The position numbers were made by a program, and so were the translations under genes. A stretch of DNA of 64,000 nt from Escherichia coli (GTDB lineage: Bacteria > Pseudomonadota > Gammaproteobacteria > Enterobacterales > Enterobacteriaceae). The stretch lies in assembly GCF_011045215.1 (NCBI RefSeq), contig NZ_CP049202.1. One strand, 5' to 3'. Below the pieces are notes generated by a model that ran no database searches, was not told the DNA's origin, and was given only the letters and a program-made list of their open reading frames with translations. This document shows, one piece after another, positions 1 through 64,000 of this stretch; position 1 is the first letter of the stretch; every line of letters starts with the position of its first letter.

Positions 1-11
1 CTGCTCAGGGA

Positions 12-635
12 ATGCAGGCTAACCAGCAGATATTCTTTTTATCCGACGGCGCGGATAATCTGAGGGAACTGCAGTTCGGTATGTACCCTGAGTCAATTCA
101 TGTGCTTGACTGGTTTCATATTACGATGAGGCTGACGGTGTTAATGCAGTATGCAAAGGGACTGCAGGCATCAGATCCAGCGACGGGCAGTAAGGTGTTA
201 TCGCTTCTGGAAAGCAGTAAACGATACATCTGGCACGGTAATGTTGCCACTGCACTGGATCGTATTGACGATTGCGTTATGTACTGTGATGACCCTGAAC
301 TCAACTATGCAAACCTGAAAGCCCTGCAAAAACAGCTGGATGAGATGTATACCTACATCCGTAATAATCAGATGATGATCCCAAACTACGGAGAAATGCG
401 CCGGTATGGTGAGCCAGTTTCAACAGCATTTGTAGAGTCAACAATCAACGAAGTGATCGCCCGACGAATGGCCAAAAAGCAGCAGATGCAGTGGAGTAGA
501 AAGGGGGCGCATTATTTGTTACAGACCAGAACTGCAGTCCTGAATAACGAACTACAGGACAAATTCGCCAGTTGGTATCCCGGTTGTACGACAGACGCTC
601 AGAGTAGAGGGACGTTATCCGCGATGGCAGCATAG
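12..635 (+). mobile_element. IS-element DDE transposase, C-terminal portion (ORF may run off the window start; family not resolved)
   Basis: 207-aa ORF with transposase-like composition (FLSDGADN, HVLDWFH motifs); sits inside a Tn3-family tnpA remnant. Confidence 0.45.
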
Positions 636-655
636 CTACGGCCCCAAGGTTTTTC

Positions 656-877
656 ATGCTCTCCATCTCCAACGCGATCGTTTATTACAACTCGGCGATC
701 CTGTCACGTTTGCTGAAGCGACTGGAAACAGAAGGTAATGAAAAGGCCATTGAGGCTCTGACCAGGATATCACCAGTAGCCTGGCAACACATTTTGCTGA
801 ATGGGCATTATACCTTTCAGAACAGTAATGAACTTATTGACCTGGATACATTGGTAGTCGGTTTAAAACTGGGATAG
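656..877 (+). pseudogene. Tn3-family transposase TnpA, C-terminal remnant
   Basis: 73-aa ORF matching the extreme C-terminus of Tn3-family TnpA as recalled (NAIVYYNS...ISPVAWQHILLNGHY); far too short to be functional. Confidence 0.6.
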
Positions 878-910
878 CGGAAATTTCGGCGGTTCCGGCG
901 TAGAACCCCG
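873..910. repeat. putative Tn3-family terminal inverted repeat (GGGG outer end on minus strand)
   Basis: tnpA remnant ends inside it; minus strand reads GGGGTTCTACGCCGGAACCGCC... Confidence 0.3.
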
Positions 911-1031
911 AGTAGACCCACTAAGTGATATCGGAGATATTGAGTCCGAATATGACGGTTAACAACATGATAAATAATGGTTTTTATGCTAAGAGTGAGA
1001 CTTTTGGAGGAAATGGGCGCAGAACCCCAAA

Positions 1032-1769
1032 TTAAGAAACTCTGCTTCTTTGATAAAGCTGGCTGATTATACTTACAACAGCTATACTTTTAGTTTTCTC
1101 CAAAAACTCTTCAGGCACAAATTTTTCTGAACTAAGTTCATTTTGGAGTAATGTAACAATCCTTGCTGTTTTATCTGCATATTTTTGCCATTCATTTTTT
1201 AATTCCTTAACACTCTCCTTACGCAATTCAATATCTGCATTAAGTTCGTTAACTGTCATTTTCAAAATTGATATGCTTCTCTCCAGTTGCTCATACTCAG
1301 ATTTAAGCAAAGCAGTATTAAGTTTTTCACGTTTTGCTATCTCTTCCTGCATCACCAGTTTTGTATCCTGGACAGATTGAGCTAACTTCTCAGCATTTAT
1401 CGCTTCCACTTTTTTATCTGCCGTTTCCTTCTGCATCTCATATTCAGCTATCAATGACTTTTTAAATCCTTCACGCTCCTTTGCTTCTAAATATCGTTTT
1501 GTCCATGCAATCCCATAATTTAAATATGGTGATATGACGGACAGAAAAATGCCTACTGTGACAGGAGCTACTAAATACAACCAATAGAACTTTTCAGCAC
1601 TTGTGATTTGCTCTATACGGGTAGTCACTGATGATTTACTCATAAACAGGATAGCCAGGTTTTGCCAGTTAAAGCCACACCATGAAAGGGTTATGTATCC
1701 CCATAATGGCTTTTTCAGACGCTCCTTAACAACGTCGTTTACAGAATCTGTGATTGACTCATTATTCAT
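1032..1769 (-). CDS. hypothetical protein, two predicted TM helices plus long coiled-coil
   Basis: 245-aa ORF in an AT-rich stretch; hydrophobic segments near N-terminus, then E/K/L/Q-rich heptad-like region. Confidence 0.55.
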   Translation of the reverse strand: MNNESITDSVNDVVKERLKKPLWGYITLSWCGFNWQNLAILFMSKSSVTTRIEQITSAEKFYWLYLVAPVTVGIFLSVISPYLNYGIAWTKRYLEAKEREGFKKSLIAEYEMQKETADKKVEAINAEKLAQSVQDTKLVMQEEIAKREKLNTALLKSEYEQLERSISILKMTVNELNADIELRKESVKELKNEWQKYADKTARIVTLLQNELSSEKFVPEEFLEKTKSIAVVSIISQLYQRSRVS

Positions 1770-1846
1770 TTAGAAATCCCCCTTTAACTTTGTCTCTATC
1801 ACTTACAGGAAAAGAGCCGTCGGAAAGAAAACTGCTGATTGAGATA

Positions 1847-2140
1847 TTATTTCATTCGCTCACTGGCAATATTATAAACGTTACACCGCTCTCGTTTCCC
1901 TACAGCAATCACCCATATAACAATTTCTTCATCAATGACCTTATAAATAAGCCTAAACCCAGATGCTCTCAGTTTTATTTTAAAACATCCAGCTAGATCA
2001 CCATGAAGCCTGGCAGCACCAGTGTAAGGATTATGCTGTAGTTTTCTGAGTTTCTTTTTAAACTGGTCACGTATTGTCTTGTCCAGCTTATTCCACTCTT
2101 TAAGGGCCCTTTCGTCAAAGTCGATATTAAAGGTCATCAA
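1847..2140 (-). CDS. RelE/ParE-family toxin (type II TA)
   Basis: 97-aa basic ORF with RelE/StbE-like sequence, overlapping the stop of the upstream antitoxin ORF. Confidence 0.7.
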   Translation of the reverse strand: MMTFNIDFDERALKEWNKLDKTIRDQFKKKLRKLQHNPYTGAARLHGDLAGCFKIKLRASGFRLIYKVIDEEIVIWVIAVGKRERCNVYNIASERMK

Positions 2141-2381
2141 TATTCACCCTGATGCGTCTGGCAGGATTTTTCAGTCGTTCTCTGACAATATTCAGAATAT
2201 CTTCGTCCTCATCATTATCACTGACAACAACAGACACTTCATTGAAAGGGAGTTTTTCATTTTCAGCGACATAACGGAGAAAAAGGCGGAGAGCTTCTGA
2301 AGGTGAAAGATTGAGCTTTTCGAAGACCTGCCAGGCATTTTTCTTCAGTTCTTCATCGACACGAATTTGAACAGTACTCAT
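2127..2381 (-). CDS. RelB/StbD-family antitoxin
   Basis: internal ATG at 2381 gives 84 aa (MSTVQIRVDEELKK...) with acidic C-terminus; overlaps toxin start. Confidence 0.65.
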   Translation of the reverse strand: MSTVQIRVDEELKKNAWQVFEKLNLSPSEALRLFLRYVAENEKLPFNEVSVVVSDNDEDEDILNIVRERLKNPARRIRVNIDDL

Positions 2382-3083
2382 GATAATACTCCGGTAATAA
2401 AGTATGCAGGCAGTATATACGTGAACAGATGTAATGACAAATGTATTGACATGTGACCTATGCCGCGTCAGCGGCATGGAAGGCGGCACTCCGTTGTTTC
2501 ATGTGATACTGGTGTAAAACCGCCGAAGCCCGGCGTAAGCCGGTACTGATTGACAGATTTCACCTTACCCATCCCCAGCCCTGCCAGACTATACCCGCTT
2601 TCAGCTATGAGAGAGCTTCTGTGCGCGGTCGGAGTGGTCCCGACGAGGGTTTACCCGAAGTCGGGGCGTATCTCCGCGTTAGCGGGCCGTCAGGGCCGCT
2701 TACGAGCGTGTACACGATACGTCCAGCCAGAAGACTGACAGCGATGATGATGTAGTTACAACATTCATAATTAAAAGCGACTCTGTTCCGGCCCTTTGGG
2801 CCGGGGCGGGGCCGCTTTTCAGTTATGAGGGATGGGCACGGTGTTTCAGAACTGTGTCTGTCGGGGCCCGCCGCTTGCGGTGGGAGGTGCTTTTAAATTC
2901 TGAGCGGCGCGGCTTTGGCCGCTGCAAGCGAAGGCCTTTTTGTATTTGTTCATAGACGTTTCAGAGATAAAGACTTTCCCTGCGGTGGAACAACGCAGGG
3001 GATTAAATGAAGGGGGTAAGACTATATTGCAGGTTTGCTGTTTCAGGTTTGCAGCTTCTTAAAGTTCTTTGTTTGCGGATTTA

Positions 3084-3092
3084 TGTGGATAA
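3084..3092 (-). promoter_or_regulatory. DnaA box (TTATCCACA on minus strand) in putative oriR
   Basis: plus strand reads TGTGGATAA, about 165 bp downstream of the 342-aa rep ORF stop, as in R1/R100-type origins. Confidence 0.5.
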
Positions 3093-3210
3093 CTGAAACG
3101 ACGTGGCCACGTTCTGACGACCGGTGAGAGATTTTATGGCCGTGTATGGACGGATGTGGGGATTTCAGGTGGTTACGGGGGATTTCTGGCCGGACAGAAC
3201 CTGCGCCAAA

Positions 3211-3225
3211 AGCCCCGAAGGGGCT
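3211..3225 (-). terminator. rho-independent terminator-like hairpin after the rep ORF
   Basis: AGCCCC-GAA-GGGGCT stem followed by a U-run on the minus strand, 35 bp after the stop at 3259. Confidence 0.5.
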
Positions 3226-3258
3226 GGCGATGATTCAGTGCTGAAGGAATGGTGTTGT

Positions 3259-4287
3259 CTAGTGCGGTGGCGGGGCAGCCAGCGTCAGTTCAAGCTGACG
3301 CAACTCCCTGATGGCCAGTCGCTTCAGATGGTCATCGGAACAAAAATAGGCTTCATCCGGCGGCAGACGCTTCCTGAGATACTCTGCCATCTCATGAATC
3401 TGCTGGTCGGCAGGCAGTTTCTTCAGGCGATTAGCACGCTTACAGGCTGCAGCTTTCGCCCGACGGTGTTTCAGCGCATCCTGGCTGCGCTGCAGATACC
3501 AGCGTTTTCTGGCCGCATGTACGGAGATATCTTCATCCTCACGCAGTACACCTTCCCGGATGAGCTGCTGGCGGATTTCACTTTCACGCAGCCGCTTCTG
3601 CTGCTGTTCGTGAAGTTTAACCATATCGACGCCCAGCATCTGCCACCCTGCCGGTGTTATCCAGACATAGCGCGGCAGACGCTGGCGGGTTTCACGGTCC
3701 CACATCGTTTCTTCCGACACACCCAGCACACCAAAACGTACCTGTTCGGTCAGCAGACGGGAAAGCCGGGAGACCGTCACTTCCAGTTCCGGAATAACCT
3801 TCCCCTTGCTGTCTTTCGGGCTGATTTCTCTGGCCAGACGGGAAACACTCATGCCTACGGTATGTGTGCCCGCATCACTGAAGCTGACCAGAACCGGCCA
3901 GATGGCATCGAGGAGGCGTTGTTTTTCCGGACGGAAAGCATATTTGCGACCGGCGAACGTCCGTTTCTGCACGTAAAAAGGATGCAGAGACATGTGCATG
4001 CGCAGGCTCTGTTCGCCAGTCACCGGGTCCTTTTTCACCAGGCGGTGATAAGCGTGCCCAAGCTGCCCGCTCAGCGCCTTATAGCGCGCAGGACGATACC
4101 AGGTCGGATTTTCGCATTTGGGTTTAGTGGAGTGCTCACCACGACGACGCTTTGTGCGCTTCCTTTCCGGTTCAACCAGGAAAGTGGTCGCCCTTCCCGC
4201 TTCATAATCTTCCCAGAAACGGATTTGCTCTTCGGGAGGCAACTGAGCCCAGTGGCCTGGACGGGTATTTTTAATCACCATACCCAC
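3259..4287 (-). CDS. replication-initiator-like ORF (342 aa, basic); relationship to RepA1 unresolved
   Basis: long ORF ending at the terminator and DnaA box; overlaps the RepA1-like ORF in another reading frame; opposite-strand 430-aa ORF judged a shadow. Confidence 0.45.
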
Positions 4288-4816
4288 TCCGTAAGACAGC
4301 CAGACGTGCTTCAGTCAGCGCCAACGGAAATATCCCTAAAAACTCAAAAAAACGAGGCGTCAGCGTTATTGTGCAGCGCTTATTGTAAAAATCTGATGAC
4401 GGGGAACAGACTATAAACCCAAAATCTTCTTCCAGTGATTTAATTGCTCTGACAGCTCGCTCAATGGCTAAATGACCATGAGCATTTTTTCTGGCTAATC
4501 CGCAATCAAGTGCAAGTTCGGTTATAGAACGATGCACTTGATTTGAAACAGGATCGTAGTAGAAGCACATGCCTTGCAACAGTGCATCAATAGCTCTGCG
4601 ACGAAGAACGGAAGGCTTGCGTTTACGTTTACCATTAGCGCGCGCGCACGCAGAAGCTATATCGAATGCAAATGTTTCGGTAAACCCCACCGCTTTGCCC
4701 ATTAGCTTCTCACAGAACGGCAGCGTCCTGGCACCTTCACGGGGTGTGAATACCGGATTAGGGTTCTTTACCTGACGGTAATACGTTTGTTGAAGATCAG
4801 TCACACCATCCTGCAC
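4271..4816 (-). CDS. repA1: RepA1-like replication initiator, N-terminal region (IncFII RepA family)
   Basis: N-terminus (V)[24 protein letters not shown] and [13 protein letters not shown] match IncFII RepA1 as recalled; ORF stops after 181 aa instead of about 285. Confidence 0.55.
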
Positions 4817-4839
4817 TTACAATGCACAGAAGGAGTGAG

Positions 4840-5100
4840 CACAGAAAGAAGTCTTGAACTTTTCCGGGCATATAACTATACTCCCCGCATAGCTGAATTG
4901 TTGGCTATACGGTTTTTAGATGGCCCCGGTAATCTTTCTAGCTCGCCAAAGTTAAAGAAGATTATCGGGGTTTTCACTTTTCTGGCCCCTGTAAATCCAC
5001 ATCAGAACCAGTTCCCTGCCACCTTATGGTGTGGCCAGCCATAAAATTCCTTAAACGATCAGCAATCTATCACTCACGCCTGAGATAAGCAATAATGTGA
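4840..5100. promoter_or_regulatory. copA antisense RNA / leader-peptide control region of the RepFIIA replicon (approximate)
   Basis: position between copB and repA1 with local hairpins; boundaries not determinable by eye. Confidence 0.3.
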
Positions 5101-5104
5101 ATAT

Positions 5105-5362
5105 TCACGAAATCGCTCTGCGTTTCAGCTCTGATTCAATCAGTTTTTCAAGCATCTGCGCCTGGGTAATACCTTCCTCATCCGCCAGTTCACTCAGCCT
5201 GTCTTTTAACCGGGCCTGGATAACCGCATGAAAAGCCTTATGAGTGTTGCTTCTGCGAGCCAGAGAAGCTCTTTGTCTCTCTCTGGCCGGAACAGGGTTA
5301 CCTTTCCGGTATGCACGCTTAGTGCCTGATGAGGAAGTCACTGCATTTTCTGTCTGCGGCAT
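5105..5362 (-). CDS. repA2: CopB/RepA2 copy-number repressor
   Basis: 85 aa; [11 protein letters not shown]...[16 protein letters not shown] resembles R100/R1 CopB as recalled; sits upstream of repA1. Confidence 0.8.
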
Positions 5363-5421
5363 CTCGCCTCCTCAATACTCAAACAGGGATCGTTTCGCAG
5401 AGGATACTACAGTTTTTTTTA

Positions 5422-5558
5422 ATCAGCGACTTGAAAGTTGTGACGATGACATGTGTTGGCGCACAAATCATGTCTGATTACGACCGTTTAATGTGATTTT
5501 GATAATGAAATGACTGAAAAGCAGGAAATGCCTTAACCTGTGTGCCCCCGGGCGGGGC
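5422..5558. repeat. direct repeat copy A (~135 bp)
   Basis: near-identical to 6552..6682 (TTGTGACGATGA...GCGCACAAATCATGTCTGATTACGACCGTTTAATGTGATTT...). Confidence 0.85.
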
Positions 5559-5669
5559 TGGCGGCATCAGAGATATGGAAGATAACCTGAGAGGTTATCA
5601 ATTAAAACTTATTAGTGCCCAAGTGTTACATATCATAAAGAAATGATGCCGCAATAAAATTGCTCAGTC

Positions 5670-6152
5670 TCAGACTTTATAAAATAAGGTGTCAGGTGCC
5701 ACAACTGACTGGACAAAACCAAAACGCTCATAAAACGCTCTGGCGTCATCATCAATTGCATGCACCATAACCGCCTTAACGCCAACCTGTTCAGCCACAT
5801 TTACAACCCGGTGAATAGCATCACTCAGCAGCCATTTACCGAAACCATGCCCCTGGGTACAAACATCAACAGCCAGACGCCCTAACAGAACAACAGGAAC
5901 AGGATTAGGCATGTTATGCCGCAAACTGCGCCCAAGCTCGGCATGTGTGACGGAACCCGTAGCTAATGAGTAGAACCCCACAACACGTAAAGTCCCCTCC
6001 AGGCAAATAACGAACGTGCGGGAAGCATTGAGCATCTGGTTTTTCATAGCCCGACCACGTAACCAGTTACTTAGCACCTCATTTCCACAGTCAAATGGCT
6101 GAAGTATATGCTCATCCGTCAGCAATGCCGGCGCGGTGACATTTATTTCCAT
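5670..6152 (-). CDS. GNAT-family acetyltransferase toxin (TacT/AtaT-like)
   Basis: 160 aa with GNAT-like core; overlaps the stop of an upstream DUF1778-like antitoxin ORF. Confidence 0.7.
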   Translation of the reverse strand: MEINVTAPALLTDEHILQPFDCGNEVLSNWLRGRAMKNQMLNASRTFVICLEGTLRVVGFYSLATGSVTHAELGRSLRHNMPNPVPVVLLGRLAVDVCTQGHGFGKWLLSDAIHRVVNVAEQVGVKAVMVHAIDDDARAFYERFGFVQSVVAPDTLFYKV

Positions 6153-6433
6153 TCAGGCTTTACCGCCATCAGACGTTCACGCCCTTCTGCATTCTGCACA
6201 GGAGCTTCCAGTTGCGTAATAAACGAATCATAACGTTCGTTATCCAGCACAAATAAGCGTTGATCCAGGATAATGTTTTTAGCTTCCTGGTAAGCCAGTT
6301 CAATGATGAAATCAGTACGGTTCTTATTGACCAGGCTCGCAGCATAATCAATAACGGCTCGTTCCTCATCAGTTGCCCGGATGTTAATCTGGTTTTCTCG
6401 CGGTGTTTTACGGACGCTTGCAGCTGTAGACAT
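6143..6433 (-). CDS. DUF1778-family antitoxin (TacA-like)
   Basis: 96 aa from internal ATG (MSTAASVRKTPRENQINIRATDEERAVID...); 4-bp style overlap with the GNAT gene. Confidence 0.65.
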   Translation of the reverse strand: MSTAASVRKTPRENQINIRATDEERAVIDYAASLVNKNRTDFIIELAYQEAKNIILDQRLFVLDNERYDSFITQLEAPVQNAEGRERLMAVKPEWK

Positions 6434-6551
6434 AAAAACCTCAATTGGTAACAATTTGCTATACAATTAATGTTATCGCAAATGGTAACAAAACGCTATA
6501 CAAAATCACTTACGGGAAAAGTGATCACTGATAAAAACAATGACAGAGGCC

Positions 6552-6682
6552 TGAAAATTGTGACGATGATATATGCTGGCGCACAAATCATGTCTGATTA
6601 CGACCGTTTAATGTGATTTCGATAATGAAATAACTGAAAAGCAGGAAATGCCTTAACCTGTGTGCCGGCCCCGGGCGGGACC
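6552..6682. repeat. direct repeat copy B (~130 bp)
   Basis: near-identical to 5422..5558. Confidence 0.85.
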
Positions 6683-6765
6683 GGCTGTTTCCGGCATGTC
6701 GGGTGTCTGCCCCTGAAATACCTCACACTTCCGGAAAGCGGGGACTTCCGTCTCCGCCCGGCAGC

Positions 6766-6915
6766 TTACTTCCGTGCTTCGTAGGCCAGAGTTATCTGCA
6801 CCACTGTATTTCTCCTGTGAATATTCAGCTCACACAACCGTTCCCTGAATATCAGTGAAAAACACAACAACGTGGCGCACACAGCGAGCAACCCTATAAG
6901 GGCATATTTCGTCAT
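6766..6915 (-). CDS. srnB: Hok/Gef-family membrane toxin SrnB-like, with overlapping mok-like leader frame to 6972
   Basis: MTKYALIGLLAVCATLLCFSLIFRERLCELNIHRRNTVVQITLAYEARK matches Hok-family SrnB. Confidence 0.75.
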   Translation of the reverse strand: MTKYALIGLLAVCATLLCFSLIFRERLCELNIHRRNTVVQITLAYEARK

Positions 6916-7260
6916 AAACTTTGACCTCTCTGCAAGGAAGAGGCTACAATCAGTAGTGTTAAGGTACTTCATGCAGACCTCACGAGTTAATGGATTAACG
7001 AGTGGGGTCTTCGCATTTCTGGTACCTGCGTCTTGCCTGAACCAGAAAGGCTCAGACACCCGCAGCGATAATACCACATTCCCGTTTGCCGGCCATGTAC
7101 CTGCATTTTCCGGTTATTATTATAAAAACGCCGGGGACGGGGAAAATTTGCTTTTTCCCGTTTCCGGGGTTGGACAACTGAGCAACGCGAAGGCGTCAGT
7201 TATTTCTGTTTATTACATTCTTCTGTATATTTTCTTTTTACAATTCGACACTGCCTTATC

Positions 7261-7470
7261 TCACCTGACATATGCCCAGACCTCTTTGGGAACTCTGTCA
7301 TATAACCTGTTCATCGTTAATTCAGCAAGACGGTGGTCTGCTGCTGAATTGAAGGCCTCACGCTCACTGTCCGGTAAATCATAGGTGTTCTTACAGATAA
7401 TCTTTTCCAGTGTATTCACCGATGAACACCGCCGTAACTGATATAACCATTCCTGTTTTGTTTTCGCCAT
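7261..7470 (-). CDS. Hha/YmoA-family nucleoid-associated regulator
   Basis: 69 aa; LRRC..NTLEKII.KN.Y.L...E...F.SAADHRLAELTMN.LYD..P resembles Hha. Confidence 0.7.
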   Translation of the reverse strand: MAKTKQEWLYQLRRCSSVNTLEKIICKNTYDLPDSEREAFNSAADHRLAELTMNRLYDRVPKEVWAYVR

Positions 7471-7530
7471 ATTTATTTCCAGTCAGCATGATAATTATAT
7501 GTATTAAAATTCAACGATACAGTCTTTCAT

Positions 7531-7767
7531 TTAATGACTACACCGCTGTCTTTCGCTACAGTTCCCCCTGCAGCGCCGCTGGCAATGCTCTGCTCTTTGC
7601 AGGGCAGACTGTTGCCACTCTGCCCGGGAAGCCATCTGTGCGGCCCGACGCCACGCTCCGGCAGCCTCTCTCCATCGCCCCCTGACCTCCAGTCTGACCG
7701 CCTGACTCCCGGCTTGCTGATAATTCTGGCTCTGCGCATTTCGTGAACTTCGTCTGAGTCCATTCAT
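7531..7767 (-). CDS. hypothetical small basic protein (low confidence; two overlapping frames open here)
   Basis: 78-aa ORF with plausible RBS in GC-rich DNA between hha-like gene and finO. Confidence 0.25.
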   Translation of the reverse strand: MNGLRRSSRNAQSQNYQQAGSQAVRLEVRGRWREAAGAWRRAAQMASRAEWQQSALQRAEHCQRRCRGNCSERQRCSH

Positions 7768-7974
7768 TTTTCCTGTCCCCTTTTACCTTTCCCGATACCA
7801 GCGGAATTCAGGATAAACGTTACTTTCTGATTATTTTTTATCTCTTTGTGTCAAAAGTCATTTCGGATATCCAGGATAATACCCCTCATTTAACTTAAGA
7901 ATAAACATGTGTTACTATATCGCTGCGTAACTTTGTTTGAAGTTCATAATAAAAAATCAGGGGTGAACAGGATT

Positions 7975-8003
7975 TCCTCCATCACGCGATGGAGGATTTT
8001 TTT
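7975..8003 (+). terminator. hairpin plus T-run (rho-independent terminator-like), just beyond the 3' end of finO
   Basis: TCCTCCATC-ACGCG-GATGGAGGA followed by TTTTTTT on the plus strand. Confidence 0.4.
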
Positions 8004-8009
8004 ACTGCT

Positions 8010-8570
8010 CTATTTTTCTTCAAGTACAGCCCTGAGCTCTGCTTTTATCCGGTTCTGGCAACGGATTTTCTCCAGACGCGCTGCCGCATACGCTTCCTCC
8101 TCCTGAGAAATATGCTCCGTCACATACCCTTCCGTGTCATACCGGCAGGCACCGGCTTTCATCGCGCCAAGATAGCTTTCTGAACGGGTGATGGCCTTCA
8201 GCGCCCTGCGCAGTTTTTTATGCGAGAGCGGGATATTCCGCTGCGCCACGTCTTCCAGTAACACGTCCCGGATACCGCAGGCCAGAAGCCGGGGTGTGTC
8301 ACCGTCAAATAATCCCGGCCACCAGGGCTTCAGGGTGTTCACAGCCTCATCCAGTGTGGGCAGGTTCAGATAAATGGACAGCGCCTGTCTGGCCTGCGCT
8401 TTTTTTGCCGCCAGCTCTGCTTCCCGGGCCGCTTTCTCGGCCAGTTTCTGCTTTTTCACCTTCCATTTTGGTGGCGTGGTGACATTGATGATGGTTTTCC
8501 GGCTGCGGACAGGCGTCTCTCCTTCTGTTTTCCGCTTCAGTGTCAGTACCGGTCGTTTCTGCTCTGTCAT
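8010..8570 (-). CDS. finO: FinO fertility-inhibition RNA chaperone (uninterrupted)
   Basis: 186 aa from [14 protein letters not shown]...; closely resembles F/R100 FinO. Confidence 0.85.
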
Positions 8571-8624
8571 GCTGTGTTCTGCCTCTGACGAATCATCCTG
8601 TTGCGGCCAAAGATACCACACCCT

Positions 8625-9371
8625 TTACAGCGCCAGAACGCCCAGTACAACCAGATGACCAGCGTAGAATACCGGGAAAAAATCCCCGGGCCAGAAACGG
8701 GGTAATGATTTCCCTGCACAGGACACCAGACCAACGGTCAGTACCGTCATCACAAGGCCGGCTACAGCCGCCGCATCACTGGCAGCAAGGTTCAGTGCCG
8801 GAATAACAACCAGCAGACATGCGACCAGCGCCAAGCGTTCCGCCCTGTCTTCCGCCCGGTACAATCGGTGACTGACCGCCAGCATCAGCAGCCCGGTAAT
8901 ACCGTAACTGGTGCCGGACAAAAGCAACCACACTGCCAGCAGCAACATGATTCCCACGGAACGCCACCCACTGCGTATTTCACACCATGTCAGCACCTGT
9001 GCCGCAACTGCAAAGGCAAACAGGATATTCCCCTCATACCAGGGAAAGCCGGCCAGATAATATGCGAACTGGGCAATCACCGCCCATCCCCACAGCCGGT
9101 TAATGGTCACCTGCCGGATATGCGCATGACGGGACAGATTCAGCCCCCACACCAGGGCAAAAAGCGGAAAGGCTCCTCGACCGGCCAGAAACATCCACGT
9201 CTTATCCAGATGCAGAATGCGGTTTGCATGGTCCAGAACCATCAGCACCAGTGCCACCGTTTTGATGATATCCCGCTGTCCGGGTGACCAGACCAGCAAC
9301 GACTGCAACCAGGTATCGGTCCGGGCAGCCAGTGAATCATTACGTGTTGTGTTCGTGTTATCCGTTGTCAT
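8625..9371 (-). CDS. traX: TraX pilin acetylase
   Basis: 248-aa polytopic membrane ORF directly downstream of traI. Confidence 0.85.
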   Translation of the reverse strand: MTTDNTNTTRNDSLAARTDTWLQSLLVWSPGQRDIIKTVALVLMVLDHANRILHLDKTWMFLAGRGAFPLFALVWGLNLSRHAHIRQVTINRLWGWAVIAQFAYYLAGFPWYEGNILFAFAVAAQVLTWCEIRSGWRSVGIMLLLAVWLLLSGTSYGITGLLMLAVSHRLYRAEDRAERLALVACLLVVIPALNLAASDAAAVAGLVMTVLTVGLVSCAGKSLPRFWPGDFFPVFYAGHLVVLGVLAL

Positions 9372-9390
9372 CAGCGTTTATCTTCCTGTG

Positions 9391-12300
9391 TCAGTCTCCG
9401 CCCAGGGTTTTCTCTTTCTGCAGGTCACGAACCATATCCCGCTCCATCTGCTGCAGTCGCTCCTGCAGCAGATTTTCCCGGGCAACCTCCCGGACCGCTT
9501 CCCGCACCCGTTGTGGTTCACGCAGTACACTCTCCGGCAGCGCGGCTTCCCGTTCAGTTATGGCAGCCCGGTCACGCTCCTGCCCGGCAATCTCCCTGAC
9601 AGCCTGCTCTGTTTTGCCATCCGGCAGGTCAGGTTTGTTCTCTGCCATTTTACGGACAATTTCATCTGCGCGACGTTCCGTTTCACGGCGGATGGCCTCT
9701 TCAGCCTGCCGCTGTGCCAGTACCTCTGCCGTGACCGGTTCGCCATTTCCGGCCCCCGGCTGGACGCTGTTGTCCGGAATATCTCCCCACACGCGACCAC
9801 CGGTGATGGCACCGGGATTCCACGGGCGACCTTCACCGGCAATTCTCACCACCACACCGCTGTCAGGATTATCACGAGCAATCCGGACGCCATCCTGCAT
9901 GTTATCAGCCAGCAGACTCTCTCCGTTACGGCTGCCCTGCAGGGCCACGAACTGCGCATCTCCGCTGCCTTTCACCCGGCCTTCACCGCTGAATCCCCGC
10001 AGCCCGTTTCCGTCATCCGTAGTCAGTGGGTTCAGCCAGATACCGGCGGACTTGCCGTTACGGTCAAAAGCCGGCAGTGCCACATACGGCTGCGGATATT
10101 TGCGCCCCGGTGCAATAAACCGTGCAGGACTGTCTCCCCCGGCAAGTCCCGCCTGACGGAGAACGGCACGCCCTGCCGCCACGTCCCGCAGTTCCCGTGC
10201 CGTACTGAACAGTCGCTCTGCATTCATGACCTCCCGGTCAGCTTTCGGCTCCAGCACATCGTGGGCAGTCCCTTTCTGTACGGCATTGTTGATGGCATCC
10301 GTCCAGCCCTGACGGTCATCAGTGTACACCTGCACATGCTGCTTCATACGCGACAGGGCAACGTAGGCTGACTCAAAGCCGGCCATCTGTTTCCGGCCAC
10401 CTTCCGTGCCTTCAAGCGCGATGGCAAAGGTTTCACTCGCCCCCTGTGCACCGTGGGCAGTGATGGCATAGGCCAGGTCAATATGTTGTTCTGCCTGCTC
10501 CTGACCGGGGCGAATCACCCGGGTCTGCAGTCCGTCAGAAAGCGTGACACTGTCACCGGAAACCGCCGTCACCGTCCAGACGCTGTTGGCCACATAGCCG
10601 CGCTCCCGGTCACTCTTCGTGAAGCGCATCCGGTCACCGGTCCCCACCCGGATGGTGTCCGGGGTGTACAGTGTGACACCTTCAGCCACCGCCTCCCGGG
10701 GCGAAATCAGCCGCGTGTTACCTTCCGCATCCTGCAGGGTTATCAGCCCGTCACCCTTACTGATACCGGCAATCCGGTGATACACATTATCCACCAGGAC
10801 AAGTGCGTCCCGATGTGTCTCCCAGGTGGAGAGACGACGCAACTCCCCGTCGCGTATATTCGCTGTGTTCAGGACAGGCACCATGACCTGCTCTTTTCCC
10901 AGCTCACCGGCCTTTTCCCGTGCATCATGAATCATGCTGTTCAGTACGCGCCGGTCCTCATTCAGATGCGTGACAATCAGCGTCTGCTCCCGTGCTTCCG
11001 GCGTCCTGCCGGTATAATCGCGGACAATGGCTTCATACAGTGTCATGGGAATATCCGGAAAAGCCTCACCTTTCAGCATCGCCTTCTGCTGCGCTTCTGC
11101 CAGTTTCGCTTCCTGGCTGTGACTGAACTCCGTCACGGAGTGCTCCGGTACCCATGCGCCCTCCTGACGTGGCACCTGAGACGGTTTCACACTCTCAAGC
11201 CCGGACAGTGCCCTTTCCACATCCCGGTTAATCAGGCTGTATACCGCCTCCCGCAGCTCCGGCGTCTGACGCACAATCTCCTTCATGATGGCCACATCGG
11301 CAGCACTGCGCGTCTGCTGGAGACGGAAAGGCTGACCGGGCGCGATGGCCTGCAGCTGGTCCGTGTCACCACTGGCCACGGCACGACCACCACCGGCCGC
11401 AATCAGGGCGTATGCCCGTGCCATGTCGGTATTGCCCACCATTGAGCTCTCATCGAGCAGGAACAGCGTGTTGCTGAAATCCGGCGTTTCTCCGCTGCGC
11501 TGCTGCAGCTGCGTGTCATGCAGAAAGGACGCCAGTGTCTGTGCATCCACGCCAGCGCTGCGCATCTCCCCGACCGCACGGTGCGTGGGCCCCAGCCCCA
11601 CGACACGGGGACGCTCACTCTCCGGCAGCATGTTCACGGCTGACATCACCGCCCGGAACTGTGTGGTCTTACCCACACCGGCATAACCCTGCACCACCGT
11701 GAAGCGGTCAGAGGTTTCCAGTATCATGCGGGTGGCGGCACGTTGCCCCGACGTCAGTTTCTCCATAAGTTCGCCAGGTACTCTCTCCATCAGCGGCGTG
11801 ACAGCCTCCTTACCTTCGAGAATATGGCGAATAATGCTTTTTTCAGCCTCATATGACGCACGGGAAACCAGCAGGTCTGTGCCATAACCTTTTGCCACAT
11901 CCACATGCAGTAAATCACCGCGTTTTATCTGTGCATCGATTTCCCGCCCCAGGTCAGCAAAACTGGTTCCTTCTGCAGCAAACGACTTTGCCTCTGTCAG
12001 CAGGTCCACATGGCTGAAGGCCAGGTTTTTACTTTCCACCACCGGAAGGGCCAGATGAATGGCCTGCTGTGCCGGCGTGTGAAGTGCGGACTTCTGATGA
12101 CTGATAGCGGTTTCCAGCGATGTCTCACCGGCCCGCGCCTTTATCTGCTCAGAAACCACCGTAAAGGAGGGATGGCGGGCAAGTTTTTCCGCAGTACGGG
12201 TTTCATCCAGTGAGGAATACAGCCGGACATCACGACCGCTGCGGGCCAGACCGTTCAGGGTGGCGTTGTCCATTGCCATCTGTGTGACGGAGGCAAAAAC

Positions 12301-14661
12301 CTTCGCACTGTCGCTGACGGAATGCCCGGGCGTTTCCACCCAGCCGTTCTCCAGCTTCAGTGCCGTGAACGGTGAATCAGCCACAGGCAGGGTGGCCGGT
12401 TCAGCCCGCCCCGGCACAACAACCGTCATCGCATCTTCACTGACGGATGCCACCTGCAGGCGGTCACCGCCGGAGACGCGGAGTCCGGGGATTTGTCCCG
12501 TCACCCTCAGACGCTCGCCGTCTGCCACCGGCATTTTTTCCGGCCGGAACAGCGACCAGCTGCTGTCCAGAGAAGAAATACGCACCACCTGCGTTTCACC
12601 CTGCGCATCCCGCAGGGTCAGGCTGTGACTCTGCGCCGTCACCCGGTCTATCACATAGCGGTCATGACTGCGTGTCTCCGGGTTCCACTGCTCCATCACC
12701 ATCCCCGGGCGGTACATATCCCGCAGATAACGGCTCCGGCTGTCCAGCCAGACCGGTGACAGGGCGGTCATGGTTACTTCCGGGTGTCCGAGCACGCCCT
12801 GTGTTTTCAGCTCACTGCGAATGGCCTGTGTCAGTATGGCCTGTTCCCGTACCCCGCTGACCTGTGCCACGCTCTCTTCTCCGGCTTTCACGCTGGCCGC
12901 AAAATCTCCTGCCAGCCGGGCATAGCGGACATTACGGTCCGGTTCACTGATGATGGTGGCCGGTCGCTGTTCTCCCCCCAGCCAGCGATATGTGTTCACC
13001 CCGGCATCCTTCATGGCCATCAGCGCACTGCCTGTACCGGTTCGCTGCCCGCTGTCGGTTATCAGGACCTGTACGTTATGACGTGCGGCACCGTCCAGCA
13101 GGGTTAACGTCTCTTTCAGGGAGAGTTTTTCGCCCTGGTCAACGATAACAGTACTGCCCGGCGTGAAGGCCATGCCTTCCAGCAACTGACGACGTCCGGT
13201 TATCAGCTCACCGGACAGCCGTTCATCCTGCTTCAGGTTCATCTGCGAGCGACGGTCAGCAGCGATAATCTGCACTTCCCGCCCCTGCTCCCGGGCCATC
13301 ATGACCAGTTCAGCCACCCGCTCACGCTGCCCGGCTGCACCGCCCTGCCCGGACACAATGGCCAGCGACGGACGGTCCTGTGCCAGAACACTGACCGCAT
13401 CGCTGTAACCAGCCGTCCGGGGGACACTTTTCTCCGGATGTACGGTCACCCGGTTCTGTTTCATGATGTCACGACTGAGTGCCCGGACGGACAGCTCATC
13501 GAGCACATGAATTCCTGATGTGAACAGCCCCTTCTCACGGTCGAGGGGGATGAGTTGCTCACGACTGATGGCCTCATCGATACCGGCGCGTGCCCGTTCA
13601 ATCACACCATTTTCCGGCGGCAGTATACCGACCGTTCTGGCCAGCACGTCCGTATACGTGAACTGCACTTTTCGTTCACTTAATCCGGCAATGGCCTGTG
13701 TCACCGCCTGCTGCACATCCGGCCCCTCCAGTGAAACAGCCCCGGGCGCCTGCGTGCGGGTCTCTGCCCGTTGCTCCGCCGCGTCACGATACGCCCGGAT
13801 ATCGAACCCGGTTTCCTTCAGTGTCTGCATCCACTCGGTCATTTTGATTTCAGGATCGACGTGCTGTTTGGATTTTCGCGTATCCAGTGCTGCCACATCC
13901 CGGGATTTCAGCGAGGCGTCTTCCCCGACGGCCTCCCTGATAGCCTGCGAACGACTGGAAAAGGCCTCCACCGGTACGCCCGGCATCTCCCACATCCCGT
14001 GCTTACCGACCACTTCGGTTTCATAGCCCAGCGCCTCAACCTGCTCTTTCAGCTTTTCCCGGTAGAGTCTGCCAAAGGCAATCTGATTAGCGTACACATT
14101 CTCAATGAACCCTGTTTTTCCCACTTTGTCACTGCTCAGTGTCTTCCACTCGCCGTTATGCTGTGTAACATTGGCCACCACCGCATGCGTGTGTAACTGT
14201 GGTTCCTGATCGCGACTGGTGTCGTGATTAAAAAGCGCCATCACCAGATTACCGGTCAGCACCGTTTCTGACTGTCCGTCCGTCATAACCCGTGTGGAGG
14301 CCAGCGCCTCCACCTGACGGACAGCAAAATCCACGGCCTGGTTATGTGCATCAATAAGACGTTTATCACCGCCTAACATGGCCATCACGGAGACACTTTT
14401 GGGGGCGGAGAAGGTCAGGTCGTAGCCGGGACGATGCTTATTACTGCCATCCTGCATGCGGCTTAAATCCGCTCCGTCCGGCAGCCTGCCCTCCAGAAGA
14501 CGGGTAAAAACATCCTTATCGACACTGCCCTGCAGCCCCAGCTGTTCAGCCCCCCTGCCGGCCCAGCGTTCTCCCATGCTGCCCAGCACATAGTAATTAT
14601 CCTTGTCGGTATAATAGTTACCGGCACTTCCGGCCGATCTGACCTGCGCGATACTCATCAT
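9391..14661 (-). CDS. traI: TraI relaxase/helicase
   Basis: 1756-aa ORF, same length as F TraI; N-terminal relaxase region and P-loop helicase region. Confidence 0.95.
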   Translation of the reverse strand: MMSIAQVRSAGSAGNYYTDKDNYYVLGSMGERWAGRGAEQLGLQGSVDKDVFTRLLEGRLPDGADLSRMQDGSNKHRPGYDLTFSAPKSVSVMAMLGGDKRLIDAHNQAVDFAVRQVEALASTRVMTDGQSETVLTGNLVMALFNHDTSRDQEPQLHTHAVVANVTQHNGEWKTLSSDKVGKTGFIENVYANQIAFGRLYREKLKEQVEALGYETEVVGKHGMWEMPGVPVEAFSSRSQAIREAVGEDASLKSRDVAALDTRKSKQHVDPEIKMTEWMQTLKETGFDIRAYRDAAEQRAETRTQAPGAVSLEGPDVQQAVTQAIAGLSERKVQFTYTDVLARTVGILPPENGVIERARAGIDEAISREQLIPLDREKGLFTSGIHVLDELSVRALSRDIMKQNRVTVHPEKSVPRTAGYSDAVSVLAQDRPSLAIVSGQGGAAGQRERVAELVMMAREQGREVQIIAADRRSQMNLKQDERLSGELITGRRQLLEGMAFTPGSTVIVDQGEKLSLKETLTLLDGAARHNVQVLITDSGQRTGTGSALMAMKDAGVNTYRWLGGEQRPATIISEPDRNVRYARLAGDFAASVKAGEESVAQVSGVREQAILTQAIRSELKTQGVLGHPEVTMTALSPVWLDSRSRYLRDMYRPGMVMEQWNPETRSHDRYVIDRVTAQSHSLTLRDAQGETQVVRISSLDSSWSLFRPEKMPVADGERLRVTGQIPGLRVSGGDRLQVASVSEDAMTVVVPGRAEPATLPVADSPFTALKLENGWVETPGHSVSDSAKVFASVTQMAMDNATLNGLARSGRDVRLYSSLDETRTAEKLARHPSFTVVSEQIKARAGETSLETAISHQKSALHTPAQQAIHLALPVVESKNLAFSHVDLLTEAKSFAAEGTSFADLGREIDAQIKRGDLLHVDVAKGYGTDLLVSRASYEAEKSIIRHILEGKEAVTPLMERVPGELMEKLTSGQRAATRMILETSDRFTVVQGYAGVGKTTQFRAVMSAVNMLPESERPRVVGLGPTHRAVGEMRSAGVDAQTLASFLHDTQLQQRSGETPDFSNTLFLLDESSMVGNTDMARAYALIAAGGGRAVASGDTDQLQAIAPGQPFRLQQTRSAADVAIMKEIVRQTPELREAVYSLINRDVERALSGLESVKPSQVPRQEGAWVPEHSVTEFSHSQEAKLAEAQQKAMLKGEAFPDIPMTLYEAIVRDYTGRTPEAREQTLIVTHLNEDRRVLNSMIHDAREKAGELGKEQVMVPVLNTANIRDGELRRLSTWETHRDALVLVDNVYHRIAGISKGDGLITLQDAEGNTRLISPREAVAEGVTLYTPDTIRVGTGDRMRFTKSDRERGYVANSVWTVTAVSGDSVTLSDGLQTRVIRPGQEQAEQHIDLAYAITAHGAQGASETFAIALEGTEGGRKQMAGFESAYVALSRMKQHVQVYTDDRQGWTDAINNAVQKGTAHDVLEPKADREVMNAERLFSTARELRDVAAGRAVLRQAGLAGGDSPARFIAPGRKYPQPYVALPAFDRNGKSAGIWLNPLTTDDGNGLRGFSGEGRVKGSGDAQFVALQGSRNGESLLADNMQDGVRIARDNPDSGVVVRIAGEGRPWNPGAITGGRVWGDIPDNSVQPGAGNGEPVTAEVLAQRQAEEAIRRETERRADEIVRKMAENKPDLPDGKTEQAVREIAGQERDRAAITEREAALPESVLREPQRVREAVREVARENLLQERLQQMERDMVRDLQKEKTLGGD

Positions 14662-16814
14662 CAGAAATCATCTCCCGGCTCAACATCCTCCCCGCGCTCC
14701 CGGTGCACATTAATGTTCACCTCTTCACGACGCTGCATCTGCTGCTGGATGTCCGGATGATTTTCCTGTTGCCATGCCTCATAAGCGGCCATATCCACTA
14801 CTTCACCGGATTCACTGATCCCGGGTGGCAGTTGCTGTTCCATCTCTTCTTCCGGTTTCATTTTCAGCTCCTGCTCGATCCCCCCTGCCGGAACATTCAC
14901 ACCTGCATCTGACTTCTTATCATTGATGACAGAAGACACTGGCTGTTGTGGCTGTTCAGCCTGAACCACGTCTTCTCCGGAAACAACCTCCGGGACATCC
15001 GGTTCGAAGAGGCTGGCCATCTGGCGACCTTCTGCTTCTCTTGCGGCAAGCACGGCACTCAGGCGATTCTCCATTTCCGGATTGATTTCACGCGGAATAA
15101 ACTCCGGAGCAACCTTCGGACGTTCCTGATATTTCAGTGAGAGTTTTACTGCCGGATACGGTCCGGGCAGGGTGACATAACAGGTCAGATCCGGCAGAGA
15201 CTGAATGTCGGAATAACTGACCAGCGTCTGGCGCTCCATATCCTTACCGGTCGATACCCCGTCACGCACGGGATCAGCACCGTAGGAATACTGCTCGCTG
15301 GCTTTCAGGTGCTCTTTCTCACCAATTTCACCGGCAGCGAACTCTGCAATCTTATGGCTGGGAGAACGGAAAAAGGCACGGGTGTTCATGACGTCAAACA
15401 GCGTGGCAGCCGCTTTCTCACCGTAGATATCTTCCAGCTGGGCATAGGACTGGATACCAAATACATAGCAGCCACCAAACTTACGGGCTTCCGGCAGGAT
15501 CTCCACCAGGTCCGGCAGTTTGTGTAACGTGGGTAACTCATCACAGAAAAACCACACACGACGGCTACGGTTTTCTCCCATTGCCAGCAGACCACGAATG
15601 GCAATGGACAGCCACATGGAGATCACCGGCTTCAGGGAGGCATGGGTGTCGGCGTTCGACGAGATAAACAGCCAGCCGTTTTTCTGATCTTCCCGGACAC
15701 CACGCATCCAGTCACGGATGGTGAAGGGCTCACCGTTATGCTCAATCCCCTGCAGGTAACGGATGGCTTTCACGTAGTTGGTCAGCACAGCACGGATGGA
15801 AATCGCCGTTTTCTCGATTTTCTCTTCCACCAGGTTGGCCGCCGGTGAATTACGCAGGAAGGTACGCAGTTTTTCGATTTTGATGGAAAGCAGTGTGTCC
15901 ACCAGTTTGCTGTAACTGCGGTTGGGGTCATTACGCATCAGGTACGCCGCTTCCGCAAAAATGGTACGTCCTGAACCCTGCCAGAACGGGTCCTCTTTTG
16001 TGCCCATCGGGATCAGCGTGTTCGCGGTATTATCAAAATCCGGCTGTGTCAGGCACTCCTTCCACAAATCCCAGGCGGCACAGCGGGCATCCAGCGGATT
16101 CAGGATTTTATCGATGGAGGGATCATAGTAACTTTTAACAAATTCCCCTGAACGGTCATAAATCACCACCATATCTCCACGCTGACGGGCGTAGTTGGCC
16201 AGACGACGGATAACTTCCGACTTACCGGCCCCGACCGTGCCGTGCAGACAGAAGTTCTGGATTTCGGAATCCCGGATAATCGGCAGGTCGCCAATCCGTA
16301 TATCGGAGTCCTTGCCGTCTTTTTTCAGCATCCGGGCAACGTCTTTCGGGTTCTCCGTCAGCTGACGACCACCTGTGACTTCATTTTCGCTCTGTTGTTT
16401 ACCCTGACGCCCCAGAATCCAGGAGACAACAAAGAAGGTAATCAGGCAAATAACCAGTGCCACAACTGTGGCCAGAACGAATGCGGACCATAGCTGCTCT
16501 CCGCACCAGATCATATATTTATCATGCAGTACCTGAGCAGCATTCATCCGGAAGGTTTTGCCGTAATACTGGATCTCATATACCGGCTGGGACCTGATTA
16601 AATCCCGCATGCCTTCCAGCGTGGTACACCACCAGTAAATACAGCCGTTCACAAACGTCTGCCAGCTTATTTTTACCCATAAAACCAGACCAACGAGTAT
16701 CCAGAAAAAAATAAACAGGCAGTAAAGCATGATATTGGCGATCTGGCTGAACATGCGGATACGCATGGACGCAATCTGACCGCCCTGGGTCATATCCTTT
16801 GCGTTAAAACTCAT
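14661..16814 (-). CDS. traD: TraD type IV coupling protein
   Basis: 717 aa, N-terminal TM helices, Walker A (GTVGAGKS), Q/E-rich C-terminal tail. Confidence 0.95.
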
Positions 16815-16864
16815 GATGAAACTCCGGGAAAATCTGGAACAGAGCAGAAAAGGATGATGTGGGA

Positions 16865-17602
16865 TTAATTCACAGAAACAGACCAGGTGTACCCTGTATG
16901 CCGGTGGTGATAACCGCCTGCAGTCCTGCCGGAAGAGACCTTCTTTGTAACAATGTCAGTCAGGCGCAATACTTCAGACCAGTCACTCCCATGCGGAAAC
17001 TGGATCTGAATAAAAAGGCGTACCCGTTCACGATGATCCAGAACTGTGTCCGGTTCATAAAGCAGACCACTATCAGGAGAAACACGGGACGTTTTATTGA
17101 TGAGTTCGTATTTATCGGCATGAGACAGTGATGAAAGCGCCCAGGTAATATTTTCGCCCTGATGACCATCAATACGACTGTTCCCCGGCGTCCAGGCAAT
17201 TTCCTGCGCATTCGCCACGATGATCTGTCTCGATACTTCTGCCAGCTTTTTTGAAGTACAGAATACCGGTGCCAGCACACACAGGGACAAAAAATTGCAG
17301 CTGACCGCTTCCGGTTTAACCGGACTGCTCCCGGATTTTTCAGGAAAAGATATTTTTGTCAGTATTTCAGTTAATTCCTTATGCCTGAGAGAGTTAATAA
17401 AGTGCATGACAAGCATCATGAGAAACAATATAACAATAAGCCCTCCGATAACCACTAAAAGGTCAGTATCAATATTATTGTTGTACAGATAGTCTTTAGT
17501 GGTCGCTGTATTATCCTGTATCACCGGGGGGTATTCAGTTACAGGCTTCTCAGTAAATTGATTATTCTCACCAACATATTCAGCGATATTGTCTGATGTC
17601 AT
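16865..17602 (-). CDS. hypothetical single-TM protein encoded in the traT-traD gap
   Basis: 245 aa from ATG at 17602 with GGAG RBS; one hydrophobic helix ([21 protein letters not shown]). Confidence 0.6.
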
Positions 17603-17804
17603 AATGACTTTCTCCGGAAGCTTCCGGCTTCGCCGGCAACACTTCACGGTCGCACAAAGAATTTGCACAACCGCTCAGTGTTTTCATATTTATTTCGGAA
17701 ACGCCGGGGAGAAATAAAATTTATTTTATTTCTTTCCGGGGTTGGACAACGAGCAAAGCGAGGCGTCAGTCAGGAGGCCGGTCAGACCAGCCTCCTGAAG
17801 ATAA

Positions 17805-18536
17805 TCAGAGAATATTTGCGATTGATTTGGCCAGCTGGTCTTCGAGAACAGGCTTCGCCTCTTCAAATTTCAGGTTAACCTTGTTCGCACTGGAGACCAC
17901 ACGGGTCTGGTATTTATGCTGGTTACCTGTTTCAGTACTGGTCTGAATTTTCGCACCTGATGTGCCCTGACGCAGGGCGGCAACATTATCCGTTGTCACC
18001 GTTGCCTTAGTACGCTCTGCAATCTGCACATCCGTGATCATGGTATAGTTCACATCTTCCACCATCGCATCTGCAGCCATACCCACCAGACCGGCAGCAA
18101 GGCCCACACCGAGTGTGGCACCGGCAGAACTGGAATTATATCCGGTGATACCGGCACCTAACGCTGCACCAACTGCTGCGCCTTCATAACCACGGTTCAG
18201 CCATCCCTGAGACTCCCGCAGATCCATCTTATCGGCCTTCAGCACATTCGCCTGAATCCAGTAGTAGGCTTTATCCGGAGAAGTCACCACCTGATATCCT
18301 TTTGCTTTCACAGCATCAGCAATTTTGCCCTGCAGCCCACTCATGTCTTTATCAGACGTGTTTTTGATCTGCAGAAATACCGTGCGTTCGCTGGCGGGTT
18401 CAAGCCAGATGGTCTCACTCATCTGAGTCTTCACCTCAAGGTTACGCTTCTTGATTGCTGTGCTCATCGCACCACACCCTGAAAGGGCCAGAGTGGAACT
18501 GACCAGTGCAACCATCATTAGTTTTTTTGTTTTCAT
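17805..18536 (-). CDS. traT: TraT surface-exclusion lipoprotein
   Basis: 243 aa; lipobox LALSGC; strong match to F TraT. Confidence 0.9.
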
Positions 18537-18549
18537 CCAAAATATCCTT

Positions 18550-19059
18550 TTAACTAACAGATTCTTTTTTGAACAGACCTATTACTGAGACTATTGCAGA
18601 GAGATTATAACGATTTATATCTATAGTATAAATAAAGGAAAAAATTACAAACAGAGTTATCGATAAAAAACCAAATAAGAACGTATGGGCGAAGGAAACT
18701 ATTGAAAAAACAATCACAAACAACAAGATATAAGTTTTGTTCTTATCATACATAAAAGATATAACTTTCGACTCATCTCTGAATTTTTTAGGGATAGCAA
18801 GATACAACATCATTCCATTAGTAATGGCAACAAAAAGGATAAACCCCATTACGCCACTAAAACATATATCAAATCCGGCATCTCGGATATCAACTTTATC
18901 TGCCAGCAAACGGAGAAATGTCGGCCATAATAAAATCCATAAAAATACATACCCCCCTGGCTTTATGACTTGTAATAATGGCGGAATATTAACACCCTCT
19001 ACAGAGAGTACATCCTTTAGTTTCTGTGTCTCCGTTTTTATATCATAGTGAGTAATCAT
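18550..19059 (-). CDS. traS: TraS-like entry-exclusion inner-membrane protein
   Basis: AT-rich, highly hydrophobic 169-aa ORF between traG and traT. Confidence 0.55.
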
Positions 19060-21902
19060 AATGGTCCCTTCAGTTGATTCTTTTTCTCATCAATCATTTT
19101 TTTCACAGTCTCTTCTGATGGCTCAGGTATTATCTTTTGACTTTCTCGCTCTTCATTATATTTATTATTCTGAGATAATGCTTCTGTTTTATGGTGATTT
19201 TGTAGTTCAGAATACTGTTTTCTTACAATATTTTCCTCGCCTCGGATGCTGTTCTGAGTATCTCCGATATTACCTCGATATTCTGTGACCATATTATCAA
19301 CCTGATGTTTTACATCATCACGGATATTACTGTCCTGCGTTCTTTGATCAATAATGGCCTGATGCCCCTGATGGTCAGCAATAATATCCTGGCTGCCACC
19401 ACCCGAAGGTACGCTCTCCATTCCTTTACCAATATCGCCACGGGATTCACGCCAGGCATTATCAACACCAGGCTGTATCTGTTCCTGCACAAAAGACCAG
19501 GCCATCGCCCGACGGCGTTCTGCAATCTCCGGCGAACTGGTATTTGTCAGAATAGCTTCGGCATCCTGCGGTGCGTGTTTCATCACATACTGTGCAAACT
19601 GTTGCGACAAATCTTCACTCATCTGCCCACTCATGCTTTCAGTACGGGATGCCATTTCAGCATATTCATGGCTGCGGGTCATATTCGTCGTGTACTGGTC
19701 GTAACTCTGTTTCGCTGAGTTCAGGGCTGCAGACAGCTGGTCCACACGGGAATCGGCATTATTGTCAGTATGGCTGCCGGACTCACTGACTTTGCGACTG
19801 GTAAAGTAATCGCTGGCCTCTTTAAAGTCCTTACTGGCTTTAGCATCGATATCATGTCGAGCATCATGGGTAGCCCTGCTGCCACTACTTGCAGAATGTG
19901 AATCATCATCCGTTCGATCAAGACTTCCCTTAAATCCGCCTCTGACACCAACTCCACCACCAACCCCAAGAATTTTAGGTTTAATCCCCCATTCAGCATG
20001 AGCATCTGCATATCCGCCATACGAGAACTTAGAACCTGTTGATGCCAGTTCCTGAGTCGCCTGCTCATTACTGATATTATGCGCTTTCGCATAGCTTTCC
20101 ACTGCACTGCGCATACGGCTGGCCATCATGGAGTCCTGTGCGCTCATCGTGCTGTCAGCGCCACCGGTGACAGAATCACTGCTCCCCCGGTTAGAACCAA
20201 ACTGACTGAGCGTATTCCAGGCACTGGCAATACTGCTGCTGAACCCATGCAGGGCGCTTTCTGCTCTGTTCGATGCCTCCCGGGCCATTTCCTGTTGTGC
20301 CGCCGCAATCTGACGCGTTGCATTGATACCGACCGGTAAACGGGACATCGCTCCGCTTGCATCCATAACCATATTACCGTCACGGGTCTGTGTGGCGGTT
20401 GCGCCACTGCCGGTCTGGTACATCATCTGACCAAACGACGTGGTGCTGTTGGTGCTCCAGCTGAAGCCGTTCACGTTTTCCGTCTGCATGTTGCCGTAGG
20501 AGTAATTACCGTCAACCACACTGCCTGCTGCACTGGCCGTCGGACTGATAGATGAAGAGGCGAAGTGGCTGTACACACTGGAAAAACCTGCGCCAAGGCC
20601 TTTTACCATCATCCATGACAACGGGGGTATCATGACAGATATATATCCGGCAGTGGACGCCAGGTCGGAGTATTTCAGCTGTATCTGAGAGAGTTCAGAG
20701 AGCACGACCGGTGCACCATTCTGCTTTGCATAGAATGTCATGGCACTGTTCAGAATGGCATACAGCAACGGCCAGGTCTGGAACCACATCAGGGCAAACA
20801 CATAGCCCTTCAGTACAGACAGCGTTAACCTGTTGAAGACCGCCGCCAGTACCAGGAGCGGGAAGATACCAATGGTAATGCCCACCAGAATGGTCTGCAC
20901 CATCGGCAGGTTTCGCATCAGCACATGACCAATGGAGACATGTGCCAGACGCTGTTTCTCCATCGACGAGGTCGTGGCCAGACTGACCAGGCTGGCGGTA
21001 TCACCGTTACGGGCTGCATTACTGGTGATACCCTCTTTCAGGGCATTCATGGTGACGTTCTGGCGCATAATATGGCTGGCAGACTGGCTGGAGCCGTAGA
21101 AATAACTGTAACTGTCACTCACCAGTTGCCTGAATAACAGGTCCGGGTCCGGTCTGCCGCCAAATATCTGCTGGACATAATAATGCCAGGTCTTGCCTCC
21201 GGTATTCGTATCAAAATTCAGCTTATCCTTCAGTCCGACGGATGCGTCCTTACAGGACACAAACGGCTCTGAACTGTGCAGAAAACTGTAATTATTATTC
21301 GGCACCTGACGTAAAGGGCTGGGCTGAGAAAAGATTATGGTGTACGGGTCAGAGGAGGCCATCAGGTCTTCCAGCGTGTATTTGTGATTCAGGTAAATAT
21401 CACCCAGCACGCAGTTCTGGACGTAGTCCTGAAACAGATTGATGATTTCCGGATTCCGGGACAGAAAATCGGTGCTTTTCACAATCAGGTTCGCCCCGAA
21501 CAGCATGCCTGTCTTGCTGTAGGTGGCGCTGTCAGGCTGAGCGAACACCATCTCATAGCCGGCCACCATTGCATGCCCGATACGGGTCGTCAGTGAAAGT
21601 GGCATCGCCAGTCCGACCGGCACATTATCCACCCGATGGACTTTGACCAGGTCACTGTTATCAATAATCTGCACCGACGTGCGGACATTAACCAGCAGGC
21701 TGATAAGCACAAACACGGCCACCCAGCCCAGCAAATCCATCACGTTGTGCCGCTGTACCCATATCACGGCCACCGCGAGAACAGACAATGTGAGCGCAAT
21801 TTTTTCAATGGAATCCCACGTCCTGGTTCCCATAAAGGCGGCAATGGCGTTCAGGTTATTCCGCAACCATTCACCACCGGCAATCACATAAACTTCATTC
21901 AC
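19056..21902 (-). CDS. traG: TraG mating-pair stabilisation / entry-exclusion protein
   Basis: 948 aa with N-terminal polytopic membrane domain; position and size as F TraG. Confidence 0.9.
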   Translation of the reverse strand: MNEVYVIAGGEWLRNNLNAIAAFMGTRTWDSIEKIALTLSVLAVAVIWVQRHNVMDLLGWVAVFVLISLLVNVRTSVQIIDNSDLVKVHRVDNVPVGLAMPLSLTTRIGHAMVAGYEMVFAQPDSATYSKTGMLFGANLIVKSTDFLSRNPEIINLFQDYVQNCVLGDIYLNHKYTLEDLMASSDPYTIIFSQPSPLRQVPNNNYSFLHSSEPFVSCKDASVGLKDKLNFDTNTGGKTWHYYVQQIFGGRPDPDLLFRQLVSDSYSYFYGSSQSASHIMRQNVTMNALKEGITSNAARNGDTASLVSLATTSSMEKQRLAHVSIGHVLMRNLPMVQTILVGITIGIFPLLVLAAVFNRLTLSVLKGYVFALMWFQTWPLLYAILNSAMTFYAKQNGAPVVLSELSQIQLKYSDLASTAGYISVMIPPLSWMMVKGLGAGFSSVYSHFASSSISPTASAAGSVVDGNYSYGNMQTENVNGFSWSTNSTTSFGQMMYQTGSGATATQTRDGNMVMDASGAMSRLPVGINATRQIAAAQQEMAREASNRAESALHGFSSSIASAWNTLSQFGSNRGSSDSVTGGADSTMSAQDSMMASRMRSAVESYAKAHNISNEQATQELASTGSKFSYGGYADAHAEWGIKPKILGVGGGVGVRGGFKGSLDRTDDDSHSASSGSRATHDARHDIDAKASKDFKEASDYFTSRKVSESGSHTDNNADSRVDQLSAALNSAKQSYDQYTTNMTRSHEYAEMASRTESMSGQMSEDLSQQFAQYVMKHAPQDAEAILTNTSSPEIAERRRAMAWSFVQEQIQPGVDNAWRESRGDIGKGMESVPSGGGSQDIIADHQGHQAIIDQRTQDSNIRDDVKHQVDNMVTEYRGNIGDTQNSIRGEENIVRKQYSELQNHHKTEALSQNNKYNEERESQKIIPEPSEETVKKMIDEKKNQLKGPL

Positions 21903-23275
21903 AGCGTGCTCCCTCCGAAGTGATAGTTGTTCTGGTAACGACTGAGCATGCGGGCGGAAAGCTGCTGACGCATATAGCTCATCTGACGATCGACAACCAG
22001 CAGCGCATCCTGCTGTACCTGCACCTGTGACTGAAACGCCGCAATCTGCCGGGTGGCATCATTCATGTTGTCGTTAATATGCTCGATAACCGCTTCGTCA
22101 TAATTTCCCGTGGCCACCATCGCCCGGGCCTGCTGTATCAGCTCCTGAATGTACTGCAGCAGGATGTCGTAACCGATATAGTCCGTCAGCTGGTAAATCA
22201 TGCTGTTGGAAACACCGAGCATCTGCGGGTCAACCAGGTATTTGAAGACGGGGATGGTGGTACTGGAAATAAAGCCTTTTTCCTTGTCATCCAGAGGTGT
22301 GTCACTGACCGCCTTGTTCTGAATGCTGGCCAGAAGTTTAGTAATCTGAGACTTCAGTGCATTATCCCGGCTGATGGTCACCGGTGTGTCAGCCACCACT
22401 TTCAGGCATTTATCAGAATCGTTGCAGTGATAAATTTTTGCTGTGCCGCCTTCCATCATGGCCCGGATAATTGAGCGGTCAGTGGTTCTGGCCGACAGCG
22501 GTGTGATTTCGCCGTTGGGACCAAACACCAGTGAGCCGGTCAGCGTCATCACAAACTCTTTCAGCTCTTTGTTGCCGTCAAACATTCTGTTTTTGGAAAG
22601 CGCATTCCACATGATGTTGATGTTTTTGGTCACCCGCTCCTTATCCTTGTCGCCGGCTTTATCCCTGACGCTGTCAGATTTCCCGCCAACGGTACATCCC
22701 TGCCGGGAAGCCGCCCAGTCAGCAAAAATATTGCTCTCACCGGCAATGTCCTGACAGACTTTCTGCTGGGACACCTGCGTCCGGGGGAAAAGCCCGCCGA
22801 TAATCCCCTGTGCAGCCTGGCAGGAACTGAGGTTCATACTGTTAATGTCGCTTGCCATTTTCTGCAGGAAGTCTTTTGCAGTTTTGATTTCCGGCACCGT
22901 TGTCTGCAGGGCAAGGTCAAAAAAGTAACCGGCAGCATTGCTCATAATCTGCTTAACAAAACGCTGCAACTGCTCACCATTGATGTAACTGAACGAACCG
23001 AGATAGGCGTCAATGCCGCCACATCCGGCATTGATATCCGGCAGCGTCATGGAAATCAGCTGAACATTTTTGACCTGAGTACGGGCATACAGGGAGCCAC
23101 CGTAAGCATAGCCGGCGGCCTGCCCCTGCCAGACGCCCGGCTGTGTGGTATTGGAAGCAAACCCCAGCTTGTTAAAGAACTGATTCATGTCGCTGTTCAC
23201 ATCCGCTGACGCTGCGGGTGTGACCGTCAGTAAAGCGGCACAAAGAACCAGAAGAGGTTTAATGCGTGGCATCAT
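21899..23275 (-). CDS. traH: TraH pilus assembly protein
   Basis: 458 aa with signal peptide, same size as F TraH. Confidence 0.9.
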   Translation of the reverse strand: MMPRIKPLLVLCAALLTVTPAASADVNSDMNQFFNKLGFASNTTQPGVWQGQAAGYAYGGSLYARTQVKNVQLISMTLPDINAGCGGIDAYLGSFSYINGEQLQRFVKQIMSNAAGYFFDLALQTTVPEIKTAKDFLQKMASDINSMNLSSCQAAQGIIGGLFPRTQVSQQKVCQDIAGESNIFADWAASRQGCTVGGKSDSVRDKAGDKDKERVTKNINIMWNALSKNRMFDGNKELKEFVMTLTGSLVFGPNGEITPLSARTTDRSIIRAMMEGGTAKIYHCNDSDKCLKVVADTPVTISRDNALKSQITKLLASIQNKAVSDTPLDDKEKGFISSTTIPVFKYLVDPQMLGVSNSMIYQLTDYIGYDILLQYIQELIQQARAMVATGNYDEAVIEHINDNMNDATRQIAAFQSQVQVQQDALLVVDRQMSYMRQQLSARMLSRYQNNYHFGGSTL

Positions 23276-23684
23276 TCTCGCCCTCCCTTAATTTGTTCTC
23301 CCGGCGCATACGGCGTTTCAGCAGGAATATCCGGACACCCCCGAATATTATTTCGCACAACGGCAACAGAGAAGCCGCAGCAAGAAAACCAGCTGCAAGC
23401 GCATATAACATAATCGGAATGACATACATCAGGATGTTCCACATATAACGAAAATTATTTAATTCCGGGTCAGCTTTCCACGAATCAATACCGGCACTGA
23501 AAAAATCATGCATAACGTTCCTTACAATCAATCCGGCAACAAAGAAAACCACAAAAAGCCAGAAATATTTTTTTGCATTATCACAGCTGCGCTCAATACC
23601 CCGCTTAATTTTTCTGATTTTGAATTCCTGATTCTTTTTGTTTTCTTTCATTATAAGTTTCCTCTGATATTTCTGATAATTCAT
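23259..23684 (-). CDS. trbF: TrbF-like small membrane protein
   Basis: position upstream of traH; hydrophobic; assignment by synteny. Confidence 0.45.
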   Translation of the reverse strand: MNYQKYQRKLIMKENKKNQEFKIRKIKRGIERSCDNAKKYFWLFVVFFVAGLIVRNVMHDFFSAGIDSWKADPELNNFRYMWNILMYVIPIMLYALAAGFLAAASLLPLCEIIFGGVRIFLLKRRMRRENKLREGENDATH

Positions 23685-23901
23685 TCAGACCGGTCATGCG
23701 GCTGTAATATATTTCAGACACCGAAATCCATCCCACAATTGCCCCCACAAAAAACACAACAGAAACAGAAAAGGTAAGACACAGCGAAACGACAATTTCT
23801 ACAGGGCTGGCGGGATAAAAAAGCCCCTGACGGATAAAGGGGATATTCAGGCTGACGATTATTCCTGTCGCGATGCCGGATATTCCGGCAATGAGTAACA
23901 T
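23605..23901 (-). CDS. trbJ: TrbJ-like small membrane protein
   Basis: about 98 aa from an internal start; position between trbB and trbF. Confidence 0.4.
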   Translation of the reverse strand: MLLIAGISGIATGIIVSLNIPFIRQGLFYPASPVEIVVSLCLTFSVSVVFFVGAIVGWISVSEIYYSRMTGLNELSEISEETYNERKQKESGIQNQKN

Positions 23902-23908
23902 CACCTGC

Positions 23909-24454
23909 TTATTTCGCACCTTTTTTCCCTCCGTACATCTGCAGAACGGTATCCATCCGCGCCATAAAACCAGCGGCATCCGTTGCCCCCTGTAAAAGCG
24001 GTAATGCCTCAAGCGTGTTGACGTTGACCAGGAAGGTGGTCGGTGTGGCCACCGGGATATTCGGGAAGAAGGTCTGCATTACGTCAGGTGGTGCCGGTAA
24101 TGCCTCCGGAAAAGCCGAATCCCCCTGACCATCCAGGGTGTAGGGAAAAACGGAAAAACCGTACTGTTGTGCCAGCTGTTTCAGCACCGGGTCAAACTGG
24201 TGACAGTAAGGGCAATGTCCCTGCATAAACAGCACCACCTTCCAGTCGGCCAGGTTAACCTGCCTGCCGTTGCTGAGGCGGAACCAGCGGGGAGCCGTTT
24301 TTTCTGTTCTGGCTGACGTACCTGCTGCTGGTTGTGCTGGCTGCGCGGCCATACCCTGCGGATTCCAGAGTCGTTCAATTTCATCCCGGGTGGAGGCCCG
24401 CACACCTGTGGCCATTATCAACAGAATGACCGGCAGTAATTTAGTGAGAGACAT
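23909..24454 (-). CDS. trbB: TrbB periplasmic thiol-disulfide isomerase
   Basis: 181 aa, signal peptide, CPYC thioredoxin-fold motif. Confidence 0.8.
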   Translation of the reverse strand: MSLTKLLPVILLIMATGVRASTRDEIERLWNPQGMAAQPAQPAAGTSARTEKTAPRWFRLSNGRQVNLADWKVVLFMQGHCPYCHQFDPVLKQLAQQYGFSVFPYTLDGQGDSAFPEALPAPPDVMQTFFPNIPVATPTTFLVNVNTLEALPLLQGATDAAGFMARMDTVLQMYGGKKGAK

Positions 24455-24725
24455 GTCCGCCCTCCTGCTGCCCTTCCATCATGGCCTGTTGCCTGGCTTC
24501 CAGTGCCTCACGCTCTTCCCGGCTGACACGTGCAATCCATGCATCCAGCACCTGGTATGCGCCGAACAACACAAGGATGGCCGCAATCAACTCCGCCAGA
24601 AAAAAAGCCATCCAGGGTTTGCTGTAAACAAGACGGGCGACGATATGAAACCAGACACCCAGGGAAAATACCCACATTCCCGTAATATCAAGCCGGGGTA
24701 AAGAGAATCTGCGTTTACCTATCAT
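24441..24725 (-). CDS. traQ: TraQ pilin chaperone
   Basis: 94-aa membrane ORF at the conserved position. Confidence 0.7.
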   Translation of the reverse strand: MIGKRRFSLPRLDITGMWVFSLGVWFHIVARLVYSKPWMAFFLAELIAAILVLFGAYQVLDAWIARVSREEREALEARQQAMMEGQQEGGHVSH

Positions 24726-24805
24726 GTTAAACTCCGGTTATTATTTACATGAGAGTATTTATGTCTGTAATATTCGCGTTTGTGTGATATTAATCAGAGG
24801 TACAA

Positions 24806-25120
24806 ATGGAAAAGCGATCTTTTAAAGAAAAACTGGAAATAATCAGAAACATAATAAGAGAGTCGTTACTGGGAAATGCGGCAATTATTGCGCTGATATA
24901 TGCAGCATCACATTCATTACCGGTCAATGCCTTCCCTGACTATCTTGTAATAAGTTTATTAAGTATCGCAGCAGGCATCGTTGTATTATGGTTATTTTCA
25001 ATTATCTATATTTATTTTTGTGAGCTATTCAGAAGCCACTGGATTGCGGTATGGTTTATCATATGGTCTTCAGTAATCAACCTCATTATTTTGTATGGTT
25101 TTTATGACCGTTTTATATGA
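24806..25120 (+). CDS. artA: ArtA-like ORF, antisense to the tra operon
   Basis: 104-aa hydrophobic ORF on the opposite strand between traQ and trbA, as in F. Confidence 0.45.
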   Translation: MEKRSFKEKLEIIRNIIRESLLGNAAIIALIYAASHSLPVNAFPDYLVISLLSIAAGIVVLWLFSIIYIYFCELFRSHWIAVWFIIWSSVINLIILYGFYDRFI

Positions 25121-25121
25121 C

Positions 25122-25469
25122 TTAGCCTGTCATAAGCCCCCTTATAAAAAACCACATCACTCCGGACCATACCGATGACAACATAATACAGATAAATATT
25201 CTTCTGAACCTGTCGAAGCTCGTAACGTCCGGTAATGCGGCCGCAACTATTGAAACAACCATTGCTGCGCCCTGATTCATAATTGCACCACACAGAAACC
25301 AGAGACTGGCGGTAAGCACATATAAACACGCAATATTAATAACAAGGAAAACCAGTGAGCTCAGGAGAAACATTTTCCTGTCATTACGCTCAGAAAAGAA
25401 ATAACCGGCAATAATGACAAATATTAACAGAACAACACCTGTAAACATTTTCAAATAATCTTCACTCAT
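25122..25469 (-). CDS. trbA: TrbA-like membrane protein
   Basis: 115-aa hydrophobic ORF between traF and artA. Confidence 0.5.
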   Translation of the reverse strand: MSEDYLKMFTGVVLLIFVIIAGYFFSERNDRKMFLLSSLVFLVINIACLYVLTASLWFLCGAIMNQGAAMVVSIVAAALPDVTSFDRFRRIFICIMLSSVWSGVMWFFIRGLMTG

Positions 25470-25484
25470 AAATCAAATCCGCGA

Positions 25485-26258
25485 TTAAAAATTGGGTTTA
25501 AAATCTTCAGAAACGTTCAGGAACTGTTTTGCCAGGTCGTCCTGCGAAATAAAGCCGTATGATAACGGGCGAACACTGCCCTGTTTCGGGTCAACCAGCA
25601 TCATGGCCGGGAAATATTTCACGCCGAGGCGCTGCGCCTGCCCCTGGTCAGTCCGGGAATCCGGCAACAGCGGATTAATCACGCCATCCACGGAAACGGG
25701 AATAACACTCAGACCATACGTATCCCGGAAGCCATTAATGACCTGCGCCAGCTGCCCGTCGATAGGGTCCTGACCCCGGTAAAAAAACATGATGCCGTAA
25801 TGCTCTGCCAGTCTGGCAATAGCCTGTCGCTGCTGCGCCTGGTCTGCCGCCAGCTGGTTCCGGACCGTGCCGTTGTAATGGCTGTACTGCAGGTTATAGT
25901 CCAGTTCGGGATGCGCCAGCATGGCCTTTCTGGCGCTCATGGTGAAAAGCCCGGCCTGCTGAGTCCAGTAATTCTGCAGCCGGAAATATTTCACAAAATT
26001 ATCCACGCCGGGATACAGAATGGCTTCGTACAGCGCCCGCTTTGTTGCCGTCTGCAGCGCGGCCAGTTTCTGCATAATATCCGGCTCCTGACGGGGGGCT
26101 GCAGGTACAGGTTTATTTTCTTTTTCCTTTGGACTTATTTTCTCGTTATACCACTGCCAGCCTGCATCTTTCCCTGACGCCGGAAAAATAAAGCAGCAGA
26201 GTAACAGTGGCAGTAATGCTTTATTCATCTTCATTCCTTTCATCATTTTTTCTTTCAT
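25485..26258 (-). CDS. traF: TraF thioredoxin-like pilus assembly protein
   Basis: 257 aa with signal peptide; synteny and recalled similarity. Confidence 0.85.
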   Translation of the reverse strand: MKEKMMKGMKMNKALLPLLLCCFIFPASGKDAGWQWYNEKISPKEKENKPVPAAPRQEPDIMQKLAALQTATKRALYEAILYPGVDNFVKYFRLQNYWTQQAGLFTMSARKAMLAHPELDYNLQYSHYNGTVRNQLAADQAQQRQAIARLAEHYGIMFFYRGQDPIDGQLAQVINGFRDTYGLSVIPVSVDGVINPLLPDSRTDQGQAQRLGVKYFPAMMLVDPKQGSVRPLSYGFISQDDLAKQFLNVSEDFKPNF

Positions 26259-26481
26259 CAGCTTTCTGCAGGCCAGTCAGGGCAGAAAAACAAAAATACA
26301 GAATAAACAGGAGCACACCGGAGTAAAGGATAACGAAAGCAGCGGCAAGCATCCCGTCTGCCGTGGTTTCTTTTACCGTATCCCACGACCAGATAATTAC
26401 CGGGGAAATGACAATCGCTGTAATCAAAAGCCGGATAAGAAAATCAATAAAACGGTTCGACGTGAATATGACTTTCATCAT
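26221..26481 (-). CDS. trbE: TrbE-like small membrane protein
   Basis: 86-aa hydrophobic ORF between traN and traF. Confidence 0.5.
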   Translation of the reverse strand: MMKVIFTSNRFIDFLIRLLITAIVISPVIIWSWDTVKETTADGMLAAAFVILYSGVLLFILYFCFSALTGLQKADERKNDERNEDE

Positions 26482-26504
26482 TTTCCCCGGTTATTTTCCA
26501 TACC

Positions 26505-28379
26505 TTACAGTCCTGCCTGTTTCAGCTGGTCAGCAATCTGCTCTTTCACTTTCTGCGTCAGAACACCACTGTCCGGGATTTTCTGGTTATTCATCAGGTC
26601 TTCGTAGAAGTTAGTGAAATCCAGTCTGTCGAACTGAATTTTCTGCAGCTCATCAACCGTAATCCCCCGACAGTCAGGATGCTTCGCACTGCCAAAACTG
26701 ATACGCAACTGACCGTTGCGCCCCTGCTGCTGGACTATCTGCGCCAGCTTCGAATCAAACTGACAGTAGCTGCGTTTTTTCTCCAGACAGACGCCCAGCA
26801 CTTTCTTCGAACAGAACTCCCCGACGCTGACGGTCAGTTTGTTTGATTTTTCTTTAGCCAGGGCTTTTTCATCACTGCTGCATTTGGCCAGCCCGATATC
26901 CTGTCCCCAGCCGCTGTCCTTACAGCAGTTGCTGTATCCGGCTGCTGCCTTCTTACAAAATTTCGCCTGACCGGTGAAAGCACGGACATCCACCCCGTTC
27001 AGCGCCGCAATATCCTTACCTGCAGCGGCCAGTGCCGCCAGCTGAGAAACAGCTTCGGCAAAATCATTACTCTGCCCGCTCTGAGCCTTATCGCATTCGC
27101 CATCGAGACAGAAGACGTCTCCCCCACAGAGCATCACTTTCCCGGATGTTTTTGACTCACAGGAGTACGTGGCATATTCATGCAGACAGGCACCTTCTTC
27201 GGAGTAAAAGGCGCACTGGTGTGACACCAGGGTACAGGCTGGATTGTCGGTGTAGGTCTGACAGGTTCCCTTGTCTGCTGACTGTGTGACATACGTGTCC
27301 CGGTATGCCCAGCAGCTCTGGTACATGCTGTATGACTGACCGTCTTTCACCAGCGTCCTGTTCCCGCCAGCCTCCGTACATTCTGTTTTTGTCAGTTTCC
27401 CCAGCTCCTTGCTGAACGGGCAGCTTTCAGACCAGACAACATACGGGGTGTACGAGGCTTTTTTTACCCTGACAACCAGACGCAGCTTCATTGCCGTATG
27501 ACGTTTGAATTTTGTATTCCCGACCCGGACGGGGTGAGATGACGTAAAAGCCACACCGGCAGTCAGTGTTTTCTGTACTGGTGTAAATGAGGCATCTGCT
27601 GAGTATTTGGCATTCCAGCTCAGTGGGGTTCCCAGTACTGTAATTGTCATAGGTACACTCTTCTGCAGGTAAGTACGACTCCAGCTGTAATGCGCATCGA
27701 CAATTTCACCGGTAACGGGAGAGGTAATGGAGACAACATACTGACCATTCACTTCACGTGCAGGTAGCTGACTCATTTCATACTCCAGCGTCCGGGTTTC
27801 CCATGTGGTACTCCCCTGCAGCTCCATACGGGCAGTTCGTGTGCAGTACTGCTCCACCTGTAAATCCCTCTCACAGGTATAATTCGTGTATTCACTCCGG
27901 CTAATCTCCTGCGCACTGCACTGCTGCCCGGTGTTTCCCACAATGCTGTCAGCCCGGTTCACCACATCCCTGTCGGTCTGGATAAACGGTGCATCCGGTG
28001 AAAGAATGTCTTTCGGCTTGTTCATGAATGACTCTGTGATGGTTTTTCCGGTTTCACCGGTCGCCCATTCCGTGGTGCCGTCATTTTTCAGGCCGCCATC
28101 CCCGCCGGCAGTCACGCCACCGTAATATTTTGTCTCGTCCGGATTCGCGTTATAGCCGGGGATACTCTCCTGTGGCTTAAAGCCCTGAATACTGCTGCTT
28201 CCCTGTCCTTTGATCTGGTGAGCAAAATCAGAGCCGGCCCGGTAATCACTGTTGCTGTCAGCAAACACAGAAAAGCTCAGGAAAAAAACAATTGCACAAA
28301 GATTGCACGGCTTTACGGAATAATTAAAATTCAGAGATCTGAAAAAGGTATTTATCTTTTCTTTCATAACCTGAACCAT
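26505..28379 (-). CDS. traN: TraN outer-membrane mating-pair stabilisation protein
   Basis: 624 aa, signal peptide, cysteine-rich C-terminal half. Confidence 0.85.
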   Translation of the reverse strand: MVQVMKEKINTFFRSLNFNYSVKPCNLCAIVFFLSFSVFADSNSDYRAGSDFAHQIKGQGSSSIQGFKPQESIPGYNANPDETKYYGGVTAGGDGGLKNDGTTEWATGETGKTITESFMNKPKDILSPDAPFIQTDRDVVNRADSIVGNTGQQCSAQEISRSEYTNYTCERDLQVEQYCTRTARMELQGSTTWETRTLEYEMSQLPAREVNGQYVVSITSPVTGEIVDAHYSWSRTYLQKSVPMTITVLGTPLSWNAKYSADASFTPVQKTLTAGVAFTSSHPVRVGNTKFKRHTAMKLRLVVRVKKASYTPYVVWSESCPFSKELGKLTKTECTEAGGNRTLVKDGQSYSMYQSCWAYRDTYVTQSADKGTCQTYTDNPACTLVSHQCAFYSEEGACLHEYATYSCESKTSGKVMLCGGDVFCLDGECDKAQSGQSNDFAEAVSQLAALAAAGKDIAALNGVDVRAFTGQAKFCKKAAAGYSNCCKDSGWGQDIGLAKCSSDEKALAKEKSNKLTVSVGEFCSKKVLGVCLEKKRSYCQFDSKLAQIVQQQGRNGQLRISFGSAKHPDCRGITVDELQKIQFDRLDFTNFYEDLMNNQKIPDSGVLTQKVKEQIADQLKQAGL

Positions 28380-28392
28380 ACTGGAGAATGAA

Positions 28393-28614
28393 GTGATGTC
28401 ATCTCAACTTCAGAACTGTGTTGATTGTGGTAAAGCATTAAGTCGAACAGCCACAACGTGCGGGAATTGCAGCTCAACGGACCCTTTTGGAAAAAAACGG
28501 CGCAGTGATCGCTTTTACCAGTGGTTTGTAGGGCTGTTTATTACGGCTATTATTATTGCTGGCGGATTATGGTACATGGGGCTTCTTGACGTACCGGGAT
28601 TACTACTCAGATAA
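28393..28614 (+). CDS. hypothetical zinc-ribbon plus TM protein, antisense to tra
   Basis: 73 aa; CVDCG...CGNC followed by a hydrophobic helix. Confidence 0.35.
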   Translation: MMSSQLQNCVDCGKALSRTATTCGNCSSTDPFGKKRRSDRFYQWFVGLFITAIIIAGGLWYMGLLDVPGLLLR

Positions 28615-28983
28615 CGACTTCAGTAACGATATCAGTGTTCTGAAATCGGCACATAACGAGTGACGACAATACCGGTTATACCAGTAATGAGGGGTGTCGG
28701 GCTGAAGCCTGAAACAGAGCTGAAACTCACTGTTAAAAGCCCCCTTCACCGACCATCCCCATGCCAGACGTGGTATTGCTGATTCAGCATCCTGCCGCAG
28801 TCGCTGCTCAAGAAGGGCAGCCATTTTTACCGGACAGGCAAAGGCAATATAAGGAGGCAGCTTTGTAACAGGGAAACCATGTCCCTGACAGGAAGCATAT
28901 GTGCGGAAGCCGTGAATGTTCATCGCGGCCACCAGGGCACGGATCTCCGGATCAATCTGATAATACCCGGCAGGTAAAGTCAT
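28603..28983 (-). CDS. hypothetical protein encoded between trbC and traN
   Basis: 126-aa ORF overlapping the trbC stop (tra-operon style coupling). Confidence 0.45.
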   Translation of the reverse strand: MTLPAGYYQIDPEIRALVAAMNIHGFRTYASCQGHGFPVTKLPPYIAFACPVKMAALLEQRLRQDAESAIPRLAWGWSVKGAFNSEFQLCFRLQPDTPHYWYNRYCRHSLCADFRTLISLLKSLSE

Positions 28984-29636
28984 TTTTGTTTATCTCCCGG
29001 GTTATTCAGCAACGCCCGAGCCACCTGCCGGCAGTCCCCCGTGGCGGCCACTTTCTCCAGCGCCTGGCCGACCCGCAGGTTCCCCCGGATAATGTCGTAT
29101 CCCTGACTGCAGAACACCACCAGTGCCGGTACACTGCGAATGCCGTACTGTGAAAACAGCGTCGGGTCGATCTGAACACCATCAGTCGCGCCGTCTTTCA
29201 CCAGGGACAGCACGGCTTCAGCGGTGGTCTTCAGGTCATTGTTCACCATGCCCCGCAGTGTGGCGGGTATACCGTAGTGCCGGGTTTCGCCCAGCATCCG
29301 TTTCAGCCCCTCTTCGGGAATGGAAAACGACACAAAATACAGGGCACCCTGCCGGGGTTTCCCGTCCTGCGAAGCCTGCTGTTTACGAACCAGCTCATCC
29401 AGAAAATGGTTATCTGAACGCTGAAGGGGGTTTTCCAGCACCAGTTTCTCCGCCCAGGCCTTCAGCTGATGGTCAGGTTTTTCACGCAGTTGTCTGCTTA
29501 AATTTTCCTGCTGCTTCAGGAACTGGCGGTTTTCAGGAGTGTTCACATTTTCTGAGGCATGAACAGTGATATGCATCCCTGCAGTCAGGGCAAAAAGCGC
29601 AAATATTTTCCAGTTCATGATATATCCTGATGGCAT
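28980..29636 (-). CDS. trbC: TrbC periplasmic pilus assembly protein
   Basis: 218 aa with signal peptide; size and position as F TrbC. Confidence 0.8.
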   Translation of the reverse strand: MPSGYIMNWKIFALFALTAGMHITVHASENVNTPENRQFLKQQENLSRQLREKPDHQLKAWAEKLVLENPLQRSDNHFLDELVRKQQASQDGKPRQGALYFVSFSIPEEGLKRMLGETRHYGIPATLRGMVNNDLKTTAEAVLSLVKDGATDGVQIDPTLFSQYGIRSVPALVVFCSQGYDIIRGNLRVGQALEKVAATGDCRQVARALLNNPGDKQK

Positions 29637-29645
29637 TATTACAAT

Positions 29646-30098
29646 TTAATTACCCGTAGGGTTTTCTCTCAGTTTTTCTGCCAGTTTTAAAAAAGCATCA
29701 AATTCTTTCTGATCTGCACATATTTTACTGGCTGTAACCGACACGGTTATTCCTGATATGTTATTGGCAGAGTCTTTAACATCATTATTATGGACGGAGA
29801 CATTATCGGGACTGAAAATATAAACCTTTTCTCTGGGATAATCCCTGTCCACATCCTCCCGCCACTGAATCTGTTCTTTATCAAAACGGTGATACATTAT
29901 TGAGGAAAACCGGCACAGCCAGTCGTCAATGCATGACAGCTTATCCAGTAATTGTTGCGAATGACGGACCTCACTGGCAAGCTGCCGGCACTCCATAATG
30001 CACCGTGACACACCACCATTTGCATTCACAAGCGCTTTCATTTCCAGCAGAACACCCATATCAAGTATTCTGGAGCCATATTTTATATTATTACTCAT
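29646..30098 (-). CDS. hypothetical soluble protein (AT-rich cargo between traU and trbC)
   Basis: 150-aa ORF with no recognisable motif. Confidence 0.5.
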   Translation of the reverse strand: MSNNIKYGSRILDMGVLLEMKALVNANGGVSRCIMECRQLASEVRHSQQLLDKLSCIDDWLCRFSSIMYHRFDKEQIQWREDVDRDYPREKVYIFSPDNVSVHNNDVKDSANNISGITVSVTASKICADQKEFDAFLKLAEKLRENPTGN

Positions 30099-30441
30099 TA
30101 CATCCTCCTCTGTTTTTGTTTACACACTTACCTGGCATAAACGCATCAGAGCACAAATATTTAAAAAACACAGCAGCAAAAGCACACACAAATGCAGCTT
30201 TCAGATATAGCCGGACCAGAAACATTTTCCCTGACATATCTGACTGTTGCCATTCATAAATAACCTCACTGAGGACACTATCAGGAACAAAATAAAACAA
30301 TATTGCAGGTGCCATTACCAGATTAAAAGGAAACCATTTTAATGGTTCATTTATCAGCCGGATAAGCACACAACCTGTTCTTTTTAAATTATGTGTGTAT
30401 TTACTTTTTATCATCTCAATTTTCATAGATATTCCTCTCAT
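30091..30441 (-). CDS. hypothetical membrane protein (AT-rich cargo between traU and trbC)
   Basis: 116-aa ORF with hydrophobic segments. Confidence 0.45.
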   Translation of the reverse strand: MRGISMKIEMIKSKYTHNLKRTGCVLIRLINEPLKWFPFNLVMAPAILFYFVPDSVLSEVIYEWQQSDMSGKMFLVRLYLKAAFVCAFAAVFFKYLCSDAFMPGKCVNKNRGGCNE

Positions 30442-30454
30442 TTGTTAACTCGAT

Positions 30455-31447
30455 TTACAGGAAGACACAGTTACGTTTACGCCACATCAGGTAGCCGAAG
30501 TTTTTCTTTGTGTTGGGCGGATTTTTCCCGGTTTCCCAGCGGGTCACGCTGCGCCCGAACGGGTGGCACTGTCCGCTGTCCGGGTACATATTCACCATCT
30601 GGTAACGCCAGCGTTCTTTGGGCAGGATTGGGGACGGATATTCATTACAGACGGCGTTATTTTTCCCGATGGTTTCCATAATCATGCCCTGACGGTGCAG
30701 CTTGAACGCCATGCGTTCACTGACCAGCAGGGAGGACTGCAACGGACTGGACTCATTACTCACCCAGCCATTGAACGGGTACATGCTGCCCTGCGAGCCG
30801 GCACACCAGAACAGAACATCGAGAGGCATATTAAAGGCGCTGGCAATCGCATCTGCTGCACAGGCCCCCTGTGCTATCGGATTGGCAAAGATGACAGCTT
30901 CCGGATTGAGAATGGTGGTCAGGCTGCTGTCCGTCCAGGTGGGGTCAATTTCAGAAAGATAAGCGATATCCAGGTCACCACCTTCCAGACAGCCCAGCGA
31001 TGTGATGATGTTAAGCCAGTACGTCAGCGGGTATTTGTACCAGTGAACGTGATAGAACGCCCCGTTCACCTGCTTCTCATCCTTTTTCGCCGTTCCCTGT
31101 GCCGTTTTACCAAAAGCCGGCAGGCTGAAGCCCAGGTTCACCATGCATCCCGGTGACCGGGTGACGTCCGTCAGCGCCATCGGCTCCCAGTAACCAATGG
31201 CCAGCCCGATACGCCTGAACAGCGGCGGCGGTGCCGGACAAATCTGAATGGGCATCGACGGGTTCGCCGTGTCGGGGACCTTACCCTGACTGACTTTGAT
31301 ACTGCCCAGCGAGAGCGGGAAAATACAGCTCCAGCAGATATCCGTGATCGGGTTTACAAAACGCCCCTCACAGGCAGAATCCGCAGACGCCGCAGGGACA
31401 TGACCGGCGAGAAGGAATAACATCAGCAGCCACAGGCTTCGCTTCAT
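30455..31447 (-). CDS. traU: TraU pilus assembly / DNA transfer protein
   Basis: 330 aa, same length as F TraU, signal peptide. Confidence 0.9.
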   Translation of the reverse strand: MKRSLWLLMLFLLAGHVPAASADSACEGRFVNPITDICWSCIFPLSLGSIKVSQGKVPDTANPSMPIQICPAPPPLFRRIGLAIGYWEPMALTDVTRSPGCMVNLGFSLPAFGKTAQGTAKKDEKQVNGAFYHVHWYKYPLTYWLNIITSLGCLEGGDLDIAYLSEIDPTWTDSSLTTILNPEAVIFANPIAQGACAADAIASAFNMPLDVLFWCAGSQGSMYPFNGWVSNESSPLQSSLLVSERMAFKLHRQGMIMETIGKNNAVCNEYPSPILPKERWRYQMVNMYPDSGQCHPFGRSVTRWETGKNPPNTKKNFGYLMWRKRNCVFL

Positions 31448-32076
31448 TTTCTGCCCTCCTCTGCCGGAATAAATTCCACCTTCAGGAAGCGATCGCCGGG
31501 AACGGCGCTCACCCGTGCCGGGACCTGATCAATGCCGAGGCGCTGGCAGAGCACACCGTTCTGGTCAAAGTAAACACGGCTGTCCAGAGACTTCTGCATC
31601 TCCGGGATACTGCCCTGCACGAGGATAATTTTGCTCTCCAGTGTGGGCGGCGTCTGGCGTTTCATCCAGGCCACCTGCGCCGGATCATCGCCATTGATGA
31701 AATACAGCGTCTGGTTAAAAGGAACATACTGCAGCGGATTCATCACTTCACCCTGACGGGCAAACACCCGCCCTTCGTTATCCCGGATATCCGCAGCCAG
31801 TCTGACGGACGGGTCAAACAACCGGCTGCCGTATTTCTCCGTGCGTCCGATACCGGGCACGGCAGGGGGCCGCAGACTGTTGCGGATCACCCGCTCCTTA
31901 AAGGCATCCATTTTCCGGCCCATCTCACCGGACTGCTCCAGTGCCGTCAGGCGCTGCATGATCACCGTCAGCATGTCCGGCTCCTTTACCGGCCACAGAT
32001 CGCCCCAGGTACCAAGATCGGCGGCGGCCACACTCTGCCCCCATATCAGCAGGGCAATCAGCCCCCGGCATCTCAT
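31444..32076 (-). CDS. traW: TraW pilus assembly protein
   Basis: 210 aa from internal ATG at 32076, overlapping the trbI stop. Confidence 0.8.
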   Translation of the reverse strand: MRCRGLIALLIWGQSVAAADLGTWGDLWPVKEPDMLTVIMQRLTALEQSGEMGRKMDAFKERVIRNSLRPPAVPGIGRTEKYGSRLFDPSVRLAADIRDNEGRVFARQGEVMNPLQYVPFNQTLYFINGDDPAQVAWMKRQTPPTLESKIILVQGSIPEMQKSLDSRVYFDQNGVLCQRLGIDQVPARVSAVPGDRFLKVEFIPAEEGRK

Positions 32077-32453
32077 GGTTCCGCCCTCATTCGCCGGGCA
32101 ATATCCTGCTGGATTTCCCGGGTGATATCCGGTGCCCCCTGTACCACAGCAGGCGACACCAGAATGACCGCGTGGTGTTTCTGCTGCCACGCCTGCAGGC
32201 TGGCTTCCAGTGCCGTGTTAAAACGCGCTGAAAGGGCTTTTGACTGCGCTTCTGACAGTTGTTTCTGACTGGCGCTGTCAAAAAACGCATCCACGGTCTG
32301 TTTCATGTTGAAGGCGACAGTCACCGGTGCGTTCAGTCTGACAATGCCGTAACTGACGACCGTATTTATTGCCAGTATCCCTGCCAGCGCCAGCCACCAC
32401 GAATGTCGTGATACCTTCTTTCTTCGGTCTTTTAATTTCACATCAGTACTCAT
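32073..32453 (-). CDS. trbI: TrbI inner-membrane protein
   Basis: 126 aa with one TM helix, downstream of traC region. Confidence 0.7.
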   Translation of the reverse strand: MSTDVKLKDRRKKVSRHSWWLALAGILAINTVVSYGIVRLNAPVTVAFNMKQTVDAFFDSASQKQLSEAQSKALSARFNTALEASLQAWQQKHHAVILVSPAVVQGAPDITREIQQDIARRMRAEP

Positions 32454-32536
32454 AATAATGCCCCTGTTTTCTCTGTTTCCTCTTTGCGGTAATATGCTTC
32501 CCTGATTTTCAGGTAAGTTAAAAAGGTGCGTTTTAT

Positions 32537-33644
32537 ATGACGAAAAAAATCCTCTTATTTTCCCTGATTTTTATTTTTAGTATCACCGGCACTTTTTCTC
32601 TTATGATAAACGGCAAACAGAAAAAAAGTGCAGATAAAATCATTCCCGCAATCAACGCTAAATATAATAATAAATGGCTTACACACAGATTAATAAAAAT
32701 GGACTATGATAATGGAACGGCTTTATCTGTTATTCAGAAAGCATGGAATAACACCGAATACTTCATCCTCTCAGCCAGAAAAAAAATGCCAGTCAGCCAC
32801 AACCACTCTTAATTTTCTTTACTGCACAAATGATTTGCTTGGCGAAATGTTTCCTTATAAGGAATCCAATATGGTCAGCCCGGCATATGCCAGTCAGTTC
32901 TCTGATTGCGATCTGAATGTCTATCTTCTCATTGACGCAGCAAAAGAATCTGGCAGGCAGATTGAGATCATATTCGCCCCCTTCCACGCTTTTATTTCAT
33001 ATATTGATGATAATAATGCAAGAGCATACTGGGAAACAACCGCCAACCATAATAAAGGTTCTGTTGCGGATTTAAATGATAATCACTGGTATCAAAAAAC
33101 ATTCAATAAATTCTATTATGTTCCTCGTAGTGAAAATTACATAGAATCACTCTACTCTGTACTGATTGCAAATAGTGTAGACTCATCACATAAAAAAGAA
33201 ATATACAACAATCTTAAGCCGGAAATAAAAAAGACACCATTAGCCTATGATCTGTACTACAGCATGAAAAATGAAATCTCGTCTCAGGATGCCGAACAGA
33301 TTAATCTTTTGTTAAGAGAAGACATTACCTCATCATATAAACAACTTCTTCTTACCGGATACTTCATTAAAAACAACAATACAGAAGCAGCCCAAAAAAT
33401 CATTGACAACATACGAGCAAAAAACTGTAAATCAGACTGCATTAGGTTTAAGAAAAAAGTGTACTGGTACTTTTTTCCATCATATCTGATCTCTCAATAT
33501 GCATCGGAATTTGGCGTCACACTATCCCTTGAAGATATATATTATTATTACGCATTCAATATTATCATTATTCTGTTTAGTTCCCTTTTATTTTTGCCTA
33601 AAAGCAGAGATAAGAACAAGAAAAGGCGTGAGAACAATAAATAA
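32537..33644 (+). pseudogene. secreted Y/N/K-rich protein gene, antisense to tra, apparently frameshifted at an A8 tract
   Basis: 91-aa ORF with signal peptide continues as a 312-aa ORF in another frame; both frames read KK across the A8 run at 32779..32786. Confidence 0.45.
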
Positions 33645-34004
33645 CAGAGCAGGCACACCCCCATCCATAAGGAAACTCAGGGGGAGACTGCAGGTTACAG
33701 GCACCATGATATAGCATCCCATCACGATCAAAGGGCGATGACGACACAGTTCTGTATATTCATATAACCCGGTTCTGCCATATAAATCCCTGACAAGCAA
33801 AGACGGAGCAATCATAAACAAAACGCTTACAATGGCATAAATCATCAGCACATATTTTGTTTCTCTCAGAAATGGTTCCGGTGTATTTATTTCTGATTCA
33901 ACAAAACGCTCATACCAGTACAGAAACAGGTCGCCACAGGCCACACTGTTAAGGATAAAAAATAAGACAATATCAGATACCTTCTTTATATGACAAAATT
34001 TCAT
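33588..34004 (-). CDS. hypothetical polytopic membrane protein between traC and trbI
   Basis: about 138 aa from internal start; convergent 3' overlap with the plus-strand ORF. Confidence 0.4.
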   Translation of the reverse strand: MKFCHIKKVSDIVLFFILNSVACGDLFLYWYERFVESEINTPEPFLRETKYVLMIYAIVSVLFMIAPSLLVRDLYGRTGLYEYTELCRHRPLIVMGCYIMVPVTCSLPLSFLMDGGVPALLFIVLTPFLVLISAFRQK

Positions 34005-34026
34005 ATATACCCCTTGTGACCAACCC

Positions 34027-36672
34027 TTAACCCCAGTTTCCTGACATTCGTTCGCCGGACATTTCATGCTCTTTTAACCAGGCTTCCAGCGAAGCCATCT
34101 CCGGCCCTGACTTCTTCCACGCCAGCTGCCACACCGCCTCATGAATACTCAGGCCCTCTTTACGCTTCTGCTGCACAAACTCAAAATCCGGGCCGTCGGA
34201 GCTGTACATGGCACGGCTTAACGGGTCCACAAACAGACGGTGCCAGGAGGAATGGTTTTCCACCTGCAGCAGGAAGGAACTGAACCACTGGTCTTTAGCC
34301 GCACCAAACTTGCCAATCATGTCCCGCTGCAGTGGCAGGAACTGGTCCGGGAATAACTGGTTATATTTCGCGAACTCCTTCGCACTCTGTTTGAGGATAA
34401 TTTTGTAGGAGGAGTTACCCCATGCCGCACGGGCCGCACTGGAGGCCTTGTCAGAGTCAAAGTCGACGATGTTCTGTGTGATGGTGATATAGGCACCGGT
34501 ATGACGGCGACAGGTGCGGTAACCTTTTTGAATAAACTCACCGACTTTACGATTTTTGAAGTCCAGCAGACGCCAGCCTTCATCAATGACGTTCAGTTTT
34601 TTGAGAGTACGCGGCGTGCGGTACATCCTGTTCTCGATGTAGATAATCAGGGAGAACATCACCGCAACCAGCAGGGACGGACGGTCTTCCAGTCCACCCA
34701 GCTCCAGCACCACCATTCTGGCATCATCCCGCAGGGACGGTTCATCAGAGTTAAAATACCGGCCGTAAGTGCCGCCAGCGGTATATTGATCCAGAAGGAC
34801 AATCATTTCATCCAGACGGCTGCGGATGGTCGGAGACTCGACATACTGGTCGTTATCACGGGCGTTTTTCAGGAAATCCACCACATCATCGATGCGCGCC
34901 TTATTCTTTTTAGCCAGCCAGGAGGCCCTGACCGCCTGCAGCAGCAGACCTTCATGTACTTCATCCAGGTTACCGTTGGGGCTGGCCATCACCGACAACT
35001 GGTCACGGACACGCTCCGCTGACTGGTCAATATCAGTGATGTTCGCAAACGGGTTAAAACGCAGGGTTTCACCGTCCAGATATACGCCCCCCATGTTCTC
35101 ACACAGGGACTTGTAGCCATCCCCCATGTCGAACACCACGGCAAAGCCCCCGGAGTCCAGCACGCTGCGGATAAGTGGCTGTATCAGTCCGGTTTTACCG
35201 GCCCCGGAGGTGCCACAGACCGCCATGTTGTAGTTGGTGTTATTCATCCCCTTAAAGAAGATATCGATAAACGCCAGCTGGTTACGGTAGGTGGGCGCCA
35301 GCAGACCTGCCGGTGTCAGGGGATTATCCGCCACTAACGGCATCAGGTTGGCCACATTAAAACTCTCTGCCCGCTGTACCACTCCGGCCTCTTTCAGCTG
35401 TTTAAACAGCCCTTTCCCGGCCATAAAGGGCAGGCAGGTCAGGAAATTGCGCATGTGGTTAAAGCGCGGTGAAATCAGCTCAAAACCGTTTTTACGAAAG
35501 CTGTTCAGGATGTCCTGCTCCACTTCCAGTGCCGTTTCATTATTGTCCCTGCAGAAGGCTGTGATGTTGAGGAAGTAGGACACGACAGAAGACTGGCCGG
35601 AGCCCAGCCGCTGGCGCAGTTCCCCCCACTCCTTCGCCTCCTTTTCAACTGACGGAAACCATTTGGCATAGGAGGTCTTCGACTTTTTCTCCAGGTCCAT
35701 GTACTTCAGGTTGGCTTCGCTGTGGGTTTTCACCTGGTCTTCCACCACCAGAGTCAACGTCAGGATGAACGGGCAGGAAATGGACATTTCCGGGTTCAGC
35801 AGATTGCTGTAGTTGTCGGCCATGTTCCACAGGAAGGCGATTTCCGGGTTACGGGCCAGATGGAAATTCAGGATGCGGGCCGTGCTGTTCCTGCCGTTCT
35901 CACGCAGGCCCAGCGTCAGGTAATCAGCCCGGACTTTCAGGTCAAAACTGTCCTCCACACACTGATAATTCAGATCAGAATACGGATCCAGCTGACGTCT
36001 TTTCGGGTACAGAGAGTCCGGATTATGGTTAATCATCTCCCCGACAATCTCGATGAAAGCCTGTGCATCCACTGTCTGTGTGGTGATTTTTGCGCCGTGA
36101 AAAGAGGCACGGATGATTTTCACCAGATTTTCCATTTCCAGAATGTCAGCCCGGCTTTTTTTCTTCGAGGGAGAACAGTACGAGATAAACACCCGGTAAT
36201 GGCGCAGGGTCAGGGGCAGATTCATCCCCTCCGGCAGCGGGAACTGTGTCGCTGCCGCTTTCATATAATAGGCACGGGTAATGGCGTTAAACCGTTCAGC
36301 CTGTTCACCTGACCAGGAGAACTCACGCAGCCCGTATTCAATCCTGTCACCAACCAGCTGACTGGACATCAGATGGATACACAACGGAATACCGCGCGGC
36401 AGTTTGGTGCGCAGCATATGATCGAGAGCCTCCACAATGGACTCATTCGCACCATTGATGGGAATGGCTTCCAGCATAAAGCCCATCGTGGTGTCATTCA
36501 TGAACAGGCCGGACTCCTGGTTGTAATCACGGTACGGCAGCAGACGGCTGAACTGCGGGAAGCTCATCTCACCGAGGATCTGATTAGCCTGAGAGGATTC
36601 ATCCGGTAATTTAAGCGCAGTCAGCAGTGAATTAACCGCCTGAGTGACGGTCTCAAGTGGGTTTTTACTCAT
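34027..36672 (-). CDS. traC: TraC VirB4-like ATPase
   Basis: 881 aa; Walker A GTSGAGKT. Confidence 0.95.
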   Translation of the reverse strand: MSKNPLETVTQAVNSLLTALKLPDESSQANQILGEMSFPQFSRLLPYRDYNQESGLFMNDTTMGFMLEAIPINGANESIVEALDHMLRTKLPRGIPLCIHLMSSQLVGDRIEYGLREFSWSGEQAERFNAITRAYYMKAAATQFPLPEGMNLPLTLRHYRVFISYCSPSKKKSRADILEMENLVKIIRASFHGAKITTQTVDAQAFIEIVGEMINHNPDSLYPKRRQLDPYSDLNYQCVEDSFDLKVRADYLTLGLRENGRNSTARILNFHLARNPEIAFLWNMADNYSNLLNPEMSISCPFILTLTLVVEDQVKTHSEANLKYMDLEKKSKTSYAKWFPSVEKEAKEWGELRQRLGSGQSSVVSYFLNITAFCRDNNETALEVEQDILNSFRKNGFELISPRFNHMRNFLTCLPFMAGKGLFKQLKEAGVVQRAESFNVANLMPLVADNPLTPAGLLAPTYRNQLAFIDIFFKGMNNTNYNMAVCGTSGAGKTGLIQPLIRSVLDSGGFAVVFDMGDGYKSLCENMGGVYLDGETLRFNPFANITDIDQSAERVRDQLSVMASPNGNLDEVHEGLLLQAVRASWLAKKNKARIDDVVDFLKNARDNDQYVESPTIRSRLDEMIVLLDQYTAGGTYGRYFNSDEPSLRDDARMVVLELGGLEDRPSLLVAVMFSLIIYIENRMYRTPRTLKKLNVIDEGWRLLDFKNRKVGEFIQKGYRTCRRHTGAYITITQNIVDFDSDKASSAARAAWGNSSYKIILKQSAKEFAKYNQLFPDQFLPLQRDMIGKFGAAKDQWFSSFLLQVENHSSWHRLFVDPLSRAMYSSDGPDFEFVQQKRKEGLSIHEAVWQLAWKKSGPEMASLEAWLKEHEMSGERMSGNWG

Positions 36673-36798
36673 ATGAGTATTCCTTAGTGCGTTTAAAAAA
36701 GGAAAATATCAGTCTGTGGGCCGTGGATATATCACGCAGTGCCATTCTTAAAACCACAGCACAAATAAGAGATGGAGGCTTTTAACAGGAAAACAGGA

Positions 36799-37161
36799 TT
36801 AACGTTCCTTTACTGAATGAGCATCATTTAATGCCTGAAGTTGTTTTTCGCGTATCTTATTGCGCTCGTTTTCTCTTACCCGTTTCACCTCTGCCATTTC
36901 GTTTCTTTCTCTACACGCTGATGCAAGCTCTTTTGCCTTACCAAGACTTAAAGGTTCAGGCTGATAATCAGATGTGTCAGACTTAATAGCTTCCTTAAAT
37001 GCTTCTGCTGCACAGGGGGTATCCTGTGTAATCTCTGTCAGTTGTTCTGGTGTTGCAGGTTGTTGCTCAAGGTAATCATTGTAAAAAAGACCACATATCA
37101 ACATAGCCATAACACCAACAAATATAAAAGCCAGAACAGATTTTAAATATATCGACTTCAT
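36799..37161 (-). CDS. hypothetical single-TM protein (traR-traC gap)
   Basis: 120-aa ORF, hydrophobic N-terminus, charged C-terminus. Confidence 0.45.
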   Translation of the reverse strand: MKSIYLKSVLAFIFVGVMAMLICGLFYNDYLEQQPATPEQLTEITQDTPCAAEAFKEAIKSDTSDYQPEPLSLGKAKELASACRERNEMAEVKRVRENERNKIREKQLQALNDAHSVKER

Positions 37162-37406
37162 TTCATTTTAGCCTTATATAATTCCCATTGTCGGATATAC
37201 TCCTCATACTGAGCCACTGGCACATTAACGATGACTCCGGCACACTCCAGTTTATTAACCGGTTCAGTAAATGCGCCTGTCGGTATATTCACTTCCAGAA
37301 ATTTACAGTCATTTTTCCAGTATCTCCCGACATCCAGTTCATCCATCGTGAATGACTGACTGGCGAACACAACAAGCGTAATAAAAGAAAAACATCCAGT
37401 AAGCAC
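37158..37406 (-). CDS. hypothetical small protein (traR-traC gap)
   Basis: 82-aa ORF with N-terminal hydrophobic segment. Confidence 0.4.
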   Translation of the reverse strand: MLTGCFSFITLVVFASQSFTMDELDVGRYWKNDCKFLEVNIPTGAFTEPVNKLECAGVIVNVPVAQYEEYIRQWELYKAKMK

Positions 37407-37558
37407 ACTACAAACTAATATTTTTCATCTGCTGATCTGCAGACTGAATTTTTCAGGGATAACAAACATAGCCAGTAAGTTAACAACACAGATAACCACA
37501 AGAAAGAGACACAGGAATATAAACCAGTCGATATTATTTCCTTCGAAGTAGTAAGCTC

Positions 37559-37777
37559 TCATTGCCCACCACCATTCAGTGTTTCCATCACATTGTTCAA
37601 AGGTTCATTTGTTTTAACTTCAATACACTCCCCTGTATTTCCAAAGCCCCTGCCTCCATGCGCTTCGATTGTCCGAAGAACCTGCACGCATACGTCCGTA
37701 TTTGGCATGGGAGTAACATTCCAGCTTCCGCCACCGTTAATATTTTTTATCAGCACAAGAAAAATAAAGGTATGCAT
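37559..37777 (-). CDS. hypothetical small secreted protein (traR-traC gap)
   Basis: 72-aa ORF with signal-peptide-like start. Confidence 0.35.
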   Translation of the reverse strand: MHTFIFLVLIKNINGGGSWNVTPMPNTDVCVQVLRTIEAHGGRGFGNTGECIEVKTNEPLNNVMETLNGGGQ

Positions 37778-37855
37778 TCTTTATTACCTCCAGTTAAATA
37801 TTAATCACTGAATATTCATTCAGTTAACTATGAGGTCAGAAACACCGCAGATTTT

Positions 37856-38329
37856 TCATTCGGATTTACTCTCTTCAGAAAACTGCCGGATGGTATCCTG
37901 TTCACGCTGACGAGTGGCAGACTCCTGCATTGCATCCACTTTCTCCTGCCAGAGACGCCGGATATCCTTTTCATCCCGACCAGTCAGTTTTTTACCGGAC
38001 AGCAGACGGTTAAGCAGTTCCTGTCTCGCATCCGGTATGTCTTCAGTCAGACGCATAAGCTGAAGCAGGCTCTGACGGCTGAGGACCATGAGTGATTCTG
38101 GCAGGAGGGTGAAGAAGCAAATAAAACAGCATACCGCACCACTGCAGGCAAGGACCGCAAACAGGATTTTCAGATATATACCATCAACGCCGAACGCAGC
38201 AATAACACAGGGAATCCATGCAATACACGCACAAAACGCCAGGATGTTATATATTCGGTTATGTCTGCGATATATCTGTTGATGTTCATCCAGAATAAAA
38301 TCGATTTTTTCAGCTTCTGATTTATGCAT
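37856..38329 (-). CDS. hypothetical membrane protein (traR-traC gap)
   Basis: about 157 aa from internal start MHKSEAEK...; two hydrophobic helices. Confidence 0.45.
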   Translation of the reverse strand: MHKSEAEKIDFILDEHQQIYRRHNRIYNILAFCACIAWIPCVIAAFGVDGIYLKILFAVLACSGAVCCFICFFTLLPESLMVLSRQSLLQLMRLTEDIPDARQELLNRLLSGKKLTGRDEKDIRRLWQEKVDAMQESATRQREQDTIRQFSEESKSE

Positions 38330-38543
38330 AGTGTTTCCTCTGCCTTTCCTGATACGCCTGACATTCAACACATAACGTCACACCGGGAAATATTTTCCGC
38401 CGGGCTTCCGGAACAGGATTTCCGCATGCTTCACAGAGATAAACAGGAATACCATGAACATTTATTTTCTGGCGTATCCGGTTTATTCCTGTCATGGTCA
38501 GTTGTTCTGTCACTGAATATGCTTCATCGGCTTCATCACTCAC
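38322..38543 (-). CDS. traR: TraR DksA-like zinc-finger protein
   Basis: 73 aa with C4 zinc finger (CEACGNPVPEARRKIFPGVTLCVEC). Confidence 0.85.
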   Translation of the reverse strand: MSDEADEAYSVTEQLTMTGINRIRQKINVHGIPVYLCEACGNPVPEARRKIFPGVTLCVECQAYQERQRKHYA

Positions 38544-38677
38544 GGAATATTCCTCCCGACATGTTCTGACACGCTACCGCCCATCCCTTTTCACGCACAG
38601 GGCACTCGTTTTACAGGCAGATTTTGAATACAGAAAGCCCGCCGGCATTGCCGGCTGATATACAACTTCAGGGCCAG

Positions 38678-39193
38678 TTAATTAATACGTGGTTTTCCCC
38701 ACGCAGACGGTTTAATAACAAAAAACACACTGGATGGCTGATGATAAACATCCTGATTATCAATATAAGGCGCTATCCATAATGCTGCCGTCTGCTCACC
38801 CGTTCTTAGCGGACGGGGAGGCGTTACCGGCACAACTGAACTGACCGGAACAACCGTTTTCACTTCCCGGGCAGCGGTAAACAGCGGGCGTGGCGCCAGC
38901 AGTTTCTGCTCCGGAAGTGCCGTCACCGCAGGTCTGCTGCCGGACGGAGTGGTCGCGGTGACGGTCTGCACCGGCATTGTCCGGAAGTTCCCTTCAGCCA
39001 GGCGCGGCAGTGATGCCGCAACCGGCTTTGCTTCTGAGGACTGCTCCAGTTTTTTGGCCTTATCATTGGCCTGCTCCATCGTCATACAGGTATCGGATGT
39101 GGTGGCGTTACACTCAAATTCCGTACTGGTTCCGGCACAGCCGGAAAGTAATAAGGTCCCCAGCAGAGGAATAAATAAAGAAATCTGTTTCAT
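38678..39193 (-). CDS. traV: TraV outer-membrane lipoprotein
   Basis: 171 aa; lipobox LLSGC. Confidence 0.85.
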   Translation of the reverse strand: MKQISLFIPLLGTLLLSGCAGTSTEFECNATTSDTCMTMEQANDKAKKLEQSSEAKPVAASLPRLAEGNFRTMPVQTVTATTPSGSRPAVTALPEQKLLAPRPLFTAAREVKTVVPVSSVVPVTPPRPLRTGEQTAALWIAPYIDNQDVYHQPSSVFFVIKPSAWGKPRIN

Positions 39194-39441
39194 TGTCCCT
39201 CACCTTTCTCATCGCAGTTCACAAAATCATTCTTCAAATCCCTGACCGTACAGGTTTTTACAATGTCAGGATTTTCAAAAACCGTACTCCGTGATGATTT
39301 ATAAACATATGCCACAATGCGTTTCCCACCCGCATCAGGTTCTGGTGCACTGACTTCACATAACGGAGGTGTTATTCCGGACTCATACAGCACCGGATAA
39401 TTTATTTTTTTGACGCTGCCATCAGAAACCAGCTTATTCAT
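39190..39441 (-). CDS. trbG: TrbG-like protein
   Basis: 83 aa, same size and position as F trbG. Confidence 0.5.
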   Translation of the reverse strand: MNKLVSDGSVKKINYPVLYESGITPPLCEVSAPEPDAGGKRIVAYVYKSSRSTVFENPDIVKTCTVRDLKNDFVNCDEKGEGQ

Positions 39442-39754
39442 CGAAGGGGTCCTTATATTTCTGAATAATTCTGTCGATTAGTTCTTTCACCGGAACAGAT
39501 TTTCCGCCACCGGATTGTCCGGCAACCACAATATGCCCCGGAGAAGAAAATAAACTCATCGACATACCCTTCTTCATCACACCGACAGCAGCCATATTAA
39601 AATTGTCCGGCAATGACTCAGAACCGAATTTCTCCGGTGCAGGAAGGACGATTCTTGTGGCGCAGTTACTGAGAACAGCATGAATAAAATCATCTGACAC
39701 GGTTTTACCCGGCACAGAGAGGGCTGTAATAACATTAATATTACGCATGTTCAT
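39434..39754 (-). CDS. ORF at the trbD position with a C-terminal Walker-A-like motif
   Basis: about 106 aa from internal start; GQSGGGKS motif near the C-terminus. Confidence 0.4.
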   Translation of the reverse strand: MNMRNINVITALSVPGKTVSDDFIHAVLSNCATRIVLPAPEKFGSESLPDNFNMAAVGVMKKGMSMSLFSSPGHIVVAGQSGGGKSVPVKELIDRIIQKYKDPFDE

Positions 39755-40331
39755 TTTTATCTCCGTTGTTTCTGATTGTTCTGTCATCAGGGAAATAAAC
39801 ATGGCATTCCCTGATTTTTCCCGGCAGGGAAGTGTCTTCTGCAAGAACTTCCTTCAGACGCTCATCTGCAGTTGCCACCCGGACACATTTCATTTTTCCG
39901 GGTCGCATCGGATATTTTCCGGAGATCACCGCCAGCGAGACATACATCAGTGCCAGCGTTGCCCATAATGCGGTGAACAGTTGCATCAGAGACTAGTCAG
40001 TCTCCCTGGCATATTCTGCAGCATCCCCCCGGCGAAAACCGCACGTTACAGACGGAGGCATCGCTAAATCGGAACCAAAACTGTTCGAGCAGTATCGGAC
40101 CGGATACAGCCCGGCTGGCGTTCTGCCCCTTACAAACTCGATCTCCTGAACCAGCAATTTCCCCGGTGTGGTGTTGTCCTTCCATAAAACAAACAGAGCC
40201 ATCAGGGCCATTGTGGCCAGTGGCAGAATGACGGCGTATTTCAGACACCAGAACAGTCCTCGCAGAACCCGGGCGACAACATACCGGGCGGCATGGCCCG
40301 CCTGACGGGACGACGTATTATTTGCCATCAT
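39741..40331 (-). pseudogene. traP: traP interrupted by an in-frame amber codon
   Basis: 112-aa and 81-aa ORFs share one frame, separated by TAG at 39993..39995; total about 196 codons as F TraP. Confidence 0.6.
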
Positions 40332-41745
40332 TGCCCCCTCCCTGACTGCCGGACATAAACTGCTGCGGATTCAGGTTGCCCAGTTGCTTCAGCATCTGGT
40401 CAGTATTAAAGCCGTTAAGATGACTTTCAGCTGATGGCGGAACAGGAACCGGACTTTCCGGATTGTCTTCTTCCGCTCTGCTCTGCGTGCGTTCCAGCGC
40501 CATCTCTTCCACGGTTTTCAGCTGGAAGCCGTCCTGGAACACCACGGTCACTTCGTTGCCCGCACCAATCGGTATCACCGGGTGATACTGTTCGGCACGT
40601 TTGATGTAGTAGTCACTTAGCGTCTGTGCGGCTTTCGATGCGCCGCCACCGATACCCATTTTAAGGACATCGCCGACCCCGTAAGCAGCAGTGGCACCCA
40701 GCCCGACAGCCGGCTGGGAGGCGCGCTCCATTCCCTGACCGATACCGTCAACAAATCCCGCGCCCCATGCCCAGCCGAGGATTTTGCCGTTACGCATCAC
40801 CACTTCGCCCTTGATACCGTTTTTACCCCGGAAGCTGACATGCCCCTTAATCGGCATATCAATGGTTTTGCCGTCCTTCAGGCAGCTGATATTGCGGGTG
40901 CGTACAATGGCACGCTCACTGGACACATCCCCCCAGGCTTCCAGACCCACAAAACATCCCGTTGCGTCATACGTCTTGCTGTTCGGCATTTCCACCAGGC
41001 CGGTGATACGCAGCTGCATCGGCACCGTGGATTCATTACCGGTGACAGAGGCATTGGCATCAGCCCCTTCAATCAGCATGGCTTTCGCAAAACTTCCTGA
41101 CGGAATGTACGGCAGTGATGGTCCCTGTTTTCCCTCATTACGGGTAAACACCTTACGCTGTATCCGGTTAGGTACCGGCACAGACTGGTACGTCACCTGT
41201 GGTGGTGGCGTGACACCATTCCCGGGATAAAACGCCGTCGGCGGTGGAACAGCAACGCTGCCCTGCGGCGGGAAGGATACGGGGGTGTTTCCTGGCTGTG
41301 GTTCGCCTTCCGGGCCGGGCGGTGAGGCAGGCATCTGCGGTACAGGCTCACCGGTCGCCGTGACGGGATTAGCACCCAGGGCTTTTACCTGCTCTGCCAG
41401 GGCGGCATTGTCCTGTCCCAGCTTTTCAATACGACGCTGGTCATCACCGCGCTGTTTGTTCAGAACATCCAGCTCACGACGGATTTCCTCATACTGCTTC
41501 TGCATCTGCGCTGCCGTCACCTGCATCTCGGTGGTGGCATGCTGACGCACCTTGTCATCAAAGGTCGTATCCACCACACCGGTCATATCCGGCACAGGCT
41601 CCTGTTCAGCCACGGTTTCACCGTTACCGGACATGTCCACATCAGACAGATACAGTGCCCCACCAATCGCGGAGGCTGTACCGACAACCACAATCCCCAG
41701 CCACAGGTACTGCTTGCGTTTCACAATGGTATTGATACTGGCCAT
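40318..41745 (-). CDS. traB: TraB VirB10-like protein
   Basis: 475 aa, same length as F TraB; proline-rich linker. Confidence 0.9.
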   Translation of the reverse strand: MASINTIVKRKQYLWLGIVVVGTASAIGGALYLSDVDMSGNGETVAEQEPVPDMTGVVDTTFDDKVRQHATTEMQVTAAQMQKQYEEIRRELDVLNKQRGDDQRRIEKLGQDNAALAEQVKALGANPVTATGEPVPQMPASPPGPEGEPQPGNTPVSFPPQGSVAVPPPTAFYPGNGVTPPPQVTYQSVPVPNRIQRKVFTRNEGKQGPSLPYIPSGSFAKAMLIEGADANASVTGNESTVPMQLRITGLVEMPNSKTYDATGCFVGLEAWGDVSSERAIVRTRNISCLKDGKTIDMPIKGHVSFRGKNGIKGEVVMRNGKILGWAWGAGFVDGIGQGMERASQPAVGLGATAAYGVGDVLKMGIGGGASKAAQTLSDYYIKRAEQYHPVIPIGAGNEVTVVFQDGFQLKTVEEMALERTQSRAEEDNPESPVPVPPSAESHLNGFNTDQMLKQLGNLNPQQFMSGSQGGGNDGK

Positions 41746-42473
41746 CAGTTGCCCTCCCCGTCACGGATGACATACACATCCATGCGCGCACCTGCCAGTA
41801 ACTGGCTGGCAGGCTGGCTGAACATCACGGCACGGGTTCCCGGCTGCCAGAAGTCACTTTCCCGGATATTCAGGGCAGACAGCGTTTTATTTTCCACGGC
41901 AAAGCGGACCATCTTCAGGTGATTCCCCGTCCATACGGCATCTGCCACTGAAGACAGCCCCGCCGGGGCCTGCAGGGTTTCCTTTGTCACCGGGACCTGA
42001 TACCAGCCTGCGGGTAATTTTCCGCCACGGACGGCCTGGCTGATGGTCACAAGCAGGGATTCGTAAGGCGTGGACGTTTCCCACGCACCGGCTTCTTCTC
42101 CGGTTCCGCGCAGGTCACTGACCAGCTGAATGGTACGCCCCGCGCCTTCACGGGGAACGGCCTGAATGGAAAGATTCAGACCACGTTCTGTTTCCAGAAT
42201 GAACGTAAAGGGCTTTTTGTTGACGGTGGCAACCACCACACCGCCGGAGGCGGTCTGCTCATTATTGGTCAGGGCACCATCCAGACTGTTCACGGCGATA
42301 ATCCGGTCACCGGGAACGGTAAACAGATTCGGGCTGGTATTGCTGATGGCAATACTGGCCTGACCACCGTTCACCATTGGCACCACGGTGGGGGCCAGCG
42401 TACCGTTTGCGGCCATCACGCTGCAGGAAAAAAACAGGCTGCCGAATATTATTGCCGTATTATTTTTTCTCAT
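41745..42473 (-). CDS. traK: TraK secretin-like protein
   Basis: 242 aa with signal peptide. Confidence 0.9.
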
Positions 42474-43026
42474 CGTCTGTTTCCCCGAAATTATCCAGCC
42501 AGGTCACCCCGTTTTCCCGCTTCAGAATAAGGATGTAATGTTTGATATCAGTGAAAGGTTTTGAATCACCAATCCAGGTTTTAAGCACACCACGAATTTC
42601 CACACGGCCATACTGAGGCCAGACACGAACACTGGTCTGGAAAAAGGCTGAGTTCACGTTATCGTTTTTAATACGCTTCGCTTCTTCAGCCAGAATAACT
42701 TTCATCTGGTTCTGTGCGCCCGGACGGATATATTGCAGAAGCGCCTGATGTGAGGCATCGACGGTTTCTGATGAAACATTCAGGCGGAGGGCAATAAATG
42801 ACAGCGCCATCTGCTGTAAATAAGAGGCATCTGCACTATTCTGCGACACGGCAAAGGGGGCATTAAATGCCATTGGCGTCACGGCAGTGCGTTGCTCATT
42901 CTGAAGACGGTAGTTATTCACCCCCTGAATGACGTTAACAGAGAGGCTGAGAACAATAAGCACTGACATAAATATAAAGGCGATGGCCATTACACGACTG
43001 GTACTTAAACGGGCACCGTGTTCCAT
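42460..43026 (-). CDS. traE: TraE pilus assembly protein
   Basis: 188 aa with N-terminal TM helix. Confidence 0.9.
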
Positions 43027-43047
43027 ATAACAATCCTGGTATCAGTT

Positions 43048-43359
43048 CTATTTAATCCACTGCCGGAAACACGAATCGGGAATATTATGAAAAATACCGC
43101 GCAGCAGGGCTGTTGGCATATACCAGTAAATCAGGTCACGTAACCAGGAACTGCCCCGCCCCTTTTTCAGTTTTTTAATCCCGAAATAAACCAGAACCGC
43201 TGCACCAATACCGAACAGATATTTCGATGTTGTGATACCCCAGCCAGTACAGATTGCTGCGGGTATCAGTTCATCCAGTGGCAGGCCAAAGTAGCGGCTC
43301 TGGTTGGTCAGTGTTTCCGGGAAACGATATTTCTTAAGTTTATTCTCGTCTCCCGACAT
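43048..43359 (-). CDS. traL: TraL pilus assembly protein
   Basis: about 100-aa membrane ORF between traA and traE. Confidence 0.8.
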
Positions 43360-43373
43360 CGTTTTATTTCCTG

Positions 43374-43733
43374 TCAGAGGCCAACGACGGCCATACCCAC
43401 AGCAATAAATACAGAAATGATGGCAAAACCGGCCAGGAACTTGACGTTTTTGGTCATCATGTACATGACCGCACCGACCAGAACTTCAGCCAGAACAACC
43501 CATTTAACAACACTGGAGTCCTTACCGAAGGTCGCCTTAACCGTGGTGTTACCGCTTGCCATCAGGTCCTGGCCCTGTGCTGCCATTGCCAGCTGCGGGA
43601 AGAACATCATCAGAACAGCAGCCGGGATCACAGCGCGAACCAGGCGAAGCATATTCAGACGAGTGAATTTAGAAAAAAACGACTTCTTTTTGACGGGCGC
43701 AGAAGCACCCTGAACACTTAAAACGGCGTCCAT
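43374..43733 (-). CDS. traA: TraA propilin (F-type)
   Basis: 119 aa; ...[75 protein letters not shown] near-identical to F-like pilins. Confidence 0.95.
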
Positions 43734-43775
43734 ATGATTCCTCTGTTTAATATTGATAGTAAAAAATAAAACTCT

Positions 43776-43991
43776 TTATATATCGTCTATGTCTTCAGCT
43801 TCCTCCTTTACTAAAGATGCATTATAAAAGTCGGGAAAACGATTGAGATGATCTTTTAGTCTAATGAACACCTCATTAGTTTTTGTTCTTCCGCTACGAT
43901 CCCTGGCTGCTAAAAGTTTCTGATTAGTTGTCTCATCCAGTATTAATAAGACTTTGTTACCTGGTGCGGCTCTGGTTCTCCCTCTGCTCAC
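43776..43991 (-). CDS. traY: TraY ribbon-helix-helix oriT-binding protein (non-ATG start likely)
   Basis: 71 aa resembling the short R100-type TraY. Confidence 0.75.
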   Translation of the reverse strand: MSRGRTRAAPGNKVLLILDETTNQKLLAARDRSGRTKTNEVFIRLKDHLNRFPDFYNASLVKEEAEDIDDI

Positions 43992-44126
43992 GTTCCCTCC
44001 GCATAATTACTTGAGATAATAAAATATAATCATATAAATCATCTTTAATGAAAACAAAAATAGAGTAAATTATATTAACAAAAACGGGAACCAATGGTTC
44101 CCGCAAAATAACAAAAAGTTAACAGC

Positions 44127-44774
44127 TTATCTTCCCAATATTTCTTTTACTTTAGCATATAAAGGAAGTATCTTTTCCGTTCTAATCATTTCATCCAACC
44201 AGAGATCTCTAGAACTAAATCCATATCGTTTAAATAATTTCATGGTTTTCTTCTTTGATTTAGACACAGTGATGTTCATCTTTGCTGATGAATAATGATG
44301 GCTAAACCCTATCAGATATGGCTCAATGCCTACATATTCATCAGAGGGTACAATTAATTCATTGGAGTATTTAGACACAACAAACGATGACAGATTATCA
44401 TTTGCTACCCAAATAAACCTCCAGATGAAGAAATAGCCGCATGGTGTTATAACACTTTCTATGATCACACTCCATAACGTATTATTAAGTAATATGTCAT
44501 TATTACAATTTACACCATAAATAGAAGAGCATGATTCAATCTCTGCTCTGGATAACTGTAATTTACATTCCAACGTTAAACTATCAAACCATTCATCACA
44601 TGAATTAAAGGACGATCTGATAAGTTTTTCAAAGCAGTTATTTTCCTTAATAAAAGAACCATCCTCGAAGCGGATACATACAGGATATTTTAAAAACGAA
44701 ATAGCCTCTCCAAGACTATGAGGGAAATGCAATTGACTGATGAGTGCTCTTTCTCTACGATCCATCGCACACAT
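44127..44774 (-). CDS. traJ: TraJ transfer activator
   Basis: 216 aa from ATG at 44774 preceded by GGAGG; position between traY and traM. Confidence 0.7.
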
Positions 44775-44857
44775 AGGAACCTCCGTTAAGGATTCTATGG
44801 ACAGTCGATGCAGGGAGTGGCTGCTCCCTGCATCGGCGATTTTCAGTTTCAATTTTT
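44771..44857 (+). ncRNA. finP: FinP antisense RNA (approximate ends)
   Basis: plus-strand stem-loop over the traJ RBS/start, then perfect stem-loop GATGCAGGGAG...CTCCCTGCATC followed by a U-rich tail. Confidence 0.45.
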
Positions 44858-44964
44858 AACGTGGCATTAACCACGTAATCAATATACTAATTATTCTGAT
44901 TATTGTCATCAGTTCGAACCATAAAAAACTCTGATATTTGAACAAAGTCAAAATTTATTTCCCT

Positions 44965-45348
44965 TTATTCATCATCATTTTTTGGAAAGAACCTTTCCAT
45001 CTCAACCGACACCTTCTCTCTGATATCTTCAACCATATTGGCATATTCAAACTTCGGGTTTCCGGAAACATGAGGGCTAAGAGACTCAATACCTAAAATC
45101 TTTGCCACTGTTGACTGCGTTTTTACAACACATTCAAGAAGAAGTTTATTAAACTCTGCCTGATTAAATGCTGATTCTTTTCGTTCCATCTGCGCTTCAT
45201 AAACTCGCAATCCTAACTCAAGCAACATAGAGGCAATACTTGAATAACTAACATCTTTCTCTTTTGCTCCCTCTGCTCGCCTCTGCACAGCAATAGCATT
45301 TATTTTTTCAGACACATGGTCATTAACATAAACCTGAATTTTGGCCAT
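44965..45348 (-). CDS. traM: TraM relaxosome accessory protein
   Basis: 127 aa; closely resembles F-like TraM. Confidence 0.9.
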   Translation of the reverse strand: MAKIQVYVNDHVSEKINAIAVQRRAEGAKEKDVSYSSIASMLLELGLRVYEAQMERKESAFNQAEFNKLLLECVVKTQSTVAKILGIESLSPHVSGNPKFEYANMVEDIREKVSVEMERFFPKNDDE

Positions 45349-45779
45349 AACACACCTTATTTATCTTCCTAAACAAACAATATGTTTTCGTGCTCTCTAT
45401 TCTTCACCTTACGACGAATCGCCATTAGATTCATCATACTAAAATTACGATTCACTATACGAATCAGCAATCATCAAATGACGAATCTAATATAGATTCA
45501 CGCGCCAAGTAAATAGATGTTTTCAAAAAAATAGTCATTACTGAATCATTGACAATTCGTGATAGATTCACTATCGAATCTATCACGAATCCCTGCAATA
45601 TAATTCAAAATTATATAATATAAATACACTTCATTAATTACATGATTTAAAACACAAATCAGCAAAAACTTGTTTTTGCGTGGGGTGTGGTGCTTTTGGT
45701 GGTGAGAACCACCAACCTGTTGAGCCTTTTTGTGGAGTGGGTTAAATTATTTACGGATAAAGTCACCAGAGGTGGAAAA
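45349..45779. promoter_or_regulatory. oriT with nic site between 45688 and 45689 on the plus strand, plus TraM-binding repeats
   Basis: TTTTTGCGTGGGGTGT/GGTGCTTTTGGTGGTGAGAACCACC matches the F oriT nick region; GAATC/GATTC repeat motifs at about 45400-45590. Confidence 0.85.
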
Positions 45780-46289
45780 ATGAAAAAATGGATGTTAGCC
45801 ATCTGCCTGATGTTTATAAATGAGATCTGCCATGCCAATGATTGCTTTGATCTTTCAGGCCGGGATTACAAAATAGATCCTGATTTACTGAGAGCAATAT
45901 CATGGAAAGAATCCCGTTACCGGGTTAATGCCATCGGTATTAATCCGGTAACGGGATATGGCAGCGGACTGATGCAGGTAGATTCCCAGCATTTTAACGA
46001 ACTGGCCCGCTATGGAATTAATCCGGAACATCTGACAACAGATCCCTGCATGAACATTTATACCGGTGCTTATTATCTGGCAATAGCCTTTAAAAAATGG
46101 GGCGTCTCCTGGGAGGCCGTTGGTGCATACAATGCCGGATTCAGGAAGACCGAACGCCAGAACCAGAGACGTCTTGCCTACGCATCAGATGTTTACCGGA
46201 TTTATACCGGGATAAAAAGCAGTAAAGGTATCCGGATTCCGGCCACGAAGAAATCACTTCCGGAAATTAACAGCGTGCAGAACAATTAA
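45780..46289 (+). CDS. lytic transglycosylase, gene X / orf169
   Basis: 169 aa from ATG at 45780; signal peptide; SLT-like core. Confidence 0.85.
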
Positions 46290-46707
46290 TCTTACAGACA
46301 TTGTCAGATACCGGTTATGCCGCAAAAGCGGCATGGAAGGCCACACACAAAAATATCATATGAGTGACAATACTGACTGGCCGAAGCCCCGCGAAGCGGG
46401 AACCCATCTTATATATACCCGGTAACTGCGCAGCCTCCTGCCAGACCATTTTTCGCGGGCACAATATTTACAGACAACCGGAAAGCCAGTTGATGAAATT
46501 GAGGTATATCAGACGACACAGCGATGCCGAAGAATGATAATATAAGTAAAGCCCCGAAAATTTTTCGGGGCTTTACTTATATTATCATGACTTCCACTTT
46601 CTGAACTGTTCGGCAATCACCCATAACGCCTTGTTGATTCTTATATCACCATCAATACCTGTAATGGCTCTTGTCCTAGTATTTTTCCCGGAGGCACTTT
46701 GCCCCGA

Positions 46708-47406
46708 TCATCCACCTTTTATCATATTCTCCTGAACCCGCTGCCAGGTTGTCCAGAGATCGTTCTGTTTATCCTCCCAACGATGGGGAGTAATTATCTG
46801 TTCAGGCGTCACTGGCGTTTTATTTTCATCTTCATACCTGACCATCAGTGCAGCTCTGCTAAATAAATGTTGCTCGTCACTGTTAAGATGAATTTCTTTC
46901 ATCGCCTCCATATTATCAGTGACCTTATCAAAGATACCGAGTACTTCATACGCTCCCTCGATAACCTGCTCGACAATATCACCTTTATGTGGAACGCGGA
47001 TTTCGCCAAAATTATTTCCGCACACCAGGCCATTTGTGCAGACAAAACGAAAAATTCCGGGGATCATCTGATAACTGGATGAACCATCATGTGAATTAAG
47101 CAGGATAATTTCAGGAACTTCCTGCCCGTTAATATGCCCTTCCCTGCGAAGACGTAACATATGTTTACTGTATTCGCGACGTCCCAAATCACGAACCCGA
47201 CTCTGACAGGCAAAGAATGGCTGGAAACCTTCATCACGTAACTTATTGATGATATTGATTGTTGGAATATACGTATAACGTTCACTCCGGGACTCATGTT
47301 TATCACCGGAAAATACCGAAGGCACGAACTGCATTAATTCATCATCCGTTAAAGGACGTTCACGGCGGATGGAATTATACCGACCAAAACGGGAAGCTAA
47401 TCGCAT
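46708..47406 (-). CDS. leading-region hypothetical protein (orf273-position)
   Basis: about 232 aa from internal start; conserved position next to gene X. Confidence 0.5.
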   Translation of the reverse strand: MRLASRFGRYNSIRRERPLTDDELMQFVPSVFSGDKHESRSERYTYIPTINIINKLRDEGFQPFFACQSRVRDLGRREYSKHMLRLRREGHINGQEVPEIILLNSHDGSSSYQMIPGIFRFVCTNGLVCGNNFGEIRVPHKGDIVEQVIEGAYEVLGIFDKVTDNMEAMKEIHLNSDEQHLFSRAALMVRYEDENKTPVTPEQIITPHRWEDKQNDLWTTWQRVQENMIKGG

Positions 47407-47524
47407 AACAGCTACTCCTTTATGAAAGAATAAATTTAATAAAAAATTTTTCCGCTTAATATCATCCCTCCTGGTCACCATTAACAAGATTGCAACAATC
47501 AGGAGGAATATTCATCACATCCAG

Positions 47525-47811
47525 TCAGCAGATCGCCCGGATATCGAGGCCGGCACGCTTAATCTGACGCAGGAACTGTTTGAAGTGATCGGCTTCCGCA
47601 ATGTTGATATGGCGGAACTGCGTATCCACACCCCGGCTGAGCGCGTAGCTATAGCTGAAGGCCATCTTTTCCGGGTGGCTTTTGCGATATTTTTTCAGCT
47701 CAGTCAGGCTGCTGAATTCTAGGACGTCCCACTCTTCCCCGGTGTTTTTTTCTTCCCGGCAACAAGAAGCGTGTACGACGCGGTGTTAACGTGGATATTT
47801 CGGGTACTCAT
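47525..47811 (-). pseudogene. orf95-like leading-region gene with a frameshift in an A7 tract
   Basis: MSTRNIHVNTASYTLLVAGKKKTPG then stop; a 1-nt shift at 47745..47751 restores a 95-codon protein. Confidence 0.5.
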
Positions 47812-47837
47812 CCTGCTTTCTCCTCTCTCTGGTTTTC

Positions 47838-48380
47838 AGCCCCCATCATCTTTTGAGTTTCGGGAGCCGCGGTTTTGACGTTTTGCGGGGACCTGCCTTT
47901 TGTTCCCTCCGGTATTCACCATCATCTTTTTGAGAACCTTCGCCGCAAGGGGCATCACTGCCACGGCCGGAAACGACTGTCCGGGGGCAGACCGCAAAAG
48001 TTTTTGCCTGCTTCTGGGCAAAAACTTTTGCGGGATGTGCATTTCACCCCTGGACTGGCGGAGACGGTTGTGGCTGTATCAGCCCCCGGCGACAGGGGAT
48101 TAAACAGGTGAATGGCACCGGACAGAACAACGGGCAGGGACCCGCCGCAGCGACGTGAAGCGCGGTTTGCGAAACGGCGTTGCCCCTTACATCCCGGCGG
48201 CCTTTTGCCGGGATGCCGGGAGCGCAGGCCACGGCGCGACAGAGGCGGCGCGACCGGAACGGTCGCTGCAAGCCCGGGGTTTCGCGTCAGGGATGGAAGC
48301 CCGCCAGGGCGGAGACAGCTTCGCTGGCTCCGTTCACGACAGCCCGCCCCGCCAGGGGGACGCCCGGAAAAGGCATAAGC
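47838..48380. repeat. ~540-bp structured repeat, copy 1 (candidate single-strand promoter, Frpo/ssi-like)
   Basis: about 95 percent identical to 53226..53790; contains perfect 15-bp inverted repeat GCAAAAGTTTTTGCC...GGCAAAAACTTTTGC and longer imperfect arms. Confidence 0.6.
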
Positions 48381-48709
48381 AGGAGAACAACAAAACAGAC
48401 AATAATCAGGGCAGCAGTAATCAGAGTCAGAACAGGAGGAAAAAGAGAATAATCAAAGGGAAGGTGATGTGATTTCTGACAGGTCATAAACAGAGAAGGC
48501 GGGGGAAAAGAACGGGCGCCGCAGGCGCACGTTCATCCCCGTTCCCGGAGGGAAACGGCCTTCCTGGCAGTCTGGTTGTTCATGCCCGTACAATGCCAGC
48601 AAGGAGAAAGGGGCCACCGGCGAACCAGCAGCCCCTTTATAAAGGCGCTTCAGTGCAGTCAGACCAGCATCAGCCCTGAAAAGGCGGGCCTGCGCCCGCC
48701 TCCAGGTTG

Positions 48710-48868
48710 CTACTTACCGGATTCGTAAGCCATGAAAGCCGCCACCTCCCTGTATCCGTCTCTGTAACGAATCTCGCACAGCGATTTTCGTGTCAGATAA
48801 GTGAATATCAACAGTGTGAGACACACGATCAACACACACCAGACAAGAGAGCTGCGTGGTAGTTTCAT
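48710..48868 (-). CDS. hok: Hok/FlmA membrane toxin, with overlapping mok-like frame to 49009
   Basis: [52 protein letters not shown], near-identical to Hok. Confidence 0.85.
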
Positions 48869-49142
48869 GGCCTTCTTCTCCTTGCGCAAAGCGCGGTAAG
48901 AGGCTATCCTGATGTTGTCTAAGCATGCAGGGGCCTCGTGGGTTAATGAAAAATTAACTACGGGGCTTTTGTCCTTCTGCCACACAACACGGCAACAAAC
49001 CACCTTCACGTCATGAGGCAGAAAGCCTCAAGCGCCGGGCACATCATAGCCCATATCCCTGCACGCTGACCACACTCACTTTTCCTGAAAATAATCCGCT
49101 CATTCAGGCTGTTTACGGGTAATCTGTGTGATTGTTGCCGCA

Positions 49143-49862
49143 TCACGCTGCCTCCCGGAGTTTGTTCGGCACCATCCACCGCTCCATCTCACGGACAGCG
49201 TGACCGGCCTCTCTTGCTGCAAGACTGGCTTCCGCAATAACCTGCCAGAACGGCATATCCTGCCACTGCCAGCGTTCCATTCCGGACAGTGACGGAAAAC
49301 GCTCGCCCCACTGCCAGAACAGGGTTTCCAGGTCATGCTCTGCCACCCGGTCACTCCAGCGTGCATGCCAGCTTCCGACTGTTTCCGGCGAATGGAATGC
49401 CAGTTCGATTTCAGCCTGAGCGACCAGCTCCTGGTACGCACGGGCTTTCTGCTCTGCCTCCCGTGCCTGCTGGCGGCTGTACTTCTGCATGACCAGCGCG
49501 GATTTATGGCGACTGCGCTCCCTGACACGAAACCGCACCGACGGAAACAACCGCTCTGCTGCATCACCGGGAAGGGGAAGGAGGCAGACCTCGCCCTGTA
49601 TTTCAATCAGCACATCGATGACATACAGCCACTGAAGACGGTTGCCGTGCAGTTCTTCTGCGGTCAGGGACGGCATGAAAAATCGCAGGTCAGACAGCGA
49701 TATCCTGCGGCTTCCGTTCAGACAGCGGAAAAACGCCCCCGCATACGGATATTCCGCCAGCGTGTTACCCTGATGGCGGCGTTTTTCTGTCTCCGCCACC
49801 GCCCGCCATGCGGCCTGTTGCTCTGTGCTGAGCGGAACCAGTGCCTGTGAACGTACGCTCAT
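49143..49862 (-). CDS. psiA: PsiA
   Basis: 239 aa, directly downstream of psiB with overlapping stop/start. Confidence 0.85.
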
Positions 49863-50296
49863 ACCTGACCTCCTTCCGCCATCAGGATATGGATGATGTC
49901 GTTAACGCTGTACCCTTGCGTATCCAGTGACGCCGCCAGTGCCAGTGAATGGCTGACGGCTTCCGGTGCAAACCGCCGCTGTACCTGAACCACCGCAAAC
50001 GGCTCACCACCGGCATTCACCAGAACCAGCACCCAGACCTGAGAGACATCGCCCGGTGAACATAACGCCAGGTGAAAACGTTCGTGGGCAGGCGTGAAAC
50101 GGACCTGGACGGGGAAAAAGCCGCCAAACTCGCTGCCGTACTCGCCGTTCATCGTCCAGTTATCCGGCGCATCCAGCTCCCGCATCACGGCGTGAGTCAG
50201 CTCACGGCGTTCATCACTTCCGGCAGCCCGGATATCTTCATATTCCTGTGCGTTCATGGTCTGTAATACATTCAGGGTCAGTTCAGTTTTCATCAC
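49859..50296 (-). CDS. psiB: PsiB SOS inhibitor
   Basis: 145 aa; strong resemblance to F PsiB. Confidence 0.9.
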
Positions 50297-50347
50297 GGTA
50301 TCTCCCTTGCTGCCGCCCCGTCTCCGGCGGGGCGGTGTGGTTGTTCA

Positions 50348-52306
50348 TCAGGCGGCATCAGCCAGGTTATCGGTGCGTTCAGTGGCATCCGTCTGTGGGC
50401 GTGGTGCACACATCCAGCCAGGCACCCAGCGGTTGTCTTTCATGTGGAACTCTGCATGTTCAGCCGCATCGCCTTTCTTCATCTTCTCCGCGTCCCGTGC
50501 AGCACCGGACAGTCCTGCCTCATTCAGGGCTGCGATAATCTGCGGCTTTTTCAGGTGTCCGAAGAAGTTTGCTTTTGTCGGCTGCCACCAGTCGCGCATG
50601 TGAAAGCCGATGGCGCTTTCCAGCGAATCCAGCGGACTGCGTGACGTGTGACCATACTCACGGGTCTGAACACCGTGGATGCTGCACGCAGTGCAGAAAC
50701 TGAGCAGGGACAACAGCACCTCCTGACTGAGTGACAGGAACGTCGCCATGTCCCGTGACCATCCCTCCGGTAACAGGGCCGCAAGACGGGCTTTTTCTGC
50801 CATCATCGCCATGAACGCGGCACCTTCCTTCCCTGACGGCGCATCGCTGGTCAGCGAATAATGTTTACATTCCAGGCTGATTTGTGCTGGTTTACTGTAC
50901 GCTCCGCTGCCAAACACATTCAGGCAGAGCGTCCATGCCAGCAGTGCCAGAGATTTGTCCGGTTGCTGCATGAGTGCTGTCTGGACTGCCAGCGTGCGTT
51001 CGGAAGACATTTTCGTCAGCAGTGGCAGACTGATTTCCTCCACTGATGCTTTCTCCTGCACCTGTTCCGTGCGGTCAGCGTCATCAGTCGCGTCATCTTC
51101 ACTGCGCAACTGCACACCACGCTGGACACATACGTTTCCATAACGCCAGGACACCACCACGCCACTTCCGGCACGCATCTCCGGCGTCCACGCCCTGACC
51201 TTCGCCATGCAGTCAATCAGCTTCATTTCTGCTTCCAGCAGGTCGGATTCCTCACACTGATTTTCCAGCGCGTCGTAACGTGCCATCAGTTCGTTCAGGC
51301 GTTCTTCTTCCGCCTCCGTCAGCACAGCTTCCGGCTCCGGCAGACTGCGGTATGTTCCGGCATCCTCACGGCAGAAACCGACAGGCTCCATACGTCCAGC
51401 ACACCATTCCCAGCCTTCGGCTTCCCGAAGGTGTTCAGCAACAGCCTGGAGTTTTTCCAGCAGGGCGGCATCGAGCGCCACGCAGTCCACATAGCCACCC
51501 TCGTTGTCGCTGAACAAATCGGTGCGCAGTTCATCTGGCGAGAAGGCATCAGCCCCCACGAAGCGGAATTTACTGTTCCCCGCCACCACCACTTCACTTT
51601 CGGTCACCAGACGACGAATGGTCTGTACTTCCGGTTTTCCGCCCCATCCCGACTGACAGGCAGCTTCAAACACCTGTACCTGACGTGCGGTGTCGTTCTC
51701 CAGCGCCAGCGCCTGACAGTGCTCTGTGGTGATGCGGTCTTCTGCCAGCGCATCGAGGATGACAGGCGCAAGGTCAGCCAGTTTCAGCATTCGCTGAACG
51801 TGGCGGGGTGAATAGCCCAGCAAATCACCGATTTGTGCAGGTGTTTTGCCTTCCTGCGCCATTGCGCGGAATCCGGCAATCTGTTCGGCAGGGTGCATAT
51901 CCCGACGATGACCGTTTTCAGTCATTGATGCGGCAGTCGCCAGTTCCTGCGGAATGACCTTCACACGGACAGGCCAGTCAGCCGGAATGATGCCACGCTC
52001 TGCCAGCATGTTGAGTGCTGCCAGTCGGCGACCACCTGCGGCGACACCGTGGCGGTCACCTGGCAGGGCATGAACAACCAGATTCTGTAACAGGCCGACA
52101 CCTTTAATGGAGTCCGCCAGTTCGCTGACGGACTCCGCAGAATACGGCACCGTGCGCACATTCAGCGGTGACTTAATCAGTGAGGACAGCGGCACGCTCA
52201 CTTCCTCCGTCTGCGCCAGCAGGGCAGACAGGGCAGTCTCCTGCTCTTTTGACGGTTTACGGCTGGATTTACGCTCCGTTTTTGTCTTAGACTCTGTAAC
52301 TGACAT
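50348..52306 (-). CDS. ParB-like nuclease-domain protein (leading region)
   Basis: 652 aa with N-terminal ParB/Srx-like region. Confidence 0.75.
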   Translation of the reverse strand: MSVTESKTKTERKSSRKPSKEQETALSALLAQTEEVSVPLSSLIKSPLNVRTVPYSAESVSELADSIKGVGLLQNLVVHALPGDRHGVAAGGRRLAALNMLAERGIIPADWPVRVKVIPQELATAASMTENGHRRDMHPAEQIAGFRAMAQEGKTPAQIGDLLGYSPRHVQRMLKLADLAPVILDALAEDRITTEHCQALALENDTARQVQVFEAACQSGWGGKPEVQTIRRLVTESEVVVAGNSKFRFVGADAFSPDELRTDLFSDNEGGYVDCVALDAALLEKLQAVAEHLREAEGWEWCAGRMEPVGFCREDAGTYRSLPEPEAVLTEAEEERLNELMARYDALENQCEESDLLEAEMKLIDCMAKVRAWTPEMRAGSGVVVSWRYGNVCVQRGVQLRSEDDATDDADRTEQVQEKASVEEISLPLLTKMSSERTLAVQTALMQQPDKSLALLAWTLCLNVFGSGAYSKPAQISLECKHYSLTSDAPSGKEGAAFMAMMAEKARLAALLPEGWSRDMATFLSLSQEVLLSLLSFCTACSIHGVQTREYGHTSRSPLDSLESAIGFHMRDWWQPTKANFFGHLKKPQIIAALNEAGLSGAARDAEKMKKGDAAEHAEFHMKDNRWVPGWMCAPRPQTDATERTDNLADAA

Positions 52307-52369
52307 ATATTTCTCCTTTGACCGGGATGGTTGTATGTCTGCCGGACGCGTTCCCGTCCGGCACCTCTC

Positions 52370-53205
<836 letters not shown>

Positions 53206-53225
53206 GATGTGTCTCCTTCTGTTGA

Positions 53226-53790
53226 TGTTTTCAGCCCCCATCATCTTTTGAGTTTCAGGAGCCGCGGTTTGACGTTTTGCGGGGACCTGCCTTTTGTTCC
53301 CTCCGGTATTCACCATCACCTTTTTGAGAACCTTCGCCGCAAGGGGCATCACTGCCACGGCCGGAAACGACTGTCCGGGGGCAGACCGCAAAAGTTTTTG
53401 CCTGCTTCTGGGCAAAAACTTTTGCGGGATGTGCATTTCACCCCTGGACTGGCGGAGACGGTTGTGGCTGTATCAGCCCCCGGCGACAGGGGATTAAACA
53501 GGTGAATGGCACCGGACAGAACAACGGGCAGGGCCCCGCCGCAACGACGGAGAGCGCGTGCGCGAAACGGCGTTGCCCCTTACATCCCGGCGGCCTTTTG
53601 TCGGGATGCCGGGAGCGCAGGCCACGGCGCGACAGAGGCGGCGCGACCGGAACGGTCGCTGCAAGCCAGGGTTTCGCGTCAGGGATAGAAGCCCGCCAGG
53701 GCGGAGACAGCTCCGCTGGCTCCGTTCACGACAGCCCGCCCCGCCCCGCCAGGGGGACGCCCGGAAAAGCCATAAACAGGAGAGGAACGG
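53226..53790. repeat. ~540-bp structured repeat, copy 2 (candidate single-strand promoter upstream of ssb)
   Basis: near-identical to 47838..48380, ends about 20 bp upstream of the ssb RBS. Confidence 0.6.
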
Positions 53791-53817
53791 AAAGAAGAGG
53801 AAGAGGAAAAAGAAAAA

Positions 53818-53841
53818 GAAGAAGAAGAAGAAGAAGAAGAA
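53818..53841. repeat. (GAA)8 trinucleotide microsatellite
   Basis: gaagaagaagaagaagaagaagaa read directly; absent from repeat copy 1. Confidence 0.9.
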
Positions 53842-54018
53842 CAATAACAAGCACGGTAACCACAGAAAAATAACATCAGAAAAAAACATTCCGGACACAT
53901 CACAAACAGGAAGGGTAACGGGCGACGCGTCAGCGTGGCCCGCTTCCCTTCCGGCAGGCGTCAGCCTGCCAGGGGTTTTCGCGCGGGCTGACAGGCGGCC
54001 TCCACCGCCTGCCCTGTA

Positions 54019-54210
54019 TCACCTGTTTCTGCTGCCCTGAAGGATGTACTGACCGCCGAGGAATACAGCCTGCTGATTCGCCACAAAATCGCAGATTTCA
54101 TCAACAATCTGCGCCGTGGTGAGCGGTTTCTGCCCCATTTCACGACGTCGTGCATTAATCACAGCTTTGTAATTACGCAGAATTTCGCGGGTTTCCGTGC
54201 TGATATTCAT
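54019..54210 (-). CDS. hypothetical small protein
   Basis: 63-aa ORF coupled to the stop of the upstream ORF. Confidence 0.4.
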   Translation of the reverse strand: MNISTETREILRNYKAVINARRREMGQKPLTTAQIVDEICDFVANQQAVFLGGQYILQGSRNR

Positions 54211-54629
54211 TACCCGTTCTCCCCGTCCAGCGCCTGACGCATCACCCGCATAATCTCACGTTCTTCCCTGACAAATGCGTCACCGTCGCCCCCGTTCTCG
54301 CTCCCGACAGCATGGAGGCGATAAATTTCACTACCAGCCATCACCATCACTTTTTCCAGCAGCACCGCAGGGACTGTTACAAGACGGTTTACGCGCTTTT
54401 CCTCCATCAGTTCATTGACAATATCGGAAACAACTCTGTCACATGCGCCATATACAAAAGCATCGTCCAGCCGCTGCATGACGGTTTCCAGCTCATCGTC
54501 TGTCAGACTCCAGTCCTGGGCTATGTGACGCACATCCCCACGGGTCAGCACCACGGCAAAAACGCATTCACTGTCCGGCACGTCTGTATCCAGTACATCG
54601 CGAATGATTTCTTTAACAGTACAGTACAT
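54210..54629 (-). CDS. leading-region hypothetical protein, paralogous to 56333..56767
   Basis: 139 aa; shares MY.T..E...., SLTD.E..TV..R..D and VTVPA.LL motifs with the 155-aa ORF. Confidence 0.55.
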   Translation of the reverse strand: MYCTVKEIIRDVLDTDVPDSECVFAVVLTRGDVRHIAQDWSLTDDELETVMQRLDDAFVYGACDRVVSDIVNELMEEKRVNRLVTVPAVLLEKVMVMAGSEIYRLHAVGSENGGDGDAFVREEREIMRVMRQALDGENG

Positions 54630-54675
54630 GTTCTCGTCTCCTTTACAGGGGCGGCATTGCCGCCCCGTCCGTTAA

Positions 54676-55101
54676 TCAGTCCAGTGCCGCGTAAATCGCG
54701 TTGCATTCAGGGTGAAATTCGATGTGACGCCACAACTGCGCATCACGCATCCGGTAAAGCTGAGTCAGCCCCGCATCACCGCTGTCGTGGTACAGCCACA
54801 ACTGACGGTTAATCACAAGGGAAGTCAGAATGACACCTGCGGCATCAGCACTCACAGTACGGTCAAACCAGTTTGCACCGTTCACCATGTGGAAACGGTC
54901 GCCATCCGGCATCATGTAACCGCCACCGTCCGGCAGGCGGATGAAGTGCCAGAATCCGCCTTCATATTCCGGCATCATTTTTTTCGCCAGCGCGTATACA
55001 GACGCTTCGGCATACAGAAAATCCTGGCCAAACAGGTAAGGCAGAAAAGACAGACGGTCGCACTCTTCAACGTTCAGAGTGACAGATTTCGCATATTGCA
55101 T
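54676..55101 (-). CDS. antirestriction-like protein (KlcA/ArdB-type, tentative)
   Basis: 141-aa acidic protein at the position where F-like leading regions carry an antirestriction homolog; assignment from recall only. Confidence 0.45.
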
Positions 55102-55138
55102 GATGTTTTCCTCCGTTGTTCACATATTCCGCGACACC

Positions 55139-55372
55139 GGGCGGTGCCGTGCCTCCATAAAAGCCGGGCGATAAGGCGGGGATGCAGGGGCGCAAGGGAA
55201 GCCGCAGCCTGACGCACACGGCTGACGGGAGTTGGAGGGTGAGACCGCGAAATCTGAGCGGGTGAACGACCGGAAAATCACGGCAGACGGGAAGAAAGGA
55301 CCGGGTGACCGCAGCGGCAAAGCGTACCCTTGCATCCCTGCCAGCCCGGCTAAGATGGAGGCACGGCACAGC
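55139..55372. promoter_or_regulatory. long imperfect inverted repeat (candidate single-strand promoter)
   Basis: arms GGCGGTGCCGTGCCTCCAT... and ...ATGGAGGCACGGCACAGCC with about 60-nt pairing, directly upstream of 54676..55101. Confidence 0.45.
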
Positions 55373-55517
55373 CCGCACACGACGCTGAGGCCACATAACT
55401 GAAAAACCACAAGGCCATGCCCTGCATGGCCGGGTAAAGCGGAGCCGGCGGCGACTTCCTTTGTGCTCTGTCCGGGGACCGGCAGGAAAAAGGCGGGGAT
55501 TTACCCCGCCAACGTCA

Positions 55518-56288
55518 TCATTTCCGGATTTTTGCCAGGGCATCCGCCATGCTGCGGATTTCGGCCCGGGCTTCCCGGACCACCTCCCGCAGAACACCAC
55601 GGTCAAACCAGCGGCGGGGCGGTTCATCCGGTATACGCAGCACATCGCAGGCCAGCCCACTGGACAGGATATGCTCAATACAATCGCTGACCAGGTACAT
55701 TTCCACCGACGAAAAACGTGCTCCCCGGTTCACGATGGCATCGAGCACCACGGGCAGGTTTTCGTCATCTTCATCGAGCCAGCAGGGGTGATCGCTTTCC
55801 TTCACAACCAGACGAAAGCGGCGCGTCTGGCGGGTCAGCAACGTCTGACCGGTGGTGGTCAGCGCCGCCCGGATACGCCGCGCATCGTCTGCCACCTGGT
55901 AACAGATGCTTCGTATTGCATCGCGCACCGCCGCAAGTACAGCCCTGATTTCGTCTTCTGCCAGCCACTCACCGGCATACGGGAAAGACACCTGCGTTCC
56001 GTCTGCCGGAAGTACCGGCAGCGACTGCCACTGACTGCCGGACAGAACAAGTTCCGCCCCGGTTCCGGTCAGTTTCTGAATGGCAGAGGCCAGGTGCGGC
56101 GGCAGTACGCCGCCGTGACGGTTGATAAGTAACGTCGCCAGCCGGGGCGTATCCAGCCGCACGTAAATGCTGATCCAGCCCGGATGGTTCGGATTTCGCT
56201 GGTCAACATCCGTCTCTTCCGGCCAGCCCTGCGCCAGCAGCAGGTTACGGGCGTGGCGACAAATCAGTGCATTCAGCGTTTCGTTCAT
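55518..56288 (-). CDS. leading-region hypothetical protein (256 aa)
   Basis: long ORF with protein-like composition; no motif recognised. Confidence 0.55.
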
Positions 56289-56332
56289 GATTCATGGTCT
56301 CCCTGAATCGCCGCCCGCAGGCGGCGATAACA

Positions 56333-56767
56333 TCAGTCGTTTTCGCGTGTGTTGTTTTTCAGCAGGGCGCGGGCCTGATTAACCACCGCCAGTCGGCGGG
56401 TGACGCATTCCGGGACGACGAGGCCGTTATCACGGGCGGCCCACTCACGTTTCCACAGTGCCTGTTCAGCGGTCTGAATCAGGGACGCCAGCAGTTCAGC
56501 AGGGACGGTCACCTGGCGGTTTTCGCTCACGTTGCTGATAATCTCCATCACCGCGGCGGAAGAAATACCGGATTCAGTCCTCTGGTCTTCCGGGATGTCC
56601 TCCATGCGCGCCAGGACGGTCCTGATTTCATGATCGGTCAGAGAAATTTCCATACCGTCAGCCAGTGCCTGAATCTCTTCCGGAGACCAGATAACCAGCA
56701 TCAGCGGCGTGTCTCCCGGATACTTTGCTGCCAGCTCCCGGCAGAGCGTTTCGCATGTTCCGTACAT
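56333..56767 (-). CDS. leading-region hypothetical protein, paralogous to 54210..54629
   Basis: about 144 aa from internal start MYGTCETL... Confidence 0.55.
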   Translation of the reverse strand: MYGTCETLCRELAAKYPGDTPLMLVIWSPEEIQALADGMEISLTDHEIRTVLARMEDIPEDQRTESGISSAAVMEIISNVSENRQVTVPAELLASLIQTAEQALWKREWAARDNGLVVPECVTRRLAVVNQARALLKNNTREND

Positions 56768-56780
56768 TCTCGTCTCCTTC

Positions 56781-57002
56781 TCAATCTTTAAAGCACGCAT
56801 CCAGTTCCAGAATTTCGGTATATGCCTCCATCAGGAGGCGGTTTGCGCGAAACAACGTCTGACGCACCAGACGTTCCGGCAGGGTGTCAGCATTAAAGCT
56901 GTACCGCCGCTCCATCTCATTCATGGTTGTACGCAGGTCGCACATGGCATTGGCCACCTCCGCCACTTCGGCGCGAAGTTTTTCGTGTCCGGCATAGTTC
57001 AT
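56781..57002 (-). CDS. hypothetical small protein
   Basis: 73-aa ORF abutting the methyltransferase gene. Confidence 0.35.
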   Translation of the reverse strand: MNYAGHEKLRAEVAEVANAMCDLRTTMNEMERRYSFNADTLPERLVRQTLFRANRLLMEAYTEILELDACFKD

Positions 57003-57686
57003 TTACGCAGCCTCCGGCATAAACCAGTCATCATTCGCGGCCCCCTGCTGCATGGCCCGTTGCACGGCGGCAAGGCGTTGCTGCCCGGCACGGTGATACT
57101 GCTCAAGCAGCTCGATACCGATATACCGGCGTCCGGACTGGAGGGCGGCGACGCAGGTTGAGCCGCTGCCTGCAAACGGGTCCAGCACAATTGCGTTCGG
57201 GTGTGTGAAGCTCTCAATCAGCGGTTGCAGGCTGGTAACGGGCTTTTCCGTCGGGTGATGGCGATTGCCCGAATATTTCCAGCCCAGCACGTCCGGCGGC
57301 GGGTTTTGTGGCAGACGTGGACGGCCTTTTGCCAGGATGTAGGCGCATTCGTGGCGATAGCCCACATATGCGGCCTTCGATGTGTAGTTTTTGGTGAAGA
57401 CCAGGTGACCAACAACGCTGAATCCCGCATTTTTCCAGGCGGCAATAAAGCGATCGACGCGGTTCCAGCCATAGAAGCTCACCATTAACGCGTCTTTTTT
57501 CAGCACGCGGTACATCTCATTACAGGCCGGTTGCAGCCATTCATCGGTTTTATCTCCGGCGATGGTGCGCCCGGAACGGTCACGAAAACCGACGAGATAT
57601 GGCGGGTCAGTTAATATGAAATCAATGGCGTTATCAGGGATACGCGTCATAACATCGATGCAGTTACCAAGAACAAAACGGGACAT
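57003..57686 (-). CDS. orphan DNA methyltransferase (DPPY motif, N6-adenine/N4-cytosine class)
   Basis: 227 aa with DPPY catalytic motif and FAGSGST AdoMet-binding motif; no adjacent restriction endonuclease gene. Confidence 0.85.
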   Translation of the reverse strand: MSRFVLGNCIDVMTRIPDNAIDFILTDPPYLVGFRDRSGRTIAGDKTDEWLQPACNEMYRVLKKDALMVSFYGWNRVDRFIAAWKNAGFSVVGHLVFTKNYTSKAAYVGYRHECAYILAKGRPRLPQNPPPDVLGWKYSGNRHHPTEKPVTSLQPLIESFTHPNAIVLDPFAGSGSTCVAALQSGRRYIGIELLEQYHRAGQQRLAAVQRAMQQGAANDDWFMPEAA

Positions 57687-58034
57687 AATAACGCTCCTTC
57701 TCTTACAGAGGGCACCGGGAGGGCACCCCTGTGGTGCCCGTTCCCCGCTGCCTGTGGGCTGTTCACCGCGTCCGGTAACGGGTCAGGCCGACCGTGGAAT
57801 ATCGCAGCCGTCGTCTTTTTGACGGCGAGAATATGCCGCGAAAGCGGCTTGAAGGGCGTTCATCAGAAAAGGGCGACAGGCTGGCGTACACTGTCACCGG
57901 TACCAGCCGGGAGCAGTAAAAGCGCCCGTCCCGTGCCCGCCGGACGCGGGACACTGACCACAGGCAGCGTTCCTGCCGCGCCGCGTCAGCCGGCGCAGTA
58001 AAAAGAGGAGCACGGCGACATCCTTTGTCGGAAA

Positions 58035-58062
58035 AGAAACGGGCGGTTGCCCGCCCGTCTCC
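58035..58062 (-). terminator. rho-independent terminator-like hairpin after the 323-aa ORF
   Basis: GGGCGG-GCAA-CCGCCC then U-rich run on the minus strand. Confidence 0.45.
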
Positions 58063-58070
58063 GTCATACT

Positions 58071-58997
58071 TCATCCGCCATAATGCGCCACATTGTCGAC
58101 TATCCACGCAGGTCCGGTGACTTCCGGCAGCTCATCGTCATCTGTCGGGGAAGAGCATTCCAGTTCCCCCCACAGCACATCAACGAGCTCTCCGCGCTCA
58201 TACAACTGCCAGCCACAGAAATTGCAGCCCTGTTCGGCGTACCAGTGCTCCAGCGTGCAGCCGAAACGGCGGCTTAATTCTGCAACAACGTTGCTTTCCG
58301 GCTGACACCACGGCGTGTCGAAATCCACCTGAATGAAGTTGTCTCCCTGACGGCTGATATTCACCTCATACCTCACAGGCCACTTCACGCCATACTGTTC
58401 CGTATACCAGTGATACGCAGAAGGAACACCGTTCAGAACACCACCGTTAAAGCCATTCACTTCAACATCCAGGCGGGTGGGCAGAACCGTCAGCAGGTCA
58501 AACGGCATGGTTTTTTCCGGCAGTACATTGTCACACAGACGGTTCCACCACACCGATACATCCTCGTTACTCCAGAAGCCACACCAGTCACCTCTTTTGG
58601 CGGTGAAATGCACGGTGATGGTTTCTCTGACCTCATCCGGTAATCCTTCCCAGCGACGCTGGCCAGTACCACTCTGCAGCCAGAGTTCATGCAGCATCAG
58701 GCAGTTTTGCTCATCCAGCAGTACACCGTCCTGCAGGTATGTCAGCCAGCGGGTGAACGCGATATTCTCCGGCGATACAACACCACGTCCGGCAGCCGTC
58801 AGTCCGGGGCACGGTTCAAACTGCACATCTTCAGTGGTCTGCAGAAGTCCGGCACTTCCGGCCAGAAATAGCTGAATACCTTCATTTGTGGCGCGGCGAT
58901 AAAGCGGTATGACTGCACCGCTGGCCAGTCGTTTAATCTCAGCGATCTGTGCCGGTTCACCAGAAAAATACATACGATTCGAGCACCAGTTTAGCAT
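58071..58997 (-). CDS. leading-region hypothetical protein (about 309 aa)
   Basis: W-rich ORF with its own upstream hairpin and downstream terminator. Confidence 0.55.
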   Translation of the reverse strand: MLNWCSNRMYFSGEPAQIAEIKRLASGAVIPLYRRATNEGIQLFLAGSAGLLQTTEDVQFEPCPGLTAAGRGVVSPENIAFTRWLTYLQDGVLLDEQNCLMLHELWLQSGTGQRRWEGLPDEVRETITVHFTAKRGDWCGFWSNEDVSVWWNRLCDNVLPEKTMPFDLLTVLPTRLDVEVNGFNGGVLNGVPSAYHWYTEQYGVKWPVRYEVNISRQGDNFIQVDFDTPWCQPESNVVAELSRRFGCTLEHWYAEQGCNFCGWQLYERGELVDVLWGELECSSPTDDDELPEVTGPAWIVDNVAHYGG

Positions 58998-59019
58998 GGG
59001 AATTCTCCTCTCACATGCG

Positions 59020-59195
59020 GCCTCCATCAGGCCGTGCCGCACCTGTAACCGGGCGACCGCATACGAATGCAGGTGCGGCCCCGAAGCCGCAGCGCGTGGA
59101 GGAGGAACGACGAAACGTGACCGGGTGAGGAGGCCTGCGACAGCGACACACTTGCATCGGATGCAGCCCGGTTAACGTGCCGGCACGGCCTGGGT
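59020..59195. promoter_or_regulatory. long imperfect inverted repeat (candidate single-strand promoter)
   Basis: arms CAGGCCGTGCCGCACCTG and GTGCCGGCACGGCCTGG with nested inner arms, about 25 bp upstream of the 58997 start. Confidence 0.4.
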
Positions 59196-59351
59196 AACCA
59201 GGTATTTTGTCCACAGAACCGTGCACAAAATGCTGTGGATAAGCTGGACACAACAGTCCACAGCAGGCATACAGCCACACTCTCAGAGAATTGAGCGTTT
59301 TTTAGTCACAATAATGACATTTGACTGTGTGTGGATTCAGTTATTAGAATA

Positions 59352-59367
59352 CTGTATATACATACAG
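59352..59367. promoter_or_regulatory. LexA (SOS) box
   Basis: CTGTATATACATACAG fits CTGT-N8-ACAG, 24 bp upstream of the impC-like start. Confidence 0.75.
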
Positions 59368-59390
59368 CAAAAGAAAAGGGAGATGAGAAC

Positions 59391-59639
59391 ATGATCCGCA
59401 TTGAAATTCTTTTCGACCACCAGAGCACAAAAAACCTCAAATCAGGCACACTTCAGGCGCTACAGAATGAAATCGAACAACGTCTGAAACCACACTACCC
59501 GGAAATCTGGCTACGTATAGACCAGGGCAGCGCCCCGTCTGTATCTGTCACTGGAGCCCGCAACGACAAGGATAAAGAACGTATCCAGTCTCTGCTGGAA
59601 GAAATCTGGCAGGACGACAGCTGGCTGCCCGCAGCATGA
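59391..59639 (+). CDS. impC: DinI-like protein (ImpC-type)
   Basis: 82 aa from ATG with GGGAG RBS; DinI-like sequence; first gene of an SOS operon. Confidence 0.7.
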   Translation: MIRIEILFDHQSTKNLKSGTLQALQNEIEQRLKPHYPEIWLRIDQGSAPSVSVTGARNDKDKERIQSLLEEIWQDDSWLPAA

Positions 59640-60073
59640 GTACCGTTTATCACCGTCCGGCTGACCCTTCAGGCGATGACAGTTACGTGCGACCGTTGTT
59701 TGCCGATCGTTGCCAGGCCGGTTTTCCTTCGCCTGCCACTGATTATGCTGAGCAGGAACTGGATCTGAACAGCTATTGCATCAGCAGACCTGCAGCCACC
59801 TTCTTTCTGCGCGCCAGCGGTGAATCGATGAACCAGTCTGGCGTGCAGAATGGTGATCTGCTGGTAGTGGACAGGGCCGAAAAACCACAACACGGGGACA
59901 TCGTTATCGCTGAGATCGACGGTGAGTTCACCGTCAAACGACTGCTGTTGCGCCCACGCCCGGCACTGGAGCCGGTTTCAGACAGCCCGGAGTTCCGCAC
60001 ACTGTATCCGGAAAACATCTGTATTTTTGGTATTGTCACTCACGTGATACACAGGACGCGGGAGTTACGCTGA
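59636..60073 (+). CDS. impA: UmuD-like protein (ImpA-type)
   Basis: 145 aa with LexA/UmuD-like peptidase region (...GESMNQSGVQNGDLLVVDR...). Confidence 0.85.
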   Translation: MSTVYHRPADPSGDDSYVRPLFADRCQAGFPSPATDYAEQELDLNSYCISRPAATFFLRASGESMNQSGVQNGDLLVVDRAEKPQHGDIVIAEIDGEFTVKRLLLRPRPALEPVSDSPEFRTLYPENICIFGIVTHVIHRTRELR

Positions 60074-61343
60074 TGTTTGCACTGGCTGATATCAACAGTT
60101 TCTACGCCTCATGTGAAAAAGTTTTCCGCCCGAACCTTCGCAACGAACCGGTCATCGTACTCAGCAATAACGATGGCTGTGTGATCGCGCGCAGCCCGGA
60201 GGCAAAAGCCCTTGGCATCAGAATGGGGCAGCTCTGGTTTCAGGTGAGACAAATGCGCCTGGAGAAGAAAATACATGTATTTTCCAGCAATTATGCGCTG
60301 TACCACAGCATGAGCCAACGGGTTATGGCTGTTCTGGAGTCGCTTTCTCCCGCAGTTGAGCCCTACTCAATTGATGAAATGTTCATTGATTTGCGGGGGA
60401 TAAATCATTGCATCTCTCCGGAGGTTTTTGGTCATCAGCTCAGGGAACAGGTAAAGAGCTGGACAGGACTCACCATGGGGGTGGGCATTGCGCCTACAAA
60501 AACGCTGGCTAAAAGTGCACAGTGGGCAACAAAGCAATGGCCACAGTTTTCCGGTGTGGTCGCGCTGACGGCAGAAAACCGTAATCGGAGCTTGAAGCTA
60601 CTGGGGCTGCAGCCAGTTGGTGAGGTCTGGGGAGTAGGACGCAAACTGACGGAAAAGCTGAATGCGCTGGGTATTAACACAGCACTGCAACTGGCGCAGG
60701 CTAACACGGCATTCATCCGGAAAAACTTCAGCGTCATTCTTGAGCGTACGGTACGCGAACTCAACGGCGAGTCCAGCATATCCCTGGAAGAAGCACCACC
60801 GGCAAAACAGCAGATTGTCTGTAGTCGCAGTTTTGGTGAACGAATCACAGACAAAGATGCCATGCACCAGGCTGTTGTTCAGTATGCAGAGCGGGCCGCA
60901 GAGAAACTACGTGGGGAGCGTCAGTATTGTCGGCAGGTGACGACATTTGTACGGACATCCCCCTTTGCAGTAAAAGAACCCTGTTACAGCAATGCCGCTG
61001 TGGAAAAGCTTTCATTGCCACACAGGACAGCCGGGACATTATTGCCGCCGCATGCAGAGCCTTAAACCATGTCTGGCGTGAAGGGTACCGCTATATGAAG
61101 GCAGGAGTCATGCTGGCTGATTTCACACCATCGGGTATAGCGCAGCCGGGATTATTTGATGAAATCCAGCCCCGTAAAAACAGTGAAAAGTTAATGAAAA
61201 CACTCGATGAACTGAACCAGTCGGGAAAAGGGAAAGTGTGGTTTGCGGGGCGAGGAACCGCCCCTGAATGGCAAATGAAACGGGAAATGCTATCGCCTTC
61301 GTATACAACACAATGGACTGAGATCCCCATTGCTTCATTCTGA
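60073..61343 (+). pseudogene. impB: UmuC-like Y-family DNA polymerase (ImpB-type) with frameshift near 61010-61020
   Basis: 330-aa ORF (MFALADINSFYASCEKVFRP...) continues as a 138-aa ORF in another frame; together about 423 codons. Confidence 0.75.
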
Positions 61344-61347
61344 TATA

Positions 61348-61776
61348 TCAGAATAATTTTTTCATTTTAAGACGCACATCATTCATTGCCTCCTGCACCG
61401 AATCAGTAGCAGAAGGAGGCATTTTTTCAACAGATTGCGAAGCACCGAGTTCAGTCAACACAGCTCTGATATCGGCCTGAGAAGGCTTCCATCCAGTCGT
61501 CTGACTGAGTAAGGTTACAACCTGATCTGCTGAAAACTCCTCGCTCAAAATGGCTGTCAGCAATACAGGCAGGCGAGGATCAAGTTGGTGTAACGCCATT
61601 CCAGAAATAAATGCATTCCGGAACAGCTCACCACGCTCAGAACGCGGAACGGACTCTATCGCTTCCAAAGTTTGAAAGTCTGCAGCTTTTTCCGGATGCA
61701 GATAAAGTGTGTATTTTTTCCTTTTCCGTTCATCGTCCACAATATTACTCCTCTTTGAAAGCCGCGATAGCTTCAA
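61348..61776 (-). CDS. parR: ParR/StbB-like partition adaptor
   Basis: 142-aa ORF directly downstream of the ParM-like gene. Confidence 0.6.
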   Translation of the reverse strand: MKLSRLSKRSNIVDDERKRKKYTLYLHPEKAADFQTLEAIESVPRSERGELFRNAFISGMALHQLDPRLPVLLTAILSEEFSADQVVTLLSQTTGWKPSQADIRAVLTELGASQSVEKMPPSATDSVQEAMNDVRLKMKKLF

Positions 61777-62716
61777 CCAGTGCTGTCTGTGGCGACTCCA
61801 TCATCACTACTTTTTGCCCAAGATGGTGCCATGCCGTTTTTATCGAATCATAGATCAACGGGGCCCCACCACCGACAACATAAACACGATTCACATGATG
61901 GAAATCACCGAGCTCATTGACTACTTGCTCCCCCAAACTGGCAATAGCCCCCTCAATGGTATTAAGGACCAGATCAGTTTTTGTTTCGTCATTTATAACC
62001 TGCCGAACAAAGTCCGGGTCATTACGACGTTTAATCAATTCATCTGCAACGAGGAAACTGGTATCACTGGATGCCATGCGCAATGCACTCATTGCAGCTT
62101 TCGTAACTGAAGACACACCAATGCCAGAATTACCATGAATGGCACTTACAGAGTCAAATTGACCAACGATAACACCAACATCAAGCGTAGTGCCGCCAAT
62201 ATCAACTACCAGCGATTTTTCGAACTGACCAACTTTATCCACGACCAGACGAGAAAACACAGCTGGCAATGATTCAGGCATCACATCAACGTGTTCAATG
62301 GTGAAAACATCGCCTTTATTAAGACGAATCGGCCTCATTAAATTCTCAATTTTACGCTGAATGTTGAGTTCATTTTTTTGACACTCTTTCGTATAGAACT
62401 CACTGATAGGCAAAGTCACAGTCAATGATACAGGCTGAGGCGCTAATCCACTATTCAGTAAAGCGTGATGCACAGCTAACAGGTTAACATCCGTATATTG
62501 ATACTCAATATGAGTCGTAAGAATAGATTGGTTGCTAACTTCATCATACGTGTATTTTTTACCATCCAGTTCATAGTTAAATGTCTGGCGAATTCCTAAC
62601 CCGTCAACCTTCCATCCATGACGAAATGAGTTTTGCGACAACGACTTACAGATTTTTCCATTATCATTCCATGCCAACTTGATTGTTGTTGAACCATCAT
62701 CGCAGTATACGTTCAT
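61745..62716 (-). CDS. parM: ParM/StbA actin-like partition ATPase
   Basis: 323 aa; DDGSTTIKL, DIGGTTLD and VVGGGA motifs as in R1 ParM. Confidence 0.85.
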   Translation of the reverse strand: MNVYCDDGSTTIKLAWNDNGKICKSLSQNSFRHGWKVDGLGIRQTFNYELDGKKYTYDEVSNQSILTTHIEYQYTDVNLLAVHHALLNSGLAPQPVSLTVTLPISEFYTKECQKNELNIQRKIENLMRPIRLNKGDVFTIEHVDVMPESLPAVFSRLVVDKVGQFEKSLVVDIGGTTLDVGVIVGQFDSVSAIHGNSGIGVSSVTKAAMSALRMASSDTSFLVADELIKRRNDPDFVRQVINDETKTDLVLNTIEGAIASLGEQVVNELGDFHHVNRVYVVGGGAPLIYDSIKTAWHHLGQKVVMMESPQTALVEAIAAFKEE

Positions 62717-62719
62717 CTA

Positions 62720-62940
62720 TAGCCCCTTAAATACTCAATCTGAGTAAATCATTGTTTCTAGTTGCAAGGTAATACTCAATTTGAGCACTATCATAGTTAT
62801 GAAATCACAAAACACAAGTATTATTTATTACATCACATAACGCACTTCATATTTCACACTTCATAAATATGAACACATATTGACACCTCAGGTTACCGTG
62901 TCAAAATATCATCATACTTCACATATCACATTTATGAGGT
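62720..62940. promoter_or_regulatory. centromere-like repeat region between the divergent par operons
   Basis: AT-rich, iterated AATACTCAAT and TCACA/TTCATA motifs. Confidence 0.45.
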
Positions 62941-62944
62941 TGCA

Positions 62945-63589
62945 ATGATTACTGTAGTTGGTGGGAACAAAGGTGGTTCAGGGAAAACTACCATTGCATC
63001 AAACCTGGCTATTGCTCTCGCAAATAAAGGAAGGGAAGTCTGCCTGTTAAACGGAGATCTACAACGAACAGCCGCAAAACATCATGCGGAACGAGAAGCT
63101 GCAGGACTGTTACCAGCAATAACCCTTGTTGAGAAATTTGATAACCTGACACAAACACTACAGGCTCTGAATGAAAAGTTCGATGATGTAATAGTGGATG
63201 TCGCAGGAAGAAACTCAAAGGAATTCATAACGAGTGGAGTTGTCGCACATCAAATAATTGCGCCACTACAGTGTTCTCAACCAGATCTGGATACTCTTAC
63301 AGAACTAGAACAACAGATAGACGCAATGCGTAACCTTAACCCGGAACTTAAGGTTTATTGTTTACAAAGTATGGCAACAACCAATCCGGTTTTGAGGGGA
63401 AATGAGAGAAAAGAATTCCTTGAATATCTTGAAGAATTCCCAACAATTCAAGTCCTTGATTCAGTTATTTGTTTCAGAAAAGTCTATCGCGATTGCATGA
63501 GCAACGGCACCGGTGTAGTAGAAACGAACAATACAGCAGCCAAAGCAGAAATTGAACATTTAATGAATGAGGTATTTGGCCCATGGTGA
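62945..63589 (+). CDS. parA: ParA-family small Walker ATPase (type Ib partition)
   Basis: 214 aa; deviant Walker A GGNKGGSGKTT. Confidence 0.85.
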   Translation: MITVVGGNKGGSGKTTIASNLAIALANKGREVCLLNGDLQRTAAKHHAEREAAGLLPAITLVEKFDNLTQTLQALNEKFDDVIVDVAGRNSKEFITSGVVAHQIIAPLQCSQPDLDTLTELEQQIDAMRNLNPELKVYCLQSMATTNPVLRGNERKEFLEYLEEFPTIQVLDSVICFRKVYRDCMSNGTGVVETNNTAAKAEIEHLMNEVFGPW

Positions 63590-63858
63590 AGAAACCCAGC
63601 CAGCAAGCATTAAACAGAGCTGCAGTTACGGTAGAACAAGCAGAGGCTCTGGCTCAGCGCCTTGCGGATAAACCATACGGCGCGCCGGAAAAACCCGAAC
63701 CAGAAAAACAATGTCGGACGACAATCTCTCTTGGTGAAAGCATGCTTGTCACAATAGAAGATCTGGCATTGAGGAATAAACGCAATGGTAAAGATCCAAA
63801 AAATGTAAGTGCCATCGTCAGAGTAGCCCTTGAGCAATACTTAAAAACACTAACGTAA
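63583..63858 (+). CDS. parB: small ParB/ParG-like ribbon-helix-helix protein
   Basis: 91-aa ORF translationally coupled to parA; basic; followed by repeats at 63860-64000. Confidence 0.6.
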   Translation: MVKKPSQQALNRAAVTVEQAEALAQRLADKPYGAPEKPEPEKQCRTTISLGESMLVTIEDLALRNKRNGKDPKNVSAIVRVALEQYLKTLT

Positions 63859-64000
63859 TAATCAATAAGTTATTACTTATGAAATCACACTTGTGAATTC
63901 ATACTTTTTAAGCACCCTTGCATACAAGAGATCACATATTGCAGTGGTCTCTTTTTTTACAGAATAAATCACAATTCATAATTATGATTTATGAATTATG

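Follow-up and report, generated by a model that had tools for sequence, protein, structure and literature searches.

Two hairpins in the leading region of an IncF plasmid as likely class 2 single-stranded-DNA promoters, one of them a probable new member

Two long imperfect hairpins in the leading region of an Escherichia coli plasmid are likely to be class 2 single-stranded-DNA (ssDNA) promoters. Hairpin 1 is, by its sequence, the already described ssp2/Frpo3, near-identical to the elements of the plasmids pESBL and F; hairpin 2, located before an uncharacterised gene, is probably a new class 2 member, a diverged and shorter copy. A literature search found no publication naming hairpin 2. Overall this is ordinary biology: the original prediction was correct, and one modestly new member is added.

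The window, i.e. the whole stretch of 64,000 nt analysed, is an IncF plasmid. The relevant features are the following, with the evidence in parenthesis.

45678-45696, + strand: F-type oriT nick-site sequence, GCGTGGGGTGT/GGTGCTTT (single exact match)
47840-48189, + strand: Frpo1-type class 1 ssDNA promoter, one of two large repeats (95% identity to F ssiD)
53235-53582, + strand: Frpo2-type class 1 ssDNA promoter, the second large repeat, upstream of ssb (93% identity to F ssiD)
54676-55101, - strand: 141-aa antirestriction gene (KlcA/ArdB type, yfgB homologue), first gene of the hairpin 1 unit (ORF list)
55138-55375, + strand: hairpin 1, class 2 ssDNA promoter (ssp2, Frpo3), long form (inverted repeat, fold, homology)
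55330-55356, + strand: promoter-like arm of hairpin 1, TTGCAT 55330-55335, 15-nt spacer, TAAGAT 55351-55356 (motif coordinates)
55413-55431: second intrinsic-terminator-like site before hairpin 1 (terminator scan)
55492-55510, - strand: intrinsic-terminator-like site at the end of the methylase-to-256-aa-ORF unit, just before hairpin 1 (terminator scan)
57746-57969, + strand: class 3 ssDNA promoter hairpin (ssp3), upstream of a M.EcoGIX-type methylase gene, context only (inverted repeat)
58035-58062, - strand: terminator-like GC-rich hairpin with a T-run, 8 nt past the DUF1281 stop codon (RNA fold)
58071-58997, - strand: 308-aa DUF1281 gene (YfdA/YccB/YafB/YfaB family), single-gene unit behind hairpin 2 (ORF, Pfam)
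59023-59197, + strand: hairpin 2, class 2 family, short form (inverted repeat, fold, profile match)
59152-59178, + strand: promoter-like arm of hairpin 2, TTGCAT 59152-59157, 15-nt spacer, TAACGT 59173-59178 (motif coordinates)

The sequence at 45678-45696, which we take to be the nick sequence of F oriT, has one exact match in the window and none in 100 shuffles. Its location on the + strand indicates that + is the transferred (T) strand and that the DNA rightward of the nick enters the recipient first. The leading region extends from the nick to about 59.2 kb and all its genes are on the - strand in the ORF list; the traJ 5'UTR and FinP, at 44.8 kb, are on the opposite side of the nick. Its units are separated by terminator-like sites and each has its own element, as had been predicted: the two Frpo copies, which coincide with sliding-fold minima of -90.1 and -95.9 respectively, hairpin 1, the class 3 hairpin and hairpin 2. 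The class 3 hairpin folds at -93.6 kcal/mol (z -6.5), its region shares 96% identity with those of pESBL and F, and the methylase gene behind it (57003-57686) matches NF010253 at 2e-149. Hairpin 2 lies on the border of the gene block templated by the T strand, adjoining conserved DnaA boxes able to form small hairpins.

Both inverted repeats were found where they had been predicted. The arms of hairpin 1 (55138-55169 and 55344-55375) are 32 nt long and 88% complementary; those of hairpin 2 (59028-59054 and 59166-59192) are 27 nt long and 81% complementary. The common core expected in the arms is exact, as GCCGTGCC is found at 55146-55153 and 59031-59038 and its complement GGCACGGC at 55360-55367 and 59182-59189, with 222 nt between outer core ends in hairpin 1 and 159 nt between core ends in hairpin 2. 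Placement relative to the first start codon is similar but not identical, the distance from core to ATG being 44 nt for hairpin 1 and 33 nt for hairpin 2; both genes are provided with a Shine-Dalgarno sequence (GAGGAG for the DUF1281 gene).

When the + strand was folded as ssDNA, hairpin 1 formed one long imperfect hairpin of -74.3 kcal/mol (z -6.9), equalled by none of 200 shuffles. It is 94-95% identical to the hairpins upstream of klcA and ardA in pESBL and to F ssp2, and was detected at E=1e-56 in the class 2 nhmmer search. The 141-aa gene behind it is labelled 'antirestriction protein' in near-identical plasmids. The predicted promoter role of hairpin 1 is supported by experiments of others on near-identical orthologues: the start driven by the pESBL element has been mapped by 5'RACE in transconjugants (PMC12672017), and in F, protection is lost and a replication stall disappears when ssp2 is deleted (bioRxiv 10.64898/2026.01.09.698686).

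The same folding test was marginal for hairpin 2, which reaches -48.1 kcal/mol (z -2.4), is equalled by one of 200 shuffles and is thus barely above background by energy alone. In a 300-nt sliding fold its value of -69.3 resembles that of a few coding windows and is inseparable by energy from the coding background. These low scores, together with the windows of similar energy inside genes, would suit chance inverted repeats in GC-rich DNA, or else attenuators and leader structures in RNA transcribed from upstream promoters. The terminator-like sites just upstream of hairpin 1 and just downstream of the DUF1281 gene speak against such readings, as does a search of Rfam in which neither hairpin matched a family.

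A profile built without hairpin 2 recovers it at E=6.4e-14 (47 bits), and hairpin 2 aligns with the class 2 family in its two arms as well as in the internal motifs AAGCCGCAGC (59084-59093) and CCGGGTGA (59121-59128). In the alignment of 35 class 2 sequences it forms 33 of the 33 consensus base pairs, and at columns 26-229 and 53-203 it has a standard pair differing on both sides from the commonest one. Over the whole alignment 96.7% of cells are paired, versus 34-44% when the partners are slid, and 12 pairs are altered on both sides, versus 2-7 after sliding. None of 500 shuffles reaches the covariation score of 0.28 (at most 0.06 in controls), although the sequences are related to one another and the shuffle counts therefore overstate significance. 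Both the right-arm core and the TA...T of the -10 were set by the search pattern used to collect members, and their invariance is thus no independent evidence; in the -35-like box, TTG is nearly invariant even though it lies outside the pattern. In every one of the 35 sequences the template strand folds better than the mRNA-sense strand, by a mean of 8 kcal/mol.

As judged from covariation and template-strand folding, the family structure is real. The alignment also makes hairpins 1 and 2 homologous, diverged copies of one family rather than independent inventions, so that the description of them as 'non-repeat' has to be dropped, and it places hairpin 2 within the family with its structure and position conserved. 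Covariation, the homology of the two hairpins and the bias towards template-strand folding effectively refute the explanation by chance repeats or RNA structure.

The preferred reading, by which both hairpins act as promoters in ssDNA, would work as follows. The + strand would enter the recipient 5' to 3' from the nick at 45.7 kb, and each element would then fold on it. The sigma-70 promoter (TTGCAT, 15 nt, TAAGAT or TAACGT) would have its non-template face on the 3' arm, which in hairpin 1 reads as the non-template strand, and its template on the 5' arm. Mismatches and G-T wobbles are predicted at promoter-critical positions, so that a duplex made from the 5' arm only would read CTGCAT...TTTTAT for hairpin 1 and CTGCAT...TACAGG for hairpin 2, and should be dead as a promoter after conversion to double-stranded DNA. 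As read from the fold, positions -11 to -9 of hairpin 1 are opposite a 3x3 mismatch loop; hairpin 1 and most members expose these positions, whereas the A at -11 of hairpin 2 forms a pair bordering a 2-3 nt loop. Host RNA polymerase would start within the invariant GGCACGGC/GCCGTGCC stem base and run leftwards out of the hairpin. We infer a start opposite A55363 (an A, 7 nt past the hexamer), at about T55150 on the template arm, for hairpin 1, and opposite A59185, at about T59035, for hairpin 2. The transcripts would carry leaders of about 35-50 nt, for the KlcA/ArdB antirestriction gene and the DUF1281 gene respectively. Synthesis of the complementary strand would part the arms by 110-170 bp and turn the promoter off. 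At the outermost end of the leading region, DUF1281 would be expressed transiently as a separate unit under hairpin 2.

The 15-nt spacer between TTGCAT and TAnnnT is short for sigma-70.

The promoter activity ascribed to hairpin 2 is supported by comparison, namely by the profile, covariation, the arm, the position, the coupling to DUF1281 in distantly related plasmids and a promoter scan in which no conventional double-stranded sigma-70 promoter facing the DUF1281 gene was found. The ORF, predicted at 309 aa, has 308, and matches DUF1281 (4.5e-49) and DUF1281_C (1e-14) in Pfam; the family is listed as uncharacterised and enriched in leading regions (PMC11541004, supplementary file 3). The terminator predicted for it corresponds to the terminator-like hairpin at 58035-58062 (RNA fold -27 kcal/mol, z -3.6), which is not among the hits of a simple pattern-based terminator scan. 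All 11 DUF1281 loci examined have a hairpin, of class 2 (10) or class 3 (1), 27-35 nt upstream, and 6 of them encode proteins just 43-49% identical to that of the window. The hairpins before the DUF1281 genes of Pantoea brenneri, P. dispersa and Erwinia persicina have the TAACGT hexamer of hairpin 2 as well.

Hairpin 2 might instead be a decayed relic, still recognisable as class 2 but deprived of the apical part and of most activity, with DUF1281 silent early or otherwise expressed. We regard this as unlikely, though it is the more serious of the alternatives. Hairpin 2 is the shortest and weakest class 2 member (-48 to -51 kcal/mol versus -51 to -59 in other short forms), the only one devoid of strand asymmetry (-1 kcal/mol), and its -10 bubble is altered. 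In addition, the accessible part of the pESBL RNA-seq/5'RACE study lists no more than six induced operons and as many promoters, all of them away from the hairpin 2 position (PMC12672017), and in F the DUF1281 gene is a frameshifted pseudogene, so that the unit is dispensable there. Conservation nevertheless speaks against decay: among IncF, IncI1 and IncK plasmids hairpin 2 together with its leader varies less than the flanking CDS and intergenic DNA, with 1-3 differences per 197 nt, all apical, versus 46-60 per 930 nt in the CDS (hairpin 2 99.4-100%, adjacent CDS 93.5-95.1%; pESBL copy 99.4% identical), and all consensus pairs are intact. Moreover, the class 2 hairpins of Pantoea/Erwinia plasmids are normally short (168-171 nt), and the MTase, klcA and DUF1281 genes behind them are intact; in a K. 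pneumoniae IncFIA/FII plasmid the element has been replaced with a class 3 hairpin in the same position instead of being lost; and the promoter scan offers DUF1281 no alternative.

Far less probable is that the hairpins mainly act on DNA synthesis, as priming sites (ssi) or as roadblocks to the complementary strand, with the promoter-like hexamers secondary and the outermost hairpin 2 as first barrier or primer site for synthesis coming from the maintenance region. F ssp2, the counterpart of hairpin 1, has been mapped experimentally as a roadblock that stalls complementary-strand synthesis until opened by UvrD, yet its promoter function is also demonstrated, and ssp3 put in its place rescues part of the phenotype, which indicates that the two roles coexist (10.64898/2026.01.09.698686). 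Frpo transcripts prime DNA synthesis, as later papers cite from Masai & Arai 1997, and the site of hairpin 2, at the edge of the gene block and beside DnaA boxes, would fit such a role. On the other side, in about 50 class 2 members the distance to the ATG of the gene behind (klcA/ardB, ardA, MTase or DUF1281) is 29-44 nt, and this constancy, with a Shine-Dalgarno sequence, in four unrelated gene families points to a constraint from transcription and translation rather than from replication; hairpin 2, being the weakest hairpin, is also a poor roadblock candidate.

As a class 2 promoter, described in IncI1 pESBL and F by Wen et al. 2025 (PMC12672017) and elsewhere called ssp2 (Fraikin et al. 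2026 preprint, 10.64898/2026.01.09.698686) or Frpo3 (bioRxiv 10.1101/2025.04.03.647016), hairpin 1 matches the published element in sequence, fold and place before a klcA/ardB gene. Hairpin 2 agrees with it over the basal ~65 nt of each arm, and also in the core at the base, the internal motifs, the TTGCAT-N15-TAnnnT arm, the orientation and the start-codon spacing, but is devoid of ~60 nt of the apical part, is ~25 kcal/mol less stable, has no T-strand bias, has a differently placed -10 mismatch loop and has DUF1281 as predicted target. It is not listed in these three reports, and its sliding-fold value misses the -75 kcal/mol threshold used for promoter mining in the pESBL study.

Further relatives are insect-gut metagenome candidates on Candidatus Erwinia dacicola contigs (Samuel et al. 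2024, PMC11541004, supplementary file 4, from which the F ssiD query was also taken). Frpo*1 and Frpo*3, short forms of 169-170 nt, correspond to L044 of the class 2 set and have the size class and architecture of hairpin 2; Frpo'4 is a long class 2 hairpin. All three were reported as low-certainty candidates with 'distant similarity to Frpo', and were not united with the klcA/ardA promoters in one family; the genes behind them are klcA-like and methylase genes rather than DUF1281, and their divergence from hairpin 2 is 25-35%.

Comparison with the two large repeats, which had been proposed as a check, holds for the principle but not for the sequence. Class 1 elements (Frpo/ssiD of F, ssi1-3 of ColIb-P9; Masai & Arai 1997; Bates et al. 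1999; Couturier et al. 2023, PMC9849209) are likewise long imperfect T-strand hairpins that rebuild -35 and -10 boxes in ssDNA only and drive leading-region genes. They are larger (~330 nt) and more stable, and have no detectable sequence similarity to hairpins 1 and 2, a BLAST search with ssiD matching only the two copies in the window. Class 3 elements, found before M.EcoGIX-type methylase genes, share principle and region with hairpins 1 and 2 but belong to a sequence family unrelated to theirs: in every locus the searches for class 2 and for class 3 match separate sites.

In the first minutes after a plasmid has entered a cell by conjugation, its anti-restriction and anti-SOS functions must already act, and single-stranded DNA (ssDNA) promoters determine which of its genes are expressed at that time. 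Judged by its matches, the stretch is that of an IncF plasmid: region 54600-59400 matches at least 5,000 plasmid records in megablast, and the best of the matches listed share 99.9% identity and come from E. coli plasmids of type IncFIA/FIB/FIC. The sequence GCGTGGGGTGTGGTGCTTT, which we take to be the F-type oriT nick sequence, is present once in the window, at 45678-45696 on the + strand. Given this location, the + strand is the transferred (T) strand, which enters the recipient beginning with the DNA on the right of the nick; the − strand genes at 46-59 kb are therefore templated by the incoming strand. The elements of the region are as follows.

44.8 kb, − strand: traJ 5'UTR and FinP (Rfam)
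46-59 kb, − strand: genes hok, psiA, psiB, ParB-like, ssb, klcA/ardB-like, methylase and DUF1281
55138-55375: hairpin 1 (H1), upstream of the klcA/ardB-like antirestriction gene (54676..55101, − strand)
57746-57969: third hairpin of a like general kind, before the methylase gene (inverted repeat and fold)
59023-59197: hairpin 2 (H2), upstream of the 308-aa DUF1281 gene (58071..58997, − strand)
59207-59215, + strand: DnaA-box copy TTGTCCACA
59234-59242, − strand: perfect DnaA box TTATCCACA
59321-59369, + strand: TTGACT-18-TAGAAT, the sole conventional sigma-70-like promoter within 54.5-59.5 kb

Gene orientation switches at 59.3 kb, giving way to the LexA-controlled impC-umuD operon on the + strand. 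A LexA-box-like sequence, CTGTATATACATACAG (59352-59367), overlaps the TTGACT-18-TAGAAT promoter of this operon, whose impC product is DinI-like, and the promoter is the outer limit of the block of genes templated by the T strand. A search of the whole window against Rfam returned only traJ 5'UTR, FinP, CopA, sok and AS-traG, with nothing at the hairpins, since a curated family for them does not exist; with NCBIfam the methylase alone was named, DUF1281, KlcA and the adjoining small ORFs being without a match.

Inverted repeats were found upstream of both genes where the original prediction had placed them, and the short complementary pair at the base of the stem, GCCGTGCC in the left arm and GGCACGGC in the right one, is exact in both hairpins. 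The two large repeats named alongside them in the original prediction contain Frpo: F ssiD matches the window by BLAST at 47840-48189 (95%) and 53235-53582 (93%) only. A class 1 (Frpo/ssi) identity was on this ground rejected for H1 and H2, and a class 3 (ssp3) identity was rejected as well, the sites found by class 3 queries being distinct from class 2 matches in all loci.

H1 is a known element. As ssDNA, the + strand between 55125 and 55390 forms a single long imperfect hairpin (−74.3 kcal/mol, z −6.9). The element is 94-95% identical to the pESBL hairpins preceding klcA and ardA (IncI1; NC_018659) and to the F hairpin preceding klcA (NC_002483). According to Wen et al. (PMC12672017), six ssDNA promoters were defined in pESBL by RNA-seq of purified transconjugants and 5'RACE: class 1 comprises the Frpo-like ssi1-3, class 2 the elements upstream of klcA and ardA, and class 3 the one upstream of M.EcoGIX, with classes 2 and 3 conserved in F. 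The same study places the transcript start of the H1 orthologues within the hairpin and reports their strong early (zygotic) induction in transconjugants. The H1-type element has been named ssp2 in a 2026 preprint where its deletion from F removed a UvrD-resolved stall of complementary-strand synthesis and lowered transfer into restricting hosts (10.64898/2026.01.09.698686); another preprint names it Frpo3 (10.1101/2025.04.03.647016). That H1 is a ssDNA promoter, as had been proposed, is thus correct and already established, by experiments on its pESBL and F orthologues.

What is new is probably H2. A profile HMM built without any H2 copy and run with nhmmer detected H2 at E=6.4e-14 over profile positions 9-235, and H1 at 1e-56; there was no further hit on the + strand in the 64 kb of the window. 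H2 shows 74% identity across the 42-nt promoter arm, can be aligned over about 65 nt per side in a 35-sequence class 2 alignment, and carries family motifs lying outside the pattern used to collect the family (GCCGTG, CGGGC, AAGCCGCAGC, CCGGGTGA and CTTG). It is found nearly unchanged before the DUF1281 gene of pESBL, O3K_RS25890 at 53471-54397 of NC_018659.1, and F has it too, intact and at 98.3% identity, despite a split DUF1281 gene downstream. H2 is very probably part of the class 2 family, as a diverged and shorter member that is probably new.

The family was collected by scanning one genome per species with a degenerate pattern derived from the right arms, which gave 66 stretches. In about 50 distinct ones, all from plasmid-like contigs of Enterobacterales, the right-arm core pairs with GCCGTG.C located 159-231 nt upstream; these hairpins split into a long form (219-231 nt) and a short form (159-171 nt), to which H2 belongs. 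Several pattern matches from non-enterobacterial genomes (Streptomyces sp. SDr-06, Mycobacterium, Bacteroidetes and the like), which have neither TTG box nor hairpin, were discarded as chance. The 35-sequence alignment yields a consensus of 33 pairs (RNAalifold), and H1 and H2 each form all 33. Standard pairs occupy 96.7% of its cells, against 34-44% with the 3' partners displaced by 1-3 columns; 12 pairs are changed on both sides, compared with 2-7 after such displacement; and the covariation score of 0.28, which none of the shuffles reached, compares with 0.06 or less in the controls. Relative to the commonest pair, H2 itself is changed on both sides at columns 26-229 (A-T for G-C) and 53-203 (T-A for G-C).

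The aligned sequences are mutually related, and the right-arm elements GCCCGG, TA...T and G.CACGGC are fixed by the search pattern. The invariance of TA...T and of the right-arm core was accordingly not accepted as evidence, and the left arm, the TTG box and the DUF1281-linked hairpins provide the independent support, these hairpins having been recovered by the profile and not by the pattern used to fetch loci, which they do not fit (GGCACGGT ends). In all 35 sequences the T strand, which is the template, folds better than its complement, with a mean difference of 8 kcal/mol; this fits a structure selected on the incoming strand. H2 is the least stable family member and the only one without strand bias, its T strand being favoured by 1 kcal/mol only.

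Fold energy taken alone is uninformative for H2. The + strand of 59010-59210 folds less stably than H1 (−48.1 kcal/mol, z −2.4). Wen et al. mined for 300-nt windows folding below −75 kcal/mol, a limit that H1 passes (−79.5) and H2 does not reach (−69.3), the H2 score being close to that of some coding windows; over the whole leading region the 300-nt sliding fold gives four peaks past the threshold (−90.1, −95.9, −79.5 and −89.3). The value of −75 kcal/mol is a detection threshold and not a biological definition, and H2 could have been missed because it falls short of it. Alternatively, H2 may be weak or silent, because the pESBL study was guided by RNA-seq and reported six induced operons; none of these operons or of the six promoters is at the H2 site (PMC12672017). 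The literature found on DUF1281 or on ssp2/ssp3 does not name a promoter there. Set against this, family membership and conserved structure and position support H2 as a ssDNA-promoter-like element, and on such comparative grounds the balance tips slightly towards its being active as an early promoter. The observation from which the analysis started was confirmed, and its interpretation is supported, for H1 by the orthologue experiments and for H2 by comparison.

The 3' arm of both hairpins contains TTGCAT followed, after 15 nt, by TAAGAT in H1 or TAACGT in H2. These hexamers, −35- and −10-like, would be rebuilt within the stem and read out via the 5' arm towards the gene. The TTG is nearly invariant in the family and lies outside the search pattern. 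A 3x3 mismatch loop lies opposite positions −11 to −9 in H1 and most members, where in addition G is the partner of the first T of TTG; the predicted fold of H2 has a smaller loop, with the −11 A paired at its edge. Once the 5' arm is paired with its new complement, the duplex would read CTGCAT...TTTTAT in H1 and CTGCAT...TACAGG in H2, the critical bases being lost because the mismatch loop and the T-G pair fall on promoter positions. Such a loss would provide a simple basis for activity restricted to ssDNA, with the promoter presumably inactive when double-stranded. An A is found 7 nt after the hexamer, inside the invariant core, and from it starts are predicted at template positions around 55150 for H1 and 59035 for H2; the leaders would be about 50 and 38 nt long, with a good Shine-Dalgarno sequence at their end.

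One class 2 hairpin, located upstream of an ardA-like gene in Erwinia sp. OLFS4 (locus L033, 2346-2589), has both arms fitting the search pattern, its GCCGTGCCGCTACTGTAGCCGGGC being the exact complement of the right arm. Because both arms match, its −10 region is fully paired and the mismatch loop is absent; the −10 bubble is therefore not universal in class 2.

The distance from the end of the core to the ATG is 44 nt for H1 and 33 nt for H2, within a family range of 29-44 nt, and the T strand templates the genes behind both, the nick being on the + strand and the genes on the − strand. Class 2 hairpins precede genes for klcA/ardB (141-143 aa), ardA (166-168 aa), methylase (214-229 aa) and DUF1281 (308 aa). 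A hairpin was present 27-35 nt upstream of DUF1281 in all 11 loci examined, belonging to class 2 in 10 and to class 3 in one. Class 2-linked DUF1281 genes occur in Pantoea brenneri, P. dispersa, P. eucrina, Pantoea sp. SS70 and Erwinia persicina, where the proteins are 43-49% identical to that of the window; the TAACGT hexamer is common to H2 and three DUF1281-linked hairpins. The class 3 case is a K. pneumoniae IncFIA/FII plasmid, whose hairpin before DUF1281 is 77% identical to the class 3 hairpin of the window. The K. pneumoniae IncFIA/FII plasmid pCRE-236-2 (L071) is without class 2 and has class 3-like hairpins at 2236-2453 and 4095-4372, one preceding DUF1281 and the other the methylase; hairpin classes thus appear to be interchangeable cassettes before the same genes.

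Between the window, pESBL (IncI1), an IncK plasmid and F, the 197 positions of H2 and its leader contain 1-3 differences, confined to the apical part, and the 930 positions of the DUF1281 coding sequence contain 46-60. In F (4853-5778) a frameshift splits DUF1281 (yfdA-type) into pieces detected by tblastn as residues 1-163 and 163-309, and the split gene is missing from the F gene table. The sigma-70 pattern scan found no conventional double-stranded promoter facing klcA or DUF1281, and none on the − strand. Terminator-like sites end the preceding unit just before H1, and a separate fold revealed a terminator-like hairpin 3' of the DUF1281 stop codon, unlisted by the pattern scan.

Three copies of GTCCACA/TGTGGA lie at 59205-59265, between H2 and the impC promoter. 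As ssDNA this segment forms two small hairpins, with the DnaA box TTATCCACA in a 9-bp stem (−16.3 kcal/mol, z −3.4). Both boxes are kept in IncF, IncI1 and IncK plasmids, the second one being TTATTCACA in IncI1 and IncK, still a consensus box; one is kept in a Klebsiella plasmid with different flanks, and the Pantoea and Erwinia plasmids are without them. The number of DnaA boxes over the whole window is not above chance. The boxes could serve DnaA regulation of the divergent promoters, or act as an A-site-like priming signal; an A-site, or ABC-primosome type ssi, is reportedly a hairpin with a DnaA box in its stem (Masai and Arai are said to have described it). A more inclusive reading would make H2 a genuine, unmapped ssDNA promoter, the fifth of F-type and the seventh of pESBL-type leading regions, as well as a representative of a short class 2 subclass standard in Pantoea and Erwinia plasmids. 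With the conserved mini-hairpins of the DnaA boxes it would make up a module at the boundary of the leading region, in which an early DUF1281 promoter is joined to a DnaA-dependent, A-site-like loading point; there, complementary-strand synthesis would enter the leading region and run on towards ssp3, ssp2 and Frpo. We regard this whole combination as improbable.

Class 2 emerges as a widespread modular cassette of Enterobacterales plasmids, with long and short forms, located 29-44 nt before klcA, ardA, methylase and DUF1281 genes. H2 is present in at least 4,415 PLSDB records, and the published promoter maps list four ssDNA promoters in F and six in pESBL. If H2 is active, the map has a gap in thousands of resistance plasmids of the IncF, IncI and IncK groups, and DUF1281, an uncharacterised family enriched in leading regions, becomes a candidate early establishment or anti-defence factor. 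The class 2 sequence-and-structure profile finds promoters where energy thresholds and Frpo BLAST fail. Upon inspection of the insect-metagenome candidates of Samuel et al. (PMC11541004, supplementary file 4), Frpo'4 turned out to be a long class 2 hairpin, and Frpo*1 and Frpo*3 short relatives.

Two annotated ORFs of the region may be added. The 652-aa ParB-like ORF (50348-52306, − strand), downstream of the Frpo2 copy, matches F YfjB in both its position and its annotation; YfjB has been renamed HerB and described as a reprogrammer of host expression (PMC13370423, July 2026 preprint). Many plasmid records annotate a 103-aa 'hypothetical protein' at 57763-58074 (− strand); it overlaps the class 3 hairpin at 57746-57969 as well as the terminator-like hairpin 3' of DUF1281, has no NCBIfam match, and is probably not a gene.

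Near-copies of the E. coli-type class 2 hairpin or of H2 were also retrieved from loci L008-L011, L013, L018, L041, L046, L059, L067 and L068, in assemblies labelled as Oscillibacter, Oscillospiraceae, Collinsella and Lachnospiraceae MAGs, Streptomyces morookaense, Alicyclobacillus fastidiosus, Raphidiopsis brookii and Aeromicrobium. Contamination by enterobacterial plasmids, or mis-binning, is their most likely origin; in L013, L041 and L059 the right arm of H2 alone is present.

Follow-up and report, generated by a model that had tools for sequence, protein, structure and literature searches.

Chromosomal umuDC, which encodes Pol V, mucAB of pKM101 and samAB form one family of mutagenesis operons (NF002955 for the UmuC-like and NF007621 for the UmuD-like component), and all of them are repressed by LexA. 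Activity of the umuDC/mucAB type requires RecA-mediated cleavage of the UmuD-like subunit. A related operon, impCAB, is conserved on I-complex plasmids, where it is under negative selection and is toxic when overexpressed (PMC10286972). Its regulation has been described for plasmid pTF2, in which a LexA box of sequence TACTGTATATACATACAGCA has a heterology index of 1.60 and a weaker box, AACTGAATCCACACACAGTC, lies at -48 with an index of 13.49; in an SOS-constitutive strain carrying this plasmid, ImpC was increased 21-fold and ImpA 9-fold (PMC12211044).

The imp operon and its promoter

The window, that is, the whole 64,000-nt stretch of DNA analysed here, is part of an E. coli F-type conjugative plasmid with an IncFIB/FII backbone. 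Its closest match is pWY517IncF (NZ_CP076260, also IncFIB/FII), at 99.1% across positions 39001-64000 and 100% across impB. Three tightly packed, co-oriented genes on the + strand of the window, impC, impA and impB, constitute the known impCAB operon for SOS mutagenesis, with its umuDC-like and DinI-like genes. impC (59391-59639) has an intact ORF for a DinI-like protein of 82 aa, and impA (59636-60073), likewise intact, encodes a UmuD-like S24 autoprotease subunit of 145 aa. The ATG start codon of impB overlaps the stop codon of impA (TGATG). impB itself (60073-61343, 1271 nt) is assigned as a pseudogene of a umuC-like Y-family polymerase on the basis of its ORFs, profile searches, alignments and the PGAP label of its relatives. 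The downstream neighbours of the operon on this plasmid are partition genes of the ParM/StbB type.

A consensus scan places a sigma-70-type promoter (TTGACT, an 18-nt spacer and TAGAAT, with 10 of 12 consensus matches) at 59321-59350 on the + strand, and the same promoter is present in intact relatives. Directly 3' of its -10 element (59345-59350) lies a strong LexA box, TACTGTATATACATACAGCA (59350-59369, + strand), which was found by pattern matching and equals the pTF2 impCAB box. A weak second box, GACTGTGTGTGGATTCAGTT (59323-59342, + strand), overlaps the -35 element and is the reverse complement of the pTF2 sequence AACTGAATCCACACACAGTC. In alignments, the promoter and both boxes are unchanged relative to those of intact operons. 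Because promoter and operator are identical to those of the SOS-induced impCAB of pTF2, we strongly infer that LexA control persists on this plasmid. The earlier note, made from the letters of the window, had described the LexA box and impA as intact, and both are indeed present, the box with its CTGT-N8-ACAG core at 59352-59367 and impA as an uninterrupted ORF. Two more matches to CTGT-N8-ACAG occur in the window, at 7546-7561 and 28255-28270. The total of three compares with 0.74 expected by chance, and 5 of 100 shuffled sequences reached three.

The frameshift in impB

The first ORF of impB (ORF1) spans 60073-61065 and encodes 330 aa. The rest of the similarity to UmuC is found in the -1 frame, where an open stretch (ORF2) extends over 60927-61343. 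In an NCBIfam profile search with the UmuC model NF002955 (422 positions), ORF1 covers profile positions 1-317 with 581.1 bits (cut-off 431) and ORF2 covers positions 310-421 with a further 185.5 bits. Since these ranges meet, the two pieces abut and nothing but the frame has been lost. All expected Pfam domains (IMS, IMS_HHH, IMS_C and DUF4113) are present across the two pieces, the little-finger domain IMS_C being likewise split between ORF1 and ORF2 and DUF4113 being located in ORF2. The out-of-frame 3' remnant (61020-61343, + strand) comprises the second half of the little finger (PF11799, profile positions 64-107), the QPGLF motif and DUF4113 (PF13438); it is also recognized by NF002955, and in BLASTP it aligns with residues 317-423 of an intact allele (L014). 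A structure sequence search returned only DinB/Dpo4-type homologues and no UmuC structure, so that our domain mapping rests on profile coordinates.

The nature of the lesion was defined by alignment to two intact reference alleles, one of 1272 nt from a Shigella IncFIB plasmid (WP_011251349) and one of 1275 nt, the impB of pS13. Both alignments show one single-base gap, at 61017/61018, and this gap is the sole frame-breaking difference from either allele. The intact alleles read TTG CCC ACA CAG, whereas the plasmid analysed here reads TTG CC- ACA CAG, with the remaining CC at 61018-61019 on the + strand. One C has thus been lost at codon 316, which still encodes proline, and residue 317 is the first aberrant one. 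Translation then runs through 14 aberrant residues (HRTAGTLLPPHAEP) to a premature TAA stop at 61063-61065 (+ strand), giving a predicted product of 316 native and 14 aberrant residues. When one C is put back in silico, the result is an ORF of 423 aa with no internal stop. The frame change that had been noticed near 61010-61020 is therefore a single-base gap, borne out by the alignment to UmuC-family relatives as one base missing relative to intact impB alleles, and the remark that no homopolymer lies at the junction is essentially right, the ancestral run being merely CCC. We hold with high confidence that impB is a genuine pseudogene created by the loss of one C from CCC at codon 316.

As a result of the frameshift, the reading frame no longer includes QPGLF, a putative clamp-binding motif, the DUF4113 domain at the C-terminus or one half of the little finger. 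The single continuous frame of about 422 residues that serves as a criterion of the UmuC family is broken in impB at codon 316. By a second criterion, one frame should join the catalytic core to the clamp motif and the C-terminal domain; here the coding sequence of QPGLF and DUF4113 lies 3' of the lesion and in the -1 frame alone. Judged by its profile matches, the locus belongs to the UmuC/ImpB/MucB family as a pseudogene, without standing as a functional gene. ORF1 does contain the sequences MFALADINSFYA and SIDEMFIDL in its translation, which hold the counterparts of D6, D101 and E102, the catalytic acidic residues of UmuC. Residual or altered activity of the truncated ImpB is formally conceivable, since the catalytic N-terminal 316 residues (MFALADINSFYA, SIDEMF) are kept. 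Given the loss of frame and the neutral evolution of impB among carriers of the deletion described below, the polymerase subunit is almost certainly inactive.

Frequency and origin of the frameshift allele

An exact copy of the 67-nt junction around the lesion (60984-61050) is present in 273 of the 3477 PLSDB plasmids that hold the segment, and in 297 of the 2858 RefSeq complete-genome E. coli records with it. The other copies, about 90%, retain the additional C, so that their junction measures 68 nt in the record. Complete intact copies are annotated as 'Y-family DNA polymerase', while the PGAP label 'umuC, pseudo, frameshifted' is found in pUTI89, pWY517IncF, pSK1144, pRM10466-1 and others. 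The impB frameshift is real, heritable, widespread, already annotated in RefSeq and not special to this plasmid, and the literature searched contained no paper on this specific frameshift.

All ten carriers sampled have 60690A, 60930T and 61012T in common; the deletion thus arose once. The nearest intact alleles, L014 and L015 from I-complex plasmids, also have 61012T, but with CCC at the lesion site. Carriers are found in at least four flanking contexts. In the first, which includes this plasmid and pUTI89, the operon lies beside ParM/StbB-type partition genes, and in the second it lies beside a ParA-type partition gene (carriers L010 and L012). The third is represented by a carrier with an IncI-type impB 3' end and a gene length of 1274 nt (L011), and the fourth by one in which impB is truncated by IS21 (L009, NZ_CP030770). 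Since L011 joins the frameshift with the other type of 3' end, it points to recombination within impB. After its single origin on the 60690A/60930T/61012T haplotype, the allele would have been carried into these flanking contexts by transfer of plasmids and by recombination.

The last ~55 nt of impB (61290-61343) are mosaic, with two very different 3' ends that correspond to the 1272-nt and 1275-nt genes, and the type of 3' end co-varies with the type of the convergent downstream partition gene. Of 3596 matching plasmids, about 1300 hold only a partial impB, and most of the sampled ones are IncF. The partial copy is very often the same unannotated 468-nt piece, corresponding to gene positions 750-1217 (equivalent to 60822-61289 in the window), which in pECAZ146_1 is located between RepFIB and IS1. 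An alternative right end of ISEcp1 inside impB has been reported to mobilise a 9.3-kb blaTEM/blaCTX-M unit (bioRxiv 10.1101/2020.05.07.081380); this end may or may not explain the 468-nt fragment.

Selection on impB

We classed the variable sites of 17 alleles, 10 from carriers and 7 intact, leaving out the mosaic 3' end past 61285. For variants of impB segregating within each group, the ratio of nonsynonymous to synonymous changes (N:S) is 14:5 in carriers and 5:21 in intact alleles (Fisher p = 6e-4), to be read as values from a small sample in which variants were polarised by the minority allele, recombination was ignored and one sub-lineage (L010, L012, L013) supplies many of the carrier changes. 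With a neutral N fraction of 0.70-0.76, carriers fit the neutral expectation (binomial p = 1.0), whereas intact alleles depart from it (p = 1e-7), and the latter are thus under purifying selection. To read all five impB changes of the lineage as nonsynonymous proved too strong, since F118V at 60424 is a shared multi-allelic polymorphism. D21N, P54L, I173S and R191K are the other changes specific to the lineage.

Carriers of the pUTI89 group have unrelated sequence in place of the promoter and of the left LexA half-box, so that homology to the window starts only at 59356; the replacement adjoins ISEc53 and a ClbS/DfsB gene. LexA control of the operon and its expression from a promoter of its own have therefore probably been lost in this sub-lineage. 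For the plasmid analysed here, the decay of its own copy would follow from its lineage, as its own promoter is intact and it shows no second lesion.

The frequency of the allele raises the question of whether the frameshift was positively selected, in the sense that plasmid or host gains from shedding a plasmid-borne mutator polymerase that is costly or toxic. Growth is severely impaired by overexpression of impCAB (PMC10286972), about 8-10% of segment-bearing plasmids now have the allele, in at least four contexts that include the successful pUTI89-like plasmids, and more than 1000 other plasmids, most of the sampled ones IncF, hold impB fragments only. However, hitch-hiking on successful plasmid backbones accounts for the frequency equally well, and intact operons are the large majority and are under purifying selection. 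We therefore consider positive selection rather unlikely. Hitch-hiking on successful F-type plasmids is sufficient for the spread of the allele, with selection against a costly operon also possible.

impC and impA

ImpA scores 140.8 bits against NF007621 (cut-off 110) and 83.4 bits against PF00717. Its translation shows a CQA/GFPSPA region and the motifs GESM and FTVKRL, which, by analogy with UmuD, are the apparent cleavage region and the serine and the lysine, respectively, of the Ser/Lys dyad. ImpC obtains 67.3 bits with PF06183 (cut-off 24.2) and only 41.8 bits with the DinI equivalog model NF007893 (cut-off 111). By these profile scores, ImpC is a DinI-like protein and no equivalog of DinI, and its counterparts in relatives bear the annotation 'DinI-like family protein'. 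At 59419 and 59513, impC has R10H and a synonymous L41 change, both private to this plasmid: neither occurs in the 16 other alleles examined, including that of the otherwise identical pWY517IncF.

The N:S ratio of impC and impA together is 11:4 in carriers and 0:4 in intact operons (p = 0.018), counted in the same few sequences, with the same polarisation by minority allele and with recombination ignored. Six ImpA protein accessions occur among the 10 carriers, compared with two among 7 intact operons, and a single ImpA, WP_000109071, is common to almost all intact operons sampled. These substitution patterns suggest that the whole operon lost constraint once impB was broken, and that 'intact' probably does not mean 'maintained'. 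Both genes appear to lose constraint after the loss of impB, an argument against their having an important function when the polymerase is absent. The earlier note had also proposed that, if the frameshift is real, the operon is inactive while still LexA-regulated. As a reading of the sequence this is supported, with the qualification that, although the impA and impC ORFs are intact, the constraint on them is relaxed in carriers.

A stronger role for the two genes can be envisaged. The plasmid might carry a polymerase-free, LexA-controlled impC-impA SOS module, in which ImpC conceivably tunes RecA filaments or ImpA/ImpA' acts on the host's Pol V or Pol IV; or the loss of impB might have been selected as an anti-mutator adaptation of successful F-type plasmids. 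That one of these two scenarios holds seems to us improbable. The narrower proposal that impC and impA are kept since they work without ImpB, for example with ImpC modulating RecA filaments or ImpA' acting on chromosomal UmuC or DinB, would make the operon remodelled rather than dead. It draws on the intact impC and impA ORFs, promoter and LexA boxes of this plasmid, on the apparent cleavage site and Ser/Lys motifs that ImpA keeps, and on the finding that no other plasmid proteins of pTF2 respond to SOS induction as strongly as ImpC and ImpA (PMC12211044). Against this, the relaxed N:S ratio and the greater diversity of ImpA types in carriers are at odds with retention for function, and in the pUTI89 sub-lineage the promoter is gone altogether. 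We judge this proposal decidedly improbable.

Recoding and sequencing error

A full-length ImpB could in principle be restored by programmed -1 ribosomal frameshifting or by transcriptional slippage of the dnaX type, or the two pieces could be functional as such. The -1 frame is open from 60927 and overlaps ORF1 by 139 nt, so that any -1 slip in this interval would yield a nearly full-length protein, and a run of five C residues is present at 60959. However, a scan of the whole ORF1 frame for X XXY YYZ heptamers found none, and Rfam identified no RNA element in 58000-64000. The split halves the little-finger domain, and ORF2 has no convincing start codon or Shine-Dalgarno sequence past the junction.

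The codons after the lesion speak against recoding as well. When read in the original frame, impB 3' of the lesion has an N:S ratio of 4:0 in carriers and 1:9 in intact alleles. The four carrier changes are A330V, P359T, Q383L and T396S, and P359T falls within QPGLF. Carriers moreover tolerate additional lesions. One group (L002, NZ_CP027311) has a second deletion of 5 bp (TGATT) at 61118-61122, and in L009 (at 890-1911 of that record segment) the frameshifted impB is also truncated by IS21 after about 61094. The length of the L002-type gene, 1266 nt, is a multiple of three and might be taken as a rescue of the frame; the stop at 61063 precedes the deletion at 61118, which thus represents further decay. 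Recoding, or function of two separate pieces, is in our view very improbable. With the neutral N:S ratio, the secondary lesions and the lack of both a heptamer and an Rfam element in these scans, impB of the carriers is to be regarded, on its substitution pattern, as a decaying pseudogene that evolves neutrally and is not recoded.

Single-base indels are frequent among assembly errors, but it is scarcely credible that the gene is really intact and lacks the C only through faulty sequencing or assembly, because the identical 67-nt junction recurs in many laboratories' data and on many platforms (273 PLSDB plasmids, 297 RefSeq records), the lesion site is merely a CC/CCC run with no long homopolymer, and frameshift carriers have linked marker substitutions in common.

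Discussion

Our analysis suggests the following course of events for the imp operon of this plasmid. LexA would still repress the operon through the intact promoter and operator, and upon SOS induction the transcript would give rise to ImpC, ImpA and a 330-aa ImpB stub. The stub is predicted to keep the palm, fingers and thumb and half of the little finger. As it ends partway through the little finger, and thus before the clamp-binding motif and the C-terminal domain, it would not form a working Pol V-like enzyme. This prediction follows from the domain content of the stub and from neutral evolution, and a loss of translesion activity is inferred from both. After the lesion had occurred, the whole operon would have drifted neutrally and gained further lesions. 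The locus is thus probably a decaying remnant of an SOS mutagenesis operon that is still LexA-repressed.

This plasmid, and about 1 in 10 plasmids with this impB segment, should not be counted as contributing an extra error-prone polymerase. The allele bears on estimates of the SOS-driven mutagenic potential of E. coli plasmids, and otherwise matters for annotation. As a lineage marker it is convenient for one group of F-type plasmids, pUTI89-like ones among them, and it also provides a small natural experiment on the constraint acting on impC and impA after the loss of impB.

Compared with chromosomal umuDC, mucAB and samAB, the operon described here has an extra, DinI-like first gene and a broken polymerase gene. 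The impCAB operons of IncI1/I-complex plasmids (TP110, ColIb-P9, pTF2, pMS7163B) and of the Shigella flexneri virulence plasmid share the three genes and their order as well as the TGATG overlap between impA and impB. These intact operons match the one described here exactly in promoter and LexA boxes, and nucleotide identity is 97-99%; the differences are the lost C in codon 316 of impB, which truncates the polymerase subunit, and the F-type (IncFIB/FII) backbone on which the operon resides. The same single-base deletion is present in the umuC pseudogenes of pUTI89 (NC_007941, UTI89_RS25475; 99.4% identity in impB) and of pWY517IncF (NZ_CP076260), the impB of which is 100% identical. In contrast to the copies of the pUTI89 type, which are without the promoter and the left LexA half-box, the plasmid analysed here keeps both.

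Follow-up and report, generated by a model that had tools for sequence, protein, structure and literature searches.

A pB171-type double partition locus on a conjugative plasmid of Escherichia coli, with a candidate ParR box inside parM

Introduction

The double partition locus, which joins a type II and a type Ib plasmid partition system, is well studied and already known, having first been described on the Escherichia coli plasmid pB171, an EPEC adherence-factor plasmid of approximately 69 kb. The prototype of the type II systems is parMRC of plasmid R1, whose parC consists of ten 11-bp iterons flanking the promoter.

In pB171 two 10-bp ParR repeats lie upstream of parM (PMC9426499) and arrays of direct repeats are found upstream and downstream of parAB (PMC7602700); binding to these repeats by ParR and ParB has been reported (PMC7602700; PMC9426499). 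Its ParB is a ribbon-helix-helix (RHH) protein with two parC sites (PMC2441792), and par2 positions plasmids over the nucleoid (PMC4270457; PMC9662831). Deletion of parB from pUTI89, which carries a stbAB/parAB locus, raised parA 128-fold and stbA 16-fold and destabilised the plasmid (PMC9800825). Among the type Ib systems, the sites bound by omega of pSM19035 are 7-bp units (5'-WATCACW-3') which follow one another without spacers, may face either way, and lie in promoter regions which double as centromeres (PMC2441792), and the parH centromere of TP228 is described as tetramer boxes with AT-rich spacers (PMC3130281).

Here we report the gene content, protein identities and repeat anatomy, together with the conservation of the latter, of a locus of this kind found near the end of a 64-kb stretch of E. 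coli DNA, hereafter the window.

Results and Discussion

Organization of the locus

The ORF map of the window shows parR and parM, both on the minus strand, diverging from parA and parB, both on the plus strand, across the 228 bp of parC1 (Table 1). This order and orientation agree with the annotation of identical records, and the last 7 nt of parA are also the first of parB. We regard this as almost certainly a double partition locus of the pB171 type, composed of par1 (parM-parR, type II) and par2 (parA-parB, type Ib), which diverge from the shared parC1, and completed past parB by parC2, the second centromere of par2. Since such loci have been well studied, the finding is correct but ordinary.

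The original prediction had placed an actin-type and a Walker-type system back to back around a common repeat region, with a second repeat cluster past the small ParB gene, and had likened the whole to pB171. All four genes are where it put them, the common region is parC1, which holds two repeat sets between the parM and parA start codons, and the second cluster is parC2. Because the interval originally given, 61348–63858, has the stop codons of parR and parB as its exact limits, this second cluster falls outside it. The likeness to pB171 also held: low similarity to the pB171 Par proteins would have spoken against it, and instead ParR and ParA proved identical to their pB171 references (see below) within the same published architecture.

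Table 1. Features of the double partition locus (positions in the 64-kb window)
Feature	Position	Strand	Description
parR (stbB)	61348..61740	-	Type II centromere-binding adaptor of the RHH class, 130 aa, starting with GTG; Pfam Plasmid_stab_B E=9e-30
parM (stbA)	61745..62716	-	Actin-like segregation ATPase, 323 aa; Pfam StbA_N E=2e-64, ParM C-terminal domain E=4e-44
Candidate third ParR-type box	62501..62515	-	ACTCATATTGAGTAT, inside parM, codons T68-Y72; third match to the 15-nt pattern
parC1	62717..62944	.	Control and centromere region of 228 bp shared by the divergent operons, flanked by the parM and parA start codons, 32% G+C; both repeat sets
Proximal ParR box	62731..62745	-	ACTCAGATTGAGTAT, 29 nt upstream of the parM ATG; holds one copy of the 10-bp direct repeat AATACTCAAT
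Distal ParR box	62772..62786	-	GCTCAAATTGAGTAT; 41 bp from the proximal box
ParB array A	62790..62873	.	12 unspaced 7-bp units (WTCAYAN), both orientations, adjoining the parA -35 hexamer on its upstream side; from register and per-unit scores
Predicted parAB promoter P2	62880..62907	+	TTGACA, 16-nt spacer, TG-CAAAAT; 10/12 matches in consensus scan, extended -10
ParB array B	62911..62938	.	Four 7-bp units in operator position, downstream of the P2 -10 hexamer and ahead of the parA Shine-Dalgarno sequence
parA	62945..63589	+	Type Ib partition ATPase of 214 aa, small and of the Walker type; residues 9-15 form the deviant Walker A motif KGGSGKT; Pfam AAA_31, MipZ, CbiA
parB	63583..63858	+	Small RHH centromere-binding protein and repressor, 91 aa; Pfam RHH_1 21.7 bits (cut-off 20.5 bits)
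parC2	63859..63995	.	Second centromere region, downstream of parB, 27% G+C; 7-bp units as in parC1, at 63877-63904 and 63968-63995
Predicted terminator-like hairpin of the parAB operon	63926..63960	+	Stem of 10 pairs with a T7 run behind it; flanked by the two parC2 arrays

The type II system, par1

The GTG start of parR is preceded by a GAGGAG Shine-Dalgarno sequence and yields a protein of 130 aa which matches PDB 2JD3 end to end (130/130 residues, 100% identity), a structure named as that of pB171 ParR (PMC3074162). A longer reading frame of 142 aa, opening with TTG, was rejected as an over-extension. ParM matches the structures of R1 ParM with E=4e-76 (43% identity over 295 aligned columns). 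With an actin-fold ATPase, a small RHH adaptor encoded downstream of parM, and repeats upstream of it, par1 is a type II (ParMRC) system.

Searching the window with the 15-nt pattern ACTCANNTTGAGTAT, one mismatch being allowed, returned three matches where 0.06 would be expected. Two of these are the ParR boxes (ACTCA-N3-TGAGT) of parC1, located at -29 and -70 from the parM ATG, and both contain the 10-bp repeat AATACTCAAT. A proximal box was found at -28 to -34 in 13 of the 14 pB171-clade loci scanned.

Might par2 alone partition this plasmid, par1 being a redundant passenger or mainly a regulatory remnant? In the mini-R1 tests of Ebersbach and Gerdes (2001), as relayed in PMC9800825, parAB stabilised more than stbAB, and in relatives ParR is the fastest to diverge (identities of 55% and 40%, compared to 86% and 76% for ParA). 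We nevertheless consider this unlikely. All four reading frames are intact, the parR-parM-parA-parB order is kept in Enterobacter and Pectobacterium plasmids at down to 60–76% protein identity, the ParR boxes are conserved along with the genes, and ParM possesses many invariant residues; taken together these features argue for purifying selection on par1.

The third match to the pattern, a perfect ACTCA-N3-TGAGTAT, is located within parM at 201 nt from its start; 230 bp, or about 22 turns of the helix, separate it from the proximal box. It is perfect in all 15 relatives (15/15) which carry the same boxes upstream of parM. Only six codons are frozen across 12 diverged lineages, and three of the six fall within this box, the synonymous positions of which appear to be under selection that maintains it. 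ParR may bind here as well. That par1 of the pB171 family has a third ParR binding site inside parM, beyond the accepted two 10-bp repeats, is a suggestion which we rate slightly short of even. Auxiliary operators which act by DNA looping include lacO2 and the internal gal operator, and by analogy the box could serve in the same manner, or it could instead give the ParR scaffold of the partition complex an additional point of attachment. A literature search for an intragenic ParR site returned nothing relevant, which is no proof that it is undescribed; this conserved box is the only new-looking detail of the locus and may be new.

The type Ib system, par2

ParA is identical to the sequence of UniRef100 cluster Q0H055, which serves as the pB171 ParA reference (PMC13245405). 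It has no N-terminal DNA-binding domain, its domain matches beginning at residue 2, as is characteristic of type Ib, and its closest solved structures are those of a ParA family protein and ParF (ParF, E=1e-7).

The assignment of ParB to the RHH proteins draws on several lines of evidence. The Pfam score just exceeds its cut-off (Table 1), and the strand RTTISL is invariant in 25 homologues. The AlphaFold model has a pLDDT of approximately 90 over residues 50–90, and when it was compared to the PDB RHH proteins ranked first, with every E-value 1.3 or worse. A profile search gave EndoAI (E=0.08) and CopG (E=0.2), so that no fold or profile match was better than 0.08. The top matches by fold and profile, all with weak E-values and supportive only, are the RHH proteins MetJ, ParD2, pCXC100 ParB and CopG. 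An RHH centromere-binding protein of this kind is again what type Ib systems possess. The P1/F-type ParABS systems (type Ia), which have a large HTH/CTPase ParB and a ParA with an N-terminal regulatory domain, do not fit, ParA here being only 214 aa long and the 91-aa ParB having an RHH match only.

The ties of ParM and ParB to the pB171 proteins are indirect, and rest on membership of the same 90% clusters, on reference accessions cited by third parties, and on a fragment named "Orf70 protein" in the ParB cluster, which is identical to the ParB of the window in 67/67 residues. UniProt W1WW55 is cited as the pB171 ParB reference (PMC13245405); it has no established link to the "Orf70 protein" fragment, which makes the ParB identity the weaker point.

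Many database records suggest another role for these two genes, naming their products "division plane positioning ATPase MipZ," "AAA family ATPase" and "CopG family transcriptional regulator," and with NCBIfam ParA_partition ParA scores only 117 bits, under the 180-bit cut-off. That parAB specifies a MipZ/MinD-like positioning ATPase and a CopG-type transcription factor, rather than a partition system, is however very improbable. Its ParA is the pB171 reference sequence, and experiments on pB171 have demonstrated plasmid positioning by par2; the closest solved relatives, ParF and ParA, are plasmid partition ATPases; two repeat arrays flank the genes, as is typical of type Ib systems; and in pUTI89 the deletion of parB leads to plasmid loss (PMC9800825).

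The repeats of parC1 and parC2

Besides the two ParR boxes parC1 contains an unrelated repeat set, namely 16 unspaced 7-bp units (WTCAYAN) in both orientations. The core motif TCAYA/TRTGA is present in 12 copies, compared to a mean of 3.5 and a maximum of 9 among 2000 dinucleotide-preserving shuffles of the region. In the 137 bp of parC2, shuffled in the same way, there are 9 copies (shuffle mean 1.7, maximum 6), and the units form two arrays in 7-bp register. The spacing between neighbouring units is a multiple of 7 bp in 15 of 18 gaps, and six of the locus's units contain ATCACA. The 200-bp bins over parC1 are the richest in the motif of the whole window, and remain so when AT-rich bins only are considered. 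In the primary papers on pB171 the ParB repeats were reportedly described as 6-bp units, whereas the period here is clearly 7 bp.

Both regions are AT-rich (32% and 27% G+C, respectively, in a window of 51%) and short AT-rich words recur easily in such intergenic or promoter DNA, but a chance origin of the repeats has next to no probability and was rejected, since in each region 0/2000 shuffles reach the observed counts, other AT-rich bins hold at most 5 motifs against 12, the 7-bp register is strict, indels between relatives measure precisely 7 bp, and both the motif and its arrangement survive at approximately 70% DNA identity.

In relatives, array A differs by indels of one unit and by C/T substitutions at the degenerate Y position, and the four units of array B are also kept in the Enterobacter and Pectobacterium plasmids (approximately 70% DNA identity), which share the motifs and the layout although parC1 as a whole is only 66–69% identical. 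No part of the locus varies more among relatives than parC1, whose 7-bp units turn over rapidly beside nearly unchanged proteins.

The predicted promoter P2 is conserved in relatives. A consensus scan of the parC1 minus strand found no parMR promoter (P1); the two ParR boxes enclose a TTGCAA hexamer which has no convincing -10 partner. The primary pB171 papers are also said to involve IHF. One match to the IHF consensus (AATCAATAAGTTA) is found where parC2 begins (63860–63872); with two occurrences in the window and 2.7 expected, the pattern shows no enrichment. The far end of parC2 is the stop codon of a convergent integrase gene.

Proposed mechanism

For DNA binding, repression and plasmid movement we draw, by analogy, on the published work on pB171 and pUTI89. 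In par1, ParR dimers would bind the palindromic ACTCA-N3-TGAGT boxes adjoining the parM start; the resulting complex would both repress the parMR promoter and capture the ends of ParM actin-like filaments, the growth of which would then drive sister plasmids apart. In par2, RHH dimers of ParB presumably bind the WTCAYAN arrays of parC1 and parC2 cooperatively, one per 7-bp unit, and these complexes would stimulate nucleoid-bound ParA-ATP such that the plasmids become evenly spaced over the nucleoid. Since arrays lie on either side of the -35 hexamer and occupy the DNA from the -10 hexamer to the parA start codon, parAB is probably repressed by ParB as well, and so, through the shared region, is parMR.

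Distribution and significance

Matches to the locus were found in 1517 plasmids of PLSDB and in 734 of 5426 complete E. coli genomes, that is, about one in seven. The original prediction had taken the locus as a hint of plasmid lineage; this part fared poorly. Proteins 97–100% identical occur on IncFIB/FII, IncFIA/FIC/IncR and IncI-gamma/K1 plasmids, and because it is present in several incompatibility groups the locus is a weak lineage marker which cannot serve to assign a plasmid to a lineage. What the analysis does provide is fixed names for four genes vaguely labelled in databases ("AAA family ATPase," "MipZ," "CopG family regulator" or "hypothetical protein") and the marking of two centromeres, neither of which carried any annotation before. 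The turnover of units in parC1 and the intragenic box could bear on partition-mediated incompatibility and on the assembly of a ParR scaffold on so few sites.

Comparison with known systems

The locus shares with R1 parMRC an actin-like ParM, the location of parR downstream of parM, and a centromere/operator upstream of parM. It differs in having two palindromic boxes and a candidate intragenic one in place of the R1 iterons, and in that the region is shared with a second system.

With delta/omega of pSM19035, a type Ib system with an RHH ParB, par2 has in common a small Walker ATPase paired with a small RHH protein, and the likeness extends to the repeats, which in both are unspaced 7-bp units in either orientation. 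The motif differs from the pSM19035 unit in tolerating T at its fifth position (TCAYA), the host belongs to a different phylum, and omega has no detectable similarity to the ParB described here. Sequence and profile comparison revealed no relationship of ParB to either omega or ParG. The latter belongs to TP228 parFGH (type Ib), which resembles par2 in that ParF is among the closest solved relatives of ParA and its partner ParG is likewise small, of the RHH type and flexible at the N-terminus; unlike the present locus it has a single upstream centromere and lacks a paired type II system.

The stbAB/parAB locus of pUTI89 from uropathogenic E. coli UTI89, for which we took the 114,230-bp record, is 99.6% identical in DNA over 2.7 kb. 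ParM, ParA and ParB are identical and ParR agrees in 129/130 residues; the differences from the window include 7 substitutions in parC1 and one in parC2.

To the pB171 double par locus the likeness extends to gene order and orientation, an identical ParR, a ParA equal to the literature reference sequence, two 10-bp ParR repeats upstream of parM, and ParB repeat arrays on both sides of parAB. No difference was detected in this comparison, which was made by proteins and published layout, so that small differences in parC1 or parC2 DNA are possible. The carriers themselves are of different kinds: pB171 is an adherence-factor plasmid, and the locus described here resides on a conjugative plasmid of the F type which has a complete tra region.

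Gene organization and protein products

According to the ORF map, the interval contains two divergent gene pairs, parM-parR (par1) and parA-parB (par2), all four genes being intact; the arrangement is as originally predicted, and the interval noted bounds the genes exactly. The GTG start of parR lies four bases past the parM stop and is preceded by a GAGGAG Shine-Dalgarno sequence; a 142-aa form initiating at TTG, taken from a mechanical ORF list, was rejected, the 130-aa form being the one used in public annotations and matching a solved structure over its full length. The ATG of parB lies within the 3' end of parA, and this overlap suggests that the two genes are translationally coupled.

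Features of the double partition locus and its repeat arrays
Feature	Coordinates	Strand	Size	Remarks
parR	61348 (end) to 61740 (GTG start)	-	130 aa	downstream of parM
parM	61745-62716	-	323 aa	
parC1		 	228 bp	between parM and parA start codons; 32% G+C
Array A (parC1)	62790-62873		12 consecutive units	9 or 10 of 12 good matches
Array B (parC1)	62911-62938		four units	between predicted -10 hexamer and parA ribosome-binding site
parA	62945-63589	+	214 aa	
parB	63583-63858	+	91 aa	
parC2			137 bp	after parB, up to stop codon of convergent integrase gene; 27% G+C
parC2 arrays	63877-63904 and 63968-63995		four units each	

Both of the ParM domains defined by Pfam are present in ParM (E=2e-64 and 4e-44), which matches the R1 ParM structures at E=4e-76 with 43% identity across the aligned part. 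ParR contains the Pfam Plasmid_stab_B domain and is identical at 130/130 residues to PDB 2JD3, the structure of pB171 ParR (PMC3074162). ParA, a short Walker ATPase, has no additional domain at its N terminus, and its Walker A motif is of the deviant type (KGGSGKT, residues 9-15). Among solved structures it is closest to a ParA family protein and to TP228 ParF, and its exact sequence constitutes UniRef100 cluster Q0H055, which serves as "pB171 ParA" in PMC13245405. The resemblance to the pB171 par proteins that had been put forward is borne out by ParR and ParA.

The only domain match of ParB is to the ribbon-helix-helix (RHH) fold, barely over the Pfam cut-off, and its best structure and profile matches are the RHH proteins MetJ, ParD2, pCXC100 ParB, EndoAI and CopG, none of them statistically strong. 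Its RTTISL segment, expected to be the DNA-reading strand, is invariant in 25 homologs with identity down to 47%. In the AlphaFold model the two helices which follow this segment have a pLDDT of ~90, with much lower values for the N-terminal 45 residues.

On the parR side the locus is bordered by a umuC/impB-like Y-family polymerase gene (60073-61343). Its coding sequence is divided between two overlapping ORFs of 330 and 138 aa and measures 1271 nt against 1272 nt in intact relatives; it is apparently a pseudogene produced by a 1-nt frameshift. No CDS is recorded for this gene in the PLSDB entry of a near-identical plasmid. Upstream of it, the impC/dinI-like and umuD genes seem to be intact. 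The stop codons of umuC and parR converge only 4 nt apart, leaving no space for separate terminators, and are spanned by a perfect 16-nt palindrome, TTCTGATATATCAGAA (61338-61353).

ParB-type repeats

Two unrelated sets of repeats are found in the locus, 7-bp ParB-type units and palindromic ParR-type boxes, and the shared repeat region predicted between the operons corresponds to parC1, where both occur. The second cluster predicted after the small ParB gene also exists, as parC2, but falls outside the interval originally noted. The ParB-type unit, WTCAYAN, occurs in both orientations without spacing, and gaps between adjacent units are multiples of 7 bp in 15 of 18 cases. Pentamer cores number 12 in parC1 (shuffle mean 3.5) and 9 in parC2 (1.7), counts which none of 2000 shuffles reached for either region; no comparable core density was found elsewhere in the 64-kb window, other AT-rich parts included. 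A terminator-like hairpin is predicted between the two parC2 arrays.

Sequence comparison indicates more rapid evolution of parC1 than of the flanking genes. Its length differs among close relatives by exactly one 7-bp unit (+7 in plasmid record L006, -7 in L007) and several of its substitutions are C/T swaps at the Y position, the pattern expected from selection on a repeated protein-binding unit. The nearest record differs from the window locus by one base, 62857, which is such a Y position. Relative to L004, a closely related record as large as pUTI89, 7 of the 228 parC1 positions differ, as against 2 of ~2290 coding positions. An identity of at least 99% is reached by only 26 of 1090 records when parC1 with its edges is compared, and by 309 of 1517 for the locus as a whole.

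ParR-type boxes and a box inside parM

The ParR-type box is the palindrome ACTCA-N3-TGAGT. Two copies, each containing the 10-bp direct repeat AATACTCAAT, lie 41 bp apart in parC1, at -29 and -70 relative to the parM ATG. Allowing at most one mismatch, the window contains three matches to the 15-nt pattern ACTCANNTTGAGTAT, where 0.06 would be expected; two of these are the parC1 boxes. The third, ACTCATATTGAGTAT, is perfect and lies inside parM (62501-62515), 201 nt into the gene, covering codons T68-H69-I70-E71-Y72.

Comparison of relatives points to probable selection for this box, a candidate third ParR site within parM. All relatives that combine such upstream boxes with a TTH[IV]EY-encoding parM (15/15) have a perfect internal box, in which only the spacer varies, at the third position of the His codon. 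Among relatives that encode the same peptide without upstream boxes, only 2/27 have it in perfect form (0/5 of the Enterobacterales loci among them), although most of these 27 are from Aeromonas, whose differing base composition may explain part of the contrast. Across 12 diverged lineages the third-position identity of parM averages 0.45, and only 6 of 138 amino-acid-invariant degenerate codons are a single codon in all 12; T68, E71 and Y72 are three of the six. Lineages in which His69 is replaced by Asn have lost the internal box, and two of them (L012 and L026) have four upstream boxes instead.

Proposed mechanism and regulation

The following scheme is proposed from the anatomy of the locus and the literature on this system. 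[quoted passage not shown] A role for ParB as repressor would fit the layout of parC1, in which array A stops just short of the -35 hexamer predicted for parA and array B covers the stretch between the -10 hexamer and the start codon. Autorepression of par1 might likewise occur through the proximal ParR box at -29; a consensus scan of parC1 detected no par1 promoter. The locus of pUTI89 is 99.6% identical to that in the window, with identical ParM, ParA and ParB, and deletion of its parB raised parA 128-fold and stbA (parM) 16-fold and destabilized the plasmid (PMC9800825), which supports autoregulation and cross-repression of par1 by ParB.

Distribution

The locus is very common. In PLSDB 1517 plasmids match it, 981 covering at least 80% of the query, and among 5426 complete E. 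coli genomes there are 1264 with a match and 734 in which most of the locus is present, nearly all matching places being on plasmids. It occurs on IncFIB/FII, IncFIA/FIC/IncR and IncI-gamma/K1 plasmids with proteins 97-100% identical. Of the interpretation first offered, the match to pB171 stands, but the locus is a weak hint of plasmid lineage because it crosses incompatibility groups.

Diverged copies (40-86% protein identity) on Enterobacter and Pectobacterium plasmids keep the gene order, including the flanking umuC and an integrase gene that follows parB, immediately in Enterobacter and with one gene intervening in Pectobacterium. The ParR boxes and the 7-bp motif are also retained, as is the division of the units between an upstream array and an operator array of four units. 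A different architecture of double par locus, tandem and not divergent, is found in L011 (NZ_CP035469.1, IncI1/B/O; 355-2971), where parM-parR (67% ParM identity) follows a different small parA-parB and parM is preceded by four to five ParR-type boxes.

Elsewhere in the window, a gene of the leading region that lies at ~50360-52320 (by collinearity with 37084-39042 of plasmid record L002) has the annotation ParB/RepB/Spo0J family protein; it adjoins psiB and ssb, has no ParA partner and is probably not a partition system. Two stretches of ~555 bp (47832-48386 and 53227-53783) each align at the other's reference-plasmid position with 96-97% identity and are therefore a dispersed repeat in the leading region.

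Comparison with known systems

The window locus belongs to the pB171 type of double par locus and is not a variant of it, all testable features being present, and the system is already known and widespread. The pB171 parC has been described as having "two 10-bp repeats", a description of which the parM-internal box is no part. The primary pB171 papers are said to give 6-bp ParB repeats, whereas the period of the sequence here is 7 bp. No sequence similarity was detected between ParB and omega of the Gram-positive plasmid pSM19035. The unit organization of the ParB sites is nevertheless formally the same as that bound by omega, which recognizes unspaced 7-bp WATCACW in either orientation, and six of the ParB-type units contain ATCACA.
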